This document shows positions 1 through 64,000 of a DNA stretch of 64,000 nucleotides, one piece after another (the first letter of the stretch is position 1; each line of letters starts with the position of its first letter). This stretch comes from an uncultured delta proteobacterium (GTDB lineage Bacteria; Desulfobacterota; Desulfomonilia; Desulfomonilales; Desulfomonilaceae): NCBI GenBank assembly GCA_963789265.1, contig CAWBKB010000001.1:2464001-2528000 (forward strand). Reading direction: 5' to 3'. The notes below the pieces were generated by a model. That model was not told the DNA's origin. It searched no databases and saw only the letters and a program-made list of their open reading frames with translations. Position numbers and translations under genes: made by a program.

Positions 1-648
1 GACGGCCCCATAGACCTGCGAGTCCACGCGCTCTACAATCCGGAAGTAATCACGCAATACAACATAGTGCCGGGTCTGATCGGTGTGGTTCTCACAATGA
101 CCATGGTCATGATCACTGCTCTGGCCATCACCCGGGAGAGAGAAAGCGGCACAATGGAAAATCTCCTGTCCATGCCGGCTCGTCCGCTGGAAGTGCTTAT
201 CGGCAAGATCATACCGTACATCCTCGTAGGGTACGTACAGGTCTCGTTGATTCTCCTTGCAGCGTACTTTCTCTTTCACGTGCCGATGGTGGGCAGTGTC
301 ACTCTGTTGCTCGTCTTAATGATCCTGTTCATTTTGGCTAACTTAGCGATAGGCATTACCTATTCGACGATTGCCGAGAACCAGCGCCAGGCTATACAGA
401 TGGCGTTCTTTTTTTTCTTGCCGAACATCTTGCTTTCGGGGTTCGCTTTCTCTTTTCGGGGCATGCCCGGCTGGGCACAGACGATCGGAGAACTGCTACC
501 ACTGACTCATTTTCTCCGAATCGTCCGCGGCATCTTGCTCAAGGGCAACGGCTTGGCAGATGTCGCGCCGGAGATTTGGCCGATAGCGCTTTTTACTGTG
601 GTGGCTTTAGCTATCGGTGTGAAACGCTACCGTAGGACACTTGACTAA
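1..648 (+). CDS. ABC-2 type transporter permease (YbhR/YbhS-like), 5' end outside window
   Basis: Frame is open from base 1 (DGPIDLRVHALYNPE..YNIVPGLIG); AITRERESGTMENLL motif; several hydrophobic helices; LSGF..FRGMPGW..LPLTHFL C-terminus. Confidence 0.9.
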   Translation, partial: DGPIDLRVHALYNPEVITQYNIVPGLIGVVLTMTMVMITALAITRERESGTMENLLSMPARPLEVLIGKIIPYILVGYVQVSLILLAAYFLFHVPMVGSVTLLLVLMILFILANLAIGITYSTIAENQRQAIQMAFFFFLPNILLSGFAFSFRGMPGWAQTIGELLPLTHFLRIVRGILLKGNGLADVAPEIWPIALFTVVALAIGVKRYRRTLD

Positions 649-662
649 AGCCAATTCTCATT

Positions 663-735
663 CAAAATCCCCCCTTCCCTCCTTTACAAAAGAGGGGAAC
701 CCCCCGTCCTCTGGGGCTAAGTTAGCGCATATAGG
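663..735. repeat. REP-like element, family D (CAAAATCCCCCC..CCTTT..AAAG..GGGGA then TAAGTYAGCGC)
   Basis: Imperfect hairpin; a second similar copy lies at 12097-12157. Confidence 0.6.
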
Positions 736-838
736 ATCGTAGTCCGGCATGACGGTTTCTTTCTCACCGATCGGATAAAGATCTTGGCGCTTGCTGTATA
801 CGGTGTTCTTCGCCTCCCCGTAAAAGTGTCTCGCTGCA

Positions 839-1228
839 CTATTTCTTCGTCTTCTCCTGCAATTCCTTGTTCTTCTGTTTCATCAACTCCTTGAGCTCAT
901 CCTTCAATTGATTCTTCTTTTGTTCCAATTCTTGTTTGATCTGTTTGCTGAGCTCAGCCCTCTTTTGTGCCAACTGTAGTCGAACATTCAGCGTGTTGTG
1001 AGGGATTACGGATTTAAGTTTGTCTCTCAACTCTTGCAGTTCATTTTTAGCCTTCTGCAGGAGCTGTTGTTTAAACTCCTGAAACTCTTTCCTCTTCTGC
1101 TCCTTAATCTGCTGAATGGATTGTTTCGCCATATCCGTACCGAGCTTGTTCTGTGGTTCAGTTGCAAAGCTGAAAGCAAAGATAGATACCGTGAACAAAA
1201 GGGCCAACAACCAACTAAGTTTCCTCAT
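839..1228 (-). CDS. Hypothetical secreted coiled-coil protein
   Basis: GGAAGGA RBS before ATG 1228; MRKLSWLLALLFTVSIFAFSFA signal peptide; K/Q/E-rich heptads. Confidence 0.7.
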   Translation of the reverse strand: MRKLSWLLALLFTVSIFAFSFATEPQNKLGTDMAKQSIQQIKEQKRKEFQEFKQQLLQKAKNELQELRDKLKSVIPHNTLNVRLQLAQKRAELSKQIKQELEQKKNQLKDELKELMKQKNKELQEKTKK

Positions 1229-1419
1229 AGCATATCCTTCCGCAAATTCCGGACATTCAATTGGGGAAGCCTGTTTCCGAGAATGGGCAACGAACAAGCT
1301 AATTCCTGGGGATCCCGGCAACAAGGCGCCCTTCCCCTTTCCGAAAAATCTTACAGACGTTTTTCCGGTTAATCAACCCGCCTAAAGGGATAACCGTTCG
1401 CTTAAGGTGAGCTAGAGCT

Positions 1420-1661
1420 TGTCATTGCGAGTCTTACGTCTCGTGGGACGAAGCAATCTTTTCTCCATAAAATGCTTTCATGGGAGCGCAACGAAACGAG
1501 GAACATGAGCCCTGTACGGGCGGACGCGCATGTCCGCCCTGAGAACCGGGCCGACACACGGATCGGCCCCTACCAATCGGCGGTGATGCCACTCGCTTGA
1601 AAGCGAATAGGTATTAGACTGCTTTCCCACGGAACGCGGGATTTCCCCCCTCGCAATGACA
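1420..1661. repeat. Composite repeat: family A element (TGTCATTGCGAG..GAAGCAATC..CTCGCAATGACA) enclosing a GTAG-type REP doublet at 1514-1573
   Basis: Perfect 12-bp terminal inverted repeat 1420-1431/1650-1661; two internal hairpins in inverted orientation ending CCCCTAC. Confidence 0.8.
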
Positions 1662-1778
1662 TGAACCCGAACAATCTCCGCGTAAATCAATGATTACCAT
1701 AAGGCACTGTTTCGGCTGGCTTCGCCGAATAATCTAGTGTAAATTGCTGCCTACAAACTTCCGGCGGGGGTTGGAGAC

Positions 1779-2366
1779 ATGAAAAATTTAAGGGTGTGGT
1801 CGCGTGTTTCCCTATTGCTGTTGGTCGTGTTCTTAGGCTCCATCCGCGATGTGCGATCGCAAGATGTTTTCAGAGAGATGGATCAAATAAAGAAACAGGT
1901 GTCCGATCTGAAAAATGAGGTTAACAAGCTCAGAAGCCTGGTTTACGATTTGCGAAAAGCAGTCATAGAGTGTGCTATTGCTCCGGCTCGACAAGCGCCT
2001 GTGGTAGCGCCTCCCAAACAAGAGGCCGCTACAAAGTCCGCGCCACCCGTGAACGAAGAGCAAGTGACAAGGACAGCGTGCCGCGCCGTTGGGAAGTTCT
2101 TCTCGGAAGCTGAGGCGAGTTTGAGAGAAAGCAACCCCTCCGCTGCACAGACAAGGATGAGGAAGGCTCTGCAAAACATGAACTCGGCACTGGAAGAGTA
2201 TGCTAAAACGCACCGGGTTTCCAAGCTTCTTCGAATTTACGAAGGGCTCGCCTGGGATACTTATGTGGCCGTAGAGCTTCGTCCAAGCATCCAGGGAAAC
2301 GAGGCTTTTCTGAAAGCCTTGAGAGCGCACAAGGAAAAATACATTGAGACCTGCCCCAAGAAGTAA
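1779..2366 (+). CDS. Hypothetical secreted protein with N-terminal coiled coil
   Basis: GGAG RBS, hydrophobic signal peptide, coiled coil, Pro/Ala linker, helical C-terminal domain with Cys pair. Confidence 0.7.
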   Translation: MKNLRVWSRVSLLLLVVFLGSIRDVRSQDVFREMDQIKKQVSDLKNEVNKLRSLVYDLRKAVIECAIAPARQAPVVAPPKQEAATKSAPPVNEEQVTRTACRAVGKFFSEAEASLRESNPSAAQTRMRKALQNMNSALEEYAKTHRVSKLLRIYEGLAWDTYVAVELRPSIQGNEAFLKALRAHKEKYIETCPKK

Positions 2367-2512
2367 CCGCGGCAATAGTTGCACATAGACCACGGGTTTG
2401 CCGAACTAGGTCGGGGGGCGGAGGCCACGCGTGGTTTTGTTACAGGAAGGCAGAGAGCAACCTCCAGGGCAACTGGGTATAGTTTCGCCTATTTCGACCG
2501 GACTCGCTCGAG

Positions 2513-2728
2513 TTATCTTCCTCTGTTAGACTCGGGGGAGGCCAAAACGGCCTGGGCCTTCTCTAGCAGGACCTTTTCCGCCGCGGCGTCTTTCTTCTGC
2601 TGCGCTTGTATCGCGTTCCAGGCCCGCCTCACCGAATTCCGGTTTCCATCATGTCCCGCATTTACGAGAGTTGCCGACGACACCACGAAAACCGCGAGAG
2701 TTAACAAGAATGTTAGCCTTTTCATCAT
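2513..2728 (-). CDS. Small secreted hypothetical protein (71 aa)
   Basis: AAGGA RBS; MMKRLTFLLTLAVFVVSSATLVNA signal peptide; sigma-54 motif upstream. Confidence 0.65.
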   Translation of the reverse strand: MMKRLTFLLTLAVFVVSSATLVNAGHDGNRNSVRRAWNAIQAQQKKDAAAEKVLLEKAQAVLASPESNRGR

Positions 2729-2913
2729 CTATTTCCTTCGGTGGAATTTCGCCCGGGCTCACAGCCGTTTTCGGATAGATTAAGATACATGTTATCCACC
2801 AAGAATCTGCCGGAGCCTATGTTTGGTAAGGTCCAGCACCATCCCGAGGGCACGGCTTCACAATTCTTGGCAGAAGCTGCCGCTTGCCGGGGCAGGATGA
2901 AATAGTACATCGC

Positions 2914-2930
2914 AGCAATCTTCGTGCCAA
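2914..2930 (-). promoter_or_regulatory. Sigma-54 (-24/-12) promoter
   Basis: Minus strand reads TTGGCACGAAGATTGCT, matching consensus TGGCAC-N5-TTGC, and points at 2513-2728. Confidence 0.7.
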
Positions 2931-3016
2931 ATGAGGGGAGTGCGATGGAAAAGGGGAATTGCTCGATATGTTGCGAAACTACCTTTGGTCCTGCAGAAAC
3001 TTGCAGCCTTTAGTGG

Positions 3017-3073
3017 GACCCGGCCATGTCAGGATTTTTAACATTGTGTTAAGAATCCTGACATGGCCGGGTC
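3017..3073. repeat. 57-bp near-perfect palindrome (27-bp arms, 3-nt spacer)
   Basis: GACCCGGCCATGTCAGGATTTTTAACA-TTG-TGTTAAGAATCCTGACATGGCCGGGTC, one mismatch. Confidence 0.95.
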
Positions 3074-3232
3074 GGATTGACGAAATTCTTCGACGAAATG
3101 CAAAAGGATTTCAAGAGGGAAGTAGCTGTACAACAATCAGTTGGATAGCCGGCGCATTTTTGCGGCGTCCGGGCGATGTCCTGGCTCATCCTTTCCTCCT
3201 ACAGCTCGAGGACGAAGACGAGCCGCTTCCGT

Positions 3233-5008
3233 TCAACCCTGAACAGTCCGGGTTTCTCTAATGAGCTCGCGGGCTTTGCTCAGGTGTTCCAGGATTTTTC
3301 GCAGGTTTTCGTCGTTTCTTTCGTTGAGGTAGCTGATAATGGCGTCACACGCTTCGTAGGTCTCTGTTATTGATCGACGGATCACGGCATGATACTGGGC
3401 ATACTTGGGCGGCGGTATTATAGCAAACGTCTTCGAATCAAGATTCTGAAGTTCTCGCTTCAAGGAATCCATCTTCAGGTAAACTTCCTTCGGAACTATA
3501 GGAGCATTCGCGTCGGAGGGGTCGTAATCAGCCAGGTTTAGCGATGGTGCTTTGGTCATCAGGAGAGAGAGTTCCTCCAATACGGGAGCGGTCGCTCTCA
3601 GGTATCGCTTGACTTGCGGGCTGTCCAGAGCATTAGCAGCCAATGGCGACGGCGGAAGCTCCTTGACGGGAGGCACGGGCTTCTCGACAGGACGCAGGCT
3701 CTGCTCCGGTTGTGCGGGTTCCTCCGCGGCGGGAGGCGTGAGTGCTGAAGGGAACGGCTCGGGCTGCGGCGAAAGTAATGCCTCCTTCAGGGGTTCCTTC
3801 GCGGGTTCCTTCAGAACCTCTTTCTCGGGGGCCTTCTGCAGTTCCAGTTCTGCTTTTTTCAGCGGCTCATTCCGTACTTCTTGCTCGGCCGCCTTGCGCA
3901 GTTCCTGTTGCGCTTGTTTCAGCAGTTCTGCCGGAGCTACTTTCTCAGGTGTCTTCTGCGGTTCCGCTTCTGCTTTTTTCAGCGGCTCATCCCGTACTTC
4001 TTGCTCGGGCGCTTTGCGCAGTTCCTGTTCGGCTTGTTTCAGCAGTTCTGCCGGAGCTGCTTTCTCAGGTGTCTTCTGCGGTTCCGCTTCTGCTTTTTCC
4101 AGCGGCTCATTCCGTACTTCTTGCTCGGGCGCTTTGCGCAGTTCCTGTTCAGCTTCCTTAAGGGGTTCCTTCCGAACGTCCTTCTCAGGGACTTTCTGCA
4201 ACTCCGGTTCGGCTTCCTTCTCGGGTTCCGCCTGAGCTGTGAGTGGCGGCTCTATAGGCGGGATTACTTCCGGTTCCCGGCGCGGGTCCAGAAGAATTTG
4301 ATCCTGAGAACCGGCCTCATCTTGAGTTCTTGCCCATCCCAGAGAAGTCGCCTTCAATGCCACTTTTTGAGGTTGTAGGACCAGCAGAGGCGGTATTGTC
4401 GGGTTTGTTTTTTTTCCAAGTATTTGTTTCTTTGGAGCAGGAGCCGCTATGACGTCCTCCGGTGTATTCGGGGGGCGTATAAGAGGAGAGCGATACTCTT
4501 TCTCCAAAGGGCGTCGGACCGGCGACCGCTCCAACGGCTTCTGCAAAATCGGTCTTCGCTCCACCGACTCGAAAGGCAATCTGTCAACATTAGAGGCAGC
4601 CGGCACTTTGGCGGCGGCAGGAGGTTCAACCCTTCCCGGCTTCTCCACTTCGGTTGAAGGAGGCTGCTCTTTTGGTCGGGCCGGAATGGCAGAAGATTGC
4701 TCTTTCGGTGGTGGCACTGTGACGGTACGAGAAGGTTCGTTCCCTATGATCGATTTCATCTTGATCTCCGGGATGGGAACCAAGTACCCGGAGTTTCCAA
4801 TGGGCGCAAGGGTTTGGCCGGGCTTCACCTCGCGAGCACTATGCGGTTGCGCCTCTCCTCGGCTGAGGGGCTGTGCTGCCGATTCGAAGAGACACGGCCG
4901 GCCGAGGCAAAACCCTACGACGAGCACGGCCACTGCCAGCGCTCTGGTAACGCACACGTTACGGAAACGAAAAGGTATTTTCGAACGCTGGGCGGTGCGG
5001 GCCCTCAT
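3233..5008 (-). CDS. Pro/Glu/Lys-rich exported protein with 40-aa tandem repeats
   Basis: N-terminal hydrophobic segment; low-complexity middle; helical C-terminal domain; GAGG RBS; follows nusB. Confidence 0.75.
   Translation of the reverse strand: MRARTAQRSKIPFRFRNVCVTRALAVAVLVVGFCLGRPCLFESAAQPLSRGEAQPHSAREVKPGQTLAPIGNSGYLVPIPEIKMKSIIGNEPSRTVTVPPPKEQSSAIPARPKEQPPSTEVEKPGRVEPPAAAKVPAASNVDRLPFESVERRPILQKPLERSPVRRPLEKEYRSPLIRPPNTPEDVIAAPAPKKQILGKKTNPTIPPLLVLQPQKVALKATSLGWARTQDEAGSQDQILLDPRREPEVIPPIEPPLTAQAEPEKEAEPELQKVPEKDVRKEPLKEAEQELRKAPEQEVRNEPLEKAEAEPQKTPEKAAPAELLKQAEQELRKAPEQEVRDEPLKKAEAEPQKTPEKVAPAELLKQAQQELRKAAEQEVRNEPLKKAELELQKAPEKEVLKEPAKEPLKEALLSPQPEPFPSALTPPAAEEPAQPEQSLRPVEKPVPPVKELPPSPLAANALDSPQVKRYLRATAPVLEELSLLMTKAPSLNLADYDPSDANAPIVPKEVYLKMDSLKRELQNLDSKTFAIIPPPKYAQYHAVIRRSITETYEACDAIISYLNERNDENLRKILEHLSKARELIRETRTVQG
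3835..4160 (-). repeat. Intragenic 120-bp tandem repeat (~2.7 copies)
   Basis: Lines starting 3841, 3961 and 4081 are nearly identical; encodes EQELRKAPEQEVRNEPLKKAEAEPQKTPEKAAPAELLKQA. Confidence 0.95.
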
Positions 5009-5053
5009 GGGTTGCTACCTCTGACAAAGCCGCCAATATATTGTATTACAATT

Positions 5054-5548
5054 TTAGACTGTTGTGCCGGATTCGTCAAGTTTTGTGATAATCTCTTGCA
5101 ACTGGGCGGCAGACGTGGGGCGGGGCTCGAGTGCGTGTATTCTGTCCAAGATCCCATTGATGAAAGCGGAGGAATTTTCAGCGCCGTACTTCTTCCCTAT
5201 ATCGACGGCCTCATTCAAAACCACTCTTGTGGGAATCTCCGGAAAATTGGTGATCTCAGCTATGGCCATTCGCAGGATGTTTCGGTCCACACGGTTAATC
5301 CTGTGCAGCTTCCAGTGGTGGGATAGATGAGCTATGAGCTGATCTATAATTTTCATATCGCGAGACACTGCCCGTACGAGGTCGCGGGCAAAAACTCTCA
5401 CAACGCGATGCATCTTGATGACTTCGTCCGGGTCGGACTCGAAGTGTCTCTCGAGCGTTTCCCACACCTCAGCCGGGTCTTGTTTTCTGGCGTCGGCTGC
5501 GAACAAAACCTGAAGTACGAATTCACGACTCTTGCGTCTGGACGGCAC
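5054..5548 (-). CDS. nusB: Transcription antitermination factor NusB
   Basis: RRKSREFVLQVLF, W.L.RINRVDRNILR, NEAVDIGKKYG..S..FINGILD motifs; downstream of ribH. Confidence 0.95.
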   Translation of the reverse strand: MPSRRKSREFVLQVLFAADARKQDPAEVWETLERHFESDPDEVIKMHRVVRVFARDLVRAVSRDMKIIDQLIAHLSHHWKLHRINRVDRNILRMAIAEITNFPEIPTRVVLNEAVDIGKKYGAENSSAFINGILDRIHALEPRPTSAAQLQEIITKLDESGTTV

Positions 5549-5612
5549 TGGAGAATGATGAGTTCCCGTAAAGAAATGTAAATGATATCAGACCCGGAAG
5601 ACCTGGATTCGA

Positions 5613-6077
5613 TCACATTTGCTTGAGAAGATTCGCCATTTCAATAGCGGACATCGCTGCCTCGGCGCCTTTGTTCCCAGCTTTGGAGCCCGCTCTCTCT
5701 ATGGCCTGTTCGATCGTGTCTGTGGTCAGCACACCGAAGCTGACCGGAATTGTGGCTTCCAAAGCGGTTAAGGCCACCCCTTTGGCAACCTCGGCCGCAA
5801 GATAGTCAAAATGGGGGGTCGATCCTCTGATGACCGCCCCAAGAGCTATCACGATGTCGTGCTTTCCTGTACGAACCATTGCCGACACTACCTGAGGTAT
5901 CTCAAATGCCCCAGGGACTCTGGCAATTGTTATGTCTTCTTCGGATGCCCCGTGTCGCACGAGAGCGTCTATAGCCCCCGCGATCAACCTCGACACAATA
6001 AAGTCATTGAAGCGACTTGCCACTAGGCCTGCCTTCAAGCCGCGAGCATCCAAGCCTCCTTCAATTTGTACGGTCAT
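5613..6077 (-). CDS. ribH: 6,7-dimethyl-8-ribityllumazine synthase
   Basis: [41 protein letters not shown]. Confidence 0.97.
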
Positions 6078-6151
6078 ACAGCCTCCGACATTTGATTCAA
6101 AGGAGGCGGCCCGTCAGCGCGCCTCCATTTGCACCGGTTTCGCCCGTCAAG

Positions 6152-7363
6152 TCAGGCTTTTAAATCATAGAGATGGCCCATCTTATCTCTCTTGGTCTTG
6201 AGATAACGAAGGTTTGTGGAGCATGGCTCGATTACGATGGGAATTTGTTCTACTACCTCAAGACCGTAACCCTCCAATCCCACAATTTTCGTAGGATTAT
6301 TCGTCATAAGGCGCATCTTGTGGACTCCCAGATCCGCAAGCATCTGTGCACCTATTCCGTAATCTCTCAAGTCGGGTTTGAACCCCAGTCTGAGATTCGC
6401 CTCGACAGTGTCGCACCCCTGATCCTGAAGGGCGTAAGCCCTTATTTTATTAAGCAAACCGATGCCGCGGCCTTCCTGCTGCATGTACAGGATAACACCT
6501 TTCCCCGCCTCTTCGACCATGCGCATCGCCTTTTCCAACTGGCTCCCGCAATCACACCGCCTGGAGCCAAAAACATCACCGGTCAAGCACTCGGAATGGA
6601 CCCGGACAAGAATTGGTTCGTCGGGGTTGACCTCACCCTTTACGAGGGCAACGTGGTTATGGTTGTCTACGTCATTCTCGTACACAATCAGCTTGAAATC
6701 CCCTCCGAAATCGGTTGGAAGGGTTGTCTCCGCGCCTCGTCTGACCAGCCTCTCGGTCCGCATTCGGTATTTGATCAGATCCTTTATCGTGCATACCTTG
6801 AGTCCGTGTTGCTTGGCCATAACATTGAGGTCCGGAAGCCGTGCCATCGTGCCGTCGTCGTTCATCACTTCGCAGATCACACCGGCCGGAGTAAAGCCGG
6901 CAAGTCGTGCCAGATCGACACTCCCTTCGGTCTGACCGGCACGCACAAGAACACCGCCCCCACGCGCCCGCAAAGGAAAGACATGGCCGGGTGAAATCAA
7001 GTCCTTGGGTCCGGCGTCCCTATCTATGGCCGTAAGAATTGTTATTGCTCGGTCGTGGGCAGAAATGCCGGTCGTAACCCCCTTGGCGGCCTCGATGGAG
7101 ACGGTGAACCCGGTCCCATACGGGGACTTGTTATTGTTGACCATCATGGGGAGTTCCAATGACTGAATCTTTTCAGGAGTCAGCGACAAGCACAGCAATC
7201 CCCGGCCGTACTTTGTCATGAAGTTGACAGCTTCCGGAGTAACCTTCTCGGCCGCCATAGTAAGATCGCCTTCGTTTTCACGATCTTCATCATCCACAAG
7301 AATAATCATTCGGCCTTGTCTAATTTCTTCTATGGCTTCCTCAATTCCGACCACAGCACTCAT
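6152..7363 (-). CDS. ribBA: Bifunctional DHBP synthase / GTP cyclohydrolase II
   Basis: DDEDRENEGD, PGHVFPL, RVHSECLTGDVFGSRRCDCG, QEGRGIGL. Confidence 0.97.
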   Translation of the reverse strand: MSAVVGIEEAIEEIRQGRMIILVDDEDRENEGDLTMAAEKVTPEAVNFMTKYGRGLLCLSLTPEKIQSLELPMMVNNNKSPYGTGFTVSIEAAKGVTTGISAHDRAITILTAIDRDAGPKDLISPGHVFPLRARGGGVLVRAGQTEGSVDLARLAGFTPAGVICEVMNDDGTMARLPDLNVMAKQHGLKVCTIKDLIKYRMRTERLVRRGAETTLPTDFGGDFKLIVYENDVDNHNHVALVKGEVNPDEPILVRVHSECLTGDVFGSRRCDCGSQLEKAMRMVEEAGKGVILYMQQEGRGIGLLNKIRAYALQDQGCDTVEANLRLGFKPDLRDYGIGAQMLADLGVHKMRLMTNNPTKIVGLEGYGLEVVEQIPIVIEPCSTNLRYLKTKRDKMGHLYDLKA

Positions 7364-7377
7364 TAATTGTCCCTCCT

Positions 7378-8019
7378 TCAGATAAATCCATGATCTATGA
7401 GAGTCTGTTCGTCCACCCCGGTTTTTCCCGCCCGCCCGGAAATGAACTTTTCAATATACTTTCCAATGACGTCAAATTCCACGTTGACTTTATCATTGAT
7501 ATTTTTTTCGGTCAACCCCGTCAGCAGCGCAGTATGCGGGATTATCATTACCCAGAAGCGCTGACCTTGTACTCGATTGACCGTCAGACTCACCCCGTCC
7601 ACGGCCACACTCCCCTTCTCAACCAGATAGCGCCCGGAATCCACGAGGAATCCCATGAGAAACCCGCCTCCCGCCGGGCGCTTTTCGACCAGCCGCCCTA
7701 CACAATCCACGTGGCCTGCCACCATGTGCCCCCCGAGGCGTGAATCCAGCCGCATTGCCTTTTCCAGATTTACCCGATCGCCGGCTTTGAAATAGCTAAG
7801 AGTCGATATCCCAAGCGTTTCCGGGGAGACATCAGCGCTGAATTCACGACGAGAAGGATCGACCACGGTTGCAGTCAAGCATGCGCCGTCAACAGAAATG
7901 GAATCCCCTTCTTTCAGGTCGGACAAATCGAGATTTGACGCGATGCGAATCCTTATGAAATCGCCTCTGGGTTGAATTCCTTTTATCTCCCCTCGCGCTT
8001 CAATTATGCCTGTAAACAT
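7378..8019 (-). CDS. ribE: Riboflavin synthase (alpha chain)
   Basis: MFTGIIE N-terminus, GDSISVDGACLT, RLGGHMVAGHVD, KGSVAVDGVSLTVN. Confidence 0.97.
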   Translation of the reverse strand: MFTGIIEARGEIKGIQPRGDFIRIRIASNLDLSDLKEGDSISVDGACLTATVVDPSRREFSADVSPETLGISTLSYFKAGDRVNLEKAMRLDSRLGGHMVAGHVDCVGRLVEKRPAGGGFLMGFLVDSGRYLVEKGSVAVDGVSLTVNRVQGQRFWVMIIPHTALLTGLTEKNINDKVNVEFDVIGKYIEKFISGRAGKTGVDEQTLIDHGFI

Positions 8020-8801
8020 TCTTCTTTCCCCTGTGACAAAGCTTTATCCTCTATCGCATCTTTCCGGGCAGCGAGCAGATGCCTGTAACGAACCCGGCCC
8101 ATGGATGCAAGCAGGTTGGATCGCACGTGGGGAACTTCCCTTTCGATTTGGTTCAGCAGACTCTTGACCCATTGCCGCCGCGATCCGCTCATTCCCTGGT
8201 ACGCGCATGAGCACCCCAAAATAGGAATGCCGAGACTTTGGGCGCATTGACGAGTCAGCTCTTCCCTCACGTAGACCAAAGGACGAATCACGGTGTTGCG
8301 CCCGTCGTCCGCGAGAAGGTGCGGACTCATACCTTTAATTGAGCCGTTGAAGAATAGATTGAGCAATAGAGTTTCCACAAAGTCGTCGAGATGATGTCCA
8401 AGTGCTATTTTATTCCAACCCTCACGCGAGGCGTACGTGTAGAGCACACCCCGGCGCAGCCGAGAGCAAAAAGAGCATGGATTGGTCCCATCGGATAGAT
8501 TCTCGTTAACCACAGTCACGATGTCAGCCGGTATAACGCTATGGGGGATATGGTCGTGGGCAAGGCGATCCGCCAGGCTGGAGCAATCGAAAACCGAATT
8601 CCCGGGATGGATTGTTACTGCAGCCACCTCAAATTTGATCGGAGCCTTGCCCTGTAGATACTTGAGCGCATAGAGGAGCGACCAGGAATCCTTGCCTCCC
8701 GATAGCGCCACAAGCACGCGGTCGCCGTTGTCGATCAACCGGAAGTCGCCTATGGCTCTGCCCACAAGGCGTGTTATGTTAGTGAAGATGCGGTTCTTCA
8801 T
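8004..8801 (-). CDS. ttcA: tRNA 2-thiocytidine biosynthesis protein (PP-loop ATPase)
   Basis: SGGKDS PP-loop, CSFCSRLRRG, IALGHHLDDFVET, VIRPL. Confidence 0.9.
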   Translation of the reverse strand: MKNRIFTNITRLVGRAIGDFRLIDNGDRVLVALSGGKDSWSLLYALKYLQGKAPIKFEVAAVTIHPGNSVFDCSSLADRLAHDHIPHSVIPADIVTVVNENLSDGTNPCSFCSRLRRGVLYTYASREGWNKIALGHHLDDFVETLLLNLFFNGSIKGMSPHLLADDGRNTVIRPLVYVREELTRQCAQSLGIPILGCSCAYQGMSGSRRQWVKSLLNQIEREVPHVRSNLLASMGRVRYRHLLAARKDAIEDKALSQGKEECLQA

Positions 8802-8848
8802 GTTATGTTTATCCGAAGCATCAAAGAAAACGTTGAATGTAGTAGTTT

Positions 8849-8875
8849 ACCGCGGAGAGCGCAGAGACCGCGGAG
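8849..8875. repeat. Family C repeat (ACCGCGGAG-NNCGCAGAG-NNCGCRGAG)
   Basis: Same 9-mer-periodic motif at 37397-37423, 37544-37570 (inverted), 48383-48409 (inverted), degenerate at 46035-46061. Confidence 0.75.
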
Positions 8876-8974
8876 AATTTTGTTCTTGTGCCGTTCTCAA
8901 GTAGAGCCTGGGAAAAAGAACTATAGGGATTCTCAAAAGTAATCGCGGATTGACCAGACAGATCGCCAAAAGAT

Positions 8975-9055
8975 TGTCATTGCAGGGCGAGATCCCGAAG
9001 CACTCTCGACTGGGCCAAAACTGAGATTGCGTCGTCGTTCCTCCTCGCAATGACA
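8975..9055. repeat. Family A palindromic repeat
   Basis: TGTCATTGC..CGAAGCACTCT..AGATTGCGTCG..CTCGCAATGACA. Confidence 0.8.
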
Positions 9056-9238
9056 CGAATCAGCCGTGCCGGTTTTTCTGAGGACCAGACCCATATCCGA
9101 CGATATTTTCGAGAATTGCCATAAATTCTTGGCAATCTAGGCGTTCTCTGCAGTGAGTCCAATTTCTATTCTTGGATTTCCGGCGATTATCATATACTTG
9201 TAGGCTGAATTGGCAATCATGTCCAGACGAGAGCACAA

Positions 9239-10286
9239 ATGGCTGTGATAGATCCCCACGAACTCGTCAATGCGGTTTCTACGATTGAGGAATCTGTACG
9301 GCTTCGTACCGAAATTGCCAGCTACGTGCTAGGCGCGTTGGCGATCCCGGTGGTTCTGCATTTTCATCTGCTGCCGACGGTTTTCGCTGGACTTACGGTT
9401 CATGTGCTCACGGTCAAGCTCGCTAGACGGCTTCCCGTGCAATGGCGGGGGCTGGGGCACAAGTTCGCGTCAGCCGCGTTAGCCGTTGTGGTCGTGTTGC
9501 TTTTGCTCGGCGCCGGCGTGGGGCTCTGGTCGTTTCTCCGCGGCAGCCAAGGCATGGCTGCACTATTGGGCATCGCGGCCGAGACTTTGGATAATGTCAG
9601 ACGCAGCCTGCCGCCCGAAATAGCCCAAGCCATGCCTCCGACGATAGAAGATCTCCGTGAGCAGATCACCAATGTGCTGCGCGAGCATGCCCATAACGTC
9701 TCCGCGGTAGGAATGGCAGGGATACGAACGCTGGTATATGTAATCTTCGGAATGGTTATTGGGGGGATGACCGCGCTACATCATTTCGATCCTTCCAACC
9801 AGGGACCACTGGTTGCTGCACTTTACGCTCGGACCGGAACATTGGCGGACGCGTTCGACAAGGTGGTATTCGCGCAGGTAAAGATTTCTGCACTGAACAC
9901 GACCTTGACCGCGATCTATTTGTTGGTGGTCTTGCCGCTTTGCGGTTTTCACTTGCCGATGGCGCAAGTTTCTTATCCCGCTCACCTTTGTCACCGGTCT
10001 CCTTCTCGTGGTGGGCAACCTGATTTCCAACACGGCTATTGTGCTGATCAGCCTGCACGTTTCACTGGTCGCGGCCCTGTCTTCGCTTGCTTTTCTAGTC
10101 GCGATCCACAAACTCGAGTATTTCTTTAACGCTCGTATCGTGGGTGGGCAGGTGCAGGCCAGCGCATGGGAACTGGTTTCCGCGATGCTGGTTATGGAGG
10201 CGGTGTTCGGAGCGCCGGGCCTGATCGTGGCCCCGGTGGCGTACGCGTGGCTTAAATCGGAGTTAAGGGCAAAGAACCTGATTTGA
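9239..10286 (+). CDS. AI-2E family transporter, frameshifted near 9966
   Basis: VVFAQVKISALNT and HKLEYFFNARIVG..WEL..AMLVMEAVFG motifs lie in two frames; removing one C restores MAKFLIPLTFVTGLL. Confidence 0.85.
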
Positions 10287-10356
10287 CGGCGTATCTCCAA
10301 GAGGCAGCCTGACCGGCGCGATCGCCAAAACCTTCGGCCGCGGTCAGAAAAGGCAC

Positions 10357-10396
10357 TTGTGAATCCTCCAGCTAAATGTTATATTAAAATATAACA
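10357..10396 (+). promoter_or_regulatory. Sigma-70 promoter with overlapping palindromic operator of the TA operon
   Basis: TTGTGA-N17-TATATT (10357-10385); perfect inverted repeat TGTTATATT-AA-AATATAACA (10377-10396). Confidence 0.8.
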
Positions 10397-10408
10397 ATGG
10401 AGGGCGCC

Positions 10409-10666
10409 ATGTATACAACCAATTTGCGAAAGGTCGGCGGCTCTGTGATGCTGGCCGTCCCCCCCGCTCTGCTCGACATGCTGCACCTGCGGCCCGGAGC
10501 AAAGGTTGGCATTGCTGTAGAGAGCGAGCGGTTGATAGTGGAGCCTCAGAAACGGCCTCGATACAGCCTGGAGGAACTCCTTGCACAGTGCGACCCCAAG
10601 GCCCACCGAACCGTAGAAGAGCGTGAGTGGCTCGATGACAAAGCGGTTGGCGACGAGCTGATCTGA
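10409..10666 (+). CDS. AbrB/MazE/PemI-family antitoxin
   Basis: MYTTNLRKVGGSVMLAVPPALL, RPRYSLEELLAQCD, EREWLD; GGAGG RBS; stop overlaps toxin start. Confidence 0.92.
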   Translation: MYTTNLRKVGGSVMLAVPPALLDMLHLRPGAKVGIAVESERLIVEPQKRPRYSLEELLAQCDPKAHRTVEEREWLDDKAVGDELI

Positions 10667-10998
10667 TGAAGCGGGGTGAAATCTGGCTGGTCGGGCTTGA
10701 TCCCGCGGCAGGACATGAGCAAAAAGGCCGGCGGCCGGTGCTGATTGTGTCACCGGAGGCATTCAACCAGGTTACCGAGGTACCAGTAGTTGTTCCAATT
10801 ACCACCGGTGGTAGTTTCGCTCGAACAGCGGGCTTTGCCGTGCCTCTGACGGGTGCGGAAACCAGGACGACGGGTGTTGTGCGGTGCGACCAACCTCGGG
10901 CTGTGAACGTCGCCGCGCACAACGGTAAAAGGTTGGAAAACGTCCCCGACGACATCATGGACGAAGTATTAGCGAAGCTGGCCCCGATTTTTGAGTAG
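10666..10998 (+). CDS. PemK/MazF-family endoribonuclease toxin
   Basis: MKRGEIWLVGLDPAAGHEQKGRRPVLIVSP..FN, GVVRCDQPR. Confidence 0.95.
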   Translation: MKRGEIWLVGLDPAAGHEQKGRRPVLIVSPEAFNQVTEVPVVVPITTGGSFARTAGFAVPLTGAETRTTGVVRCDQPRAVNVAAHNGKRLENVPDDIMDEVLAKLAPIFE

Positions 10999-11011
10999 GT
11001 TTCGGATGCAC

Positions 11012-11038
11012 CCTTAATTGGTCGTCATGCCGACTCAT
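11012..11038 (-). pseudogene. First nine codons of a probable HEPN (DUF86/HepT-like) toxin gene
   Basis: ATG overlapping the end of the MNT gene reads MSRHDDQLR, then runs into the antisense of the PemK-type gene. Confidence 0.45.
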
Positions 11039-11235
11039 ACTGGATTTCTGCCTCGCTCAGAATCTGGTCACGAAGGTATTTGCCCAAGAATCCCTGTGTG
11101 TTGAGGTCCACTTTTCTTCCAAGGAGCAGAGAAAGTTCATGTTCGATGGTAAAGAAATTCAGGCCCACCGCGGTGCCTGGCTCAAACTCCACGAGGACGT
11201 CGACATCACTCTCTTCACTGAAATCATCACGACGG
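11025..11235 (-). pseudogene. 5'-truncated minimal nucleotidyltransferase (MNT antitoxin)
   Basis: RDDFSEESDVDVLVEF..ELSLLLGRKVDLNT retained; N-terminal helix and FGS motif absent. Confidence 0.75.
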
Positions 11236-11319
11236 ACAGCCCTCACGCACCAGGCTAACATCGAGCAAGGAGCTCAATCGCTCGGCTGCAACTGCGTACA
11301 ACCCCTTCCTGCCAGGTAA

Positions 11320-11832
11320 TTACATGTCCAGGGTGTATTCCCGATAACAATGCTTGCCCTGATGCATAAGGCAGCCATGCACTTCGGGAGTCACCCGAAA
11401 CCCTATGCCCAAGGCCTTGAGCCAGGCTTCCACCCGGTAAAAGATGCCGCAATCATAATCGTCCAGCGCCCCGATTCGCTCAACACCCTTGTATGCGAAA
11501 CACTGCCCTTCGGGTACGTCCCAGCGCACCACATTGTTGCCGGGATATTGGCGGCGAAACTGCATAAAATCCGCTCCAATCACTTCAAATGCCCCTTCGA
11601 TGAAGTCTTTCAACTGCTCGTAGGTCGTGACTTCATCCACACCCATTACCTTTTTCAAGCGTGGAATTTCGAACGCGCTCATGGACTGTATGGCCGCCCG
11701 ATTCAGGTCGCTGGCTGTTTTCGCGCCACATTTCTGAAACACATTGTAAAACCACATACCGTCATGAGTCATCCAGCCCATGCACAGAAATTCTCGCAAA
11801 TCCCTTTTATCGATGCTTTCCAAAATACCCAT
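11320..11832 (-). CDS. Conserved hypothetical protein (DUF6125-like)
   Basis: AAGGAGG RBS; WMTHDGMWF motif; four conserved-looking Cys (QCFAY, DCG, GCLM, HC). Confidence 0.7.
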   Translation of the reverse strand: MGILESIDKRDLREFLCMGWMTHDGMWFYNVFQKCGAKTASDLNRAAIQSMSAFEIPRLKKVMGVDEVTTYEQLKDFIEGAFEVIGADFMQFRRQYPGNNVVRWDVPEGQCFAYKGVERIGALDDYDCGIFYRVEAWLKALGIGFRVTPEVHGCLMHQGKHCYREYTLDM

Positions 11833-11961
11833 AATGCCCTCCTTTACTGCTGTGGCCTTAAGGATTGCCAAACAGCCCTTCCAATAAGCTCCTTGGCTTG
11901 CCAGATGTCCGTAAACGCTATTCCCTGCACCCAAAGCCGGGTAAATTCCTGACAAGCTCGC

Positions 11962-12091
11962 GTAGGATGCGGTGAACCCAGCGAAAGCTGGTTGAACCGC
12001 ATCGATTACGAAAAACCTAGACGGCGACCCTCAACGTCCGAGACGCGACAGATGCGGTTCACTCCCTGCTAAGAGGCTCACCACATCCTAC
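11962..12091. repeat. GTAG-type REP doublet (REPIN-like)
   Basis: GTAGGATGCGGTGAAC..GAACCGCATC and inverted partner GATGCGGTTCAC..CTCACCACATCCTAC. Confidence 0.8.
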
Positions 12092-12096
12092 ACGAC

Positions 12097-12157
12097 CAAA
12101 ATCCCCCCTAACCTCCCTTTATGAAAGGGGAGAATAGATCGGTAAGTCAGCGCCTAT
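12097..12157. repeat. REP-like element, family D
   Basis: CAAAATCCCCCCTAACCTCCCTTTATGAAAGGGGAG..TAAGTCAGCGCCTAT, similar to 663-735. Confidence 0.6.
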
Positions 12158-12281
12158 CGCCGAGCCCGCGAATTATGAATAGCAATCATCTGATGGAATG
12201 GAACTGAGGCACCATACCACCCGACGAACTGTTCCGGCAAGGCAAATCGTCAATTTCAGAGCCATTGGGGAGGGAAGAGAC

Positions 12282-12941
12282 ATGGCTGGACCAAAAATTC
12301 TTATATGTGAAGGCGAAGGAATTGTGGCACTGGATCTTCAGAAAAGCTTGCATGATATGGGATACCAAGCTCCTGTAGTGGTTTCTACAACAAAGGAGGC
12401 GGTTGAAATCGCGCTCTCGATGAATCCGGACCTCATCCTGACCGGAACACATCTTCAGCGCAGGCATGACGGGATCGAGGCCGTGGAGGAAATCAGGGCC
12501 CTAGTGAATGTGCCGGTCATTTATTTGACCGCGGATTCCAGGGCCAACACTCTGCAACGTGCGAGTTGCACTCGCCCATACGCATACTTGCTCAAGCCTT
12601 TTCGACTGGATCAGGTGCACGCCTCCATCCAACTGGCCCTTTACAATCATAGGCTGGACGCAACAGCAAGGCAGGACGAGTCCGGACCGGACCGACAGAA
12701 AATCTTAAGAGGAATAAGTCCTCGGGATAAGAGCGGTCCTACAGAGGTACCCACCGATGGCTGCCAAACCGGTGGCTCGTCAGAACAGATAATTCCGATA
12801 TGCTCGTGCTGCAAACAAATACGGGACGACTGCGGCATCTGGATACAGCCGGAGGATTACTTCAGAGACCATTTCAACTTCATGTTCACCCATACACTCT
12901 GTCCTGAATGCGTGAAGGTTCTGCGGCCGCAGCACAGATGA
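12282..12941 (+). CDS. Atypical response-regulator receiver protein with C-terminal Cys-rich domain
   Basis: GGGGAGG RBS; receiver-type motifs (PVIYLTA, YLLKPF); IPICSCCKQIRDD..FTHTLCPEC tail. Confidence 0.85.
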   Translation: MAGPKILICEGEGIVALDLQKSLHDMGYQAPVVVSTTKEAVEIALSMNPDLILTGTHLQRRHDGIEAVEEIRALVNVPVIYLTADSRANTLQRASCTRPYAYLLKPFRLDQVHASIQLALYNHRLDATARQDESGPDRQKILRGISPRDKSGPTEVPTDGCQTGGSSEQIIPICSCCKQIRDDCGIWIQPEDYFRDHFNFMFTHTLCPECVKVLRPQHR

Positions 12942-13116
12942 TGTCGGGCGCCATCGCGCATACGGGCATTATTGCAAATGTCATCGCGAAAGGTTGGGCA
13001 GGCAGGGCAAAGTGACTATAATGGAGATTGCATTCGGTTCCACCGCAATCTAGGCGCTGTTCGCGGATATCATTGCGGGTCCACCATTCTGCAGGATGAA
13101 GCCGTCTTTTTTGCTT

Positions 13117-13167
13117 GGACGGGCATCATGCCGGTCGCTTGATGACGGGCAGGATGCCCGTCCCACC
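13117..13167. repeat. GTGG-type REP pair
   Basis: Minus-strand GGTGGGACGGGCATCCTGCCCGTC (13144-13167) plus degenerate partner 13117-13136. Confidence 0.7.
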
Positions 13168-13230
13168 GAAGCCCGACGCCGCCCTGCCGACGACTCGATG
13201 ACAACCCCGCTTGCCGCGGGGAGGCCGGTC

Positions 13231-13830
13231 CTACTGAATCTCCTCGGACACGGGGTTGCGTTCCCTGAACTGCGCTCTCGTACCTTCTGCAACCAGGTTC
13301 AGCGGGCAGGCGAAATTCATGCATTGAGTGCAAAAAAACATCCTGACAGTCATGTAATATACAGCCAACACGACTACATATACGATCAACAGGAACCATT
13401 GGCCGCCCAGCAGAATGAAAACCAGTGGGTAGACAAAAACTGTAATCAGTCCAGCCAGGAACAAAAACTTCTCGACTGCGGACATGGGGCCGGCCCGGGG
13501 GCGCCACAGTTTCATTGCTCCATAATTGGCCCAGCATTTCAACGTACGGCCCGGCTCGGCATAGTGAGGGCAATGAGAGCACATGACCCGTATTTCGAGA
13601 AACCCGAAATACCCGACGATCAAGAGCAACCACAGCGCCAACATCCACCCGCTGATATGATATATACCGGCGCCTCCAAGAAGAAACGAAGGTGCGGATA
13701 ACAGCATGAATTGACCCAAATCGCGCAATTTGAAATGGCAGTGCAGCTCTTCTCCGGCCGGACAGCCGGCGCAACTCTCAGCCACGCATGTGGCCAGAGG
13801 TTTTTCAGGATCCAGAAACCACATCGACAC
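13231..13830 (-). CDS. Hypothetical 4-TM membrane protein with three Cys clusters
   Basis: Two pairs of hydrophobic helices; CxxxxCxxC..HCH, CSHCPHY..C and CTQCMNFACP motifs. Confidence 0.75.
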   Translation of the reverse strand: MSMWFLDPEKPLATCVAESCAGCPAGEELHCHFKLRDLGQFMLLSAPSFLLGGAGIYHISGWMLALWLLLIVGYFGFLEIRVMCSHCPHYAEPGRTLKCWANYGAMKLWRPRAGPMSAVEKFLFLAGLITVFVYPLVFILLGGQWFLLIVYVVVLAVYYMTVRMFFCTQCMNFACPLNLVAEGTRAQFRERNPVSEEIQ

Positions 13831-13977
13831 TTCCTTGCGCCGGAACCAACAGGAACCGCATCATTGGCGTTCTCTTCTCGCCGGGGATACGGTTCACCTG
13901 CGGCTGGGGAGATAACTACATCCTACGCAACTGTTTGCAAAACGTAGAAGTCAGGGGTCGGAAAATACGACGAGATT

Positions 13978-15924
13978 CTACTTCTTTCCCTCTTCTTTCA
14001 CCTCTTCAAAGTCTGCATCCACCACGTCTTCTTCCGGCCTAGCCGACGTTCCTCCCGTTCCCGCGTGCGCGGCACCGGCATCGCCTGCGGATTCTGCCCC
14101 GCCTCCGGCGCCGGCGGCAGCCTGCTGGTACATGGCTTCCGCGAGCTTGTGAGAAGCAGTTTGCAGCTCTTCCATCGCGGACTTGATGGCGTCGGTATCG
14201 GATCCTTCCATAGCGCTCTTTGTTTTGCTGACAGCCGCTTCTATGGCGCTCTTTACCGACGAATCCACTTTGTCCCCGTGCTCTTTCAAGGATTTTTCGG
14301 TCATGTACACCAGCGAATCCGCCTGGTTGCGGGCCTCGATGAGGTCGCGCTTCTTCCGGTCTTCCTCCGCGTGCGCCTCCGCGTCCTGAACCATCTTTTT
14401 GATCTCTTCTTCGGACAAGCCGCTTGAAGCCGTGATCTTGATGGACTGCTCCTTGCCGGTCCCGAGATCTTTGGCGGAAACGTGCACGATGCCGTTGGCA
14501 TCTATATCGAAGGTAACCTCTATCTGCGGGATTCCCCTGGGCGCGGGCGGAATACCGACCAACTCGAATCGGCCCAAGGTCTTGTTGTCGCCCGCCATCT
14601 GCCGTTCACCCTGCAGCACGTGAATGGAAACTGAAGGCTGATTGTCAGAGGCAGTCGAGAATATCTGGCTTTTTCTCGTCGGGATAGTGGTGTTTTTCTC
14701 GATGAGACGAGTAAAGACACCGCCGAGAGTTTCAATGCCCAGAGAGAGTGGGGTCACATCCAGCAGGAGCACGTCCTTCACATCGCCCCTGAGCACTGCG
14801 CCCTGAATGGCCGCACCGATTGCCACCACCTCGTCGGGGTTGACTCCCTTGTGGGGTTCCTTGCCAAACAATTCCTTGACTTTGGCTTGCACTGCCGGCA
14901 TTCGGGTCATCCCGCCTACCAGAATCACTTCGTCAATTTGTGCTGCCGTAAGATTGGCGTCCTTGAGAGCAGTACGGCACGGCCCTATCGTCCTCTCGAT
15001 GAGGTCTCCCACAAGGGCTTCCAGTTTGGACCGTGAGAGTTTCATCGTCATGTGTTTGGGGCCTGAAGCGTCAGCAGTGATGAACGGAAGATTGATGTCT
15101 GTCTCCATGGAGGTGCTGAGTTCGCACTTCGCCTTTTCCGCGGCTTCCTTCAGACGTTGGAGAGCCATTCTATCGGTCCGAAGATCTATGCCCTGGTCTT
15201 TCCTGAACTCATCAGCCAGGTAATCAATTATTCGCTGATCGAAATCCTCGCCGCCCAGGTGCGTGTCACCGTGTGTGGACTTCACCTCGAAGACACCTTC
15301 GCCAATCTCCAGGATGGATATGTCGAACGTTCCACCGCCCAGGTCATAGACGGCCACCTTTTCTTCTTTCTTTTTGTCCAGGCCGTATGCCAGAGATGCG
15401 GCGGTCGGTTCGTTAATGATCCGCAACACATTCAAGCCTGCGATCCGGCCTGCATCCTTTGTGGCTTGACGCTGAGAGTCGTTAAAGTACGCCGGGACGG
15501 TTACCACCGCGTCCTTCACTTCTTCTCCCAGATAGTCTTCGGCGGTTTGCTTCATCTTCTGCAGAATCATCGCCGAAATTTCTGCGGGGCTATACTGCTT
15601 GCCTCTTACCGATACGGCAGCGTCCCCGGCTTTCCCTTCCACGATCTTGAAGGCGATAATTTTCACATCGGCTTGTACTTCAGGGGAGTTGAACTTCCGG
15701 CCGACAAGCCTTTTGATGGCGAACAAGGTATTTTCCGGATTAGTGATTGCCTGTCGTTTCGCCACTTGTCCTACAAGCCGTTCCCCCGAATCGGTGAAAG
15801 CAACCATGGACGGAGTAGTTCGTCCCCCTTCCGAATTCGGGATAACCACAGGGTCCCCGCCTTCCATTATCGCCACGCAAGAGTTCGTGGTTCCAAGATC
15901 TATTCCAATGACTTTACCGGCCAT
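13978..15924 (-). CDS. dnaK: Molecular chaperone DnaK
   Basis: [31 protein letters not shown]. Confidence 0.99.
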
Positions 15925-15990
15925 CTTCTCCTCCTACCGCACTTTTTATTATCACGGTCTTTTTTTCTTGATTTTGAGCTTACAATCGCC

Positions 15991-16632
15991 CTATTTCTCT
16001 ACGTCGACGGCAACCACCACCCTTGCAGGCCGCAACAGTCGGTCTTGGTACATGTATCCCTTTTCCATTTGCTCGACGACCTGATTCGCCGGTTTGTCCC
16101 CTGCCGGTACCCGTGCTATCGCCTCATGCAGATTTGGGTCAAAAGTTTCTCCCAGTGCTTTTATCTCCTTGACGCCATACCGCGCGAGTACCTCGCCGAA
16201 CATTTTGGCGATCATACAGACACCGTCCGCCAGCGCATCGGATCTGCCCGCTTCGTCACAGTGCATCTGAGCCCGCTCCAGGTTGTCCACCACCGCAAGA
16301 AGGTCCCGCAAAATCTCCTCATTTTTGTATTTCAAGAACTTGCTCTTTTCCTGCAAACTCCGTTTCTTGTAATTCTCCAGTTCCGCCACGGCGCGAATCC
16401 AGCGGTCGCGGTTCTCTTCGGCCTCTTTTAACGCTTTCTCCAATGGGTCAGGCTCAGGCTGACTCACTTCTTGCGCTTTTTCGCCTTCGGCCTCGTTCTC
16501 GGACACTGGTGTCAAATCGGTGCGAGCATGTTCTTCGAGGGCTTTTTCTTTTCTTCGACGCATCTCTCGTAAGTCGATAGGCTCTGAGCCTTTCGGTTCG
16601 CTGCTATCGTGTTCAGTCACCTTGACCTCCAC
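15991..16632 (-). CDS. grpE: Nucleotide exchange factor GrpE
   Basis: RAVAELENYKKR, VDNLERA, FDPNLHEA, KGY...DRLLRPARVVV; directly upstream of dnaK. Confidence 0.97.
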   Translation of the reverse strand: MEVKVTEHDSSEPKGSEPIDLREMRRRKEKALEEHARTDLTPVSENEAEGEKAQEVSQPEPDPLEKALKEAEENRDRWIRAVAELENYKKRSLQEKSKFLKYKNEEILRDLLAVVDNLERAQMHCDEAGRSDALADGVCMIAKMFGEVLARYGVKEIKALGETFDPNLHEAIARVPAGDKPANQVVEQMEKGYMYQDRLLRPARVVVAVDVEK

Positions 16633-17028
16633 TGAAACTGCTGATCGCTCTCCGCGAAAATAATTCGGGCAAACATCCGGTCCGGCAGCAAGATGCGCGA
16701 TTCGGTGTTTCCAGTTATATGCCGTCCAGGGGATTAGGTTTACAAACGGCCCTCAATTCTCTCTCTCGGCAAAATAACTAATTATACCCAAATGTTAGTT
16801 CCTTGCCATGCTCACACATACATTTGGGCACACCCCCGTTCGTTGTCAAGAGGACCTAATGAACGGAGTCAACATTCCGAGACGGGAAAGACCAACGAAG
16901 CGCTTAGAGTGGTGCCGCTATGATTTGGATTCCTGATCGTTAGGCAAGTTGTTTCTCAGCGACCGACAAATAAGTTGTTCTTGTGGATCCGGACTGTGAC
17001 AGCTAATCCATCAATGCCAATCCACAGT

Positions 17029-17541
17029 CTAATCGCGTTGGAAGGTGGCTGTGCTAAGCTCAACCCCCAATTGATGCAGCCTGTCCCTGAAGTCTTCGAT
17101 CAGCCGTGTTAATTCGAGTCGATCCACGTCATGATAGGACATCAGCAGAACGACCTTTTCGGGGCTTGGATCACCTCCCACTGTTTGAATCGCTTGGTAC
17201 CTTTCCGCCAAGTGCTTGAGATGCTCAAGCACCTCGCCCATGCCCTGATACCTGTCGGCAGGGTTCTTTTGTGTCGCCTTTCCTATGAAATCAGCTACTT
17301 CTGCGGGCAGGTCGGAATTCACGGCACCAGCGTCAGGGAACGGCATTTCTCGATGAGCCATCAACACGTCAGCCACATTCGGCCCGGGAAACGGCTTTCG
17401 GCCTGTGAACATTTCGAATGCTGTGATGCCCAGGGAGTAGGTGTCCGTTCTCTCATCAACAGGATCCATGTCTATTTGCTCGGGAGCCATGTAGTACGGC
17501 GTTCCCACGAGGTCCAGCTCCTGCCCCACCCCTGCCCTTTT
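17029..17541 (-). pseudogene. C-terminal fragment of a Hanks-type Ser/Thr protein kinase
   Basis: GTPYYMAPEQ, D.RTDTYSLG..FEMFTGRKPF, KNPADRY present; everything up to DFG is missing. Confidence 0.85.
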
Positions 17542-17617
17542 TCGTCGTTTCACTCCTCGCAATGACATTCCCGCTACCTCTCATTGCGAGTCCACGGGAC
17601 GCGGGACGAAGCAATCT
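17540..17617. repeat. Two family A half-elements
   Basis: TTCGTCG..CCTCGCAATGACA followed by TCATTGCGAG..CGAAGCAATCT. Confidence 0.75.
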
Positions 17618-17667
17618 TTTCTTCGGTGCCAAATTCTTCACGTTACCGCATTTGCTGCATGGTGTAC

Positions 17668-19341
17668 TTAGCGTTTTCGCAAGAGCTTCTTGTCGACCTT
17701 TCCCACCGAGGTAAGCGGCATGGAATCGATGAATTCCACCACCTTTGGAACCTTATACGGCGCCATTTTATCTCTTGCGTACGCGACGAGTTCGCCTTCT
17801 ATTTCATCGTTGGGCTTGTCCTTGTATTCCGAGCTCTTTTGAACGAACAGCTTTACGATTTCACTGTCCGGACGCTCCGGGTTTGGAAGGCCGATCAGAG
17901 CGCACATACCGACGGCAGGGTGCTTGTAGAAGTGATCCTCGACTTCAATCGAAAACACCTTGTATCCACCCACTATGATCATGTCTTTTACACGATCCAC
18001 GATGTACACGTATCCATCTTCGTCCATACGGCCAATATCGCCAGTGTGCATCCACGCACATCCGTTGTGAGCCCGCAATGCTGTTTGTGTCTCTTCCGGC
18101 TGGTTCCAATATCCTTTCATTACCTGCGGACCGCTTGCCACCAGTTCGCCTTCTTTTCCCATTGGTACGGAGGTCACGCCGTCAATGGGATCCACAACAC
18201 GCAAGAGTGTATTGGGTAGAGGGAGCCCCACCGAACCACCCTTTTTCTTGCCTTTGATCGGGTTCGCGGTAATCACGGGACTCGTTTCCGTCATGCCCCA
18301 TACTTCGATCAACTTTGCCTCACCTATGACCGATTCCAGAACGGGTATGACATCCACCGGGAAAGGCGATGCGCCTGAGATCCAAGCTTTGAGTGACGAA
18401 AAGTCGAGCTTCTTGAATTCTGGATCGGCAAGGAGCATGAGTGTAAGCGAGGGAACATTACAGATCACCGTTGGTTTGTGCGCCGCAATGGCTTTTACGA
18501 TATACTGGAGGTTCCTGGGGTCCGGTATGAGCACCTGAGCATGACCGTGCGCCATCGCCCCGTTCGCCGTACCCAGGCCCGCCACGTGGAAGATTGGAAA
18601 AGCGGAGAGGTATATCTCTTGTCCTCTGATGATGGATTGATTCCAATGCTCACCCTGAATGATGTTGGCCATCATGTTTGAGTGGCTGAGTTCAGCTCCT
18701 TTGGGCCTGCCTGTAGTCCCTCCCGTGTACTGCACAAAGCATGTGTCTGCCGGTGACACTGTAATGTCCGAAACGTCTGTGGAAGCGGAGGCGAGAAAAC
18801 TCGCGAACGACATCACTTCCTTTCCTGCAAGAGGTGTTCCGGCAGGATACTGGGTTGTAATCGGCAGCATATCGGCAGCGCCGGTCACGAGAATCAGCTC
18901 GAGTTTCGGCAACCGGTCTGCGATTGCAGCAATCCTTGCGGCGAAAAGCAGGTCCAGCGTGAGGATAGCCTTGGCACCACTATCGTTGATCTGATAAGCC
19001 ATCTCGTCAGGACTTAACAACGGAGACACGCCTGATATCGCGCACCCGGCTCGTAACGACCCAACGAGTGCGATTAGATATTGAGGGGTGTTAGGCATGT
19101 GGATAGCCACTAGATCGCCTTTGGTCAGCCCTCTCTCGATTAGCGCTTTCGCAAAACGGCCACTTTTTTCCAGCAGTTCTCCGAACGTCATCGTCATTCC
19201 CATGTAATGCAACGCCGGCCGCTCTGAGAACTCTTTGAAAGTGTGGACAAAGTGGTCTTTGAGAGAGACGTTAGGAATCTCGATCTCCGCTTGCACACCG
19301 AGATCGTACGACTTAAGCCACGGCTTCTGCTCATAGATCAT
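17668..19341 (-). CDS. Long-chain-fatty-acid--CoA ligase (AMP-binding family)
   Basis: QYTGGTTGRPKGA, WGMTET, GPQVMKGYW, HTGDIG.MDEDGY.YIVDRVKDMI; AGGAGG RBS. Confidence 0.93.
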   Translation of the reverse strand: MIYEQKPWLKSYDLGVQAEIEIPNVSLKDHFVHTFKEFSERPALHYMGMTMTFGELLEKSGRFAKALIERGLTKGDLVAIHMPNTPQYLIALVGSLRAGCAISGVSPLLSPDEMAYQINDSGAKAILTLDLLFAARIAAIADRLPKLELILVTGAADMLPITTQYPAGTPLAGKEVMSFASFLASASTDVSDITVSPADTCFVQYTGGTTGRPKGAELSHSNMMANIIQGEHWNQSIIRGQEIYLSAFPIFHVAGLGTANGAMAHGHAQVLIPDPRNLQYIVKAIAAHKPTVICNVPSLTLMLLADPEFKKLDFSSLKAWISGASPFPVDVIPVLESVIGEAKLIEVWGMTETSPVITANPIKGKKKGGSVGLPLPNTLLRVVDPIDGVTSVPMGKEGELVASGPQVMKGYWNQPEETQTALRAHNGCAWMHTGDIGRMDEDGYVYIVDRVKDMIIVGGYKVFSIEVEDHFYKHPAVGMCALIGLPNPERPDSEIVKLFVQKSSEYKDKPNDEIEGELVAYARDKMAPYKVPKVVEFIDSMPLTSVGKVDKKLLRKR

Positions 19342-19607
19342 TGCAGCACCTCCTGTGCCGGGGACCTTTTCACAGTCCCCAGGTTGATCCATGTCAATCC
19401 GCTTCGATCCATTTAAGTCTTGAAAAAAGCTTATTGTATGGTAACCGGATTCCTCATTGCAAGATGCAGCTAAATCTTGTTTTCGGCCTTTTTTGGGAAA
19501 TTGCCTCTTTTTGCCTCCCAAAGGATGACTTCACAAGTTGGGTAAAGACGAGAAGGTGCGAGGGAAGAGCACCAGGGCGTTTTGGTGGCACACTTCAAAC
19601 AAAAAGC

Positions 19608-19901
19608 TCAGGGCAGACCGGCAATGATTTTCCGGTATTGATCCTCTGGAAAAGCGGTAAGAGTCTCCGAGCGAAGCGCACCTCGCGAACCGATGGAGAG
19701 AGCTAACTTTGCTGCTGTTTCATCGTCCGGCCCCTCCACGACAATGACCATGTCGTACCGGCCCGTCACGAGGTAGAAATCTTTGATCCGCGCTCCCACC
19801 GCTTCAAAGGCCTTCTTGGCCGCATCGAGCCGAGCAGGCCCCTCCTTGATGTTTTCAATCCCCTTCTGCGTTAAGTTGCACAACACGACATAAGTTTTCA
19901 T
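19608..19901 (-). CDS. GYD domain-containing protein
   Basis: 97 aa; FYLVTGRYD..VEGPDD..AA and RSETLTAF pattern. Confidence 0.85.
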   Translation of the reverse strand: MKTYVVLCNLTQKGIENIKEGPARLDAAKKAFEAVGARIKDFYLVTGRYDMVIVVEGPDDETAAKLALSIGSRGALRSETLTAFPEDQYRKIIAGLP

Positions 19902-19994
19902 AATGGTTCCCCCCTTCATATATTGTCCCCGGTGCTTCCCTCAAGCTGCATTCAGTGATTTGTCTAGGTGCGCTTGCAGTTCCCTCTTTTTTTT

Positions 19995-20223
19995 CGATTC
20001 GGCGGACTGGAAAGTCCGCCCCACAGGTCAAGTTGCAATTCCAATAGTCTATTCTGTGGCGCAGGCTTTCCAGCCTGTGATTTAAAGGTTAAGATATTCA
20101 ACCCAAATTTCTTTTTGGTTCCCCTTCTTGTACCGATTCGGCGGACTGGAAAGTCCGCCCCACAGGTCAAGTTTGTAAGCTTCACAGTCCCAGCTTGTGG
20201 TGCAGGCTTTCCAGCCTGCGATT
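19995..20223. repeat. Two tandem units of paired GTGG-type REPs (~139-bp period)
   Basis: Exact 40-mer CGATTCGGCGGACTGGAAAGTCCGCCCCACAGGTCAAGTT at 19995 and 20134, each followed by TGTGGYGCAGGCTTTCCAGCCTGYGA. Confidence 0.9.
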
Positions 20224-20289
20224 TTAGGCAGCCGGCCACTCTCATCCCTGAACCTAGCCTTGATGGCTCCTGAAAAGCCTTGATTTTTT

Positions 20290-23200
20290 TCACAGCCTCG
20301 CCAGCGCCTCCTGCGCCTTACCCAGCCAGTAGTCCATTCCCATATCCCGGAACATGCCTTCGGCCTTTTTCAGGTTGTGAAGGGCCTCTTCTCTTCGGCC
20401 CGCCTCAGCGTAGGCCTCTCCGAGATACAGATAGCCCCCACTAGAATAATATGGGAGTCGCAGTTGGTCAGCCAGGCTTATCCCTTGCAACATGAGCTGT
20501 TCCGCAGCCTCAATTTGGCTTGGTTCGGTTTTGGCAACTACCTTCCCGAGCCAAACCTTCGCGAGCGACTGAACGTGTCTCTCGTTGTTTTCCAGAGAGA
20601 ATTGAAGAGCCAACTCTGCATGCGATCGTGCTTCCTCAATGTCGCCGTGTTCGAAATGTGCATGGCTGCAGAAATAGTGGCACGCTCCTTTCCAAAAAGG
20701 CAAGCCAAGATCAGTGTGCATTTCAAGCCCTTTCTTGGTCAGATCGACGGCAGTCTTGGACTGCCCCATCAAGCTGTGCGCCCATCCCAGCCAAGCCCAT
20801 GTAGCGCCCAGTACATATGCTGTTTGGGATTCTTCCATGTATCTGATAGCATCCTGAAGATGAGCTGCTGCCCTTTGCCCGTCTCCCTTCATTGCAAGCA
20901 CACATCCGTAAACAAGTTCTACTTGCCCTAGAGTACTCAGATGATCCATTTCGAGGGCGAAAGACAGGGCTTGCTCAAGCAGCCTCTCGCCTTGACAGAA
21001 ATCCCCACACACTCCGGTACTTGTGCCCCACAGCGCGCGAACATACGAATAGGGGTTAAAAGGTAGACCAAATAATTCTGCTTGCATACTGGAGGTCTCA
21101 ATCAGGCTGATGATGCCAGGAGCAACACTGATTATTCTGTAGTAATCTCCCGAAGCTATGCAAGACGAGCACAGGTTAACCCCTAGGGTGACCATGAGTT
21201 CAACATCCTGTATCAAATCAGGATTTCCTAAACAGCTCTCCATATAATTCCATCCGAGTTCGGGATTGCCGCCCCCAAAAATATAATAAACACCCAAAAT
21301 ACTGCGTACATGCAGTAACTTCTTGTCATCCCCAAGCTCTTGAGCCAACGCCTCCGCGTCTTGAAGCATTGGAAGATAATCATCCTGAGACCAGCCTAGC
21401 CTTCTCACTGGCACATTCATCCCCAGAACCAGATCTATCTGCTCTCTCTTATTCTCTTCTTTTGGGGGCAATAGCGAGAGGACCTCCATCCCTTCCTTGT
21501 AAAACCGGACGGCTTCGAACGTTGCGTCATTTCGCACAGCCTTCTCCGCTGACCCCTTCAGGTACAAATATGCCTTCTCCAGATTCCCGCTCTTCGAATA
21601 ATGATAGGCCAACATCTCGCAGAATTCTTCCAGCCGCTGCGGATAGAGCTTTTCAATGGCCCTGCCGATCTTCTCGTGGATCTCCTTTCTCCGGTTGATA
21701 AGCAGGCTGTTGTAAGCGACCTCTTGAACCAGTGCGTGCCTAAATATGTACTCAAGGTCAGGGAAGAGGCTCTTCTCGTAGATGAATTCCAGCCCTTGCA
21801 GGTTCACCAGTCCTGATTTCAGTTCCTCTTTCATCTCCGTGATCGTTTCGAGGATACGAAAGGCAAATTCTCGCCCTATCACAGCGGCCACTTGCATGAT
21901 TCGCTTGAGACTTTCTTCCAAACGGTCCATGCGAGCCGCAATGATCCCCTGAATGGTATCCGGAACTTGCACGCTGGAAATATCCCTCGTCAGGATAAAC
22001 TGATGATTCTTTTTCTGGATGGACCCATTCTGGAGTAGGCTATGGGTAAGCTCCTCCATGAAAAGCGGGTTACCTGCTGCCCGGTTGAGTATCAGTTCCC
22101 TCAGCTCGGGGACCACGTCTCCGCCCTCAAGGATTGCTGCGACGAGTTCCGTGCTTGTGCTCGTGGAGAGATGTCCCACGCCAATCATGCTGTAATAGGA
22201 CTTGCTCCCCCACTGATGGGTATATTCGGGGCGGTAGAGAAAAAGCAGGAGAATGCGGGTCTTTGGCAGCCAGCCGATCATGTAGTTGAGGAACTCTTCG
22301 GTGGTCTTGTCTATCCAGTGGAGGTCTTCAACGACCAGAACAAGCAACCGATCCTGGCTGCCCCGAATCAGCAGGTCCCGGATGGCTTCAAAGGTTTTTT
22401 CCCTCTTCTGTTTTGGCTCCAGCTTGGCGAAGGCTTCATCATCGACCTTCAGAGACAACAGTTCCTGGTATGGTGCAATGACGTGTAGAAGGCTCTCGTC
22501 AAGCCCAAGGATTCTCTCTTTCAGCTTCTGCCTGATTACGTGCTCTTGCTCCCCTTCTTTGACTCCGATGAAAGACCTCGTAATGTCGAGTATGGGCAAA
22601 TAGGGCATAGAGCCACCATAATGAAGACATCGCCCCTCATAATACCAGTGCTCACCCTTTGGAAGAGTGTTTCGGAACTCCAGTAGCAGCCTCGACTTGC
22701 CTACCCCAGCTTCGCCCACGATGCCCACTACCTGGCCTTCTCCTGATTGAACCTTGTCGAACGCTGCTTTCAGCGTATCGATCTCATGGGTGCGGCCCAC
22801 AAATCGGGTAAGACCCTTGGCGGCAGAAGCAGCAATTCTCGTTTCAACCTCTGTGGGCTTTATGAGTCGGTATGCCTCGACAGGCTCCTCTTTTCCCTTC
22901 ACATGAATCTCACCAATGGGATCGAACTCGAAGAACTCTTTGGCCTGTCTGTATATGTGGTTTGATACCAGCACACTGCCGGGCTGGGCGCTGCTTTCCA
23001 TGCGAGAAGCTAAGTTTGCCGTATCTCCTTGGGCTGTATAGTCCATCCGCAGGTCATCACCGATGGAGCCGACCACCACAGGGCCGGAGTTGAGGCCGAT
23101 ACGCATCTTGAAATCAATTCCATAACGGTTCTTTAAGGTCTCGCTGTACGGTATCAGGACCTGCTGAATAGCCAGAACCGGCATGGCAGGCTCTCTGTGC

Positions 23201-23663
23201 ATGGTCCTCGTGCGCGATGGGCGCGCCGAAAAGAGCCATCACCCCGTCACCGCGGAACTGATTGATTGTCCCCTCGTACCTGTGGATCTCGTCCATCAGG
23301 AGGCGGAAACACCCGTCCATGATCTCATGAACTGACTCAGGGTCGAGGGTTTCAAACATGCACGTTGAATTGGCCACGTCCGCGAAGAGGATCGTGACCA
23401 GCTTGCGTTCCCCCTCAATAGAGCTGCGCGTGGTGAGGATCTTTTCCGCAAGATGCTTGGGGGTGTATGAATGAGGCTGGTCGTAATCCAGAGGCTTGGC
23501 CTCTTTCGGCTTGCGGAGGTCGTGGCCGCAGTCACCGCAGAAAGTATCTTCCGGAAGAATTTCGGAGGCGCATTGCGGGCAGGTAAGTGCGAGTTTCCCT
23601 CGACACTTTCTGCAGAAACTTCTTGCTCTCAGGATTTTCCGTCTGGCACTTTGGGCATTTCAT
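20290..23663 (-). CDS. Double zinc ribbon-class III nucleotide cyclase-AAA ATPase-TPR protein; frameshifts near 23616 and 23177
   Basis: MKCPKC..FCRKC..CPQC..FCGDCG; VTILFADVANS, GDGVMALFG, GDTANLASR; GEAGVGKSRL; VEDLHWID; helical repeats. Confidence 0.88.
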
Positions 23664-23744
23664 GATCGCCTCCCTGACCTTAATGAATTGGTTCTAACGA
23701 AGTTTTGCCGGCTCTCCTTCAGCCTTCGTTACCCACCCGTCAGT

Positions 23745-23900
23745 GTCGGGCACGGCCCAACCTATCTGGAGGTTTCTCCGTTATTTCGCTGTAGGGCGGC
23801 CCGTGGCCGCCGTCAATAATTGACAATCCTTTGTCGACTCATAAAACCGTGTCGGGCATGGGCCGACCTACCCTGGTTGAGAGGCTGGTGGCACACCGTC
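23745..23900. repeat. Cluster of GTAG-type REPs
   Basis: GTCGGGCACGGCCCAACCTA, GTAGGGCGGCCCGTGGCCGCC, GTCGGGCATGGCCGACCTAC; same unit recurs near 59038-59058. Confidence 0.75.
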
Positions 23901-23951
23901 TTGTTATCGGGACCTCTTCATGGAAATACGATTCGCGGTCTGCTCGTGTGG

Positions 23952-24245
23952 CTATGGGAGCTTACCAATCATTCCCACAAGCTGTTCTTTAGTGAAAGCA
24001 CGCATCGTGGTAGTCCTGACGCTTCCCCCTGCGCCTAATCCCAGCATGAAGGTTGCAGCGACCTCGTCACTCGGAGCCTCCGCAATGCCAATGTAGTCAT
24101 ACTCCCCCATCACGAGGTAGAATGCGATCAATTTGCCCCCCATAGCTTCAAGGGCCTTTACCGCCTCTTCAAGGCGCTTGGGTGCGTCTTTGATGTTTTT
24201 GATTCCTTGCTCCGTCAAGTTCATCACACTGATGTAAGTTGGCAT
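23952..24245 (-). CDS. GYD domain-containing protein (second paralog)
   Basis: 97 aa; FYLVMGEYD..AEAPSDE.AA; aligns without gaps to 19608-19901. Confidence 0.85.
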   Translation of the reverse strand: MPTYISVMNLTEQGIKNIKDAPKRLEEAVKALEAMGGKLIAFYLVMGEYDYIGIAEAPSDEVAATFMLGLGAGGSVRTTTMRAFTKEQLVGMIGKLP

Positions 24246-24278
24246 GACTCTCCCCCCTTTCCGATTTGCCGTCCAGTC

Positions 24279-24544
24279 AGTGTGCCACCAAATTGAAAGC
24301 GAATCTCATTCTTAAGGATACGGAAGCACGCAGCCACGTTTTGGTGAATCTGCTCGGGATCGAGCTTCTTGGTCATGGACGTGTAGCCGGTGAGGTCTGA
24401 AAATACGGCTGTGACGTGTTTGCGTTCCGGCTCGGGTGTTAGATGGGGCTTCGCTTCAGGCGGGGCTGACTTCAGTGCTTGGCCGCATTTGTGACAGAAG
24501 TTCGCTCCATCGGGAAGCTCAGTTTGACATGCGGGGCACTCCAT
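24279..24544 (-). pseudogene. N-terminal fragment of a zinc-ribbon/cyclase gene
   Basis: MECPAC..FCHKCG, ERKHVTAVFSDLTGYT..LDPE, then loses similarity before GDG. Confidence 0.8.
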
Positions 24545-26318
24545 GGTTTCCCCTCCTTGGCCGCCATAGACTCATCGCTAAGACAGCCTTGCCAACTCCT
24601 CTTCAGCCCTCGTCACCCAGCCGTCTGCGCCGCATTCCCTGTAGATGTCTATGGCTTTGCCCAGTTGCTCTCTGGCTTTTTCTCTGTCGCCTTTTCGTTT
24701 GAATAGTTCAGCGTAAACGGCATAGTCCCTACCCAAGCTGAACATCGTTTGGTTTCGTTTGTCCGCTTCGATGGCCTCATCGATCCAATGCTGAGCTTCT
24801 GGGATTTGCTGATTACCGAGAATCAAAAGGATTTCGGCGAGGTACCTGCGCATCCAGCCTTCCTGCGCCTTGATCTTATTATCTCGGACATAGCGATGGA
24901 GCCCTTCCAGTTCAACACTTTTCTCCCCACTCAAGGCTTGTGCCTTTTCCAAAGCCATCCTGCTCAAGTTCGACATAGAAGGGAGCAATCTCACGGAGTC
25001 AAGAAGCTCAGTGGCGTCTCGACAGCAAATCTTGGCAACTTCGTATTCCCCGATCTCAAGGCAAGTTTCTGCGAGAGCAAACCACGCCAAGGTACCAAAA
25101 AAATTGGATTGCACCTTTTACCAAGATCTACAGCCTTTGAAAGGTGGTCTCTTGCTTCTTCGAGATAGCCTCCACCATAACAGGAATAACCATGAATGCT
25201 GTGTCCTATTGATCGTGAGTATATGTCGCCGCTCTGCTCAGCTAGCCTCAATGCCTCACCACTGGTTTGATAGCTTAGTTCAACTTGCCCATGCAATAAT
25301 TGGAAATAGCTGTGGGTGCTCTTGATGGCTGATACACCCCAGAGGTTGTTTGCTGCCATGTTGATCTCGATTGCTTTCTCAACAAGGGATAATGCCTCTT
25401 CGAATTGGCAATGAGAAGCTAACACAACTGCCAGGTAATAGCTTGCGAGGACAGCGGAAAGCATGTCGCCCGTTTGTTCGGCAAGCTCCAGAGCACGCGT
25501 GAGATGTTCGAGAGCTCTGGGAAAATCCTCTTCAACGGAGTAATCGAAGGCTCCTATAACTGTGTAAATCTGAGCTAGTCGCCTGTTGTAACCCCTTTGT
25601 GCTGCCGACTCCATTATCGGATCTATTATCTCTTTAGCTTTGCAAAAATAGTTCATTTGCGTCAGATAAAGGCCCAAAACCGTTCTGGCATCTATGATCT
25701 TTATCTGCACTTCTTCACTGGCTGGTAACCGCTCCAGACAAGCTATGCCTTTCTCCGCGTACAGGATCGCATCACTGAGTGAAGCTGTCTTCTCTGCCTT
25801 CTTGCTGGCGAGTCTGCCATACCGGGCACCTTTCTCATGCGCGTCACCGGCAAGAAAATGCTCTACTAGGGCTCCGTAATGATCGGTTAGAATGTCCCTG
25901 TAACTGTTCTCAATGATGTTGCCGATCTTCTGGTGAAGCAGCTTACGTCGTTTCGTCAATATCGAGTCGTAGACCACCTCTCGGGTGAGTGCATGTCTGA
26001 ACACGTATGTGGATTGCGGGAAGATCCCTCGTTCGTAGAGAAGCTCCGCATCCTTGAGAACAGAGACATGGTAAAGCAATTCTTGCTCCGGCAATTCTGT
26101 CACTCCCTTGATCAGCTCATAATTGAATTCCCTCTCTATTGCCGAGCAAGTGTAGGATTTCGAATTGAATGGACAGAAAAGGGGTGAAATTTTCAGAATA
26201 GGTTGACCTGGCAGGGGAAAATATCAGAATAGATGGACGGAATGAAGAGGGCGGTGGCTTGACGGAGCTACCGCCCGAAACATGTACGGGCCGTAAGGCC
26301 CTACAAAAGGATGTTCTG

Positions 26319-26765
26319 ATGATATTCCCTGTTCTTGTTTCCATCAAGGAGATAGTTGCGAGGGGGCGGGATTTTCCTTGGCCGAGACCGGAGGCGTGCC
26401 CTCGGTGTGAGGGGCGTCGGGTCTGGTATCATGGCTTTGTCCCTGCCTTTTTTGACGGTTTTTCTGAACAGCTCTTTTTGCGACGGTATCGCTGCCCGGA
26501 GTGCAGGTGCGTGATGAGGGCGCGACCATCGGGCTATTTCAAACGGGTACAAGCGTCTATCGAGACGGTCCGTTCGTCCATCGCTTTCAGGCTGGAGCAT
26601 GGGAGATGGCCCGCAGGCATTTCACGGTCTCGGCAGGGCCATTGGCTGAGGTCTCTTACACGGAGAGTGTGTGCCCGGTTTGGGCAGGAATGGAGCAAAC
26701 GCCTGCTGGAGGGATTCGATGAGCTGATACTCAAAAATGAGAACCCGGTTTCCCGTCGCATCTAA
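26319..26765 (+). CDS. Small basic Zn-finger protein of the transposon (DUF6431-like)
   Basis: CPRC..WYHGF..RRYRCPEC; AAGGA RBS before ATG 26319. Confidence 0.75.
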   Translation: MIFPVLVSIKEIVARGRDFPWPRPEACPRCEGRRVWYHGFVPAFFDGFSEQLFLRRYRCPECRCVMRARPSGYFKRVQASIETVRSSIAFRLEHGRWPAGISRSRQGHWLRSLTRRVCARFGQEWSKRLLEGFDELILKNENPVSRRI

Positions 26766-26869
26766 TCTGCACTGTCCATCGACGCTCACACACCCTACCG
26801 AAGAGTGTCGTTGTCCTGGGATTGTCTTGGGAGTACCACCCCAGACAACATACCCAAGGAGGCAGATCG

Positions 26870-28171
26870 ATGGAGGAAGATAAGAAAAAGCAGATTGCAA
26901 CGTTTCGGTTCGGGGTGATTCATGACCTCGTAGGACATGCGGCGCTCGAACCTGGCGAGCAGGAGAGGCTCATAAGGGACAAGTGCGACCGAAAATGGGT
27001 GATTCCATTCTCGGACAAGACCCGTATTACCCGGAGCACTATCCTGCGCTGGGTGAAGCTCTACAAAGACTCTGGCGGCAAACTGGAGGCGCTGGCTAAC
27101 CATGATAGATCAGATCATGGGAAGAGCCGCGCCATAGATGAAGAGACCGGTTTGGCTTTGATCCGTTTGAGGGCGGAGCTTTCCAAGGCAACGGTCGCCC
27201 GGCTGATCCGTGAGATGAACAAGAGACGACTGGTATCGCCTGGCATCACTCTCACCGCTACAACGGTACACCGCTTCCTGAGAACCAATGGTCTGATGAA
27301 GGGAGATGAGGCCAGGCTCGAAGATCGACGGAAATTCGAAGCTGAGTTACCGAACGATCTGTGGCAGTCCGACTGCATGCATGGCCCGAGCGTGGAGCAC
27401 GAGGGGAAGAAGAGGAAAACCTATCTCCTTGCATTCATCGACGATCACTCTCGCCTGGTTCCTCATGCCGAGTTTTATCTCACCGAGTCGCTTCCATCGT
27501 ATTTGAAAGCCCTTGAGGAAGCCCTCTTGACCAGAGGACTCCCCAGGAAAATCTATACCGACAATGGGAGCGCCTTTCGTTCCCATCACCTGGAGCATGT
27601 CACCGCGAGCCTCGGGATCGCCCTTATCCATGCACGGCCGTACAAGCCACAAGGCAAAGGGAAAATCGAGCGGTTCTTCCGCACAGTGAGGGGCGATTTT
27701 CTGTCCGGCTTCAAAGGCACTACGCTTGCCGATCTGAATCAAGCCCTCTTCTTCTGGCTGGGTGACATCTACCACCAGCGGGTACATTCTTCCACCGGCC
27801 AGACTCCCTTTGCCCGGTTTACGTCACGTATGGAATGCCTGAGAGAAACTCCCCGCAATCTCAGGGACTATTTTCGCAAGACCGTGCGACGAAGAGTAGC
27901 AAAAGACAGGACCATAAGCTTGGACGGAAGGATCTTTGAAGCGCCTGTCCCCCTCATAGGCAAACAAGTCGCCCTTCTATATCACGAACAAGAGCCGGAT
28001 CAGGTCGAGATCATGCTCGGCGGAGTCTCTTTCGGCATGGCTGCCCCAGTAAATATCCACGTCAATAGCCGGGTGAAACGGGACAAGTGGCGAAATATAG
28101 AGCTTCAATCCTCCGAGGAGGCAGAAAAATACCAAGGTGGAAGTCTTTGGGGAAAGAAGGACCGTACATGA
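26870..28171 (+). CDS. DDE transposase (rve core, Mu-transposase-like C-terminus)
   Basis: LWQSDCMHG, FIDDHSR, YTDNGSAF, PQGKGKIERFFRT, HSSTGQTP, RRRVAKDRTISLDG; AAGGAGG RBS. Confidence 0.95.
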   Translation: MEEDKKKQIATFRFGVIHDLVGHAALEPGEQERLIRDKCDRKWVIPFSDKTRITRSTILRWVKLYKDSGGKLEALANHDRSDHGKSRAIDEETGLALIRLRAELSKATVARLIREMNKRRLVSPGITLTATTVHRFLRTNGLMKGDEARLEDRRKFEAELPNDLWQSDCMHGPSVEHEGKKRKTYLLAFIDDHSRLVPHAEFYLTESLPSYLKALEEALLTRGLPRKIYTDNGSAFRSHHLEHVTASLGIALIHARPYKPQGKGKIERFFRTVRGDFLSGFKGTTLADLNQALFFWLGDIYHQRVHSSTGQTPFARFTSRMECLRETPRNLRDYFRKTVRRRVAKDRTISLDGRIFEAPVPLIGKQVALLYHEQEPDQVEIMLGGVSFGMAAPVNIHVNSRVKRDKWRNIELQSSEEAEKYQGGSLWGKKDRT

Positions 28172-28977
28172 GCACCAACTATCGATCTTTCTTCGGCATG
28201 AGCCGGGAGGCGTTCCCCACCGACATAAACATCAAGGACATTCTGGAAACCCAAGACATTGCAGCAATCAAAGAGCGCTTTGACTATACGGTCAGGTTGG
28301 GAGCTATTGCGACCCTCACCGGCGAGGTGGGATCGGGAAAGTCCACGGCTCTCAGGTACGTCATCTCAAAGCTCCACCCATCCGAATACAAGACCGTGTG
28401 GATCACTGCCTGCTCAGGCTCCATTCTGGAGTTTTATCGGCTCTTCCTCGCTGAATTCGGTATTCACATGGCGGGATCACAGAAAGCCATCATGGTGCGC
28501 CTTATCAAGAAGGCAGTACGGGAAGTGATCCTGGAAAAGAAGATGAAGATCGTGCTGGTGGTCGATGAGGCATCGTTGATGCGTCTGGAGGTCTTTGCCG
28601 AGATCCACACCATCACCGTCTTCGAGGCTGACTCAAAACCGTGGTTGCCTATTGTCCTGACCGGGCGGAGCAACCTCATCGACAAGCTCATGTATCAAAC
28701 CTCCGCTCCGCTCGCGTCACGAATCGTCGCACGCAGCCATATGGAGCCGGTCAGCAGGCAGGAGATGGAACAGTACCTCTCTCACCATCTCTCTCTCACA
28801 GGCGTCAAATCCAGCCTCTTTGACGACGCTGCGATCACCGCAATCCATCAAGGCTCAGGAGGAACATTCAGGAAGGCTAACCATCTGGCAAGAGGCGCTC
28901 TCGTCGCAGCGGCAAACAACCAATCCACCATCGTCACCGCAGATCACGTCAGACTCGCAGCTACCGAAATCTTTTGA
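28168..28977 (+). CDS. ExeA-like AAA+ ATPase (transposition helper)
   Basis: Walker A GEVGSGKST, Walker B LVVDEA, LASRI, IHQGSGG..R..N; ATGA overlap with transposase stop. Confidence 0.9.
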   Translation: MSTNYRSFFGMSREAFPTDINIKDILETQDIAAIKERFDYTVRLGAIATLTGEVGSGKSTALRYVISKLHPSEYKTVWITACSGSILEFYRLFLAEFGIHMAGSQKAIMVRLIKKAVREVILEKKMKIVLVVDEASLMRLEVFAEIHTITVFEADSKPWLPIVLTGRSNLIDKLMYQTSAPLASRIVARSHMEPVSRQEMEQYLSHHLSLTGVKSSLFDDAAITAIHQGSGGTFRKANHLARGALVAAANNQSTIVTADHVRLAATEIF

Positions 28978-31002
28978 ACAACCTATCACCGGGCCGGACC
29001 ACCCGGCCCAGTCAAAACAATCTGAAAAACTAGGCGCTCTGTCCCAAATAATCAGAAAAAATCAGTCAATTTAATGTGAAAAACAACAGCGCAAGCCTGA
29101 AGCACCTCCTTCGCAGCATCGGGCAACGAATCTACCCTAGCCATGATCACGTCCTGGATCGTGGAAGGAATGGCCACCCGATCCACATCTTTGGGCAAAT
29201 GGTACGTATAGTTTGTTAGCTCTATAATGCCCATGTCTCTAAGTGACCGCACAAACTCCTCAATGAAGAAAGGCACTCCCTCAGTCTTTTCAAGGATTAG
29301 ATCCTGCAGGTCAGGCGCTATGTTGTCGCTGCCCAGTAAGTCGGCCATCATGGCCAGACTTTCGTGATTAGCAAGGCGATTTAAAGTGACCTGGCTGTGA
29401 AAGGATTTGCCCCCCCACGTGTGAACGAATTCGGGCCGATATGTGAATATCATCAGCACCCGAGCGCCTGGGATACTCTCCATAAGGTACTTGGCCGCGT
29501 CTTCCGAACTCTTATCCATCCAGTGCAGGTCTTCAAAAGCGAATACCAGCGGCCTGCCTTCTGAGCCCTTCAGGATTATGCGTTGCAGCGCCCTTTGAAT
29601 CCTGTCTTTCCTCGCCTCGGGGCTCATTAAAATCTTATCAATACCACTGTCTTTCACGGATAAAAGTTCAAGCAGATATGGCAAGGTGGAAGCTTCATCG
29701 ACTCCCAGTATTGTAAGTCCTCTCTTAACTTTGACCGTGACATCCGAATCTGAGGCGCCATCATCCACCCCGAAGTTCGACTTCAGCACGTCAATGATCG
29801 GATGATAGGCGGTCCCTCGGCCATAAGAGATGCATTTCCCTTCCAGAAACAGGATGTCTTCGTTGGCTATAGCCTTCCTGAACTCATACAAAAGCCGAGA
29901 CTTGCCGACCCCAGCCTCTCCCATGATGGAGACAGCCTGACCTCTGCCTGCCTTGGCTCTCTCAAAGCTGTCGAGTAAGAGTTCGAGTTCTCTTTCCCTT
30001 CCAACGAATTTACTCAGGCCACGCTCAGCACTTACGTCGAACCTGGTCCTTCGGGTGCTCGGTGCAATCACCTGATAGACCCTCATGGGCTTTTCTTTAC
30101 CCTTAATCTGCTTTTCGCCCAAAGCCTCGAACCGGAAGAATCCCTCAGTCAGCTTGAACGTATCCTCTGTGGCATAGGTGGTACCCGGCTCCGCCATTTG
30201 CTCCATCCGGGCCGCCATATTGATGGTGTCGCCGACAGCGGTAAATTGGACTCGAAGATCGTTTCCGACAGTGCCCACGACGACCGGACCAGAGTTGATG
30301 CCTATGCGAACCAACACTGGTGGAATGTTCTTCTCAGTCTTGAGCTTGTCATTAAATCGGGTCAGTTCTCGGTGAATAGCCAAGGAGGATCTGATAGCTC
30401 TCTGGGGTGCATCCTCCAAAGCAATGGGCGCACCGAAAAACGCCAAGACACCGTCGCCCCTTAGTTCGTTTACAGTGCCTTCGTAATCGTGGATCTTGTG
30501 AATGAGCAGCTCGAAGACCTGATCCATGAGGGAGAATGTCTCCTCAGGGCCGAGCTTTTCCGTCAATGGCGTAAAGCCCTTCATGTCCACAAACATGATG
30601 GTCACATGCCGCCGCTCCCCTTCTATCCTGTCTCTTTGAGACAAGATCTTCTCGGTCAGGCCACCGGGAAGATATTTCTGAATCTTGGCAAGCTTTTCAT
30701 CGAAGGAGAGATTTTTCGGCAAAGCGGTGTCGGCAGGGGAGGTTAGATTGTGGCCACACTCACCGCAGAACTTGAATTCTGGAGGATTGGAGGCTTTGCA
30801 GTTTGAGCAAACAGCTTCAAGCTTAGTGCCGCATTCGCCGCAGAATTTTATGCCCGCTGGGTTCTCGAACTGGCATTTCTGGCACTTCATGGCTTCCCCC
30901 GCCATGCAATTGGGAAGAGGATGGCAGAAATTCTAAACTCTGGGGAAACGCAATAAGATGGAATGAATCATGACTATCACTACCCCCTGGTAATCCGATG
31001 TT

Positions 31003-31031
31003 AGTTTAATGGACAGCGCACCCCCTGTCAA
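31003..31031 (-). promoter_or_regulatory. Sigma-70 promoter of the cyclase gene
   Basis: Minus strand TTGACA-N17-TAAACT, ~110 bp upstream of the start codon. Confidence 0.65.
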
Positions 31032-31123
31032 TCAATTATTTCGTTATCCTGGGGACTTGTAATTGCTCGCTGTCGGAGCTTTCAATTTTGAGATGCCCGC
31101 TTGCAAGGTGATTTGTTTCAGGA

Positions 31124-32701
31124 TCACCTACGGTTGCTATGACCTTTTTCCTCGTAGTAGCTGAGGAGTCTCTTCTTTATCTGATAAGACTGGTCGGATA
31201 ATGAGACCTTGTAAATGTGCGGGTTGGAGAAGCGCTTATATTCGGGCTCTAGACTGTTGATCTGAAACTGGGCCCGCGCTCGAATCTTCTCCAGTCCGGG
31301 GGACTCATAAACTTGCTTGCCATTGAGAAAGATCGGCACCATAAGCTCCGTAGCACTGTATGGGGCCCGATAAATCTTTTTCATATAATCGTACATGGGA
31401 TGGTGGGCTCTAACAGGTTTGCCGTCGGGCAATGGCTCATCCACTTGAGCCAGGAGGTCGCCGATCATTCGATCGTTCCCGTTATAGAACCGTACGATCT
31501 TTTTGACTCCCGGGTTGGTAACCTTCATTGGATTCTGGGAGATCTTGATCTTCGGCACCAGAACTCCATCACCCTTATCGGCAGCCATGAGCTTGTAGAC
31601 AACCCCCAGAGCCGGCGTCTGATATGAAGTCATCAGACGAGTTCCCACACACCAGATGTCGATACGAGCGCCCTGATCTTGGAGGCTCTCGATGATCCAC
31701 TCATCCAGATCGCTACTTGCAAGGATTTTGACCTCAGGAAGACCCGCAGCGTCCAACATGAACCGCGCTGCTTTGGAATAGTAAGCCAAGTCACCGCTGT
31801 CTATCCTTATTCCCGCAAGCTGCTTGCCCATTCCTCGCATTTCCTGGGCCACCTCGATTGCCTGGCGAATGCCCTCGAGAGTGTCGTAGGTATCGGTGAG
31901 CAAGACGCAGTTATCGGGAAAAATCCTGGCAAATCCTCTGAATGACTCTATCTCGCTATCGAAGCTTTCAACCCAACTATGGGCATGAGTCCCTTTCACA
32001 GGAATTCCAAACAACTTCCCAGCCTTTACATTGGATGTCCCCGCGCACCCGCCGATGTACGCGGCTCGAGCCCCGTACAAGGCTGCATCTACCCCGTGCG
32101 CACGGCGGGTCCCGAAATCCACCAACGGATCCCCTTTCGTTGCTATGCACATCCGGGCCGCCTTTGTCGCAATTAGTGTTTGGTGCCCTACCAGGGCGAG
32201 CAAAGTCGTCTCTAATATTTGAGCCTCCGGAATAGGGCCGACCACTCTTATCAACGGTTCATGCGGGAACACGATCGTACCTTCAGGCACCGCCCATATA
32301 TCCCCTGAGAAACTTATGCCGGCCGCAAGCTGTTCAAGGGCCGGAGGAGAAAAGATCCCCAGGCTGCTCAGATACTTAATGTCATCGGGAAACGCGCGGA
32401 GCTTGTTCACGTAATTGATAACGCTTTGAAGGCCTGCAAAAACGCAAAATGCTCCGTCATCGGGATTCTGGCGGTAGTACAGGTCGAAACAGGCTAGTTG
32501 GTTTCCCTTGCCGAGCATCTTGTAACCCGCCGCCATGGTGAGTTCATAGAGATCGGTGTCCAGCGTATGATTTCGGCACCTGAGCCCGGCCATGGCACAC
32601 TCCCCGTCAACCTCCCCAATTGTGCAGCCTGTTTCGCAATCAACCAATTCCACGGTGTCCAACAGCTTGCCTGAGCATGGATCTTTCAGGACGGGCTTCA
32701 T
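31124..32701 (-). CDS. pncB: Nicotinate phosphoribosyltransferase
   Basis: TDLYELTM, DFGTRRAHG, GTHAHSWV, DTYDT, GIRIDSGDL, ALGVVYKL. Confidence 0.95.
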   Translation of the reverse strand: MKPVLKDPCSGKLLDTVELVDCETGCTIGEVDGECAMAGLRCRNHTLDTDLYELTMAAGYKMLGKGNQLACFDLYYRQNPDDGAFCVFAGLQSVINYVNKLRAFPDDIKYLSSLGIFSPPALEQLAAGISFSGDIWAVPEGTIVFPHEPLIRVVGPIPEAQILETTLLALVGHQTLIATKAARMCIATKGDPLVDFGTRRAHGVDAALYGARAAYIGGCAGTSNVKAGKLFGIPVKGTHAHSWVESFDSEIESFRGFARIFPDNCVLLTDTYDTLEGIRQAIEVAQEMRGMGKQLAGIRIDSGDLAYYSKAARFMLDAAGLPEVKILASSDLDEWIIESLQDQGARIDIWCVGTRLMTSYQTPALGVVYKLMAADKGDGVLVPKIKISQNPMKVTNPGVKKIVRFYNGNDRMIGDLLAQVDEPLPDGKPVRAHHPMYDYMKKIYRAPYSATELMVPIFLNGKQVYESPGLEKIRARAQFQINSLEPEYKRFSNPHIYKVSLSDQSYQIKKRLLSYYEEKGHSNRR

Positions 32702-33765
32702 GTCGTACCTTCCTCCGTCTGCCTTTCAAAATATTCTTCAAAAGCCTTGAGGTAAGGGTCAGAGGCTGTCCCCCATTCGGTTACGATGCCGGTTATCAGC
32801 TCATGCGGAGTGACATCAAAGGCAATATTGCGCGCTTGAACGCCTTCCGGGGCTATTGAGACACCACAAAGGTGAGTAACTTCCCTCGGATCACGTTCCT
32901 CTATTGGGATTTCCCGACCCGATGCGAGAGACATATCTATGGTGGAAAGTGGAGCGGCAACATAAAATGGGATTTTGTGATAATCAGCCAAAACGGCTAC
33001 GGAATAAGTCCCTATCTTATTGGCCGCGTCCCCGTTTGAGGCTATGCGATCCGCTCCAACGATTACTTTATTTACTTCACCACGCTGCATCAGCGCGCCC
33101 GCGGTATTGTCCGGAATCAGCGTCACAGGAATGCCCAGTTTATGGAGTTCCCAGGAGGTAATCCGCGCGCCTTGATTGAGAGGCCTCGTCTCATCCGAAA
33201 TGACTCTGATGTTCTTTCCTTCTTCGAAGGCTGCTCTGATGACACCCAACGCCGTGCCGTAACCTGCGGTGGCAAGCCCGCCGGCATTACAGTGTGTCAA
33301 AACCGTGTCGCCGTCCTTGAGGAGCCCACTTCCTGCACGGCCGATCCTCTCACATAGCTGTCGGTCCTCTTGTTCCATTAGGACTGCTTCTTCCACGAGG
33401 CGGTCCTTGAGCTGCTGCGACGTCACGTCCTTACATGAGCCAAAAACCTTTTTCATCCTGGCTATGGCCCAGAAAAGATTGACGGCCGTGGGCCGCGTAG
33501 ATCCTATTTGGCGACAGACATCTTCGAAATGACGGACAACGGACTCCTTGTTGCCACCAGGCGCCTTGAGCATGCCTAGAGCAATTCCCATCGCGGCGGC
33601 AACCCCTATGGCCGGGGCCCCGCGCACCGCCAGTCGCCGTATCGCGTCGCACATCTGATCGACAGAACGAATCTGTATGTATTCCTCCTGCCGCGGAAGA
33701 AGAGTCTGGTCAAGAAGCCTTATGTGGTCGCTCTTCCACTCGATGGTTCTGAAAGGATCTTGCAA
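32698..33765 (-). CDS. mtnA: S-methyl-5-thioribose-1-phosphate isomerase
   Basis: VRGAPAIG, RPTAVNL, THCNAGGLATAGYGTALG, DETRP.NQGARIT, NKIGTY; probable TTG start after GGAGG. Confidence 0.95.
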   Translation of the reverse strand: MQDPFRTIEWKSDHIRLLDQTLLPRQEEYIQIRSVDQMCDAIRRLAVRGAPAIGVAAAMGIALGMLKAPGGNKESVVRHFEDVCRQIGSTRPTAVNLFWAIARMKKVFGSCKDVTSQQLKDRLVEEAVLMEQEDRQLCERIGRAGSGLLKDGDTVLTHCNAGGLATAGYGTALGVIRAAFEEGKNIRVISDETRPLNQGARITSWELHKLGIPVTLIPDNTAGALMQRGEVNKVIVGADRIASNGDAANKIGTYSVAVLADYHKIPFYVAAPLSTIDMSLASGREIPIEERDPREVTHLCGVSIAPEGVQARNIAFDVTPHELITGIVTEWGTASDPYLKAFEEYFERQTEEGTT

Positions 33766-34017
33766 TGGTCCGCCTCCGGAACTCAGCGCTTTGAAGGCAA
33801 ACTTGTATTTCGCCTTTATGGACAAGTAAATTAGCGGTCGGCTGGAAAATAGTCAATCCTTGGGCATCCCTCAGACCGCGGACAGGGGCCAAAGGCAGCT
33901 TAATTATTATAATTTAATAATATATAATCAAGATATTGTATAATATTTATAATAAAACGCTTGAGATTTTTCCATGATGCTGCTATATGAATACGAAAAA
34001 TGACGAGAGGGCCCACG

Positions 34018-34366
34018 ATGAACCTCAAATTCGCTATCGTAGTCCTTTTGACTGTGTCCTTCATGCTCTTGTCAGCTACTGCGCCGGTCTATTGCGAAAG
34101 AACCTTGTCCCTCACCGTCTGCCAGGAGCTTGTTAACTCCGCTCGTTCTTACGAGGCACGTTCGACGTATCACAACCAAGCTGCCAAGGCATATATGGCA
34201 CAAATCCAGTCCTTTGCCAAACAGCCCACTAACCAGAACACAAGCGCGGTAATGGATAACCTTTTTACTCAGTACAGACGAGCAACGGGTGTTGGAACGC
34301 AAGTTTCTGGATCTCTATCGCCAGGCGTCAGACGAAGCCAACAAGTGCATGAAATCGGCCCAATGA
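34018..34366 (+). CDS. Small secreted helical protein, frameshifted near 34276
   Basis: Signal peptide; removing one A gives LFTQYDEQRVLERKFLDLYRQASDEANKCMKSAQ*. Confidence 0.55.
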
Positions 34367-34734
34367 TCGGCAATAGGCCGGCCTGGACTCATAAGCGACA
34401 GCCCGTCACCTGAGCGTTGAGCCTACGAATTTAAGCAAACCGATAGGCGATGCAGGCATTTTGATCGGCGACCTTCCGGGGGAGTTATGTGCTCCCCCAC
34501 CCACCTTCACTTCGCATACTCCTCGAAACTATTTGCAACGCGTCAAATTGTGGCTCTTCTCGCGTAAGACCGTACCGGAATTGAAAAGCAAAGAAGATGC
34601 GCTTTCTGCCTTCCTGCGCTCGCACCGACCAAACGAGTAGACTAAGCACCCCAATGATGCCGTGCTCCGCTGCCATACCATTTCGCCGCTTACTTCAATT
34701 GCCCCTTAAGACAGGCAGAGCCAACAATTTGCGT

Positions 34735-35478
34735 CTACTTATGCCTGCCATGGGGATGACTTGAGGCAGAACCCGAGTCCAGTTGCTTCAGATTGTGCTT
34801 TTCTTCATGAAAAACTTGGGTGGTACCCTTCTCTTTGTGTTTCTGAGTGCCCTCTTCCAAAAAGACTTTCTTGTTGCCCTTGCTGTGGGAAACGATTTTA
34901 CCGGTCTTGTTATAGACCGTCTTGCTTAAAACATTGCCTTTCGCGCCAGTCACCGTGCTCTTGTGATTTCCATTTTCTTCATATACCGTTTCTATCGTGG
35001 TTCCATTCCCACTGATTGTGGTAATCGACTTCCCCGTGCCGCTCTTGTCGTATATAGTCACGCCAGACCCACTGCCGCCGCCCGGTTGATTGACGCCCAC
35101 ATTTACTGGAGGTTGGAGGCCGATTGGCCCCTTTGGTGGAGAACTACTGCCACCACCGGGTTGATTGACACCCACATTTACCGGAGGCTGGCCGCCCCAC
35201 TTTTTTGGTGGAGTGCCGGGTGGGAACATTGGTGGCATCGCGTTAGTAGCTCCGGATGTCGCCCCAGAGCCGCAGCAGGACACGAACTTGAGACCGCACT
35301 TGCCTATGCATGCCGCACGAGCGCTGCCGTCACGCCCATCAGGTCTATAGGCACAACTATTCATACACCTGTTATATTGGTCCACACACCTGGCCGACGC
35401 GGGACCTGCTGTGGCCAAAATGAAAATGGTAAGGGCTGCCGCTGTCATTAACGCAATTCCAAGTGATGTTTTAGGCAT
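34735..35478 (-). CDS. Secreted protein with Cys-rich N-domain, Pro/Gly repeats and Thr/Lys-rich tail
   Basis: AGGAG RBS; signal peptide ending ASA; QPPVNVGVNQPGGG twice (75-bp period). Confidence 0.7.
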   Translation of the reverse strand: MPKTSLGIALMTAAALTIFILATAGPASARCVDQYNRCMNSCAYRPDGRDGSARAACIGKCGLKFVSCCGSGATSGATNAMPPMFPPGTPPKKWGGQPPVNVGVNQPGGGSSSPPKGPIGLQPPVNVGVNQPGGGSGSGVTIYDKSGTGKSITTISGNGTTIETVYEENGNHKSTVTGAKGNVLSKTVYNKTGKIVSHSKGNKKVFLEEGTQKHKEKGTTQVFHEEKHNLKQLDSGSASSHPHGRHK

Positions 35479-35659
35479 TAGCTTTTCTCCTCTTGCCGCG
35501 GATGTCCCCGTTTGAACGCAAGCAATTCCTTTTGAAGAATTTGATGCAGAATAGATCCGAATGATTCAAGCAAACCTGACTACAGGTTAGGAATTGAATT
35601 GAGATCGCTAGCCGTTCTGATACGGGTTCGCGATCAAATGATGAACAATCTAAATAAGC

Positions 35660-35772
35660 ACGGATCCGACAAAGCCTCCCACGGGACGCGGTATGCCACC
35701 CAGGACCTTTGGTTCACCGGAAGCTGGGTGCCACTGACCTGAGCGCCATTCTTCGCGCCAGGTCAGTGCCGG
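35660..35772. repeat. Back-to-back GGGTGSCA-type REP hairpins
   Basis: ..TGCCACCCA..TGGGTGCCACTGACCTGAGCGC-loop-GCGCCAGGTCAGTG. Confidence 0.55.
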
Positions 35773-35945
35773 TCTTGGTATAATACCGATTTTCACTGTT
35801 TGAGAGGCAACTCGTATGAGTGAGCCCCGAGAGCAGTTAGAATACAGGTGCCAATTAAGCGTCTCGTTAGGTACGCGCTTGCGCGCAGAGCCTGAAAATT
35901 GTGAGTAAGCTGGCCGCGTTCTGCGCGACATGGTATGAACAAGCC

Positions 35946-36860
35946 ATGAACGAGAAAGCCGAAAGTCAATCCTGGGTCACACTGAACATTGCGCTACCGA
36001 TGGAAATGGCCGATGCGATAATGAACTTCCTCCACGAACTCGGATCAAAAGGTGTGGTCGTGGACGACACGGATCCCGAACAGACGCGCATAACAACTTA
36101 CTTTCCTGCAGAGGAATGGGACACTGTATACGAACGACTCAGGAGATACCTGGCCGCGTTGCGCGATATTTTCCCGGACCTGCCGGCCCCTGCCGTAGAA
36201 ACAACAGCGCTACAAAACGAAAACTGGGCTCTGACCTGGAAGGCCCATTTCAAAAGCGTGAAGGTCGGCCAGCGCCTAATCATAACCCCGCCGTGGCTCA
36301 AGCCCAGGAGCAGGAATAGAGAAGTCATCATAATCGAACCAGCCGCGGCCTTCGGCACTGGAACCCATGAGACCACCCGAAGCTGCCTCATTTTGCTAGA
36401 AGAAGCACTTGCCGTGATGAACAGCGTTCGGGAGACCCCCACGCTTCTGGATGTGGGTTGCGGTTCCGGCATTCTGGGGATAGCGGCAATAAGACTGGGG
36501 GCCGGTCACGTAGTGGCGGTGGATAACGATCCTGTGGCGGTAGAGGCAGCGGAAAAGAACGCTCTTCTCAACAAAGTGCAGGACAAGCTTCAGCTCAAGT
36601 GTGCTCCTGTGAAGGACTTGACCGGCCAATTCGACATTGTAGCAGCGAATCTGGATCCAATGACTCTCACTGCAAACCGAGACAAGCTGATCGCATTGAC
36701 GGGCCATTACTTGATCGTTTCGGGAGTTCCTCTGGATCAGTGGCAGGGGATTAGAAACCTGTTTGTCAGCCATGACCTTGTTCTCATAAGAGAAATCACG
36801 GAATCGGAGTGGGGGACAGGACTGTTCGGCAAGGATCTGGAGCGGCCGATAACACGATGA
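35946..36860 (+). CDS. prmA: Ribosomal protein L11 methyltransferase
   Basis: ENWALTWKAHF, IEPAAAFGTGTHETT, LDVGCGSGILGI, DNDPVAV. Confidence 0.93.
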   Translation: MNEKAESQSWVTLNIALPMEMADAIMNFLHELGSKGVVVDDTDPEQTRITTYFPAEEWDTVYERLRRYLAALRDIFPDLPAPAVETTALQNENWALTWKAHFKSVKVGQRLIITPPWLKPRSRNREVIIIEPAAAFGTGTHETTRSCLILLEEALAVMNSVRETPTLLDVGCGSGILGIAAIRLGAGHVVAVDNDPVAVEAAEKNALLNKVQDKLQLKCAPVKDLTGQFDIVAANLDPMTLTANRDKLIALTGHYLIVSGVPLDQWQGIRNLFVSHDLVLIREITESEWGTGLFGKDLERPITR

Positions 36861-36864
36861 TGCA

Positions 36865-37383
36865 TTAATTAGAGCGGTCAGATTCCGATCGTTCCAGCAG
36901 AAAATGCAGAAAGAAAAGAGCGGTGCCCACGCAAAGGGAAGCGTCGCCAACATTGAACGTGGGCCAATGGAAATTCCCAACGTAAACATCGATGAAGTCA
37001 ATAACTTCACCGAACCTTACTCTGTCCACAAGGTTCCCTCCGGCCCCCCCGAAAAAAAGGGCCAATCCGACGAGCAGGTAGGTGTCAATGCGCTCGGATG
37101 CGCCGACCATCCATACTATGCCCACCAGAGCGATCACTGAAACGAGCACAAGAAATAGCGAACTCAAATGCGTTGAGGAGTCCGCGAGAATTCCGAACGC
37201 AGCTCCGGGATTTCTTGTATGCACCAGGTCGAGAAAGCCGGGGATGATCTCCACCCACCTATGTAAAGGTATAGACGTTGCAACCAGACACTTTGTCACC
37301 TGGTCGGATACTAGCACGACCAGCGCTATCACAACGAACGCGAGAAGTTTTTTTCCGCCGGCTATGGCCTGCCTCCTTTCCAT
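36865..37383 (-). CDS. lspA: Lipoprotein signal peptidase II
   Basis: DQVTK, NPGAAFG, GGAGGNLVDR, VIDFI, WPTFNVGD; follows ileS; exact start uncertain. Confidence 0.95.
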   Translation of the reverse strand: MERRQAIAGGKKLLAFVVIALVVLVSDQVTKCLVATSIPLHRWVEIIPGFLDLVHTRNPGAAFGILADSSTHLSSLFLVLVSVIALVGIVWMVGASERIDTYLLVGLALFFGGAGGNLVDRVRFGEVIDFIDVYVGNFHWPTFNVGDASLCVGTALFFLHFLLERSESDRSN

Positions 37384-37396
37384 ACTGTAATAATTT

Positions 37397-37570
37397 ACCG
37401 CGGAGATCGCAGAGATCGCAGAGAGATTTTGGAGGTTTCTTTCAAAATGCGCTGCATCGGCTTCAGTCCTTGGCAGGGCAGATATTGGACCCACCGACTC
37501 TCGTGCGAGTAACCTTCTGCATTCCCAAAAGGACAATGAAATTCTCTGCGTTCTCTGCGAACTCTGCGGT
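37397..37570. repeat. Inverted pair of family C repeats between ileS and lspA
   Basis: ACCGCGGAGATCGCAGAGATCGCAGAG ... CTCTGCGTTCTCTGCGAACTCTGCGGT. Confidence 0.8.
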
Positions 37571-37609
37571 GCGTTCTTTCTCTCTGGTGAACGGTCACGC
37601 CATGCTTTT

Positions 37610-40423
37610 CTATTCCCCGGTCTTGATGCCCGATTCCCTCAAGACCCCTGCGCACCTCGAACAAACCTCCGGATAATCCTTGGCCGAACCAACGTCGGGG
37701 GTCCACGTCCAACACCTTGGGCACTTATCGCCCTCGCTGCGGGAAACCGTGATCCGGGCTTGGGGAAGAGTCCCATCCGCCTCAGCTTCAGGGTTGGAAC
37801 CGGCCACAGTTCTCACTTCCAATTGAGAGACGATAAAGAAGCCCTTGGCATCCTCCATTTCCGAGATTGCCGCGGTCACTTCCTGCGGGGCCTCAATGAG
37901 CACTTTCGCTTCCAACGAAGAACCTATGAGCTTCTCAGCCCGTGCATTTTCCAGAGCCTTTGAGACTTCTTGCCGCAGTGCAAGCATTTTTTCCCATCGG
38001 CCTTTCTCGGCATCGGTCATTTCCACAGCCGGGATCGGGTCAGGAAACGACGACAGGTGCACGCTCCAGGGCCCACCGCTTTCTTCGCCGAAAAGCGACC
38101 AGACCTCCTCCGACGTGAAGGACAAGATGGGAGCCATCAGCCTCACCAAAGCCGACAGAATGTAGTAGAGAGCCGTCTGAGCAGATCTTCGCAACGCCCC
38201 GTCAGTTTTTTCCACATATAGACGGTCCTTTAGAATATCCAAGTAAAGAGAAGAGAGATCCACCGTACAGTAATTATATAGTGTGTGGAACACTACGTGG
38301 AATTCAAAGTCCTCGTAAGCAGTGCGGACCCTCCGTATAATCCTGTTGAGCACTTCTAGTGCAAATCGATCCAACTCTCTCATTTGCGAGGGTTCGATCA
38401 GATGCTCCTGGGGGCTGAAATCCGACAGGTTCCCAAGAAGGAATCGGCATGTGTTGCGTATGCGTCGATAAGCTTCGGAAAGACGCTCCAATATTTCACG
38501 GGAGATCCTGATGTCGTCCCGATAGTCTTCAGCGGATACCCACAGCCTTAGGATGTCGGCACCGTATTTATTTATCATTTCCTGTGGTTGAATCACGTTG
38601 CCAAGGGACTTGGACATCTTTTTCCCCTGACCGTCGACCACGAAACCGTGGGTGAGCACACTCGCGTAGGGCGCACGCTGTCTCGTACCCACGGACGTCA
38701 ATAGTGCGCTGTGGAACCAGCCGCGGTGCTGGTCGCTCCCTTCCAGATAAAGCTGGCAAGGGTAAACCAATCCTTTGCGCTGTTCGCACACAGCCGCCCA
38801 ACTTACTCCCGAATCAAACCAGACATCGAGGATATCCGTTTCTTTAACGATAGAGGAACCCTTGCATGAAGGGCAAGTAAGCCCCTGTGGGGCAAAGTCG
38901 GCGACTTCAGCCTCAAACCACACATCAGCCCCTTTTTCCTCGAACATGCGAGCGGCCGTCTCGAAGAGGTCCGGAGGAGCAATAATCTCATCGCAATCCG
39001 AGCATCTCATGGCCGTGATAGGCACCCCCCAACTCCTCTGGCGGGATATGCACCAGTCGGGGCGATGCTGGATCATCCCATAAATCCTGTCTCGTCCCCA
39101 TCTCGGTATCCACGCAACAGTATCTATGGCTTTCAACGCGTTGTTGCGGAGGCCGGTCCGTTCCATGGAGATGAACCACTGATGCGTCGCCCTGAATATT
39201 ACCGGCCGCTTGCAGCGCCAGCAATGAGGATAGCTGTGTTCCATGGTCTCGGATGCCAGCAAAGCCCCCACCTCTTTGAGCTTACGGATTACGTCTTCAT
39301 TTGCATCAAAGACAAATTTGCCGGCAAAAAATTCTGCTTCGTCCGTGAAGACACCGTGGTCGTCGACCGGGGCAAAGACTTCAAGATTGTATTTCAGTCC
39401 AACTTCGTAATCTTCCTGCCCATGGCCCGGGGCGATGTGCACGCAGCCTGTGCCTGTGTCCAACGTGACAAAAGGCGCCAATATGATGACTGACTCGCGA
39501 TCGTAAATCGGGTGCTGGCACTTAAGCCCCTCCAGCACGCTTCCTCTGAAGGTGGCAATAACCCGATAGTTTGCGATTCCGAACGATTCCATATTGATCG
39601 GCACTAGTCTTTCAGCGAGAATGAGGACTTCGTCACCGGCTTCCACCGCAGCATAAGATTCGTCAGGATGTACTGCTACGGCCAGGTTCGCGGGAATCGT
39701 CCACGGAGTGGTGGTCCAGATGACCACAGATACGTTCTTGCCCTTTAGTTCGGGGATTCGAGTGGAGAAATCGTCAATGGCCGGAAACTTGACGTATATC
39801 GACGGCGCGGAAGAATCCGCGTACTCAACTTCCGCTTCAGCGAGAGCCGTCACGCATGATGCGCACCAATAGACAGGCTTCTTTCCGCGGTAAACCGAGC
39901 CATTGGCGAAGAACTTGCCGAGTTCTCTGACAATGGTGGCTTGGTACCTGTAGTTCATGGTCAAGTAAGGATCTTCCCACTCGCCGAACACTCCAAGCCT
40001 TCTAAACTCTTCTCGCTGCACATTTATGAATTTTTCGGCATATATTCGGCAGTGCCGGCGGATTTCAACGCTACTCATCCGGAGCTTTTTGGCGCCAAGC
40101 TCTTTGTCTACCTGATGCTCGATGGGTAGGCCGTGACAGTCCCAGCCCGGCACGTAATCCGAGTCGAAACCGGCCATAAATTTCGATTTGACAATCATGT
40201 CCTTGAGAATTTTGTTTAGAGCCGTTCCAAGATGAATATGGCCGTTTGCATACGGAGGGCCGTCATGGAGTATGTATTTTTCCCTTCCGAAACTTGCATC
40301 GAGGATGTTCTTGTAAAGATTCTGCGATTCCCATTTGTTCAGTATATCGGGCTCTCTCTTGGGCAGGCCGGCTTTCATGGGAAACTGAGTTTTCGGTAAA
40401 TTAAGGGTCTCCTTATAATCCAT
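37610..40423 (-). CDS. ileS: Isoleucine--tRNA ligase
   Basis: HDGPPYANGHIHLG, GWDCHGLP, WTTTPWT, WCISRQR, KMSKS, C-terminal CPRCW..CSRC. Confidence 0.99.
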   Translation of the reverse strand: MDYKETLNLPKTQFPMKAGLPKREPDILNKWESQNLYKNILDASFGREKYILHDGPPYANGHIHLGTALNKILKDMIVKSKFMAGFDSDYVPGWDCHGLPIEHQVDKELGAKKLRMSSVEIRRHCRIYAEKFINVQREEFRRLGVFGEWEDPYLTMNYRYQATIVRELGKFFANGSVYRGKKPVYWCASCVTALAEAEVEYADSSAPSIYVKFPAIDDFSTRIPELKGKNVSVVIWTTTPWTIPANLAVAVHPDESYAAVEAGDEVLILAERLVPINMESFGIANYRVIATFRGSVLEGLKCQHPIYDRESVIILAPFVTLDTGTGCVHIAPGHGQEDYEVGLKYNLEVFAPVDDHGVFTDEAEFFAGKFVFDANEDVIRKLKEVGALLASETMEHSYPHCWRCKRPVIFRATHQWFISMERTGLRNNALKAIDTVAWIPRWGRDRIYGMIQHRPDWCISRQRSWGVPITAMRCSDCDEIIAPPDLFETAARMFEEKGADVWFEAEVADFAPQGLTCPSCKGSSIVKETDILDVWFDSGVSWAAVCEQRKGLVYPCQLYLEGSDQHRGWFHSALLTSVGTRQRAPYASVLTHGFVVDGQGKKMSKSLGNVIQPQEMINKYGADILRLWVSAEDYRDDIRISREILERLSEAYRRIRNTCRFLLGNLSDFSPQEHLIEPSQMRELDRFALEVLNRIIRRVRTAYEDFEFHVVFHTLYNYCTVDLSSLYLDILKDRLYVEKTDGALRRSAQTALYYILSALVRLMAPILSFTSEEVWSLFGEESGGPWSVHLSSFPDPIPAVEMTDAEKGRWEKMLALRQEVSKALENARAEKLIGSSLEAKVLIEAPQEVTAAISEMEDAKGFFIVSQLEVRTVAGSNPEAEADGTLPQARITVSRSEGDKCPRCWTWTPDVGSAKDYPEVCSRCAGVLRESGIKTGE

Positions 40424-40560
40424 TGGCGCCTCCGGACCAGCGGTTTCCGCCGCGAGCGTTCGGTCAATTCGGCGGTGGCCCGCGTTTCTTCGTAAACATT
40501 TTACCTTAACAGGGGACGCTGCAAAGTCAACTCAAATCCCGCGGAATGCGTAAGCAATCA

Positions 40561-40717
40561 GTCTTGTGGGGCGGTCCCGCGAGGCGCGGGAAAGCAATCT
40601 TTTCCTTTAAACGCCGCTTAGATTGCCGGTGGGACGTCCCGCGCGAACGCGGGATTGCCCGTCATCCCTAATAGACAGGCTGGAAGCCTGTCCCACCATG
40701 CACGCCTCGCAATGACA
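40561..40717. repeat. Nested repeat: family A element containing a GTGG REP doublet (40628-40697)
   Basis: AAGCAATCT..AGATTGC..CTCGCAATGACA around GGTGGGACG..TGCCCGTC and GACAGGCTGGAAGCCTGTCCCACC. Confidence 0.8.
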
Positions 40718-40844
40718 GACAACGTGCTATTCCTCCCGGTAAGTGAATGCTTGCAATAATATTGAATCCGTTTGGGGGATATATTATGCTGCAAAGGGTA
40801 TTTAGATCTCTCACCATTCCTATGTACAGATAATGGAGGGGCAA

Positions 40845-41255
40845 GTGGCTCTCAGCAGCACACCTCGCATCCTTCTTGCCAAACCCGGGCTCGACGGGCA
40901 CGACCGCGGAGCCAAAGTGGTGGCCCATGCCTTGAAGGATGCCGGATTCGAGGTCATTTACACCGGCCTCCATCAAACCGTGGAAATGATCGTGCAGGCG
41001 GCAATTCAAGAGGATGTAGATGTGATCGGACTGTCCATAATGTCCGGGGCACACGTTCCCATTTGCCGAAAGCTCTTGAATCTGTTGAAGGATAAAGAAG
41101 CCGGGGACATCATGGTGCTCGTCGGAGGCGTGATACCGAGCCGCGACATCCCCGTGCTGAAGGCTATGGGAGTCGCGGGGGTCTTCCCCGGAGGTTGTGA
41201 CATAGACACTCCTGCCGCGTTTATCAGGGAACAACTCAAAAAGAGAGCGGACTGA
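40845..41255 (+). CDS. Cobalamin-binding domain protein (acyl-CoA mutase small subunit)
   Basis: RILLAKPGLDGHDRGAKVV (DxHxxG), GLSIMSGAH, LVGGVIP; probable GTG start after GGAGG. Confidence 0.93.
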   Translation: MALSSTPRILLAKPGLDGHDRGAKVVAHALKDAGFEVIYTGLHQTVEMIVQAAIQEDVDVIGLSIMSGAHVPICRKLLNLLKDKEAGDIMVLVGGVIPSRDIPVLKAMGVAGVFPGGCDIDTPAAFIREQLKKRAD

Positions 41256-41272
41256 TTCCTCAGGGGGCGATC

Positions 41273-44200
41273 ATGGTTCAATCTCTGTCACCGTACCGAC
41301 CGAAAAATCATATTCGAGTTGTAACCGCTGCATCTCTGTTTGACGGACACGATGCGGCCATCAACATAATGCGAAGGATCCTGCAATCGTCCGGCGCAGA
41401 GGTGATTCATCTCGGGCATAACCGCTCGGTGGCGGAGCTAGCAGCCGCGGCCATCCAAGAAGATGCACAGGCCGTTGGTGTAAGCTCCTACCAGGGCGGC
41501 CACATGGACTATTTCAAGTACCTCGTCGATCTGCTTCGAGAACACGATGCCGCCCACATCAAAATCTTCGGCGGAGGAGGAGGTGTAATTGTTCCCGAGG
41601 AAATCAGAGAACTGGAAGCTTACGGGGTGACCAAGATCTTCAGCCCTGAGGACGGCCGCAAGATGGGGCTCCAGGGATTGATCAACTACTTCCTCGAAGA
41701 ATCGGATTTCACCACCACGGACGCCAACTTGGACGGGGATCTTTCCGCCCTGGTGCCAAGTAATTGGAAACTGATCGCGCGGGCGATCACGGCCGTTGAA
41801 ATGGCCAAAGAATCGGAGAACGGCAACCTTCCCGGCATTCGTGCGATGCTTCAAGGGAAGATGAAAGGGAGGGGCGCTCCTGTACTCGGGATCACAGGCA
41901 CCGGCGGTGCTGGAAAGTCTTCCTTGACCGACGAGATCGTTCTAAGATTCCTTAACGATCAACCTGAAAAGACTGTGGGGATCATTTCCGTCGACCCTAC
42001 TCGCCGTAAGACTGGTGGAGCGCTTCTGGGGGACCGAATCAGAATGAACGCCATCAACAACGACAGAGTCTATTATCGGTCTCTCGCAACAAGGAACCGG
42101 GGAGCGGAAGTTCCGGAGCACATGGAAGAAGGGATTGAAGTCCTTAAGGCCGCAGAATTTGACCTGATAATTGTCGAGACTGCCGGCATCGGCCAGGGGG
42201 ATGCCGCAGTGGTTCCTCTTGTGGACGTCTCTCTCTATGTTATGACTTCGGAATTCGGGGCTCAAAGCCAACTCGAGAAAATCGACATGTTGGATTTTGC
42301 GGACCTCGTGGCAGTGAATAAGTTTGATCGCAAAGGCTCGGAAGATGCAATCCACGATGTTCAGAAGCAGATCCAGCGCAATCGAGTAGAGTTCGCAAAG
42401 CACCTGGACGAATTTCCCGTCTATGGCACTGTCGCCTCCCGTTTCAATGATGACGGCGTAACCAGCCTGTACGTGGGCATCATCGAAGCTGTCAACGAGA
42501 AGACAGGGGCAAACTGGTCAACCCGGATGAAGGCCAGGCCGGACAAGAAACCTTCGTCACGCACCATCATTATCCCTCCCGAGCGATCTCGCTATCTGTC
42601 CGAAATCGCCAATAGCGTTCGCAAATATCATGAATGGGGCGAAGAACAAGAAGACCTCGTCCGCAGCATTTGGCAACTCGATGCTGCCGCCAAAGCTCTC
42701 CGAGACCAATATCCCGAGGGAAGTTCCGAAGCACTACAGGCCATCAGGCACGCCCAAGAAAACATCGAGGCCAAGCTGGATCCTCGCGCCCTGCGCCTGG
42801 TCGGAGAATGGGAAGACATCAAGAAAGCCTACTCGGGGGACGAGTTCGTGTTCAGCGTGCGAGGCCATGAAATCGTGACCAAACTCAGGAATCGAACCTT
42901 AAGCGGCCTTATGCTCCCCAAAATCGTTCTGCCGAAATTCAAAGATCGCGGTGAACTTCTCAGATGGCGTCTGAAAGAAAACCTGCCGGGTATGTTTCCG
43001 TTCACTGCCGGAGTCTTCCCTTTCAGGAGGCAAGACGAAGACCCCACCCGAATGTTTGCAGGCGAAGGCGATCCTTTCCGTACTAACCGGCGCTTCAAAT
43101 ATCTTTCTGAAAACAGCTCGGCCAAGCGCCTGTCAACAGCCTTTGACTCCGTGACTCTCTACGGCATGGACCCGGATGAACGGCCGGACGTCTACGGAAA
43201 AGTCGGGACCTCGGGCGTGTCTGTCTGCACCCTGGACGATGTCGAAGCGTTGTACGCCGGATTCGACCTCTGTTCTCACAACACGTCGGTATCCATGACC
43301 ATCAACGGTCCCGCGCCTATGATGCTGGCTATGTTCTTCAATGCGGCCATCGACCAACAACTGGATAAGTTCCGGAACGAGAAAGGTTCCGAGCCCACTC
43401 CGGAGGAAACAGCCAGACTAAGGGCGGACGTTTTAAGCAACATCAGAGGGACCGTGCAAGCTGACATCCTGAAGGAGGATCAGGGACAGAATACCTGCAT
43501 ATTTTCCACTGATTTTGCTCTCAAGATGATGGGTGACGTGCAACAGTTCTTCATCGACAACAACGTGAGGAATTTCTACTCTGTCTCCATTTCAGGCTAC
43601 CACATTGCGGAAGCCGGAGCGAATCCGATCACTCAACTCGCGTTCACTCTGGCCAACGGCTTCACTTACGTGGAATACTATCTCTCGCGCTGGAATGCGT
43701 ATAGACGATTTTGCGCCCAACCTTTCTTTCTTCTTCTCGAATGGCCTGGAACCCGAATACAGTGTGATCGGCCGGGTTGCCAGGCGAATTTGGGCAATTG
43801 CTATCAAGAACAGGTACGGCGGAAACGAGCGATCCCAGAAGCTAAAATATCATATCCAGACCAGCGGCCGGTCCCTACACGTGCAGGATATTCAGTTCAA
43901 CGATATAAGGACGACACTTCAGGCTCTGATCGCTATCTACGACAACTGCAATTCCCTGCACACCAACTCCTACGATGAGGCAATCACAACGCCCAGCGAA
44001 GAATCCGTCCGGAGAGCCCTTGCCATTCAATTGATCATCAACAAGGAATGGGGAATCAGCAAGGTAGACAACATCAATCAAGGGAGCTTTATAATTGAAG
44101 AGCTTACCGATCTGGTGGAAGAAGCGGTTTTGCAGGAATTCGACCGATTGTCCAAGCGGGGCGGCGTCCTGGGTGCCATGGAGACAGGATACCAGCGGAC

Positions 44201-44550
44201 AAAGATTCAAGACGAGTCACTTTATTACGAGACACTCAAGGCGTCCGGGGAATATCCCATCATCGGTGTAAACACGTTTCTTAAATCCTTACGGGGATTA
44301 TACGGAGAAGTGCTCCATTGAACTTGCTCGAGCCACTGAAGAGGAAAAAGCGTCACAACTTCGAAGGTTGCAGGAGTTCCAAGAGCGTCACAAAGACAAG
44401 TGCGATATTGCGCTCCAACGTCTCTACCAAGTAGCACAATCCGGTGGAAACATATTCGAGCAACTTATGGATTCTGTACAGCACTGCTCCCTGGGGCAGA
44501 TCTCGGCTACGCTTTTCAAGGCTGGAGGACAATATCGGCGCAACATGTGA
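41273..44550 (+). CDS. icmF: Fused isobutyryl-CoA mutase/GTPase; frameshifts near 43691 and 44283
   Basis: [69 protein letters not shown]. Confidence 0.95.
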
Positions 44551-44573
44551 GGCGATATGCGATCAAGCCGCTT

Positions 44574-45897
44574 TCAGCGGATCCTGGCTGAAGCTTCGTG
44601 TGTCCCGGGCCGGCCAATGGCCACTGTTCTTATAACGGATACTCTGCCGGTCGGTTTGTGTATAAGTCTTATCTTGTACAGGCCTGACGGTAGTTTGAGC
44701 TTTCCGGAGTAGTGCCCCTCGGAATCGGTGATCACTTCCGCATGGTCTTGCCACGGGCTCCGGGAAGTCTGAAGCGTGATACGGGAATTCGGGAGATCCG
44801 GGAAGGCGCCACTAAACGACAAGGTATCGTTCGATACAGAAGTAGCCAGCGTTACACGGCTTTCAACTCTGTCGGTGGGGAGATCGTACTTGCGTCGGAC
44901 GCGATCGCAAAGGCTGTCCCTCATATTTCTGTTGAATCGCGTAACGGACATTGCATAAGGGGCTGAGAACGGGTTGCTCCATTTGAGCATCTCGACCCAA
45001 TCAAATGCCAGACTGATGGTTCCTTCCACCTTAAAATGATCTCCCGTGCCGGCCTCCCTCCCCTGCTCAAAGCCCGCTGACCACATGCCATCTCTCGATG
45101 TTACCAAAATGCCGGCCTTGTATCCTCTAAAATCTGCTTGATCTCCCCGGTAGGAATGCAGCTCGCCATCCAGGCGGATGTCCAGGTGATCTACCATTGC
45201 AGGGAGCAAGAATCCCAATCGCGCGTCAAAGCCGGTCGGAAACATTTCGCGCACGATTGAATTGCCGTTGTTCGTGATGATACGCCGCTCATTTATTGGA
45301 AAATAAGCATTTACGTCCAGACTGAGATCTGAGTAACGCCCCGGCAGGGCGGCAAATTCCAACCCAATGCCCGTTTCCTTCAGGTACTTCCCTTTGAGAC
45401 GTCGGAGCCGCTCCCAATCGTGGAACGCATGAAAGCCCAGCAGGGTTTCGGACGTGATCAGTTGACGAAAGCCGGCATCTACTGAGAAGGTTTCCTTGGG
45501 ACTGGTCAATGACACTCTGGGCGAAAAGAAAAGACTCTTGTCCGTCCATCCTTTGATGGGCAGAAAGTAATCCGCGTGAATGGTCGGCAGACCTTCCCAA
45601 CGATCGTAACCTGCATCGAAATTGAGGCCGCGGCGGATAGTTCGAGGCAGAACGAGCTTTAAGCCGTACTTGACTGCCGGGTCAATATATGTTTCGGGGC
45701 GTTTGGCGGCCTTTTTTTGCTTAGTGCTTGCCGAAGCCGCTGCGAGATCCAGCAAGAGTCTTTGATCTTGTGAGTTGCCGGGGGGGAGCGGACGGTCTAA
45801 TGCTGCCGCGGAACTGTACGGGCAGAAGCGGCAGAGGCAGTAGCATTGTGGTTGCGGCCCAGAGGATAATTAATAATGTATAACTTACATTTTTCAA
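44574..45897 (-). CDS. Inverse-autotransporter beta-domain outer membrane protein; probable frameshift near 45821
   Basis: GFRQ..LLGFHAFHD..GLE..NAYFPI..GFD, L.DRVRR pattern; signal peptide MKNVSYTLLIILWAATT in the adjacent frame. Confidence 0.7.
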
Positions 45898-46271
45898 TGT
45901 AACAACCTAAATATCAAGTATATTTATGACAATATATTTTTCGACCGTCCGTGTCAAGCTAATTGCGAGGCCCGCTTGTAGGCACCGCGAAGAGGCTCGC
46001 ACGAACACACCCTGATATTGTTTCTGGAGACTTACTCTCGGTGTCCCCGCGTACTCGGTGGACTGAAGGCCACCATTGACGCACAATCCGACTTCAAGGT
46101 ATAAGTGTTGGGTCGAAATCCTACCTCGGCTATTCCAGGGAGCCTTATTATTGGCGGGTCAAATGGATCGGTCGGTGTTGGTTCCCTGCCAAAGGGGACT
46201 GTGGTTCCCCTTATCTGGACAAACGCCGGACAGGAAGCTCTCCCTCCAATTCCGCGCGCTGGAAAGAACTT

Positions 46272-47396
46272 ATGGCATCTAAAAGGCCTACTTGGATTGA
46301 CCGGCTGATTTCCAGTCATATACTGTCAATACCGGCTTATGTTCCGGGCAAGCCCGTTGCCGAGCTGACAAGAGAACTGGGAATCACTGAAGCTATAAAA
46401 ATGGCTTCCAACGAGAATCCGCTCGGACCGTCCCGTTTCGCACTCAAGGCTGTGCAGAATTTTTTGTCGCAAATGCACGTCTACCCCGAATCTTCTGCCC
46501 CGGAACTTCGAACTGCTCTTGCGTCGCGGTTCAGCCTGCCCCCGGAATCGATAGTCTTTGGAAACGGCTCGGATGAAATCATGGAAATGGTTGCCCATGT
46601 CTTTCTGCAGCCGCAGGACGAGGCTGTGATGGCAGAAAACGCTTTCTCCATGTATCGTATTTGCGTGGAGGCGTTCGGGGGTAAATCTGTGCGAGTTCCT
46701 CTCCGAGACTACAAGTCTGATCTCCGTGCTATGGCCAAGGCGGTCACGGAACGGACAAGGCTGATTTTCCTAGCAGTTCCCAACAACCCCACCGGAACCA
46801 TTGTCTCTCGTGGTGAGTTCGAGTCTTTTTTGAAAGAGCTTCCCCGTGGCCAACTAGTGCTGGTGCTTGATGAAGCCTACAGTGACTACGTCCGAGATCC
46901 CGATTGCCCCATCGGGAGAGATTACATAGGCAATGAATTGCCGATTCTGGTTCTGCGAACATTTTCGAAGATCTATGGACTGGCAGGATTGAGAATCGGG
47001 TATGGGCTCGGTGAGCCGTGGCTGATCGAGTTGTTGAACCGTGTGAGAGCGCCCTTTAATGTCAATGCTCCGGCACAAGCCGCCGCTGTGGCTGCGTTGG
47101 ATGATATCAAGCACCTGGAGCGATCGCGAGATATGGTGCGCTCGGGTATGGCATATATAGTTCACGAATTAGATAATATGGGTTTGGAGACTATTCCTTC
47201 CGAGGCCAACTTCGTCACTTTCTGTTTGGACAGAGATGCCAAGCCCGTTTACGAGGCGCTACTCAAAGAGGGGGTGATAGTAAGGCATCTCGCCTCATTC
47301 GGGATGCAAAAGTGCATCAGGGTTACACTGGGAAAGCATATCGAAAACCGGAGATTTGTGGCCGCACTGAAGAAGAGCCTCTCGAAGACGAAATAG
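46272..47396 (+). CDS. hisC: Histidinol-phosphate aminotransferase
   Basis: YVPGKP, KMASNENPLG, GNGSDE, PNNPTG, DEAY, RTFSKIYGLAGLRIGY. Confidence 0.96.
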   Translation: MASKRPTWIDRLISSHILSIPAYVPGKPVAELTRELGITEAIKMASNENPLGPSRFALKAVQNFLSQMHVYPESSAPELRTALASRFSLPPESIVFGNGSDEIMEMVAHVFLQPQDEAVMAENAFSMYRICVEAFGGKSVRVPLRDYKSDLRAMAKAVTERTRLIFLAVPNNPTGTIVSRGEFESFLKELPRGQLVLVLDEAYSDYVRDPDCPIGRDYIGNELPILVLRTFSKIYGLAGLRIGYGLGEPWLIELLNRVRAPFNVNAPAQAAAVAALDDIKHLERSRDMVRSGMAYIVHELDNMGLETIPSEANFVTFCLDRDAKPVYEALLKEGVIVRHLASFGMQKCIRVTLGKHIENRRFVAALKKSLSKTK

Positions 47397-47433
47397 TGTT
47401 TACCTCACTTCAGCGGTCGGACGGAAAGAACTT

Positions 47434-48159
47434 GTGGGACTCACAAAGCCGAATGAACAGAGCCCGGACCGAAAAGAGCACAAGCTGGTCATAGCGATTG
47501 ATGGGCCCGCGGGTGCGGGAAAATCAACGGTTGCCCGCCTGCTGGCACGGCTGCTCGGCTTCCGGCTCTTGGACACAGGAGCCCTTTATCGCGTCATGGC
47601 ATTACACCTGTTGCGCAACGGGATTGAGCCGGGAGCAGAACGTATCCCGGACGGTATAGTCACGTCATTGGATCTTCGAATGGAGCCTGACGCCGGATCG
47701 ATGAGGCTCTTCTTGGGTAGAGAAGAAGTGACCGGCCTAATCAGAGAGGAACGCGTAGGGACGGCGGCTTCGGCGTTTTCGGCGGAACCTCGTGTAAGGC
47801 AAGCTTTGCTTGGTTTACAACGACTAGCCGGACAGAGATGGGACCTCGTGGCCGAGGGAAGAGACATGGGGACGGTAGTGTTTCCCGAGGCCGATATAAA
47901 ATTCTTTGTTACCGCAGATTTGGAGATCCGTTCACAGAGGCGATACCAGGAGTTGCTGGCTAGAGGCGAAGAAGTTGAAGCCCTTGAGGTTTTGGCTGAA
48001 ATGCGCGCTCGGGACCATCGTGACGAGACTCGTGCGGTGTCTCCGCTGCTAAAGGCTCCGGACGCGATTTTGATTGATACAACAAATCTCAGCCCGAGAG
48101 AGGTTGTAGACAGATTGATGTCCTGCATCCGACAAAGGCCGGCACTTGCAGGCATATAA
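47434..48159 (+). CDS. cmk: Cytidylate kinase
   Basis: IAIDGPAGAGKST, LDTGALYR, EGRDMGTVVFP, RD.RD..R..SPL. Confidence 0.96.
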   Translation: MGLTKPNEQSPDRKEHKLVIAIDGPAGAGKSTVARLLARLLGFRLLDTGALYRVMALHLLRNGIEPGAERIPDGIVTSLDLRMEPDAGSMRLFLGREEVTGLIREERVGTAASAFSAEPRVRQALLGLQRLAGQRWDLVAEGRDMGTVVFPEADIKFFVTADLEIRSQRRYQELLARGEEVEALEVLAEMRARDHRDETRAVSPLLKAPDAILIDTTNLSPREVVDRLMSCIRQRPALAGI

Positions 48160-48174
48160 CGGATGGTGAAGAAA

Positions 48175-48409
48175 CAACGGTGCTGAGGGCAGTGAGTCTC
48201 GCGGTCCGCGCGGGATCACCGTCTCGCGAGACGCGGTGTACGCCGAGAACGCAGAGAAGAATGACAGCTTATTCAGTTCCACGTGAATCACCAGCGCGCA
48301 CGATCAAGCAGACATTGCCCGAACTGTCGCGGGCCGGAATTCGCCATGCCCGGCGTACATGCGTGCAGAAAAAAGAGGTATTCTCTGCGGTCCCTGCGAT
48401 CTCCGCGGT
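48175..48409. repeat. Degenerate inverted pair of family C repeats with embedded hairpins
   Basis: CGCCGAGAACGCAGAG near 48241 and CTCTGCGGTCCCTGCGATCTCCGCGGT at 48383-48409. Confidence 0.6.
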
Positions 48410-48531
48410 GAACTGTTACGTGAAGAAAGCCTTTGCCAGGGAACAAGAGGCGTGAATTGGAGCGGGGCGACCGATCATAAGTGGACAGCGCCTGAAACAC
48501 GGAAAAATGTTGATGCGAATCAAAGTTTCTC

Positions 48532-48560
48532 TTGTCAGAAGGTGCCAAAATGGATATATT
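48532..48560 (+). promoter_or_regulatory. Sigma-70 promoter upstream of rpsA
   Basis: TTGTCA-N17-TATATT. Confidence 0.55.
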
Positions 48561-48625
48561 TAGTTGGTTGTCCTGGCATATCAACATCAAAAAGCTGGAC
48601 AAAAGAGCCTGGGGGTGGCAACTGG

Positions 48626-50365
48626 ATGGAAAACTTGGAAACCCAAACTAATAACAACCTTCTTATGGAAGAAAACGAACAAGAAATCACGAAGGAAGAA
48701 GATTTTGCCGAACTAGTCGAGAGCAGCTTCCACAAAGTCCAAGAGGGCGAAGTCGTTACCGGCACGGTCGTTCAAGTGACTGCTGAACACGTCATGATTG
48801 ACGTGGGGTCCAAATCTGAGGGCCAGATCCCGCTAGAGCAGTTCCTTGATGAGAAGGGGCGTCTTACCGTTAGCGTCGGGAACGAAGTTCAGGTCTTTCT
48901 TGAAGACACGGAAGAATCTTCCGGCCAGGTCAGGATCTCGAAGACCAAAGCGGACAAGATTCGCATTTGGGATGAGATCGCCGAAGTATGCGACACAGAG
49001 AAAACAATCGCCGGCAAGGTGATTGCTCGTGTTAAGGGGGGATTGCAGGTCGACATAGGTGTGTCGGCGTTTCTTCCCGGTTCTCAGGTTGATCTGAGGC
49101 CTGTGCGAAACTTCGAGAAATATATAGGCGAGACTTTCGAGTTCAACGTCCTTAAATATAACCGCAAACGCGGAAACATTGTCTTGTCTCGAAGACCCCT
49201 CCTCGAGAAATCCAAGCAGAAAAAGAAAGACCTGATTCTCAGCGCGTTGGAAGGATCCGGAATTTTCACCGGCACGGTGAAAAACATTACCGATTACGGA
49301 GCGTTCGTAGATCTTGGGGGAATCGACGGTCTTCTGCACATCACCGACATGTCCTGGGGCCGCATAAACCATCCGTCCGACATACTCAAGGTGGGCGATC
49401 AAATCCAGGTCAAGGTACTGAAATTCGACCAAGAAAAGGAACGAGTTTCACTCGGGCTGAAGCAGACCCAAGCGGATCCCTGGGAGAATGTGGAGGATAG
49501 TTATCCTATCGGATCAAAGTGGACCGGTAAAGTCGTGAGCATCACCGATTATGGTGTATTCATAGAACTTGATAAGGGCGTTGAGGGACTGGTTCACATA
49601 TCTGAGATGGCGTGGACCAAAAAGCCCCGGCATCCCTCCAAAATGGTGCAGGTGGGCGAAGAAGTTGACGTGATGGTGCTCAATGTGGACAAGGACCAGA
49701 AGAGAATATCGTTGGGCATGAAGCAGCTAAAGCCGAATCCCTGGGACGTGATCGCCGAACGATACCCGGAAGGAACAAAGATCGAAGGCAAGATAAGGAA
49801 TGTGACTGACTTCGGCATCTTCGTCGGCATAGATGAAGGTATCGACGGGCTCGTTCACATTTCCGATATATCCTGGACACAGCGGATCAGGCATCCGGGT
49901 GAACTTTACAAAAAAGGGCAGACCGTACAAGCGGTGGTGCTTAACATAGACAAAGAAAATGAAAGGTTCTCGCTGGGCATCAAACAGATCCACGAAGATC
50001 CGTGGGAAACGATTCCGGATCGCTATCCCCCCGGTGCCAAAGTTCACGGAAGGGTCACCTCGGTAACCGACTTCGGCGTCTTCCTCGAAATTGAGGAAGG
50101 AATTGAGGGAATGATCCATGTCTCCGAACTCTCGAAAGAGAGGGTGAATTCGCCGGCAGACTTCACCAGAGAAGGTGAAGAACTGACCGCTATGGTCCTC
50201 AAGGTTAACAAGAAGGACAAGAAGATAGCCCTTTCCGTCAAGAGCCTCGAAAGGTTGGGCGACTATGATCAGGTAAAGGGTTATATGCACAGCCAAGAGG
50301 TGGTAGCGTCCAATCTGGGAGATCTGCTCAAAGAGAATCTCGGAACCAACTTCGGAAAAGAGTAG
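48626..50365 (+). CDS. rpsA: 30S ribosomal protein S1
   Basis: Six S1 repeats (AFLPGSQVD, DYGAFVDLGGIDGLLHITDMSW, EGLVHISEM); follows cmk. Confidence 0.98.
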   Translation: MENLETQTNNNLLMEENEQEITKEEDFAELVESSFHKVQEGEVVTGTVVQVTAEHVMIDVGSKSEGQIPLEQFLDEKGRLTVSVGNEVQVFLEDTEESSGQVRISKTKADKIRIWDEIAEVCDTEKTIAGKVIARVKGGLQVDIGVSAFLPGSQVDLRPVRNFEKYIGETFEFNVLKYNRKRGNIVLSRRPLLEKSKQKKKDLILSALEGSGIFTGTVKNITDYGAFVDLGGIDGLLHITDMSWGRINHPSDILKVGDQIQVKVLKFDQEKERVSLGLKQTQADPWENVEDSYPIGSKWTGKVVSITDYGVFIELDKGVEGLVHISEMAWTKKPRHPSKMVQVGEEVDVMVLNVDKDQKRISLGMKQLKPNPWDVIAERYPEGTKIEGKIRNVTDFGIFVGIDEGIDGLVHISDISWTQRIRHPGELYKKGQTVQAVVLNIDKENERFSLGIKQIHEDPWETIPDRYPPGAKVHGRVTSVTDFGVFLEIEEGIEGMIHVSELSKERVNSPADFTREGEELTAMVLKVNKKDKKIALSVKSLERLGDYDQVKGYMHSQEVVASNLGDLLKENLGTNFGKE

Positions 50366-50486
50366 GCCGAAAAGGTCCTCTTCGCGGCCCGGCTTGCAAT
50401 GCGCAAGCTCGGTTGCTTTTTTTCCCCGACACAAGCGGTGTGGAGGCAATCGGCGCTTTCAAGAGTCGGTTATCCACACTGAGCTT

Positions 50487-51977
50487 TTATCCCCCGTTAT
50501 CGATCAAACCTGTTTCAGACCCACCCGGTGCTTCCTCTGCCAATATCTTTGCTGCGGCTTCGAGCGCCTCTTCGCGCGTGCCGATTTTCCCGGAGTCCTG
50601 GAGTTCGGTCAATTTCCTCAATAAACTTCCAATATGCGGACCAGGGCCGATTGAGAAAAGGCTCATCAGATCGCGACCGTTCAGAAGGGGCATCCGCGGG
50701 GTCGCCTCGGCTTCCAGGCAAATTGACAGTGCCCGCAGCACCTGATTTCCGGCCCGTTCGTACGCTTCAGGCGGTCTTGCGGGCCCTCGTGAAGCCCCAA
50801 GATCCGCAAGGAATAGCAAGAACAACCCTGTGACGTTCCTCTGATATTTTGAGTGCAGTCGATGTATTGCCCTCAGGGAGACCTTTTGCGCTGTGAAGAT
50901 CGTCGGCCTCATGTGACCCGCTATCAGCCCACTGACAAGGGCAATCTCCCTGGATGCAAATTTAAGCCGCCTTCCCGCCTCGTTGAAGATCTCCTGCGAA
51001 ACTTTTTCATGGCCAAAGAACCGAACCTTACCCTTGGAATCCACGAATCTGGAAGCAGGCTTTCCTGAATCGTGGAAGAGCGCGGCCAGTTTGAGGAGCG
51101 CCAGTGTCGGCCTATCCCGAACCGGCTCCTGCCTGGTATATGCGTAAATTTGATCGCTAAGGCTGCCGAAATGTTCGGCCGCGTTCGCGAGCAAATTCTC
51201 CATTCGACTGATTGTTTCGAGTGAATGGTCCCAGACATCAAGGTGATGATAGGCATTTTGGCCGCATCCCTTCATGGGCCGCAATTCCGGAAAAATCGTC
51301 TCCAGAACGCCGGACAAAGCCATCGCTTTTAGAGCCGGAAAGGATGAATCCACGGACAGGGTGACGATCAGTTCGTCCCTGATCCTTTCAGGAGCCTTTG
51401 ACGGAAGCTCCTCAAGAGCGGGCGGAACCATTTCCAGAGTTTCCTTGCTTATCCCGAACCCCAGGCTTGCCATGAACCGAAACGCCCTCAAAACGCGTAC
51501 AGCATCATCTCGGAAAGAATCTTTCGAGCAGGCTCGTATTGTCCCCGACAGCAAGTCGGCCCTGCCCCCTGTAGGGTCTAATACAGGCTCCATAAGACCG
51601 CTGAGAAAATCTTGGATTCTCAAGGCCATTGCATTAATTGTAAAATCTCTTTTGTGGAGGTCTTCAGAAAGAGTCGAGGCTCGGAAAGAAGTTACGTCCA
51701 GAGTCGCCGGTCGTTGTCCGCGAAGGACAACTCTGCCTGTACCGTGTTTCGAATCCAGGGCGACAAAGGTGGCAACCTTTCCCAAAAGCGTGGCCGCCTG
51801 CCGCGCTATTTCAAAGCCGTCTCCCCGCAGTGCCACGTCCAAGTCTTTTCGGTCTCTCCGCCCCATCAGAAAGTCACGGACAACGCCGCCAACCAGGTAC
51901 GATTCCGGGGCAAGGTCCGCAATTGCATTGAGAATTGCCCTTACTCGTGGGTCATGTCTTGCATCCGTATCGAGCAT
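50487..51977 (-). CDS. Class II tRNA nucleotidyltransferase with HD domain (probably CC-adding)
   Basis: YLVGGVVRD..DLD, KRDFTINAMA, DDAVRVLRAFRF, ERIRDEL, HHLDVWDHS, LFHDSGK. Confidence 0.88.
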   Translation of the reverse strand: MLDTDARHDPRVRAILNAIADLAPESYLVGGVVRDFLMGRRDRKDLDVALRGDGFEIARQAATLLGKVATFVALDSKHGTGRVVLRGQRPATLDVTSFRASTLSEDLHKRDFTINAMALRIQDFLSGLMEPVLDPTGGRADLLSGTIRACSKDSFRDDAVRVLRAFRFMASLGFGISKETLEMVPPALEELPSKAPERIRDELIVTLSVDSSFPALKAMALSGVLETIFPELRPMKGCGQNAYHHLDVWDHSLETISRMENLLANAAEHFGSLSDQIYAYTRQEPVRDRPTLALLKLAALFHDSGKPASRFVDSKGKVRFFGHEKVSQEIFNEAGRRLKFASREIALVSGLIAGHMRPTIFTAQKVSLRAIHRLHSKYQRNVTGLFLLFLADLGASRGPARPPEAYERAGNQVLRALSICLEAEATPRMPLLNGRDLMSLFSIGPGPHIGSLLRKLTELQDSGKIGTREEALEAAAKILAEEAPGGSETGLIDNGG

Positions 51978-52115
51978 AACGAAATCAAACTGATCGTGCG
52001 CCTTAGCGTCACGTCGCGTGAGGAAGGGATTGTAGTAGAATGTGCAGAAGTCGATGATGCAGCAAGGCGTTGGGAGCGCTAAGGCGCCGCCGCAAGCCGC
52101 ATCTTGATGGCGTGC

Positions 52116-52871
52116 TCATAGCTGCGCCTGGACCAACTCGAAACGTATAGTACCTATGATCGGAGACGATGTCAGGAGTAGGGGGACACGATGTTCATCG
52201 TTCGATACCCACAGTTGTCCTTTCGCGATCTCCTTGCAGTCGCCGCTTAGCTTCACAAGTCTTAGATTCAGACAATAAGCAGGATGGGAGCCGGTCTTTA
52301 TCGTAACGTGTCCCGCTCCTACAGGGTTGACAAAGAGTCGGGATCGGTCTTTGCCGTCATAGATGTCCACGAACGTCGGCTTGCTCAAGTTCTTTTGATG
52401 CCGGAGCATGAACGCCGCTGTGATCGGATCGCATTGACCGCCATATTTCTCAGAGTGGCAGTCCCGTTCTTTGCCCTTCTGCTTGTTGATTTGAACCAGG
52501 TTTGTTCTGTGATCGAAGCTCAGAGATACCAATTCCGGGTCGCTCCAACTGGATTTCATTTGAAAGTTATAGGATTCGGGTCTGAAGGTATTAGCCGAAA
52601 ACGTGGCCTGCACACGACTCCAGAGTTCCACGAGGGTCTTCACGACCCCATCCGTCACGGCCTGAACTATAACACTTACGTGTTTTGAATCTGTTTTGGT
52701 CGCTATGTCGCCGTGGCCGGCCTTGGCGCCGTTCCACGTCACCTCATATCGAAGCAGTTCCGAATGAGACGCACAAAGACATTCTCTCGCCCCTCCCGCC
52801 AGGAATGAACAGACGGTCACCGCTACAACGAGAGCTATTCTCTTTTCGAGGCGCAAACATTTGCCCAACAT
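52116..52871 (-). CDS. DUF3108-like exported protein
   Basis: Signal peptide; E.LRYEVTW.G.KAG, DP..AAF..R, LWVSNDEHRVPL. Confidence 0.75.
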   Translation of the reverse strand: MLGKCLRLEKRIALVVAVTVCSFLAGGARECLCASHSELLRYEVTWNGAKAGHGDIATKTDSKHVSVIVQAVTDGVVKTLVELWSRVQATFSANTFRPESYNFQMKSSWSDPELVSLSFDHRTNLVQINKQKGKERDCHSEKYGGQCDPITAAFMLRHQKNLSKPTFVDIYDGKDRSRLFVNPVGAGHVTIKTGSHPAYCLNLRLVKLSGDCKEIAKGQLWVSNDEHRVPLLLTSSPIIGTIRFELVQAQL

Positions 52872-52936
52872 AGCATTCCACCACTCGATCAGTCCGGCAA
52901 GGAAGCCTCAGGCCCCTGCCGAAAGACCAGCGAGCA

Positions 52937-53395
52937 TCATCGAAAGCGACGCCAGTAGAACTTCTTCTTGACCTCGGGCATCGCTATCATAAGAGTATCT
53001 CCCGTTACCTGGTAAGGCCATTTTACAGTATTGCCAACATCATCCGTGATGGTAAGCTGATTTTTCTCCAGAATGTATTTCCCGGTCCGGCTCTTCATTT
53101 TGTCAGAATGATCTTTGTCCATTCTGTTAAAAATCACCTGGCCCTTGTCGGTGAACTCGATCAGCGTGCGCGTGCCGTCCTTTGGGCGCTCTTCAGCACC
53201 ATTTTCGTTGACCTGGTAAAGCAGTTCCCACGTATCAAGGAGCTTCTTGTCCGAGGCTGTCGGGGATGGTTGGGACGCAGACGGCCCAGGTTCAAGGCGA
53301 GCGGTCTTCGGCAGCGTCGTGGTGATGCACGAGGCGCACAACATGCCAACGAGGAAAATCGCTACCGTGACCGTGCGCTTAAGAAACAAGGACAT
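52937..53395 (-). CDS. Lipocalin-like lipoprotein
   Basis: Lipobox-like LCASC; LLDTWEL, IEFTDKG, GKY beta-strand pattern. Confidence 0.65.
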   Translation of the reverse strand: MSLFLKRTVTVAIFLVGMLCASCITTTLPKTARLEPGPSASQPSPTASDKKLLDTWELLYQVNENGAEERPKDGTRTLIEFTDKGQVIFNRMDKDHSDKMKSRTGKYILEKNQLTITDDVGNTVKWPYQVTGDTLMIAMPEVKKKFYWRRFR

Positions 53396-53470
53396 GGACC
53401 ATATCCTCAAAGGTTATCAGGCCTCATTCGGCGAATCGACGACGCTGTGGTCGTTGGAATCGGAAAATGG

Positions 53471-54454
53471 TTACCAGAGGCTATTGAAAACTCTTTCGTC
53501 GGGAGAAGGACTTGCGTTGCTCCTGGTACCGCTTTGTTCGGCATCTGCCTTGGCGGTAACCGCTGTCTGAAATTCTTCCGGTTTGCCGGGCTTGGCGGCG
53601 GGCTTCTGTATGGGAAATTCGCCTCTGGCAAGTCTGGTGAGAAAATTCTGGTCGGCAACGATGCAGTACGAGCCAACCTTCAGCGTATGAAAAACGGCCT
53701 CCGCATCCTGCCAGTCAAGGCCTAGGCAGCCGTGAGTCAGTCTGCCTCCGGTGGCTTCAGCATAGTGTATGTACCTGCTCCCTGAAAATGCCAACTTGTA
53801 CCTGAAGAAACCCGGAACCCGACGGTCTTCGTACCTCTGAGGTATGGGTTCATGTTCCTCGACGAAGTACCAGTCAGGTCTGACCCAATCGGCGACCGGG
53901 ACTTTGGATTTGATGGGAAATATTCCGACTGGAGTCTCAAAAGCCCCGTGGTTGGTTCGTCCCTTCCCGATGGCTACCGGTCCTATCCTGAGCAGCTTAC
54001 CGTATGTATTGTACAGGTAAAATTGAAAATTCCGTTTATCGATGACAATGAAAGGTTTGCCGTTTCTGTGTCGCATCATGCTTGCGATGTTCCTCGCGTC
54101 CGCAACAACAGCCCGGATTTGCCCTTCATCCTGGAGTCGGTGGCCGTAGTAGTTGTCGTACATCTGCTGTTGAGGCTCGGAATTGGCTTCAGCCTGGGGT
54201 TGTGCCGTTCGTGACAACTGATCTCTCAGGATCATCTCAGCATCTCGGGAATCGTATTGAAGATTGGCCATGGGCTCTTGGTAGTATTGCCGCGTCCCTC
54301 TGCCCGGATCCTGTTGCGGGGATCCTGAAGGATTCTGGTCGCCACCGGGAAAGTACATCTGAGCAATGGCAGTCGTACCGCTGACGGCGAAGGCGAGGAG
54401 CAATCCCAGACATGTCATTATATTACGCACCATTAAAGCCCTCTTCTCCCGCAT
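53471..54454 (-). CDS. L,D-transpeptidase (YkuD family)
   Basis: IVIDK..FYLY, PVAIGK..TPVG.F.I..K, YIH..THGC; signal peptide; start uncertain. Confidence 0.85.
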   Translation of the reverse strand: MREKRALMVRNIMTCLGLLLAFAVSGTTAIAQMYFPGGDQNPSGSPQQDPGRGTRQYYQEPMANLQYDSRDAEMILRDQLSRTAQPQAEANSEPQQQMYDNYYGHRLQDEGQIRAVVADARNIASMMRHRNGKPFIVIDKRNFQFYLYNTYGKLLRIGPVAIGKGRTNHGAFETPVGIFPIKSKVPVADWVRPDWYFVEEHEPIPQRYEDRRVPGFFRYKLAFSGSRYIHYAEATGGRLTHGCLGLDWQDAEAVFHTLKVGSYCIVADQNFLTRLARGEFPIQKPAAKPGKPEEFQTAVTAKADAEQSGTRSNASPSPDERVFNSLW

Positions 54455-54601
54455 CACTGCGAAAACTCCTTCATTGCGCTGAAATCGTTTCCATCTATAA
54501 TGTAAATCCATAGCGGTGTCAACCTATCCATCCCAAAGGGTTTTCCACCATATCATACTACCGAATTGATTCCACGAAGAAAAGCAGCTCTCAAACCGAT
54601 C

Positions 54602-55985
54602 TCATGTAAGCAGCCCATATTTCTTCATTTTATATTGTAGATTGCTTCGAGAGATCCCAAGAGCCTTGGCTGCTTGAGCCTGTACATGGCCGGCCTTTTT
54701 CAAGGCCTCGCGAATCATTTTTTCCTCGATTGTGTCAAGTGTGTCGGACAAATTCTTTTCCCCCAGGAACAAAGTGCCAAGTCCGTCCTCAGTCGAGGAG
54801 GATTTCCTTACTTCCGGCGGAAGATCCTCCAGCCCTACTGTCTTACCCCTGCAAAGCACAAGAGCCCTTTCGATCACGTTTTCCAGTTCTCTCACATTTC
54901 CCGGCCAAGAATATCCATACAGGACGTTCATGACCTCGGGGTCCACCTCTCCGATGCCACACCGCAATTTCTCCGCAAACCGGTTCACAAAATGCGCCAC
55001 CAGGAAAGGGATGTCATCGCGACGGTCCCTCAGAGGAGGAACCTCAATACGCACCACGTTCAGTCTAAAGAAAAGATCCCCCCGAAATCGTCCTGTAGCC
55101 ACCTCTTCCTTGAGATTCTTGTTGGTGGCGGCAATTATGCGAACGTCCACAAGGATGTCCTTATTTCCACCCACTCGCTGAAATTCGTGCTCCTGCAACA
55201 CTCGCAGCAACTTCACCTGTAGATTCAACGCCATTTCACCCACTTCGTCCAAAAAGAGCGTCCCACCACTGGCGAATTCGAATTTCCCTTGCTTGACGCT
55301 GGTTGCCCCTGTGAAAGCCCCTTTCTCGTAACCGAAGAGTTCGGATTCCAAGAGATTCTCCGGAACCGCCCCGCAATTTATTGAAACAAATGGGGCGTTA
55401 TTCCGTGAGGAAGCTTTGTGCAGTGCCCGAGCGACAAGTTCCTTCCCTGTGCCTGATTCTCCGGAGACTCAGAACAGTGGTTGGGGTGTCGGCAACCCGC
55501 TTCATGACTGCAAATACCTTTTCCATAGCCTTGGACTTGCCTATGATGTTTCCCCACAGACTGCCCAACTCGGTTTCAAGCAACCTGATATTCTTAATGA
55601 GAGAGCGCTTTTCCACGCCCCTCGCTACAGCTCTTTTCACATCTCTGTTGTCAAAAGGCTTCTGTATATGGTCCAAAGCTCCTTTCTTCATCGCCTCCAC
55701 AGCTTGGTCAACCTCGGCATAAGCTGTCATGAGAATGACCGGGAGATCCGGATCAAGTGCCAGAATCTTATCCAGGAGTTCGATACCCGAAATTCCGGGC
55801 ATTTTGATATCCGAGAGAACAGTGTCCACGGGTGCCTGAGCTATTAATTGCAGGGCCTCAGCCCCGGAAGAAGCCGTCAGCACACTGTAACCTTCGTCCT
55901 CCAGGAGGTCTTCCAGCACGACGAGATAGTTTTTTTCATCATCCACCAACAAGACCGTGCTCTTGGTCAAGCTCTCACCGTCCAT
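54602..55985 (-). CDS. Sigma-54-dependent response regulator (NtrC family); frameshift near 55471
   Basis: LLVDDE, SDIKMPG receiver; GESGTGKE restored across the shift; [21 protein letters not shown], Fis-type HTH. Confidence 0.93.
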
Positions 55986-56098
55986 TAGCCTCACTTACCG
56001 GAATCCGCCTTGCAGCTTAATGCACTATGGCGTAACTACGGTCGCGTATTCTGCTGCCATTGCCCGAAATAAGACACCGTATTCAGGAAATCAAAAAC

Positions 56099-57530
56099 TT
56101 ATGAGTCATGAGCCGGGAGAGATACGGTGAATTCGGCCCCGTGCCCTTCCCTGCTCTTTACTGAGATCTCTCCTCCGTGGGAGGTTATGATGTTGTGGAC
56201 GACCGACAATCCCAAGCCCGTTCCCATTTCATGGGTGGTAAAGAAAGGAGTGAAGATCTTGGACAGATCCTCCTCTCGAATTCCATGTCCGTTATCCGCG
56301 AAATTCACCCGAACCTCAGAGCCTTCCCGGGATATATCTATCATGAGAGTTCCTTCATCCGCGATCGCCTCGAAAGCGTTTATAGCTATATTCAAAAAAG
56401 CTTGATAAAGGAGGTCGGCATCACCTGCTATTACAGGACTAAATCCGTTTAGCCTTGGATCTTGCCATTGAATGCGCCGGGACCGTATTTCCTCGTCCAG
56501 GTTATTCCTCACCCTGGCGATGATGTCTCTCACGTCTGTGGCTTTCAGATACGGCGACCGAGGTCGCGCGAAGTCCAGGAAGTCAGTCAGAATGGTACTC
56601 AAACGGGTCGCTTCTTCCACAATGATGCCCGTGAGTTTCTGTATCTTTGGGGGATCGGGATTTGTTTTTTTGGCAAGCACCTCCGCAGAGGAACGGATTA
56701 TGCCTAACGGGTTGCGGATCTCATGGGCGATCGTGGCCACCATTTGCCCTATGGATGCCAGCTTCTCGGACTGTTGAAGTTGTTCCTCCAGCCGTTTTTG
56801 CTCCTGCCCCTGTTCCAGCAGCATCCTTTCACCGCGTCGAACGATGAGAGTAAGCATCACGAAGAGAAAGACCATTAAACCAGCGGCCACGAGAATAACG
56901 ACCACAATGGATTTCTGAAGAGCCACGTACTGATCGGTAACGTCCTGAGTGATCTGGATGACGCCGTATATATTTCCCAACATCCAGTAGTTTCCAGTAC
57001 TTTCCCGGAGCGGATAGGTACGTGTCCGTTAACCAATTGGCGTGCCATCGGCTAGCTGAGCCTCTCTCATGGCGGATCAATGTCGAGTCTTTACCTTCCA
57101 GAGCTTCATCTACCGCCACATTGTTCGACTCGTACTTGCCGATCAGATCATATTCGGTGCTGTAAACAATTTTTCTCCGGAGGTCGATTACCTTGATCCG
57201 CTGAATTCTAAGGCCGTAAGTAAAATCCTTTATAAGTGAATCCAAAGCTCCGAACTGATCCCATTTTCGGAGATCCATGGGAGTTCCGCGGGTCTTGAGC
57301 GGAGCATAAAAGCCGATGTATATATTGTAATTCAAATTCTCCGCCAGCAATCGGGCGTAGTTCTCGGCGCTCCTCAAAAGTGTATCCACACTCCGCGTAT
57401 AGAGAAACGCGCCGAGCAGAAAAGTCACAATAGCAATGACTGCAAAGCCGGAAATAATGAAGTATTTTAATAACCTAAACGGCCCGCCACCGGAAACGGG
57501 ACCGAACATACCTTTTCGCATGAAATCCAT
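56099..57530 (-). CDS. Membrane sensor histidine kinase; frameshift near 57014
   Basis: Two TM helices around a periplasmic domain; AHEIRNPL H-box, N, DNGHGI, FFTT, GTGLGL. Confidence 0.92.
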
Positions 57531-57784
57531 CCGTTTGCGATCCCTTTCATGCGGGGCACTTTAACACCGGGGAGCTCGAAGGTAAAGTGCAAGTCCCGCG
57601 GCCGACCAAGCGTTGGAAGCCGCACCTCACTCTCAAGTGAATCCCCCCGGACCCCGAACAGACTTCTTTACGGATTTAAACGATTCACCGGCCATGCGGC
57701 CGGGTCACAAACTGAACGCCGGGATATTACGAGGGCTGAACTTCTGAAATAGTCCGAATTATCAAAATGTTCCGAGCCGAACTC

Positions 57785-58318
57785 TCAAGCGTTTCCCAGA
57801 TCCTCAGGGTTCATCCGTTCCAGAATCTTGGTCAACTCTTCGTCAGTCTGCTCTATGTCTTCTTGGGTGAAGATGACCTTCTGCCGCGACACCTCGTCCT
57901 GGTCGCCCTGTGTCATGCCCTCAATTACTTTTTCACTTACAAAGATCGGGACGCCCATCCAAGTCGCAAGGACCAGAGAGTCAGAGGGCCGCGCATCGAC
58001 GGTCACGAGCTTGGAATCCGAGTTCTTTAAATAAATCGTGGCATAATAGGTATGATCTTTCAAATCATCGATCTCGATGTGTTCTATATTGGCGTCGATC
58101 TTATCTATGACATTCCGTAACAACTCGTGGGTTAGCGGACGCTGAAACACTTCCTTATTCATGGCACGCTGGAGTGCCATCGCCTCGACCGGCCCGATCC
58201 AGATATATAATTCTCGCTCTCCGCTCTTCTCTTTCAGGATCACGACGGGCTGCATGTTGCGGGTGTCGGAAGCGATTCCGACGATGGTCATTTCTTTGAA
58301 CTTCTTGTCACTCTTCAT
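57785..58318 (-). CDS. Bifunctional nuclease family protein (DUF151)
   Basis: PVVILKE..LYIWIG..EA, RPLTHEL, DARPSDS..LA. Confidence 0.92.
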   Translation of the reverse strand: MKSDKKFKEMTIVGIASDTRNMQPVVILKEKSGERELYIWIGPVEAMALQRAMNKEVFQRPLTHELLRNVIDKIDANIEHIEIDDLKDHTYYATIYLKNSDSKLVTVDARPSDSLVLATWMGVPIFVSEKVIEGMTQGDQDEVSRQKVIFTQEDIEQTDEELTKILERMNPEDLGNA

Positions 58319-58764
58319 AGTGAACCTCTGATTCCTTACCGGGAGAGTAGAGGGCTCATGATTTGCAAAACGCTTGCGAAATTTTACCTTAAATTAACAT
58401 CCGCTCCCCTCGGTTGTCAATGTGTGCACCTCAGAAGGCCGCGTGCCTCTTTCCGGGCCTGTTCGCAACAGAAATACCGGGCTAGGGCTCCCGGCTGTCT
58501 CCCGGTCGGCAGGTCTCTTGGAACATTGCCTGAAGACCGCGCAGTCATTGACTTTTCGGGCTGATAGTGTAAATTATTCGGAGCCGACCTAGCCGCGATT
58601 TAGGGTTCCGGCGCACCAATACCGCTCTACATGGATTGCCTGGAGATCGACCGCGACGTCAAGCAGGCTGCCGACTTGATATGGCCCGGTAGCGTAGTGG
58701 CAATGATCTCACAAAGAGCACTTCATTGTGGATGCTCTCACAACTTAATGAAAGAGGTGTTCAA

Positions 58765-58950
58765 ATGTACCTGCCGAAGATAGATGACGAGAAGTGCAAG
58801 CAGTGTGGCGAATGTATCGACGTGTGTCCTGCCGATGTGCTCGAGGCAGACGACAAGCAGACAACAGTAGCCAATCCTGCCGATTGTCTGGGATGCGAAT
58901 CCTGCGTTTCGGTTTGCCCGGAAGAAGCTATCACAGTAGAGGAGGTCTAA
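58765..58950 (+). CDS. 2[4Fe-4S] ferredoxin
   Basis: Two CxxCxxCxxxCP motifs; GAGGT RBS. Confidence 0.95.
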   Translation: MYLPKIDDEKCKQCGECIDVCPADVLEADDKQTTVANPADCLGCESCVSVCPEEAITVEEV

Positions 58951-58970
58951 TACAGATTCGCTTTCAAGCA

Positions 58971-59140
58971 TGTAGGAGCGGTTTCAAACCCGCCCCTACA
59001 TGTCGTCGTGCCCGCGTACGCGGGCATCGAGTACTGCGTCGGGCATGGCCCAACCTACCCCCGGAACGGAGTCCGGATTGACGAATGGCGGGCATTCCCG
59101 CGCTTCGCGGGACACCCTACGGGAGGCGCATTCCCGCCAA
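58971..59140. repeat. Cluster of GTAG-type REP hairpins
   Basis: TGTAGGAGCGGTTTCAAACCCGCCCCTACA; GTCGGGCATGGCCCAACCTAC; GGCGGGCAT..CACCCTAC. Confidence 0.8.
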
Positions 59141-59194
59141 GTTATTTGCGACAAAGGGCATTCCTTTAACATCCCCGAGCACACGGAAGTATCT

Positions 59195-59956
59195 TCAGGT
59201 AACGGGCTCGGCTGAAGGCCGGACGTCTGCGTTTGCGCCTTGAGAGCCCCTCTGGGAAATCAGTACTGTTCCGAACGGAACATCCTGGTAAGCCCTTACC
59301 AGTTGCAGCTTAATCAGTTCCAGCAGGGCCAGAAACGTAGTAAGAATGTTGAGCCGCGAAAAGTCTTCCTCGAAAAGCGAACCGAAAGTTAACCATTGCT
59401 GAGTTTTCAGTCGTTCAAGAATATGGTGGATCTTGTCTTTCACGAGGAGGCGTTCCGGCTCGAGTTCAATAAGGTCTTTGCGGGCAGTCCGTTGTAGTAG
59501 CCCTCTCAAGGCTTCGAAGAGCTCCGCGATACCCACTTCCAGGGGTTGGCTCCGCTTAGGGAGATCTGAATCATCCTCCGAGGCTTCCCTTGCAAACACA
59601 TCATTGTCCAACATTGGTAGGGACTTCAAATTCTCCGCCGCTTCTCTGTATCGTTTGTACTCCAGTAGGTGAGCCACCAATTCATCTCTGAGGTCCTGGC
59701 CCGATTCGTCCGCGGCCCCTCTTTCATTCACCGGCAGAAGCATCTGCGACTTGATGTGAGTGAGGTACGCGGCCATGACGAGGTATTCACCCGCCACGTC
59801 CAGGTTAAGGGACTTCATCAATTCGATAGTTTCCAAATACTGCTGAGTTATCATCGCAATTGGAATATCGGTTATGCTGACTTCATTGCGATGGATGAGA
59901 TGCAATAGGAGATCAAGCGGGCCCTCGAAAATCTCCAGTTTTATCTCGTAGGACAT
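59195..59956 (-). CDS. scpA: Segregation and condensation protein A (kleisin)
   Basis: FEGPLDLLLHLI, EYLVMAA.L..IKS..LLP, FLALLEL. Confidence 0.96.
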   Translation of the reverse strand: MSYEIKLEIFEGPLDLLLHLIHRNEVSITDIPIAMITQQYLETIELMKSLNLDVAGEYLVMAAYLTHIKSQMLLPVNERGAADESGQDLRDELVAHLLEYKRYREAAENLKSLPMLDNDVFAREASEDDSDLPKRSQPLEVGIAELFEALRGLLQRTARKDLIELEPERLLVKDKIHHILERLKTQQWLTFGSLFEEDFSRLNILTTFLALLELIKLQLVRAYQDVPFGTVLISQRGSQGANADVRPSAEPVT

Positions 59957-59961
59957 GAGAA

Positions 59962-60621
59962 TCAGCCTAGCCCGGACAAAAGTAGTGATAATATGAATTT
60001 TACGGGGGGGAAAATAACGTAGCCCACCGCTCCGGTAAAGACAAGCAGTATGAGGATGATGAAACCGTACGGTTCGAGTTTCTCCAGTTCGTAGGCCTGT
60101 TGCCGAGGCAGCATCCCCCCAAGGATCTTGGCTCCATCCAGAGGCGCGATTGGGATGAGATTGAAAACCGCAAGAATCACGTTAATCTCGACGCCGAAAT
60201 AAAGTATGCGAACCAGCGGTACGAGAATGTAATTTGAAGCGGGACCGATCGCTCTCGCGGCAAAGAGGAACTGCATCATATGGAGGGAAAGCGCAAGGAC
60301 CACCGCGGTTACAAGGTTGGCCGCGGGGCCCCCAAGACTGATCCACAGCATGTCTTTCCTGGGGTTACGAAGATAACGAGGATCCACTGGTACGGGTTTG
60401 GCCCAGCCTATCATCTGGGTCAGGACCAGTACCAGTGTCCCGAATGGGTCAAGATGGCTTATGGGATTGAAGGTTAGTCTGCCCGCCAATTTGGCGGTAG
60501 GATCTCCAAGCCTGTAGGCCACGTACCCGTGCGTATATTCATGCACCGTTATGGCCAACAAGAAGCCTGGAGCAATGATGGCAATTTTCTGAATAATGGT
60601 GGCAATATCGAAGTTGAACAT
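59962..60621 (-). CDS. Site-2 protease family (M50) membrane metalloprotease
   Basis: HEYTHG, GDPTA..GRLTFNP, GWAKPVP, FNLIPIAPLDG. Confidence 0.95.
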   Translation of the reverse strand: MFNFDIATIIQKIAIIAPGFLLAITVHEYTHGYVAYRLGDPTAKLAGRLTFNPISHLDPFGTLVLVLTQMIGWAKPVPVDPRYLRNPRKDMLWISLGGPAANLVTAVVLALSLHMMQFLFAARAIGPASNYILVPLVRILYFGVEINVILAVFNLIPIAPLDGAKILGGMLPRQQAYELEKLEPYGFIILILLVFTGAVGYVIFPPVKFILSLLLSGLG

Positions 60622-61018
60622 AGAACTTTGCTGCTGACTCTCTCCGCGAGGAGCGAGATGACCTAAAGAAGAAGCCCGAAAGGATCGGACCTATTGGGTC
60701 ATTCCTCATTTCTGCGGAAGCAGGTATCTATAATTGGCTGAAGTTGGACGCGTGAATCGACACTCCCGAAGAATAACAGAAGATGCCGTCCAACACACCA
60801 AACCTAGAATTTATGTTTCTTCACGATGCCCCCCGTCTCCATAATAAAGGATTCCATAGGGAACGCTTCACCCACAGATTTGTTTGTAGCCTGTCTCACC
60901 TGACGACCGACATCTCGGTCCAAGCCAGGCGGACCGCAGTGCCCACCTCCGGGCCCGCCACAGATCTTCACTGGTTTCATAGAGTTGCGCCTTTTTCAGC
61001 CCGACTCATTTACCAGGC

Positions 61019-61597
61019 TCAATGCCTAGGCCAAATTTCGCGGCCCACCATATTGTTCAGAACCCTCCTGAGAGCCGCGCCGGCTGTCCAGCCTCCTTGC
61101 CCCAGAAGGGTCATCTTGATCTGAGAAAACGCGGCTACCGCTTCCATGTCTGTCCTTCCAGAGGACCACAAATACTCGGCCCAGCCGATCTGGCCCAGCC
61201 CATAAAGTCCGACGACCACCTGTCCGATTGCCAGCAGTCCTCCGGCAATCTGACCTACGGCCAGCACAACGGCCAAAGCAAACTGACCTAAAGCGAATAA
61301 GCCGATCGCAAATTGGCCAATGGCCACGATGCCCGCGCCGAATTGGGCAATGACGATGCCCCCCACAGCGCATTGTCCTACGGCCAAGAAACCCTTGGCA
61401 ATGCGCAACTTTCCGCGACCGTCCCGTCCGTAAGCGATACTGATAAGCGGAATCCCAAAAAGCGCGGAACGGGTTTTCCATTCGAACCCGGAACAGGAAC
61501 GCCCTGACAGATTGTCGTCCTTGGCTTCGCCAGTCACGGTACTTGATGAATCAGGGGTGGTCACGTCGTGCGATTCGGGTGCATGCTCATCAGTCAA
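61019..61597 (-). CDS. Hypothetical membrane protein with repeated G/AxGQ motifs
   Basis: AGGAG RBS plus TTG; LFGIPLISI..AKGFLAVGQ.AVG..AIGQ repeats. Confidence 0.7.
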   Translation of the reverse strand: MTDEHAPESHDVTTPDSSSTVTGEAKDDNLSGRSCSGFEWKTRSALFGIPLISIAYGRDGRGKLRIAKGFLAVGQCAVGGIVIAQFGAGIVAIGQFAIGLFALGQFALAVVLAVGQIAGGLLAIGQVVVGLYGLGQIGWAEYLWSSGRTDMEAVAAFSQIKMTLLGQGGWTAGAALRRVLNNMVGREIWPRH

Positions 61598-61732
61598 AAC
61601 ACCGCTCCTACCTGTTCATCCGCTGAAGCGAGCAATCCGGGATTGTCGTTACCGTGAACTCGGATTTGCGCCGGTTCCCCTAGGCCACCTTCAACCAGCT
61701 CATCTACGGCCCTTCAACCAGGCGAAATCTAA

Positions 61733-62128
61733 TCACTTGGCCTTTTTCTTTGTCTCTTGTTTGCCTTTTGCCGGAGCTTTCCCGCCGGCCCCTCCCTTGC
61801 CTTTTGCGGGAGCGGGCTTTTCGTCGGATTTCTTCTTCCCTTTCGCCTTTTTTTCGCCTGCTATAGCTGCAATCCGATCCGCTTCAGCCTCCGCGCGGCG
61901 TTGTTCCTTCTTCTCCAGCAAACGCTTCTTCTGCTCTTCCAGGGCGGAAATTCGAGAGATTGCCGCGTTAATTTGCTTAATCTTCGCGGAGAAGTGCTTG
62001 ATTTTAGGATCCTTTGCGATGGCCTTTTCGGGTAGGCCCTTTTCTGCGAGGGCAGCTTTGCGGGCTTCAGCCTGCCTCAGATATCGGGCCTTTTGACTGT
62101 CCTTGGTTTCCTGGGTCTTGGATGGCAT
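61733..62128 (-). CDS. Lys/Ala-rich basic hypothetical protein
   Basis: GGAGAGGTG RBS; coiled coil followed by K/A/P/G tail; TTGACT-N17-TAACAT upstream. Confidence 0.8.
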   Translation of the reverse strand: MPSKTQETKDSQKARYLRQAEARKAALAEKGLPEKAIAKDPKIKHFSAKIKQINAAISRISALEEQKKRLLEKKEQRRAEAEADRIAAIAGEKKAKGKKKSDEKPAPAKGKGGAGGKAPAKGKQETKKKAK

Positions 62129-62492
62129 GCATCACCTCTCCTGGGTGCCTATTCGATAAACCCGTGATGTTATGATAGCGTTTATTCTAAGTCAAGGTCG
62201 AGAGCATCAAGCTTCATTCCGCGACGCTCTACTACTGATATATCCTTCGCATTCCGTCATAGGCTACAACAATCGGACCCGGTCCCCAAGAAAAGGATTT
62301 CCATTTGATTTATCCTTTCATACGGATTGGTGAGCAGCCAGAATGCCCCTCAGTTTCATACGTATTCCGAGACTTGCCGGTTATCGGATTACCGGTGCGT
62401 CAATTCAGAAGATGCGTAATCAGGGCTAATACGATGTCAAATTAGAATTCCCTATTTCACATTCTTCATCACAGTTCTTCCTCAGATTAAGA

Positions 62493-63530
62493 TTAAGTCC
62501 AGCATATCCGGGCTTTTTTTGCAATATTTTCAGGCGACGTGAACGTCGTCATATCTCCGAGCATGATTTCGAAGCCAGTATGGTCATTTCGCACCCAAGG
62601 TGCATGATTCGACCGAGCGAGGATAACGATTCGCATTTCCAGATGAGCATTTCCGTCTTCAACAAACAGCATGCCGAGATTGTATCCGTTTCGACAAAGG
62701 CTTCGATAAAACTTCTGAGTGTTGATAACTCCTTGTGCTAGATGTTTCCAGTCTGAATCCGTTATCTGATGCAAGGAAGTGATCCCGGGTAAAATCCCCC
62801 AGATTTCAAAAAAACCTTCGGGTGCAAAGGCAGTCATCCACTCCCATGAACCTGTCTTTCCAATATAGCGGCTCCCGTCTCGCTTTTCATGTAACAGATA
62901 ATCCGAAAAGAGATATGAGCCGACCTGCCGAAAATATTCTTCAGCCCTTTTGCTCAAAAAGCGATGATTATTGGGAGCAATTCTGTGGGCATTGATTTGA
63001 AGGTGGGGATGAATCATAGAGCCGCCGGCGGAAGGGAGATGATTTTGCGTAATCGCCATATAAACGGCTTCAGAGTCATAGTTAAGTATGTGGCTCAGAT
63101 AATTGCGGCAGTTGATGAAACAGTCGGCATAAGAGCTCACGGAGGCCGTCCCGATTTCCACAAAGTGCCTGTTGTCAAAAAGACTTACCGCGGAATAGCT
63201 TCCGTAAGGAAATAGATTCGGAAACAAAATCGAATCATTGTGGCACAAGCGTCCGTCAGGGCAAATATTGGAAAAGATTCTGGGAGTCCTTGTCATGACC
63301 TGCGGCTTACAAAAAGGACAGCCTGCAGTATCGTCAGAATTTGGAGGAGGCTGCGGCAGGCTTTCCGTTCCCGGTTCTTTTTCCGCGCCTCGTCCGAATG
63401 CTATTCTGCTGGTTCGCCCTGTAATAGGATTCATGCGGACTTCGATGCGATTCTCAACATCTTCACCGGAGGGGGCAATATATTTTGCGGTAACTATTTG
63501 TTTTTCAAAAGATAAAATATTATTGTTCAT
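62493..63530 (-). CDS. Galactose-1-phosphate uridylyltransferase-like (HIT superfamily) protein
   Basis: E.R.NPITG, CPFC, FPNLFPY, AGGSMIHPHLQ (HxHxQ). Confidence 0.85.
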   Translation of the reverse strand: MNNNILSFEKQIVTAKYIAPSGEDVENRIEVRMNPITGRTSRIAFGRGAEKEPGTESLPQPPPNSDDTAGCPFCKPQVMTRTPRIFSNICPDGRLCHNDSILFPNLFPYGSYSAVSLFDNRHFVEIGTASVSSYADCFINCRNYLSHILNYDSEAVYMAITQNHLPSAGGSMIHPHLQINAHRIAPNNHRFLSKRAEEYFRQVGSYLFSDYLLHEKRDGSRYIGKTGSWEWMTAFAPEGFFEIWGILPGITSLHQITDSDWKHLAQGVINTQKFYRSLCRNGYNLGMLFVEDGNAHLEMRIVILARSNHAPWVRNDHTGFEIMLGDMTTFTSPENIAKKARICWT

Positions 63531-63699
63531 CTGGCGCCTCGCATCGGGTTAAGCAAACAAGAAATTCCGACAATGTCTTCAATCACTGATAATATCAGGA
63601 ACCGAGGCACAAAGAGAATCGATCTTCGCCGACCTTTCAGGTTTTTTCAGGGATTGCTTATTCGAAGAGACGATTGCGGGAGTCTGCGCCGCCGCAGCT

Positions 63700-63918
63700 T
63701 CATTTGCCGCGATAGACTATCAGGCCGTGGGTAAGATCGTACGGAGAAAGGGCTACAGTCACTCGATCGCCCAACAACACTTTGATCCTGAACCTTGACA
63801 TTCTGCCCGAAAGCTTGGTTCGTATGCTTCGACCATCGTCCGTCTCAACCTGGTACATTCCCCCTGAATGGACCTTCACCACTGTTCCTTCAACCTTAAC
63901 GTTGTCATCCCTACTCAC
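63700..63918 (-). CDS. infA: Translation initiation factor IF-1
   Basis: 72 aa; VEGTV, LSGRM.RFRIKVLLGDRVTVALSPYDLTHGLIVYR. Confidence 0.96.
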   Translation of the reverse strand: MSRDDNVKVEGTVVKVHSGGMYQVETDDGRSIRTKLSGRMSRFRIKVLLGDRVTVALSPYDLTHGLIVYRGK

Positions 63919-64000
63919 TTGTTATACCCTTCCTGTTGTGCACAACATCACTTATTCTCCTATTCGTGAATGATATCATCACTCTTACGAGAGCCACCGA

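Follow-up and report, generated by a model that had tools for sequence, protein, structure and literature searches.

Tn6049, known from Cupriavidus, occurs in 12 copies in Cupriavidus metallidurans CH34 and also on plasmid pHS87a. The pHS87a element carries the published Tn6049 ends and a 4-bp repeat, and its transposase is 100% identical to those of the CH34 copies. Tn6049 has been termed promiscuous (PMC4739549). It has been named in print but "not categorized", and we found no family assignment for the Tn6049 type in the literature. Table S5 of PMC3414803, a 2012 supplement, lists "Tn6049-related transposons", including deltaproteobacterial relatives. Its "Mob prot" column holds three different clusters. 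For UF, a fourth small gene after the ATPase gene, the entry of some members is "none" or "not annotated", and thus the UF gene is not obligatory.

The element described here, in a stretch of 64,000 nucleotides (the window), is very probably of the Tn6049 type. Both encode a small Cys/HTH protein ("Mob prot" in Tn6049), a DDE transposase and a GspA/ExeA-like ATPase in this order, so the layout is that of Tn6049 and is not new. They also share short terminal repeats with TGT ends, many copies and promiscuous targets. The duplication of Tn6049 is 4 bp, compared with 4-5 bp in the close clade of the window element (the window site is atypical), and its spacer of ~110 nt contains a similar box that lies 41 nt ahead of a -10-like hexamer. 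Homology extends over the full length of the transposase (27% over 427 aa, E 6e-37) and of the ATPase (24% identity, HH probability 99%). The window element is shorter (2.94 kb vs 3.5 kb) and lacks UF. When Tn6049 ORF1 was compared with the window ORF1 profile there was no match (E 5.9, HH probability 1.3%), nor did it match DUF6431; by eye, the two proteins have the same CxxC-H-CxxC then HTH order and the same position.

Other known systems share parts of this design. IS21 has a transposase and an AAA+ helper encoded by overlapping genes, several direct repeats per end (three per end in the window element), no strong target sequence preference and a ~5-bp duplication (PMC10122671; PMC11208146). 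The window transposase, however, falls under the IstA cut-off (65.7 bits on the IS21 model, cut-off 160), no IstB helper was found, and the element carries the extra conserved ORF1. Mu, Tn7/CAST and Tn5053/Tn402 resemble it in their TGT...ACA ends, multiple end repeats, TnsB-like transposase and MuB/TnsC-like ATPase (the window ATPase is equally MuB-like), but the window element has no TniQ/TnsD recognisable by sequence and no TnsA, resolvase, phage genes or attachment site, and its type duplicates a variable 4-5 (to 7) bp. IS481 provides the best NCBIfam match for the transposase and also has TGT/ACA ends (PMC11406308), and most of its members duplicate 6 bp (PMC10045372). The window transposase is a near miss on the IS481 model NF033577 (213.2 bits, below the cut-off of 224), and unlike IS481 the element carries an ATPase and ORF1.

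The whole element occupies 26151..29088 on the forward strand (2938 bp), starting with TGT at 26151 and ending with ACA at 29088, exactly as proposed in an earlier note made from the letters alone. The same genome holds a 100% identical full-length second copy (C1:1505723-1502786) and a third copy of 79% identity with a perfect 5-bp duplication (C1:1515877-1518818). Both have the same boundaries and fix the ends independently. Two other genomes contain 11 and 12 near-identical copies, each at different sites. The element is real and recently mobile. Of 401 genomes sampled from the home phylum, 33 carry the transposase, and the element type is also present on plasmids of four phyla; two of four distant queries against viral contigs gave no loci. 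Genome searches centred on G201 and G202 brought nothing further (1 of 9 genomes, and the home-phylum sample once more), and loci L136-L165 were excluded as duplicates. The loci are not independent, with many copies from two genomes and ~13 near-identical Bacillota loci.

The element interrupts a host gene on the reverse strand. The 5' half (29089..30905) encodes a zinc ribbon, a guanylate/adenylate cyclase domain and AAA_16, and the 3' part (24991..26150) encodes a TPR region, giving a cyclase/AAA/TPR make-up. An intact paralogue covers both sides, with residues 10-442 aligned on one and residues 438-639 on the other, as expected of a split cyclase gene. Deletion of 1, 4 or 7 nt restores the host reading frame, and deletion of 7 nt gives the residue spacing of the one matching paralogue. 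The flanks are GAGCAAG (26144..26150) and GCGCAAG (29089..29095), both read on the forward strand, and the letters given earlier for a 7-bp duplication with one mismatch are confirmed. They fit either a 7-bp duplication carrying one substitution or a 5-bp one (GCAAG) with 2 further bases.

Comparison with other copies showed that the ends agree, but the 7-bp duplication is not the norm of the clade and no target sequence is shared. The comparison covered 40 close loci that have TGT...ACA and full flanks. A perfect duplication of 4 bp is present in 14 of them and one of 5 bp in 8, 18 have none, and a 6-8-bp near-duplication was seen in 0 of the 40. The imperfect 7-bp duplication in the window is thus atypical for the clade. 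Close relatives duplicate 4-5 bp and distant relatives 4-7 bp. The second copy lacks a target duplication, and in its reconstructed empty site no gene spans the junction. The 22 insertion sites examined are unrelated and show no specific attachment site; their maximum information is 0.44 bit, which was reached by 447 of 1000 shuffles.

At the ends, the claimed match of 19/27 is confirmed for the terminal 27 nt. However, three 18-bp repeats per end give a better description than a single inverted repeat of 27 bp. On the left these are L1 (26158-26175), L2 (26191-26208) and L3 (26222-26239) on the forward strand, and on the right R3 (29010-29027), R2 (29041-29058) and R1 (29064-29081) on the reverse strand. 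With a repeat profile built from the termini of 50 relatives, the six repeats account for 6 of the 7 best matches within 15 kb. By analogy with IS21, Mu and Tn7 (PMC10122671), they are putative transposase binding sites. A promoter-like site, TTGACC-16-CAGAAT (26203..26230, forward strand), overlaps L2 and L3 upstream of ORF1. It is weak alone, since the promoter scan found 3 sites vs 1.4 +/- 1.1 in shuffles; by eye, TTGAC is present again in L2 of most relatives. The ORF1 leader contains a conserved inverted repeat, GGGCG...CGCCC (26249..26276, forward strand), which is a candidate operator or RNA hairpin. Three of its five core pairs are invariant in 19/19 loci, and no covariation was seen in the core (covariation term -0.1, 19 loci).

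All three ORFs are free of stops (148, 433 and 269 aa), and the last two are coupled by an ATGA overlap at 28168-28171, both as first described. The transposase (26870..28171, forward strand, 433 aa) has N-terminal HTHs and an rve core with the triad D168/D231/E267. Against solved structures its profile ranks ShCAST TnsB first (E 7e-33) and IS21 IstA next (3e-22). The AAA+ ATPase (28168..28977, forward strand, 269 aa) is ExeA/MuB/TnsC-like, with Walker A at 52-60 and an invariant Walker B D133-E134. MuB is its top sequence match, and its fold matches Orc1/Cdc6, MuB and TnsC. No IstB model appeared among the ATPase Pfam matches or, with NCBIfam at E 1e-4, for any of 32 ATPases, and none of the rows shown for the fold search was IstB. 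Profile and fold searches thus agree with a minimal Mu/Tn7-like module whose ATPase is not IstB-like, as the earlier note had proposed. The roles of the two proteins, taken from IS21, Mu and Tn7, can be assigned with high confidence. Only 111 nt separate the ATPase stop from the element end, and the element has no resolvase or TnsA-like gene.

ORF1 (26319..26765, forward strand) encodes 148 aa from ATG or 168 aa from an upstream TTG. Its zinc ribbon residues are C27, C30, H38, C59 and C62, and the C-terminal part is helical and HTH-like. ORF1 is at the expected place in 70 of 72 close loci and displaced in one more (71/72), and it is found in 47 of 48 wider loci. The guess that it is a conserved partner is thus borne out, and relatives commonly lacking it were not found. 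Its dN/dS against the third copy is 0.28, which indicates purifying selection, and it evolves faster than the transposase and ATPase genes. ORF1 is a core gene of this element type. It appears to be related to DUF6431 (PF20020): the window protein scores 16 bits (cut-off 26.6), weak matches were found in 21 of 57 homologues, and 39-47% of the members of its Atlas neighbours have the domain. Distant homologues pass the DUF6431 cut-off and also score as HTH_23/HTH_28. Fold searches with ORF1 found nothing in PDB or viral libraries at E 0.001; the weak matches (best Z 4.2) included Myb/HTH-like and NrdR zinc-ribbon folds, and TniQ was not among the 50 rows shown. A complex prediction of ORF1 with the ATPase scored 0.00 in two runs, with no controls folded, and counts for no reading of ORF1. 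The idea that ORF1 is a TnsA-like nuclease or resolvase was rejected, as the invariant positions include no acidic, Ser or Tyr catalytic residues. The literature searched gave no characterised role for this protein, in keeping with the earlier remark that none was known.

Between ORF1 and the transposase gene lies a spacer of 104 nt (26766..26869, forward strand), with a box at 26793-26801, TT at 26811-12, TA at 26834-35 and an RBS. What is new in this analysis is that the box, which is near-invariant, precedes a weak -10-like site by 41 nt. In the close clade four box positions are invariant in 38/38 loci; 31 of the 38 have TA at +41 and 5 have it at +42, and 32 have TT at +18. T is at the -7 position in only 1/36. 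We held out a distant set of 14 representatives with 31-35% transposase identity. There the box score was 6.18 vs 4.84 +/- 0.47, a value reached by 0/300 shuffles. The -10 score peaked at +41 (2.36 vs 1.42 +/- 0.31; 0/300 at that offset), a signal that is weaker when the best of all offsets is allowed (22/300) and that is carried by a few Bacillota and Burkholderiales loci. In Bacillota members the hexamer at this position is a canonical TAnnnT. Neither the actinobacterial loci nor the L121-L126 subclade follows the pattern. An unsupervised two-block search with 11 divergent representatives did not recover the pair and gave a different, partly adjacent motif that has no shuffle comparison behind it, and the consensus promoter scan did not list the spacer site. 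In the genome a relaxed form of the box is found 373 times; combined with TA it is found 13 times, 3 of which are the elements. The spacer is probably an internal promoter for the transposase and ATPase genes. ORF1 and the transposase gene do not keep a constant reading phase relative to each other (10/19/19 of 48 rows, with one row mis-extracted), and therefore a programmed frameshift or fusion is ruled out.

Taken together, ORF1 resembles a switch that acts on the transposase promoter of its own element more than it resembles an aiming device. Of the earlier guess of a target-selection or regulatory partner, the regulatory half gains support from the conserved promoter-like spacer and the target half does not. 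The element would be an IS-sized, autonomous Tn6049-type transposon with three genes, lacking the fourth small one. The transposase would bind the three repeats at each end and join the 3' CA ends to target DNA with a stagger of 4-5 bp (up to 7 in distant clades), and the MuB/TnsC-like ATPase would load on target DNA with little sequence preference and activate the transposase. ORF1, a predicted zinc-ribbon/HTH DNA-binding protein, may be expressed from the left-end promoter that overlaps the transposase sites. It would most likely bind the box ~45-53 nt upstream of the start of the weak internal spacer promoter and control, probably switch on, the transposase-ATPase pair. We give this whole explanation about an even chance. 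That ORF1 acts at the spacer is similarly balanced; within this, an activator is our tentative first choice and a repressor is unlikely. In activator-dependent promoter systems of the Mu Mor/C and P2 Ogr type, a protein binds an upstream box and raises transcription.

The strongest alternative, although rather unlikely, is that ORF1 acts as an accessory to the transposition complex, either structural or inhibitory, which would bind the ends, the leader repeat or, as an enhancer-like site, the spacer and help or block assembly. IS1 InsA and the enhancer-binding domain of MuA act in such a way. The order of zinc ribbon and HTH is common to the N-terminal modules of IS1, IS1595 and ISL3, weak Zn_ribbon_InsA matches occur in 4 of 57 ORF1 homologues, and distant homologues match Zn_ribbon_ISL3 and HTH_Tnp_ISL3. 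The near-universal retention of ORF1 and the second conserved site in its leader would also fit. However, the transposase has HTH domains of its own, and since the spacer motif is at a fixed distance from the -10-like hexamer and just before the RBS, the spacer fits a promoter better than an enhancer.

It is doubtful, and less probable still, that ORF1 is a TniQ-like target selector that reads a structure or feature of the DNA and brings in the ATPase. A small zinc-binding protein does adjoin TnsB-like and TnsC-like genes, and the TniQ of V-K systems is small too. Random targets are compatible with an adaptor, because Tn5469 has one TniQ yet appears unspecific (PMC11406308). However, none of the 57 close and 10 distant ORF1 proteins matched the TniQ family, and with the lack of consensus among the 22 sites, sequence-specific target selection by ORF1 is unsupported. 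Most TniQ proteins have a core of ~300 aa (PMC10293859), compared with 148 aa in ORF1. ORF1 is also upstream of the transposase gene with its own promoter-like site and separated by the spacer, not in the ATPase operon position, and the promiscuity of Tn6049 argues against a selector. Finally, the idea that ORF1 is a dispensable passenger of an ordinary IS481/IS21-like two-gene element draws on the IS481 score, on some relatives annotated as IS481 and on the faster evolution of ORF1, but it is highly improbable given the purifying selection and the retention, with transposase identity as low as ~30%, in Bacillota, Actinomycetota, Pseudomonadota and the home phylum.

As a single locus the finding is ordinary, one further copy that knocks out a host cyclase gene. 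The Tn6049 type is widespread, yet we found no mechanism or family assignment for it in the literature. Among transposons that combine a TnsB-like transposase with a MuB/TnsC-like ATPase and a third core gene, it is about the smallest, and it is therefore a simple system for asking what such third genes do. It is possible, if somewhat doubtful, that the Tn6049 type is a cross-phylum, unclassified family of IS-sized Mu/Tn7-like transposons in which a dedicated DUF6431 protein activates the transposase-ATPase operon from a conserved box that lies upstream of a deliberately weak internal promoter, and in which the transposase occupies the ORF1 promoter in the left end. In IS-sized elements repression is the usual rule of self-regulation. 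If ORF1 activates the transposase promoter, this would give DUF6431 a function and would be a case of positive self-regulation in an IS-sized element. A 3-kb element would then run a phage-like two-step gene cascade, in which the activator turns transposition genes on and the transposase feeds back to turn them off.

The three-gene element with mappable ends described in the earlier note was confirmed. It spans 26151-29088 (2938 bp) from TGT to ACA, and 19/27 nt match between its termini. None of the frames of ORF1, the transposase, and the ATPase is interrupted, and those of the transposase and the ATPase share an ATGA overlap. The G+C content is 53.7% for the element versus 51.6% for its flanks. 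With an end-repeat profile built from the termini of 50 relatives, three 18-bp repeats were found at each end, and they account for six of the seven best matches within 15 kb. A G+C-rich hairpin without a T run (28990-29010) directly follows the ATPase stop. The home genome (G000) also carries copy 2 (C1:1505723-1502786) and copy 3 (C1:1515877-1518818), with 100% and 79% identity to the window element, respectively. A right-end remnant (C1:44014-44425), which retains the 3' part of the ATPase gene, and two short left-end remnants (C1:2412451-2412487 and C8:32767-32825) are older insertions of the same element family. The hairpin is kept in copy 3 and in the right-end remnant. Copies 2 and 3 are 10 kb apart (C1:1502786-1518818), divergent, and flank varied cargo-like genes, and both of their left flanks end in CCTTG. 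A nearly identical element (L001, 99% for the transposase) was found in a bin labelled Acidobacteriota, which would mean either that the element has moved between phyla recently or that its 3-kb contig was binned wrongly.

The transposase combines HTH and rve domains with a D168/D231/E267 triad that is invariant across 63 sequences. It scored slightly below the IS481 cut-off and far below the IS21 cut-off, and the best match of its profile was ShCAST TnsB, followed by IstA. The ATPase is AAA_22/ExeA-like, with Walker motifs invariant across 32 sequences. None of these 32 ATPases matched an IstB model and the best match among solved sequences was MuB, in agreement with the earlier note, which had called the ATPase ExeA-like rather than IstB-like. 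Its predicted model (pLDDT 91) resembles Orc1/Cdc6, MuB, and TnsC. The IS21 transposase is described as needing two repeats per end, inserting without strong sequence preference, and being activated by a target-bending ATPase (PMC10122671; PMC11208146). By analogy with IS21, the transposase and ATPase would be sufficient for the chemistry. Lacking a resolvase and TnsA, the element would have to move through circles or through cointegrates that the host resolves.

With its three genes, the window element belongs, as a distant member, to the Tn6049 type, which is known but unclassified. Tn6049 was reported as a novel 3.5-kb transposon with 12 copies and a GspA-like ATPase (Janssen et al., PMC2864759). 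On pHS87a, its ends were described as TGT with a 4-bp repeat, and it was called promiscuous (PMC4739549); we located these published ends around the match of the window transposase, and the pHS87a transposase is identical to that of CH34. A 2018 paper stated that the module "could not be categorized" (PMC6210171). Table S5 of another study has the columns Mob protein, TnpA, ATPase, and UF for Tn6049-related elements, including those of Desulfobacterium and Pelobacter (PMC3414803). Related literature includes PMC13192273, PMC3384475, PMC11406308, PMC10293859, PMC10045372, and PMC10674900. Many distant members have a fourth small ORF (65-90 aa), either after the ATPase (L086, L088, L090, L093, L094, L201-L205) or between the transposase and the ATPase (L087, L207), and its position differs in Streptomyces; the window element, in contrast, lacks it. 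DUF6431 appeared in the literature as single mentions in two unrelated papers, and no study of ORF1 or the spacer was found in the literature searched (subscription journals, the original 2009 Tn6049 description, ISfinder, and TnCentral excepted).

ORF1 (26319-26765) is DUF6431-related, and distant homologues added HTH matches. Its confidently predicted fold (pLDDT 93) is a zinc ribbon plus a helical part, and fold searches gave no strong match for ORF1. The transposase follows ORF1 after a spacer (26766-26869 in the window) whose length is around 103 nt in almost every close locus, and the reading phase varies. An alignment of 38 spacers contains a box (26793-26801) with four invariant positions; counted from its start, TT lies at +18 in 32 and TA at +41 in 31 and at +42 in five. 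Most remaining columns are poorly conserved, and the -7 position is T in 1/36. Judged from sequence, the arrangement matches the layout of a sigma-70 promoter that has a 17-nt spacer, a defective -10 element, and a further site upstream at about -50. By eye, the box-to-hexamer distance is equal in Tn6049, Geobacillus, and Thermobacillus elements. In a held-out test on 14 representatives of loci gathered after the box/-10 idea was noted, none of 300 shuffles matched the box score, and the -10 score was highest at +41, a value reached by 0/300 shuffles there and by 22/300 over all offsets; a minority of representatives carried the signal. Actinobacterial loci and one divergent subclade misfit the pattern, an unsupervised motif search did not recover the box/-10 pair, and the relaxed box is common across the home genome. 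In L002, a 566-aa transposase of another element, presumably IS1634-like, lies within the spacer upstream of the box (898-2598).

Most simply, ORF1 would be the reader of the spacer box. The weak -10 with an upstream site suggests that ORF1 may activate via the box, in the manner of Mu Mor/C or P2 Ogr. The regulatory partner proposed in the earlier note now has a specific candidate site, and the interpretation as a whole is partly supported; we name ORF1 as the activator only tentatively. An InsA-like or enhancer-binding accessory is a possible but rather doubtful alternative. Another site resembling a promoter coincides in part with left-end repeats L2/L3, and a conserved inverted repeat lies downstream of it. 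In the left ends of many relatives among L029-L056, the repeats and the ORF1 leader are separated by a hairpin that, with its T run, resembles a terminator; the window element has no such hairpin.

A TniQ-like adaptor is unlikely, and target selection by ORF1 was unsupported: 22 target sites, many of them from two genomes, had no consensus (maximum 0.44 bit, matched by 447/1000 shuffles). Three pairs of these sites share an ordinary 12-mer. The interrupted host gene encodes a cyclase-AAA-TPR protein; the break is spanned by the alignment with an intact paralogue, and removal of 7 nt restores frame and spacing alike. Of 80 close loci, 65 included the two neighbouring genes with enough space for inspection, and 40 had TGT...ACA plus full flanks. 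Among these 40, the duplication was 4 bp in 14, 5 bp in eight, and absent in 18; in the 29 loci longer than 8 kb, the counts were 14, eight, and seven. Cross-paired flanks gave 27/1560 by chance. Perfect 4-7-bp duplications were found in 12/37 wider loci with automatically assigned ends, those of 7 bp in three Bacillota elements, and none of the 40 close loci had a 6-8-bp near-duplication, so 7 bp is known in the family but not in the window's clade. The window site can be read as 7 bp with one change, as the earlier note had it, or as 5 bp plus two bases. The duplication is perfect and 5 bp long at copy 3 and missing at copy 2 (CCTTG/CTGGG); copies without duplication (copy 2; 7/29 loci) are compatible with later rearrangement and not decisive on the pathway. 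The host gene is apparently broken again near 25100, where the TPR tail changes frame (24578-25114 and 24991-26103, minus strand), by either post-insertion decay or an assembly indel. Tandem paralogues of this gene lie at 20290-23535 and 24224-24544 (minus strand), their N-terminal parts being fragments or in shifted frames.

Within loci found via this family's transposase, ORF1 is a core gene of the element type, and a mere passenger is very improbable; ORF1-less sister families further out would lie outside the sample. Among the 72 close loci with 700 nt or more available before the transposase, ORF1 precedes it in 70; of the two exceptions, one has ORF1 behind an inserted element and the other has a truncated transposase. 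The ATPase is downstream in 75/76. Removal of truncated, short, and duplicate loci left 48 of 81 wider loci, among them Bacillota, Actinomycetota, and Pseudomonadota plasmid records (27-38% transposase identity). A Cys-pattern ORF was detected automatically in 37 and by eye in 10 more (three broken or cut), leaving one with none, and the ATPase is present in 41/42 with room. Relatives thus do not commonly lack ORF1 (70/72; 47/48), as expected of the partner proposed earlier. Comparison of the window element with copy 3 gave a dN/dS of 0.28 for ORF1 and of 0.08 and 0.07 for the other genes. A weak DUF6431 match (E 1e-4) lies in a 307-aa frame at C7:314421-314630 of the home genome, on a contig with no family transposase match. 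In one subclade (L121, L122, L123, and L126), ORF1 lacks the fourth zinc cysteine and the spacer motif differs (TAAC...GTTA-like). This subclade is a natural test of protein-box co-variation.
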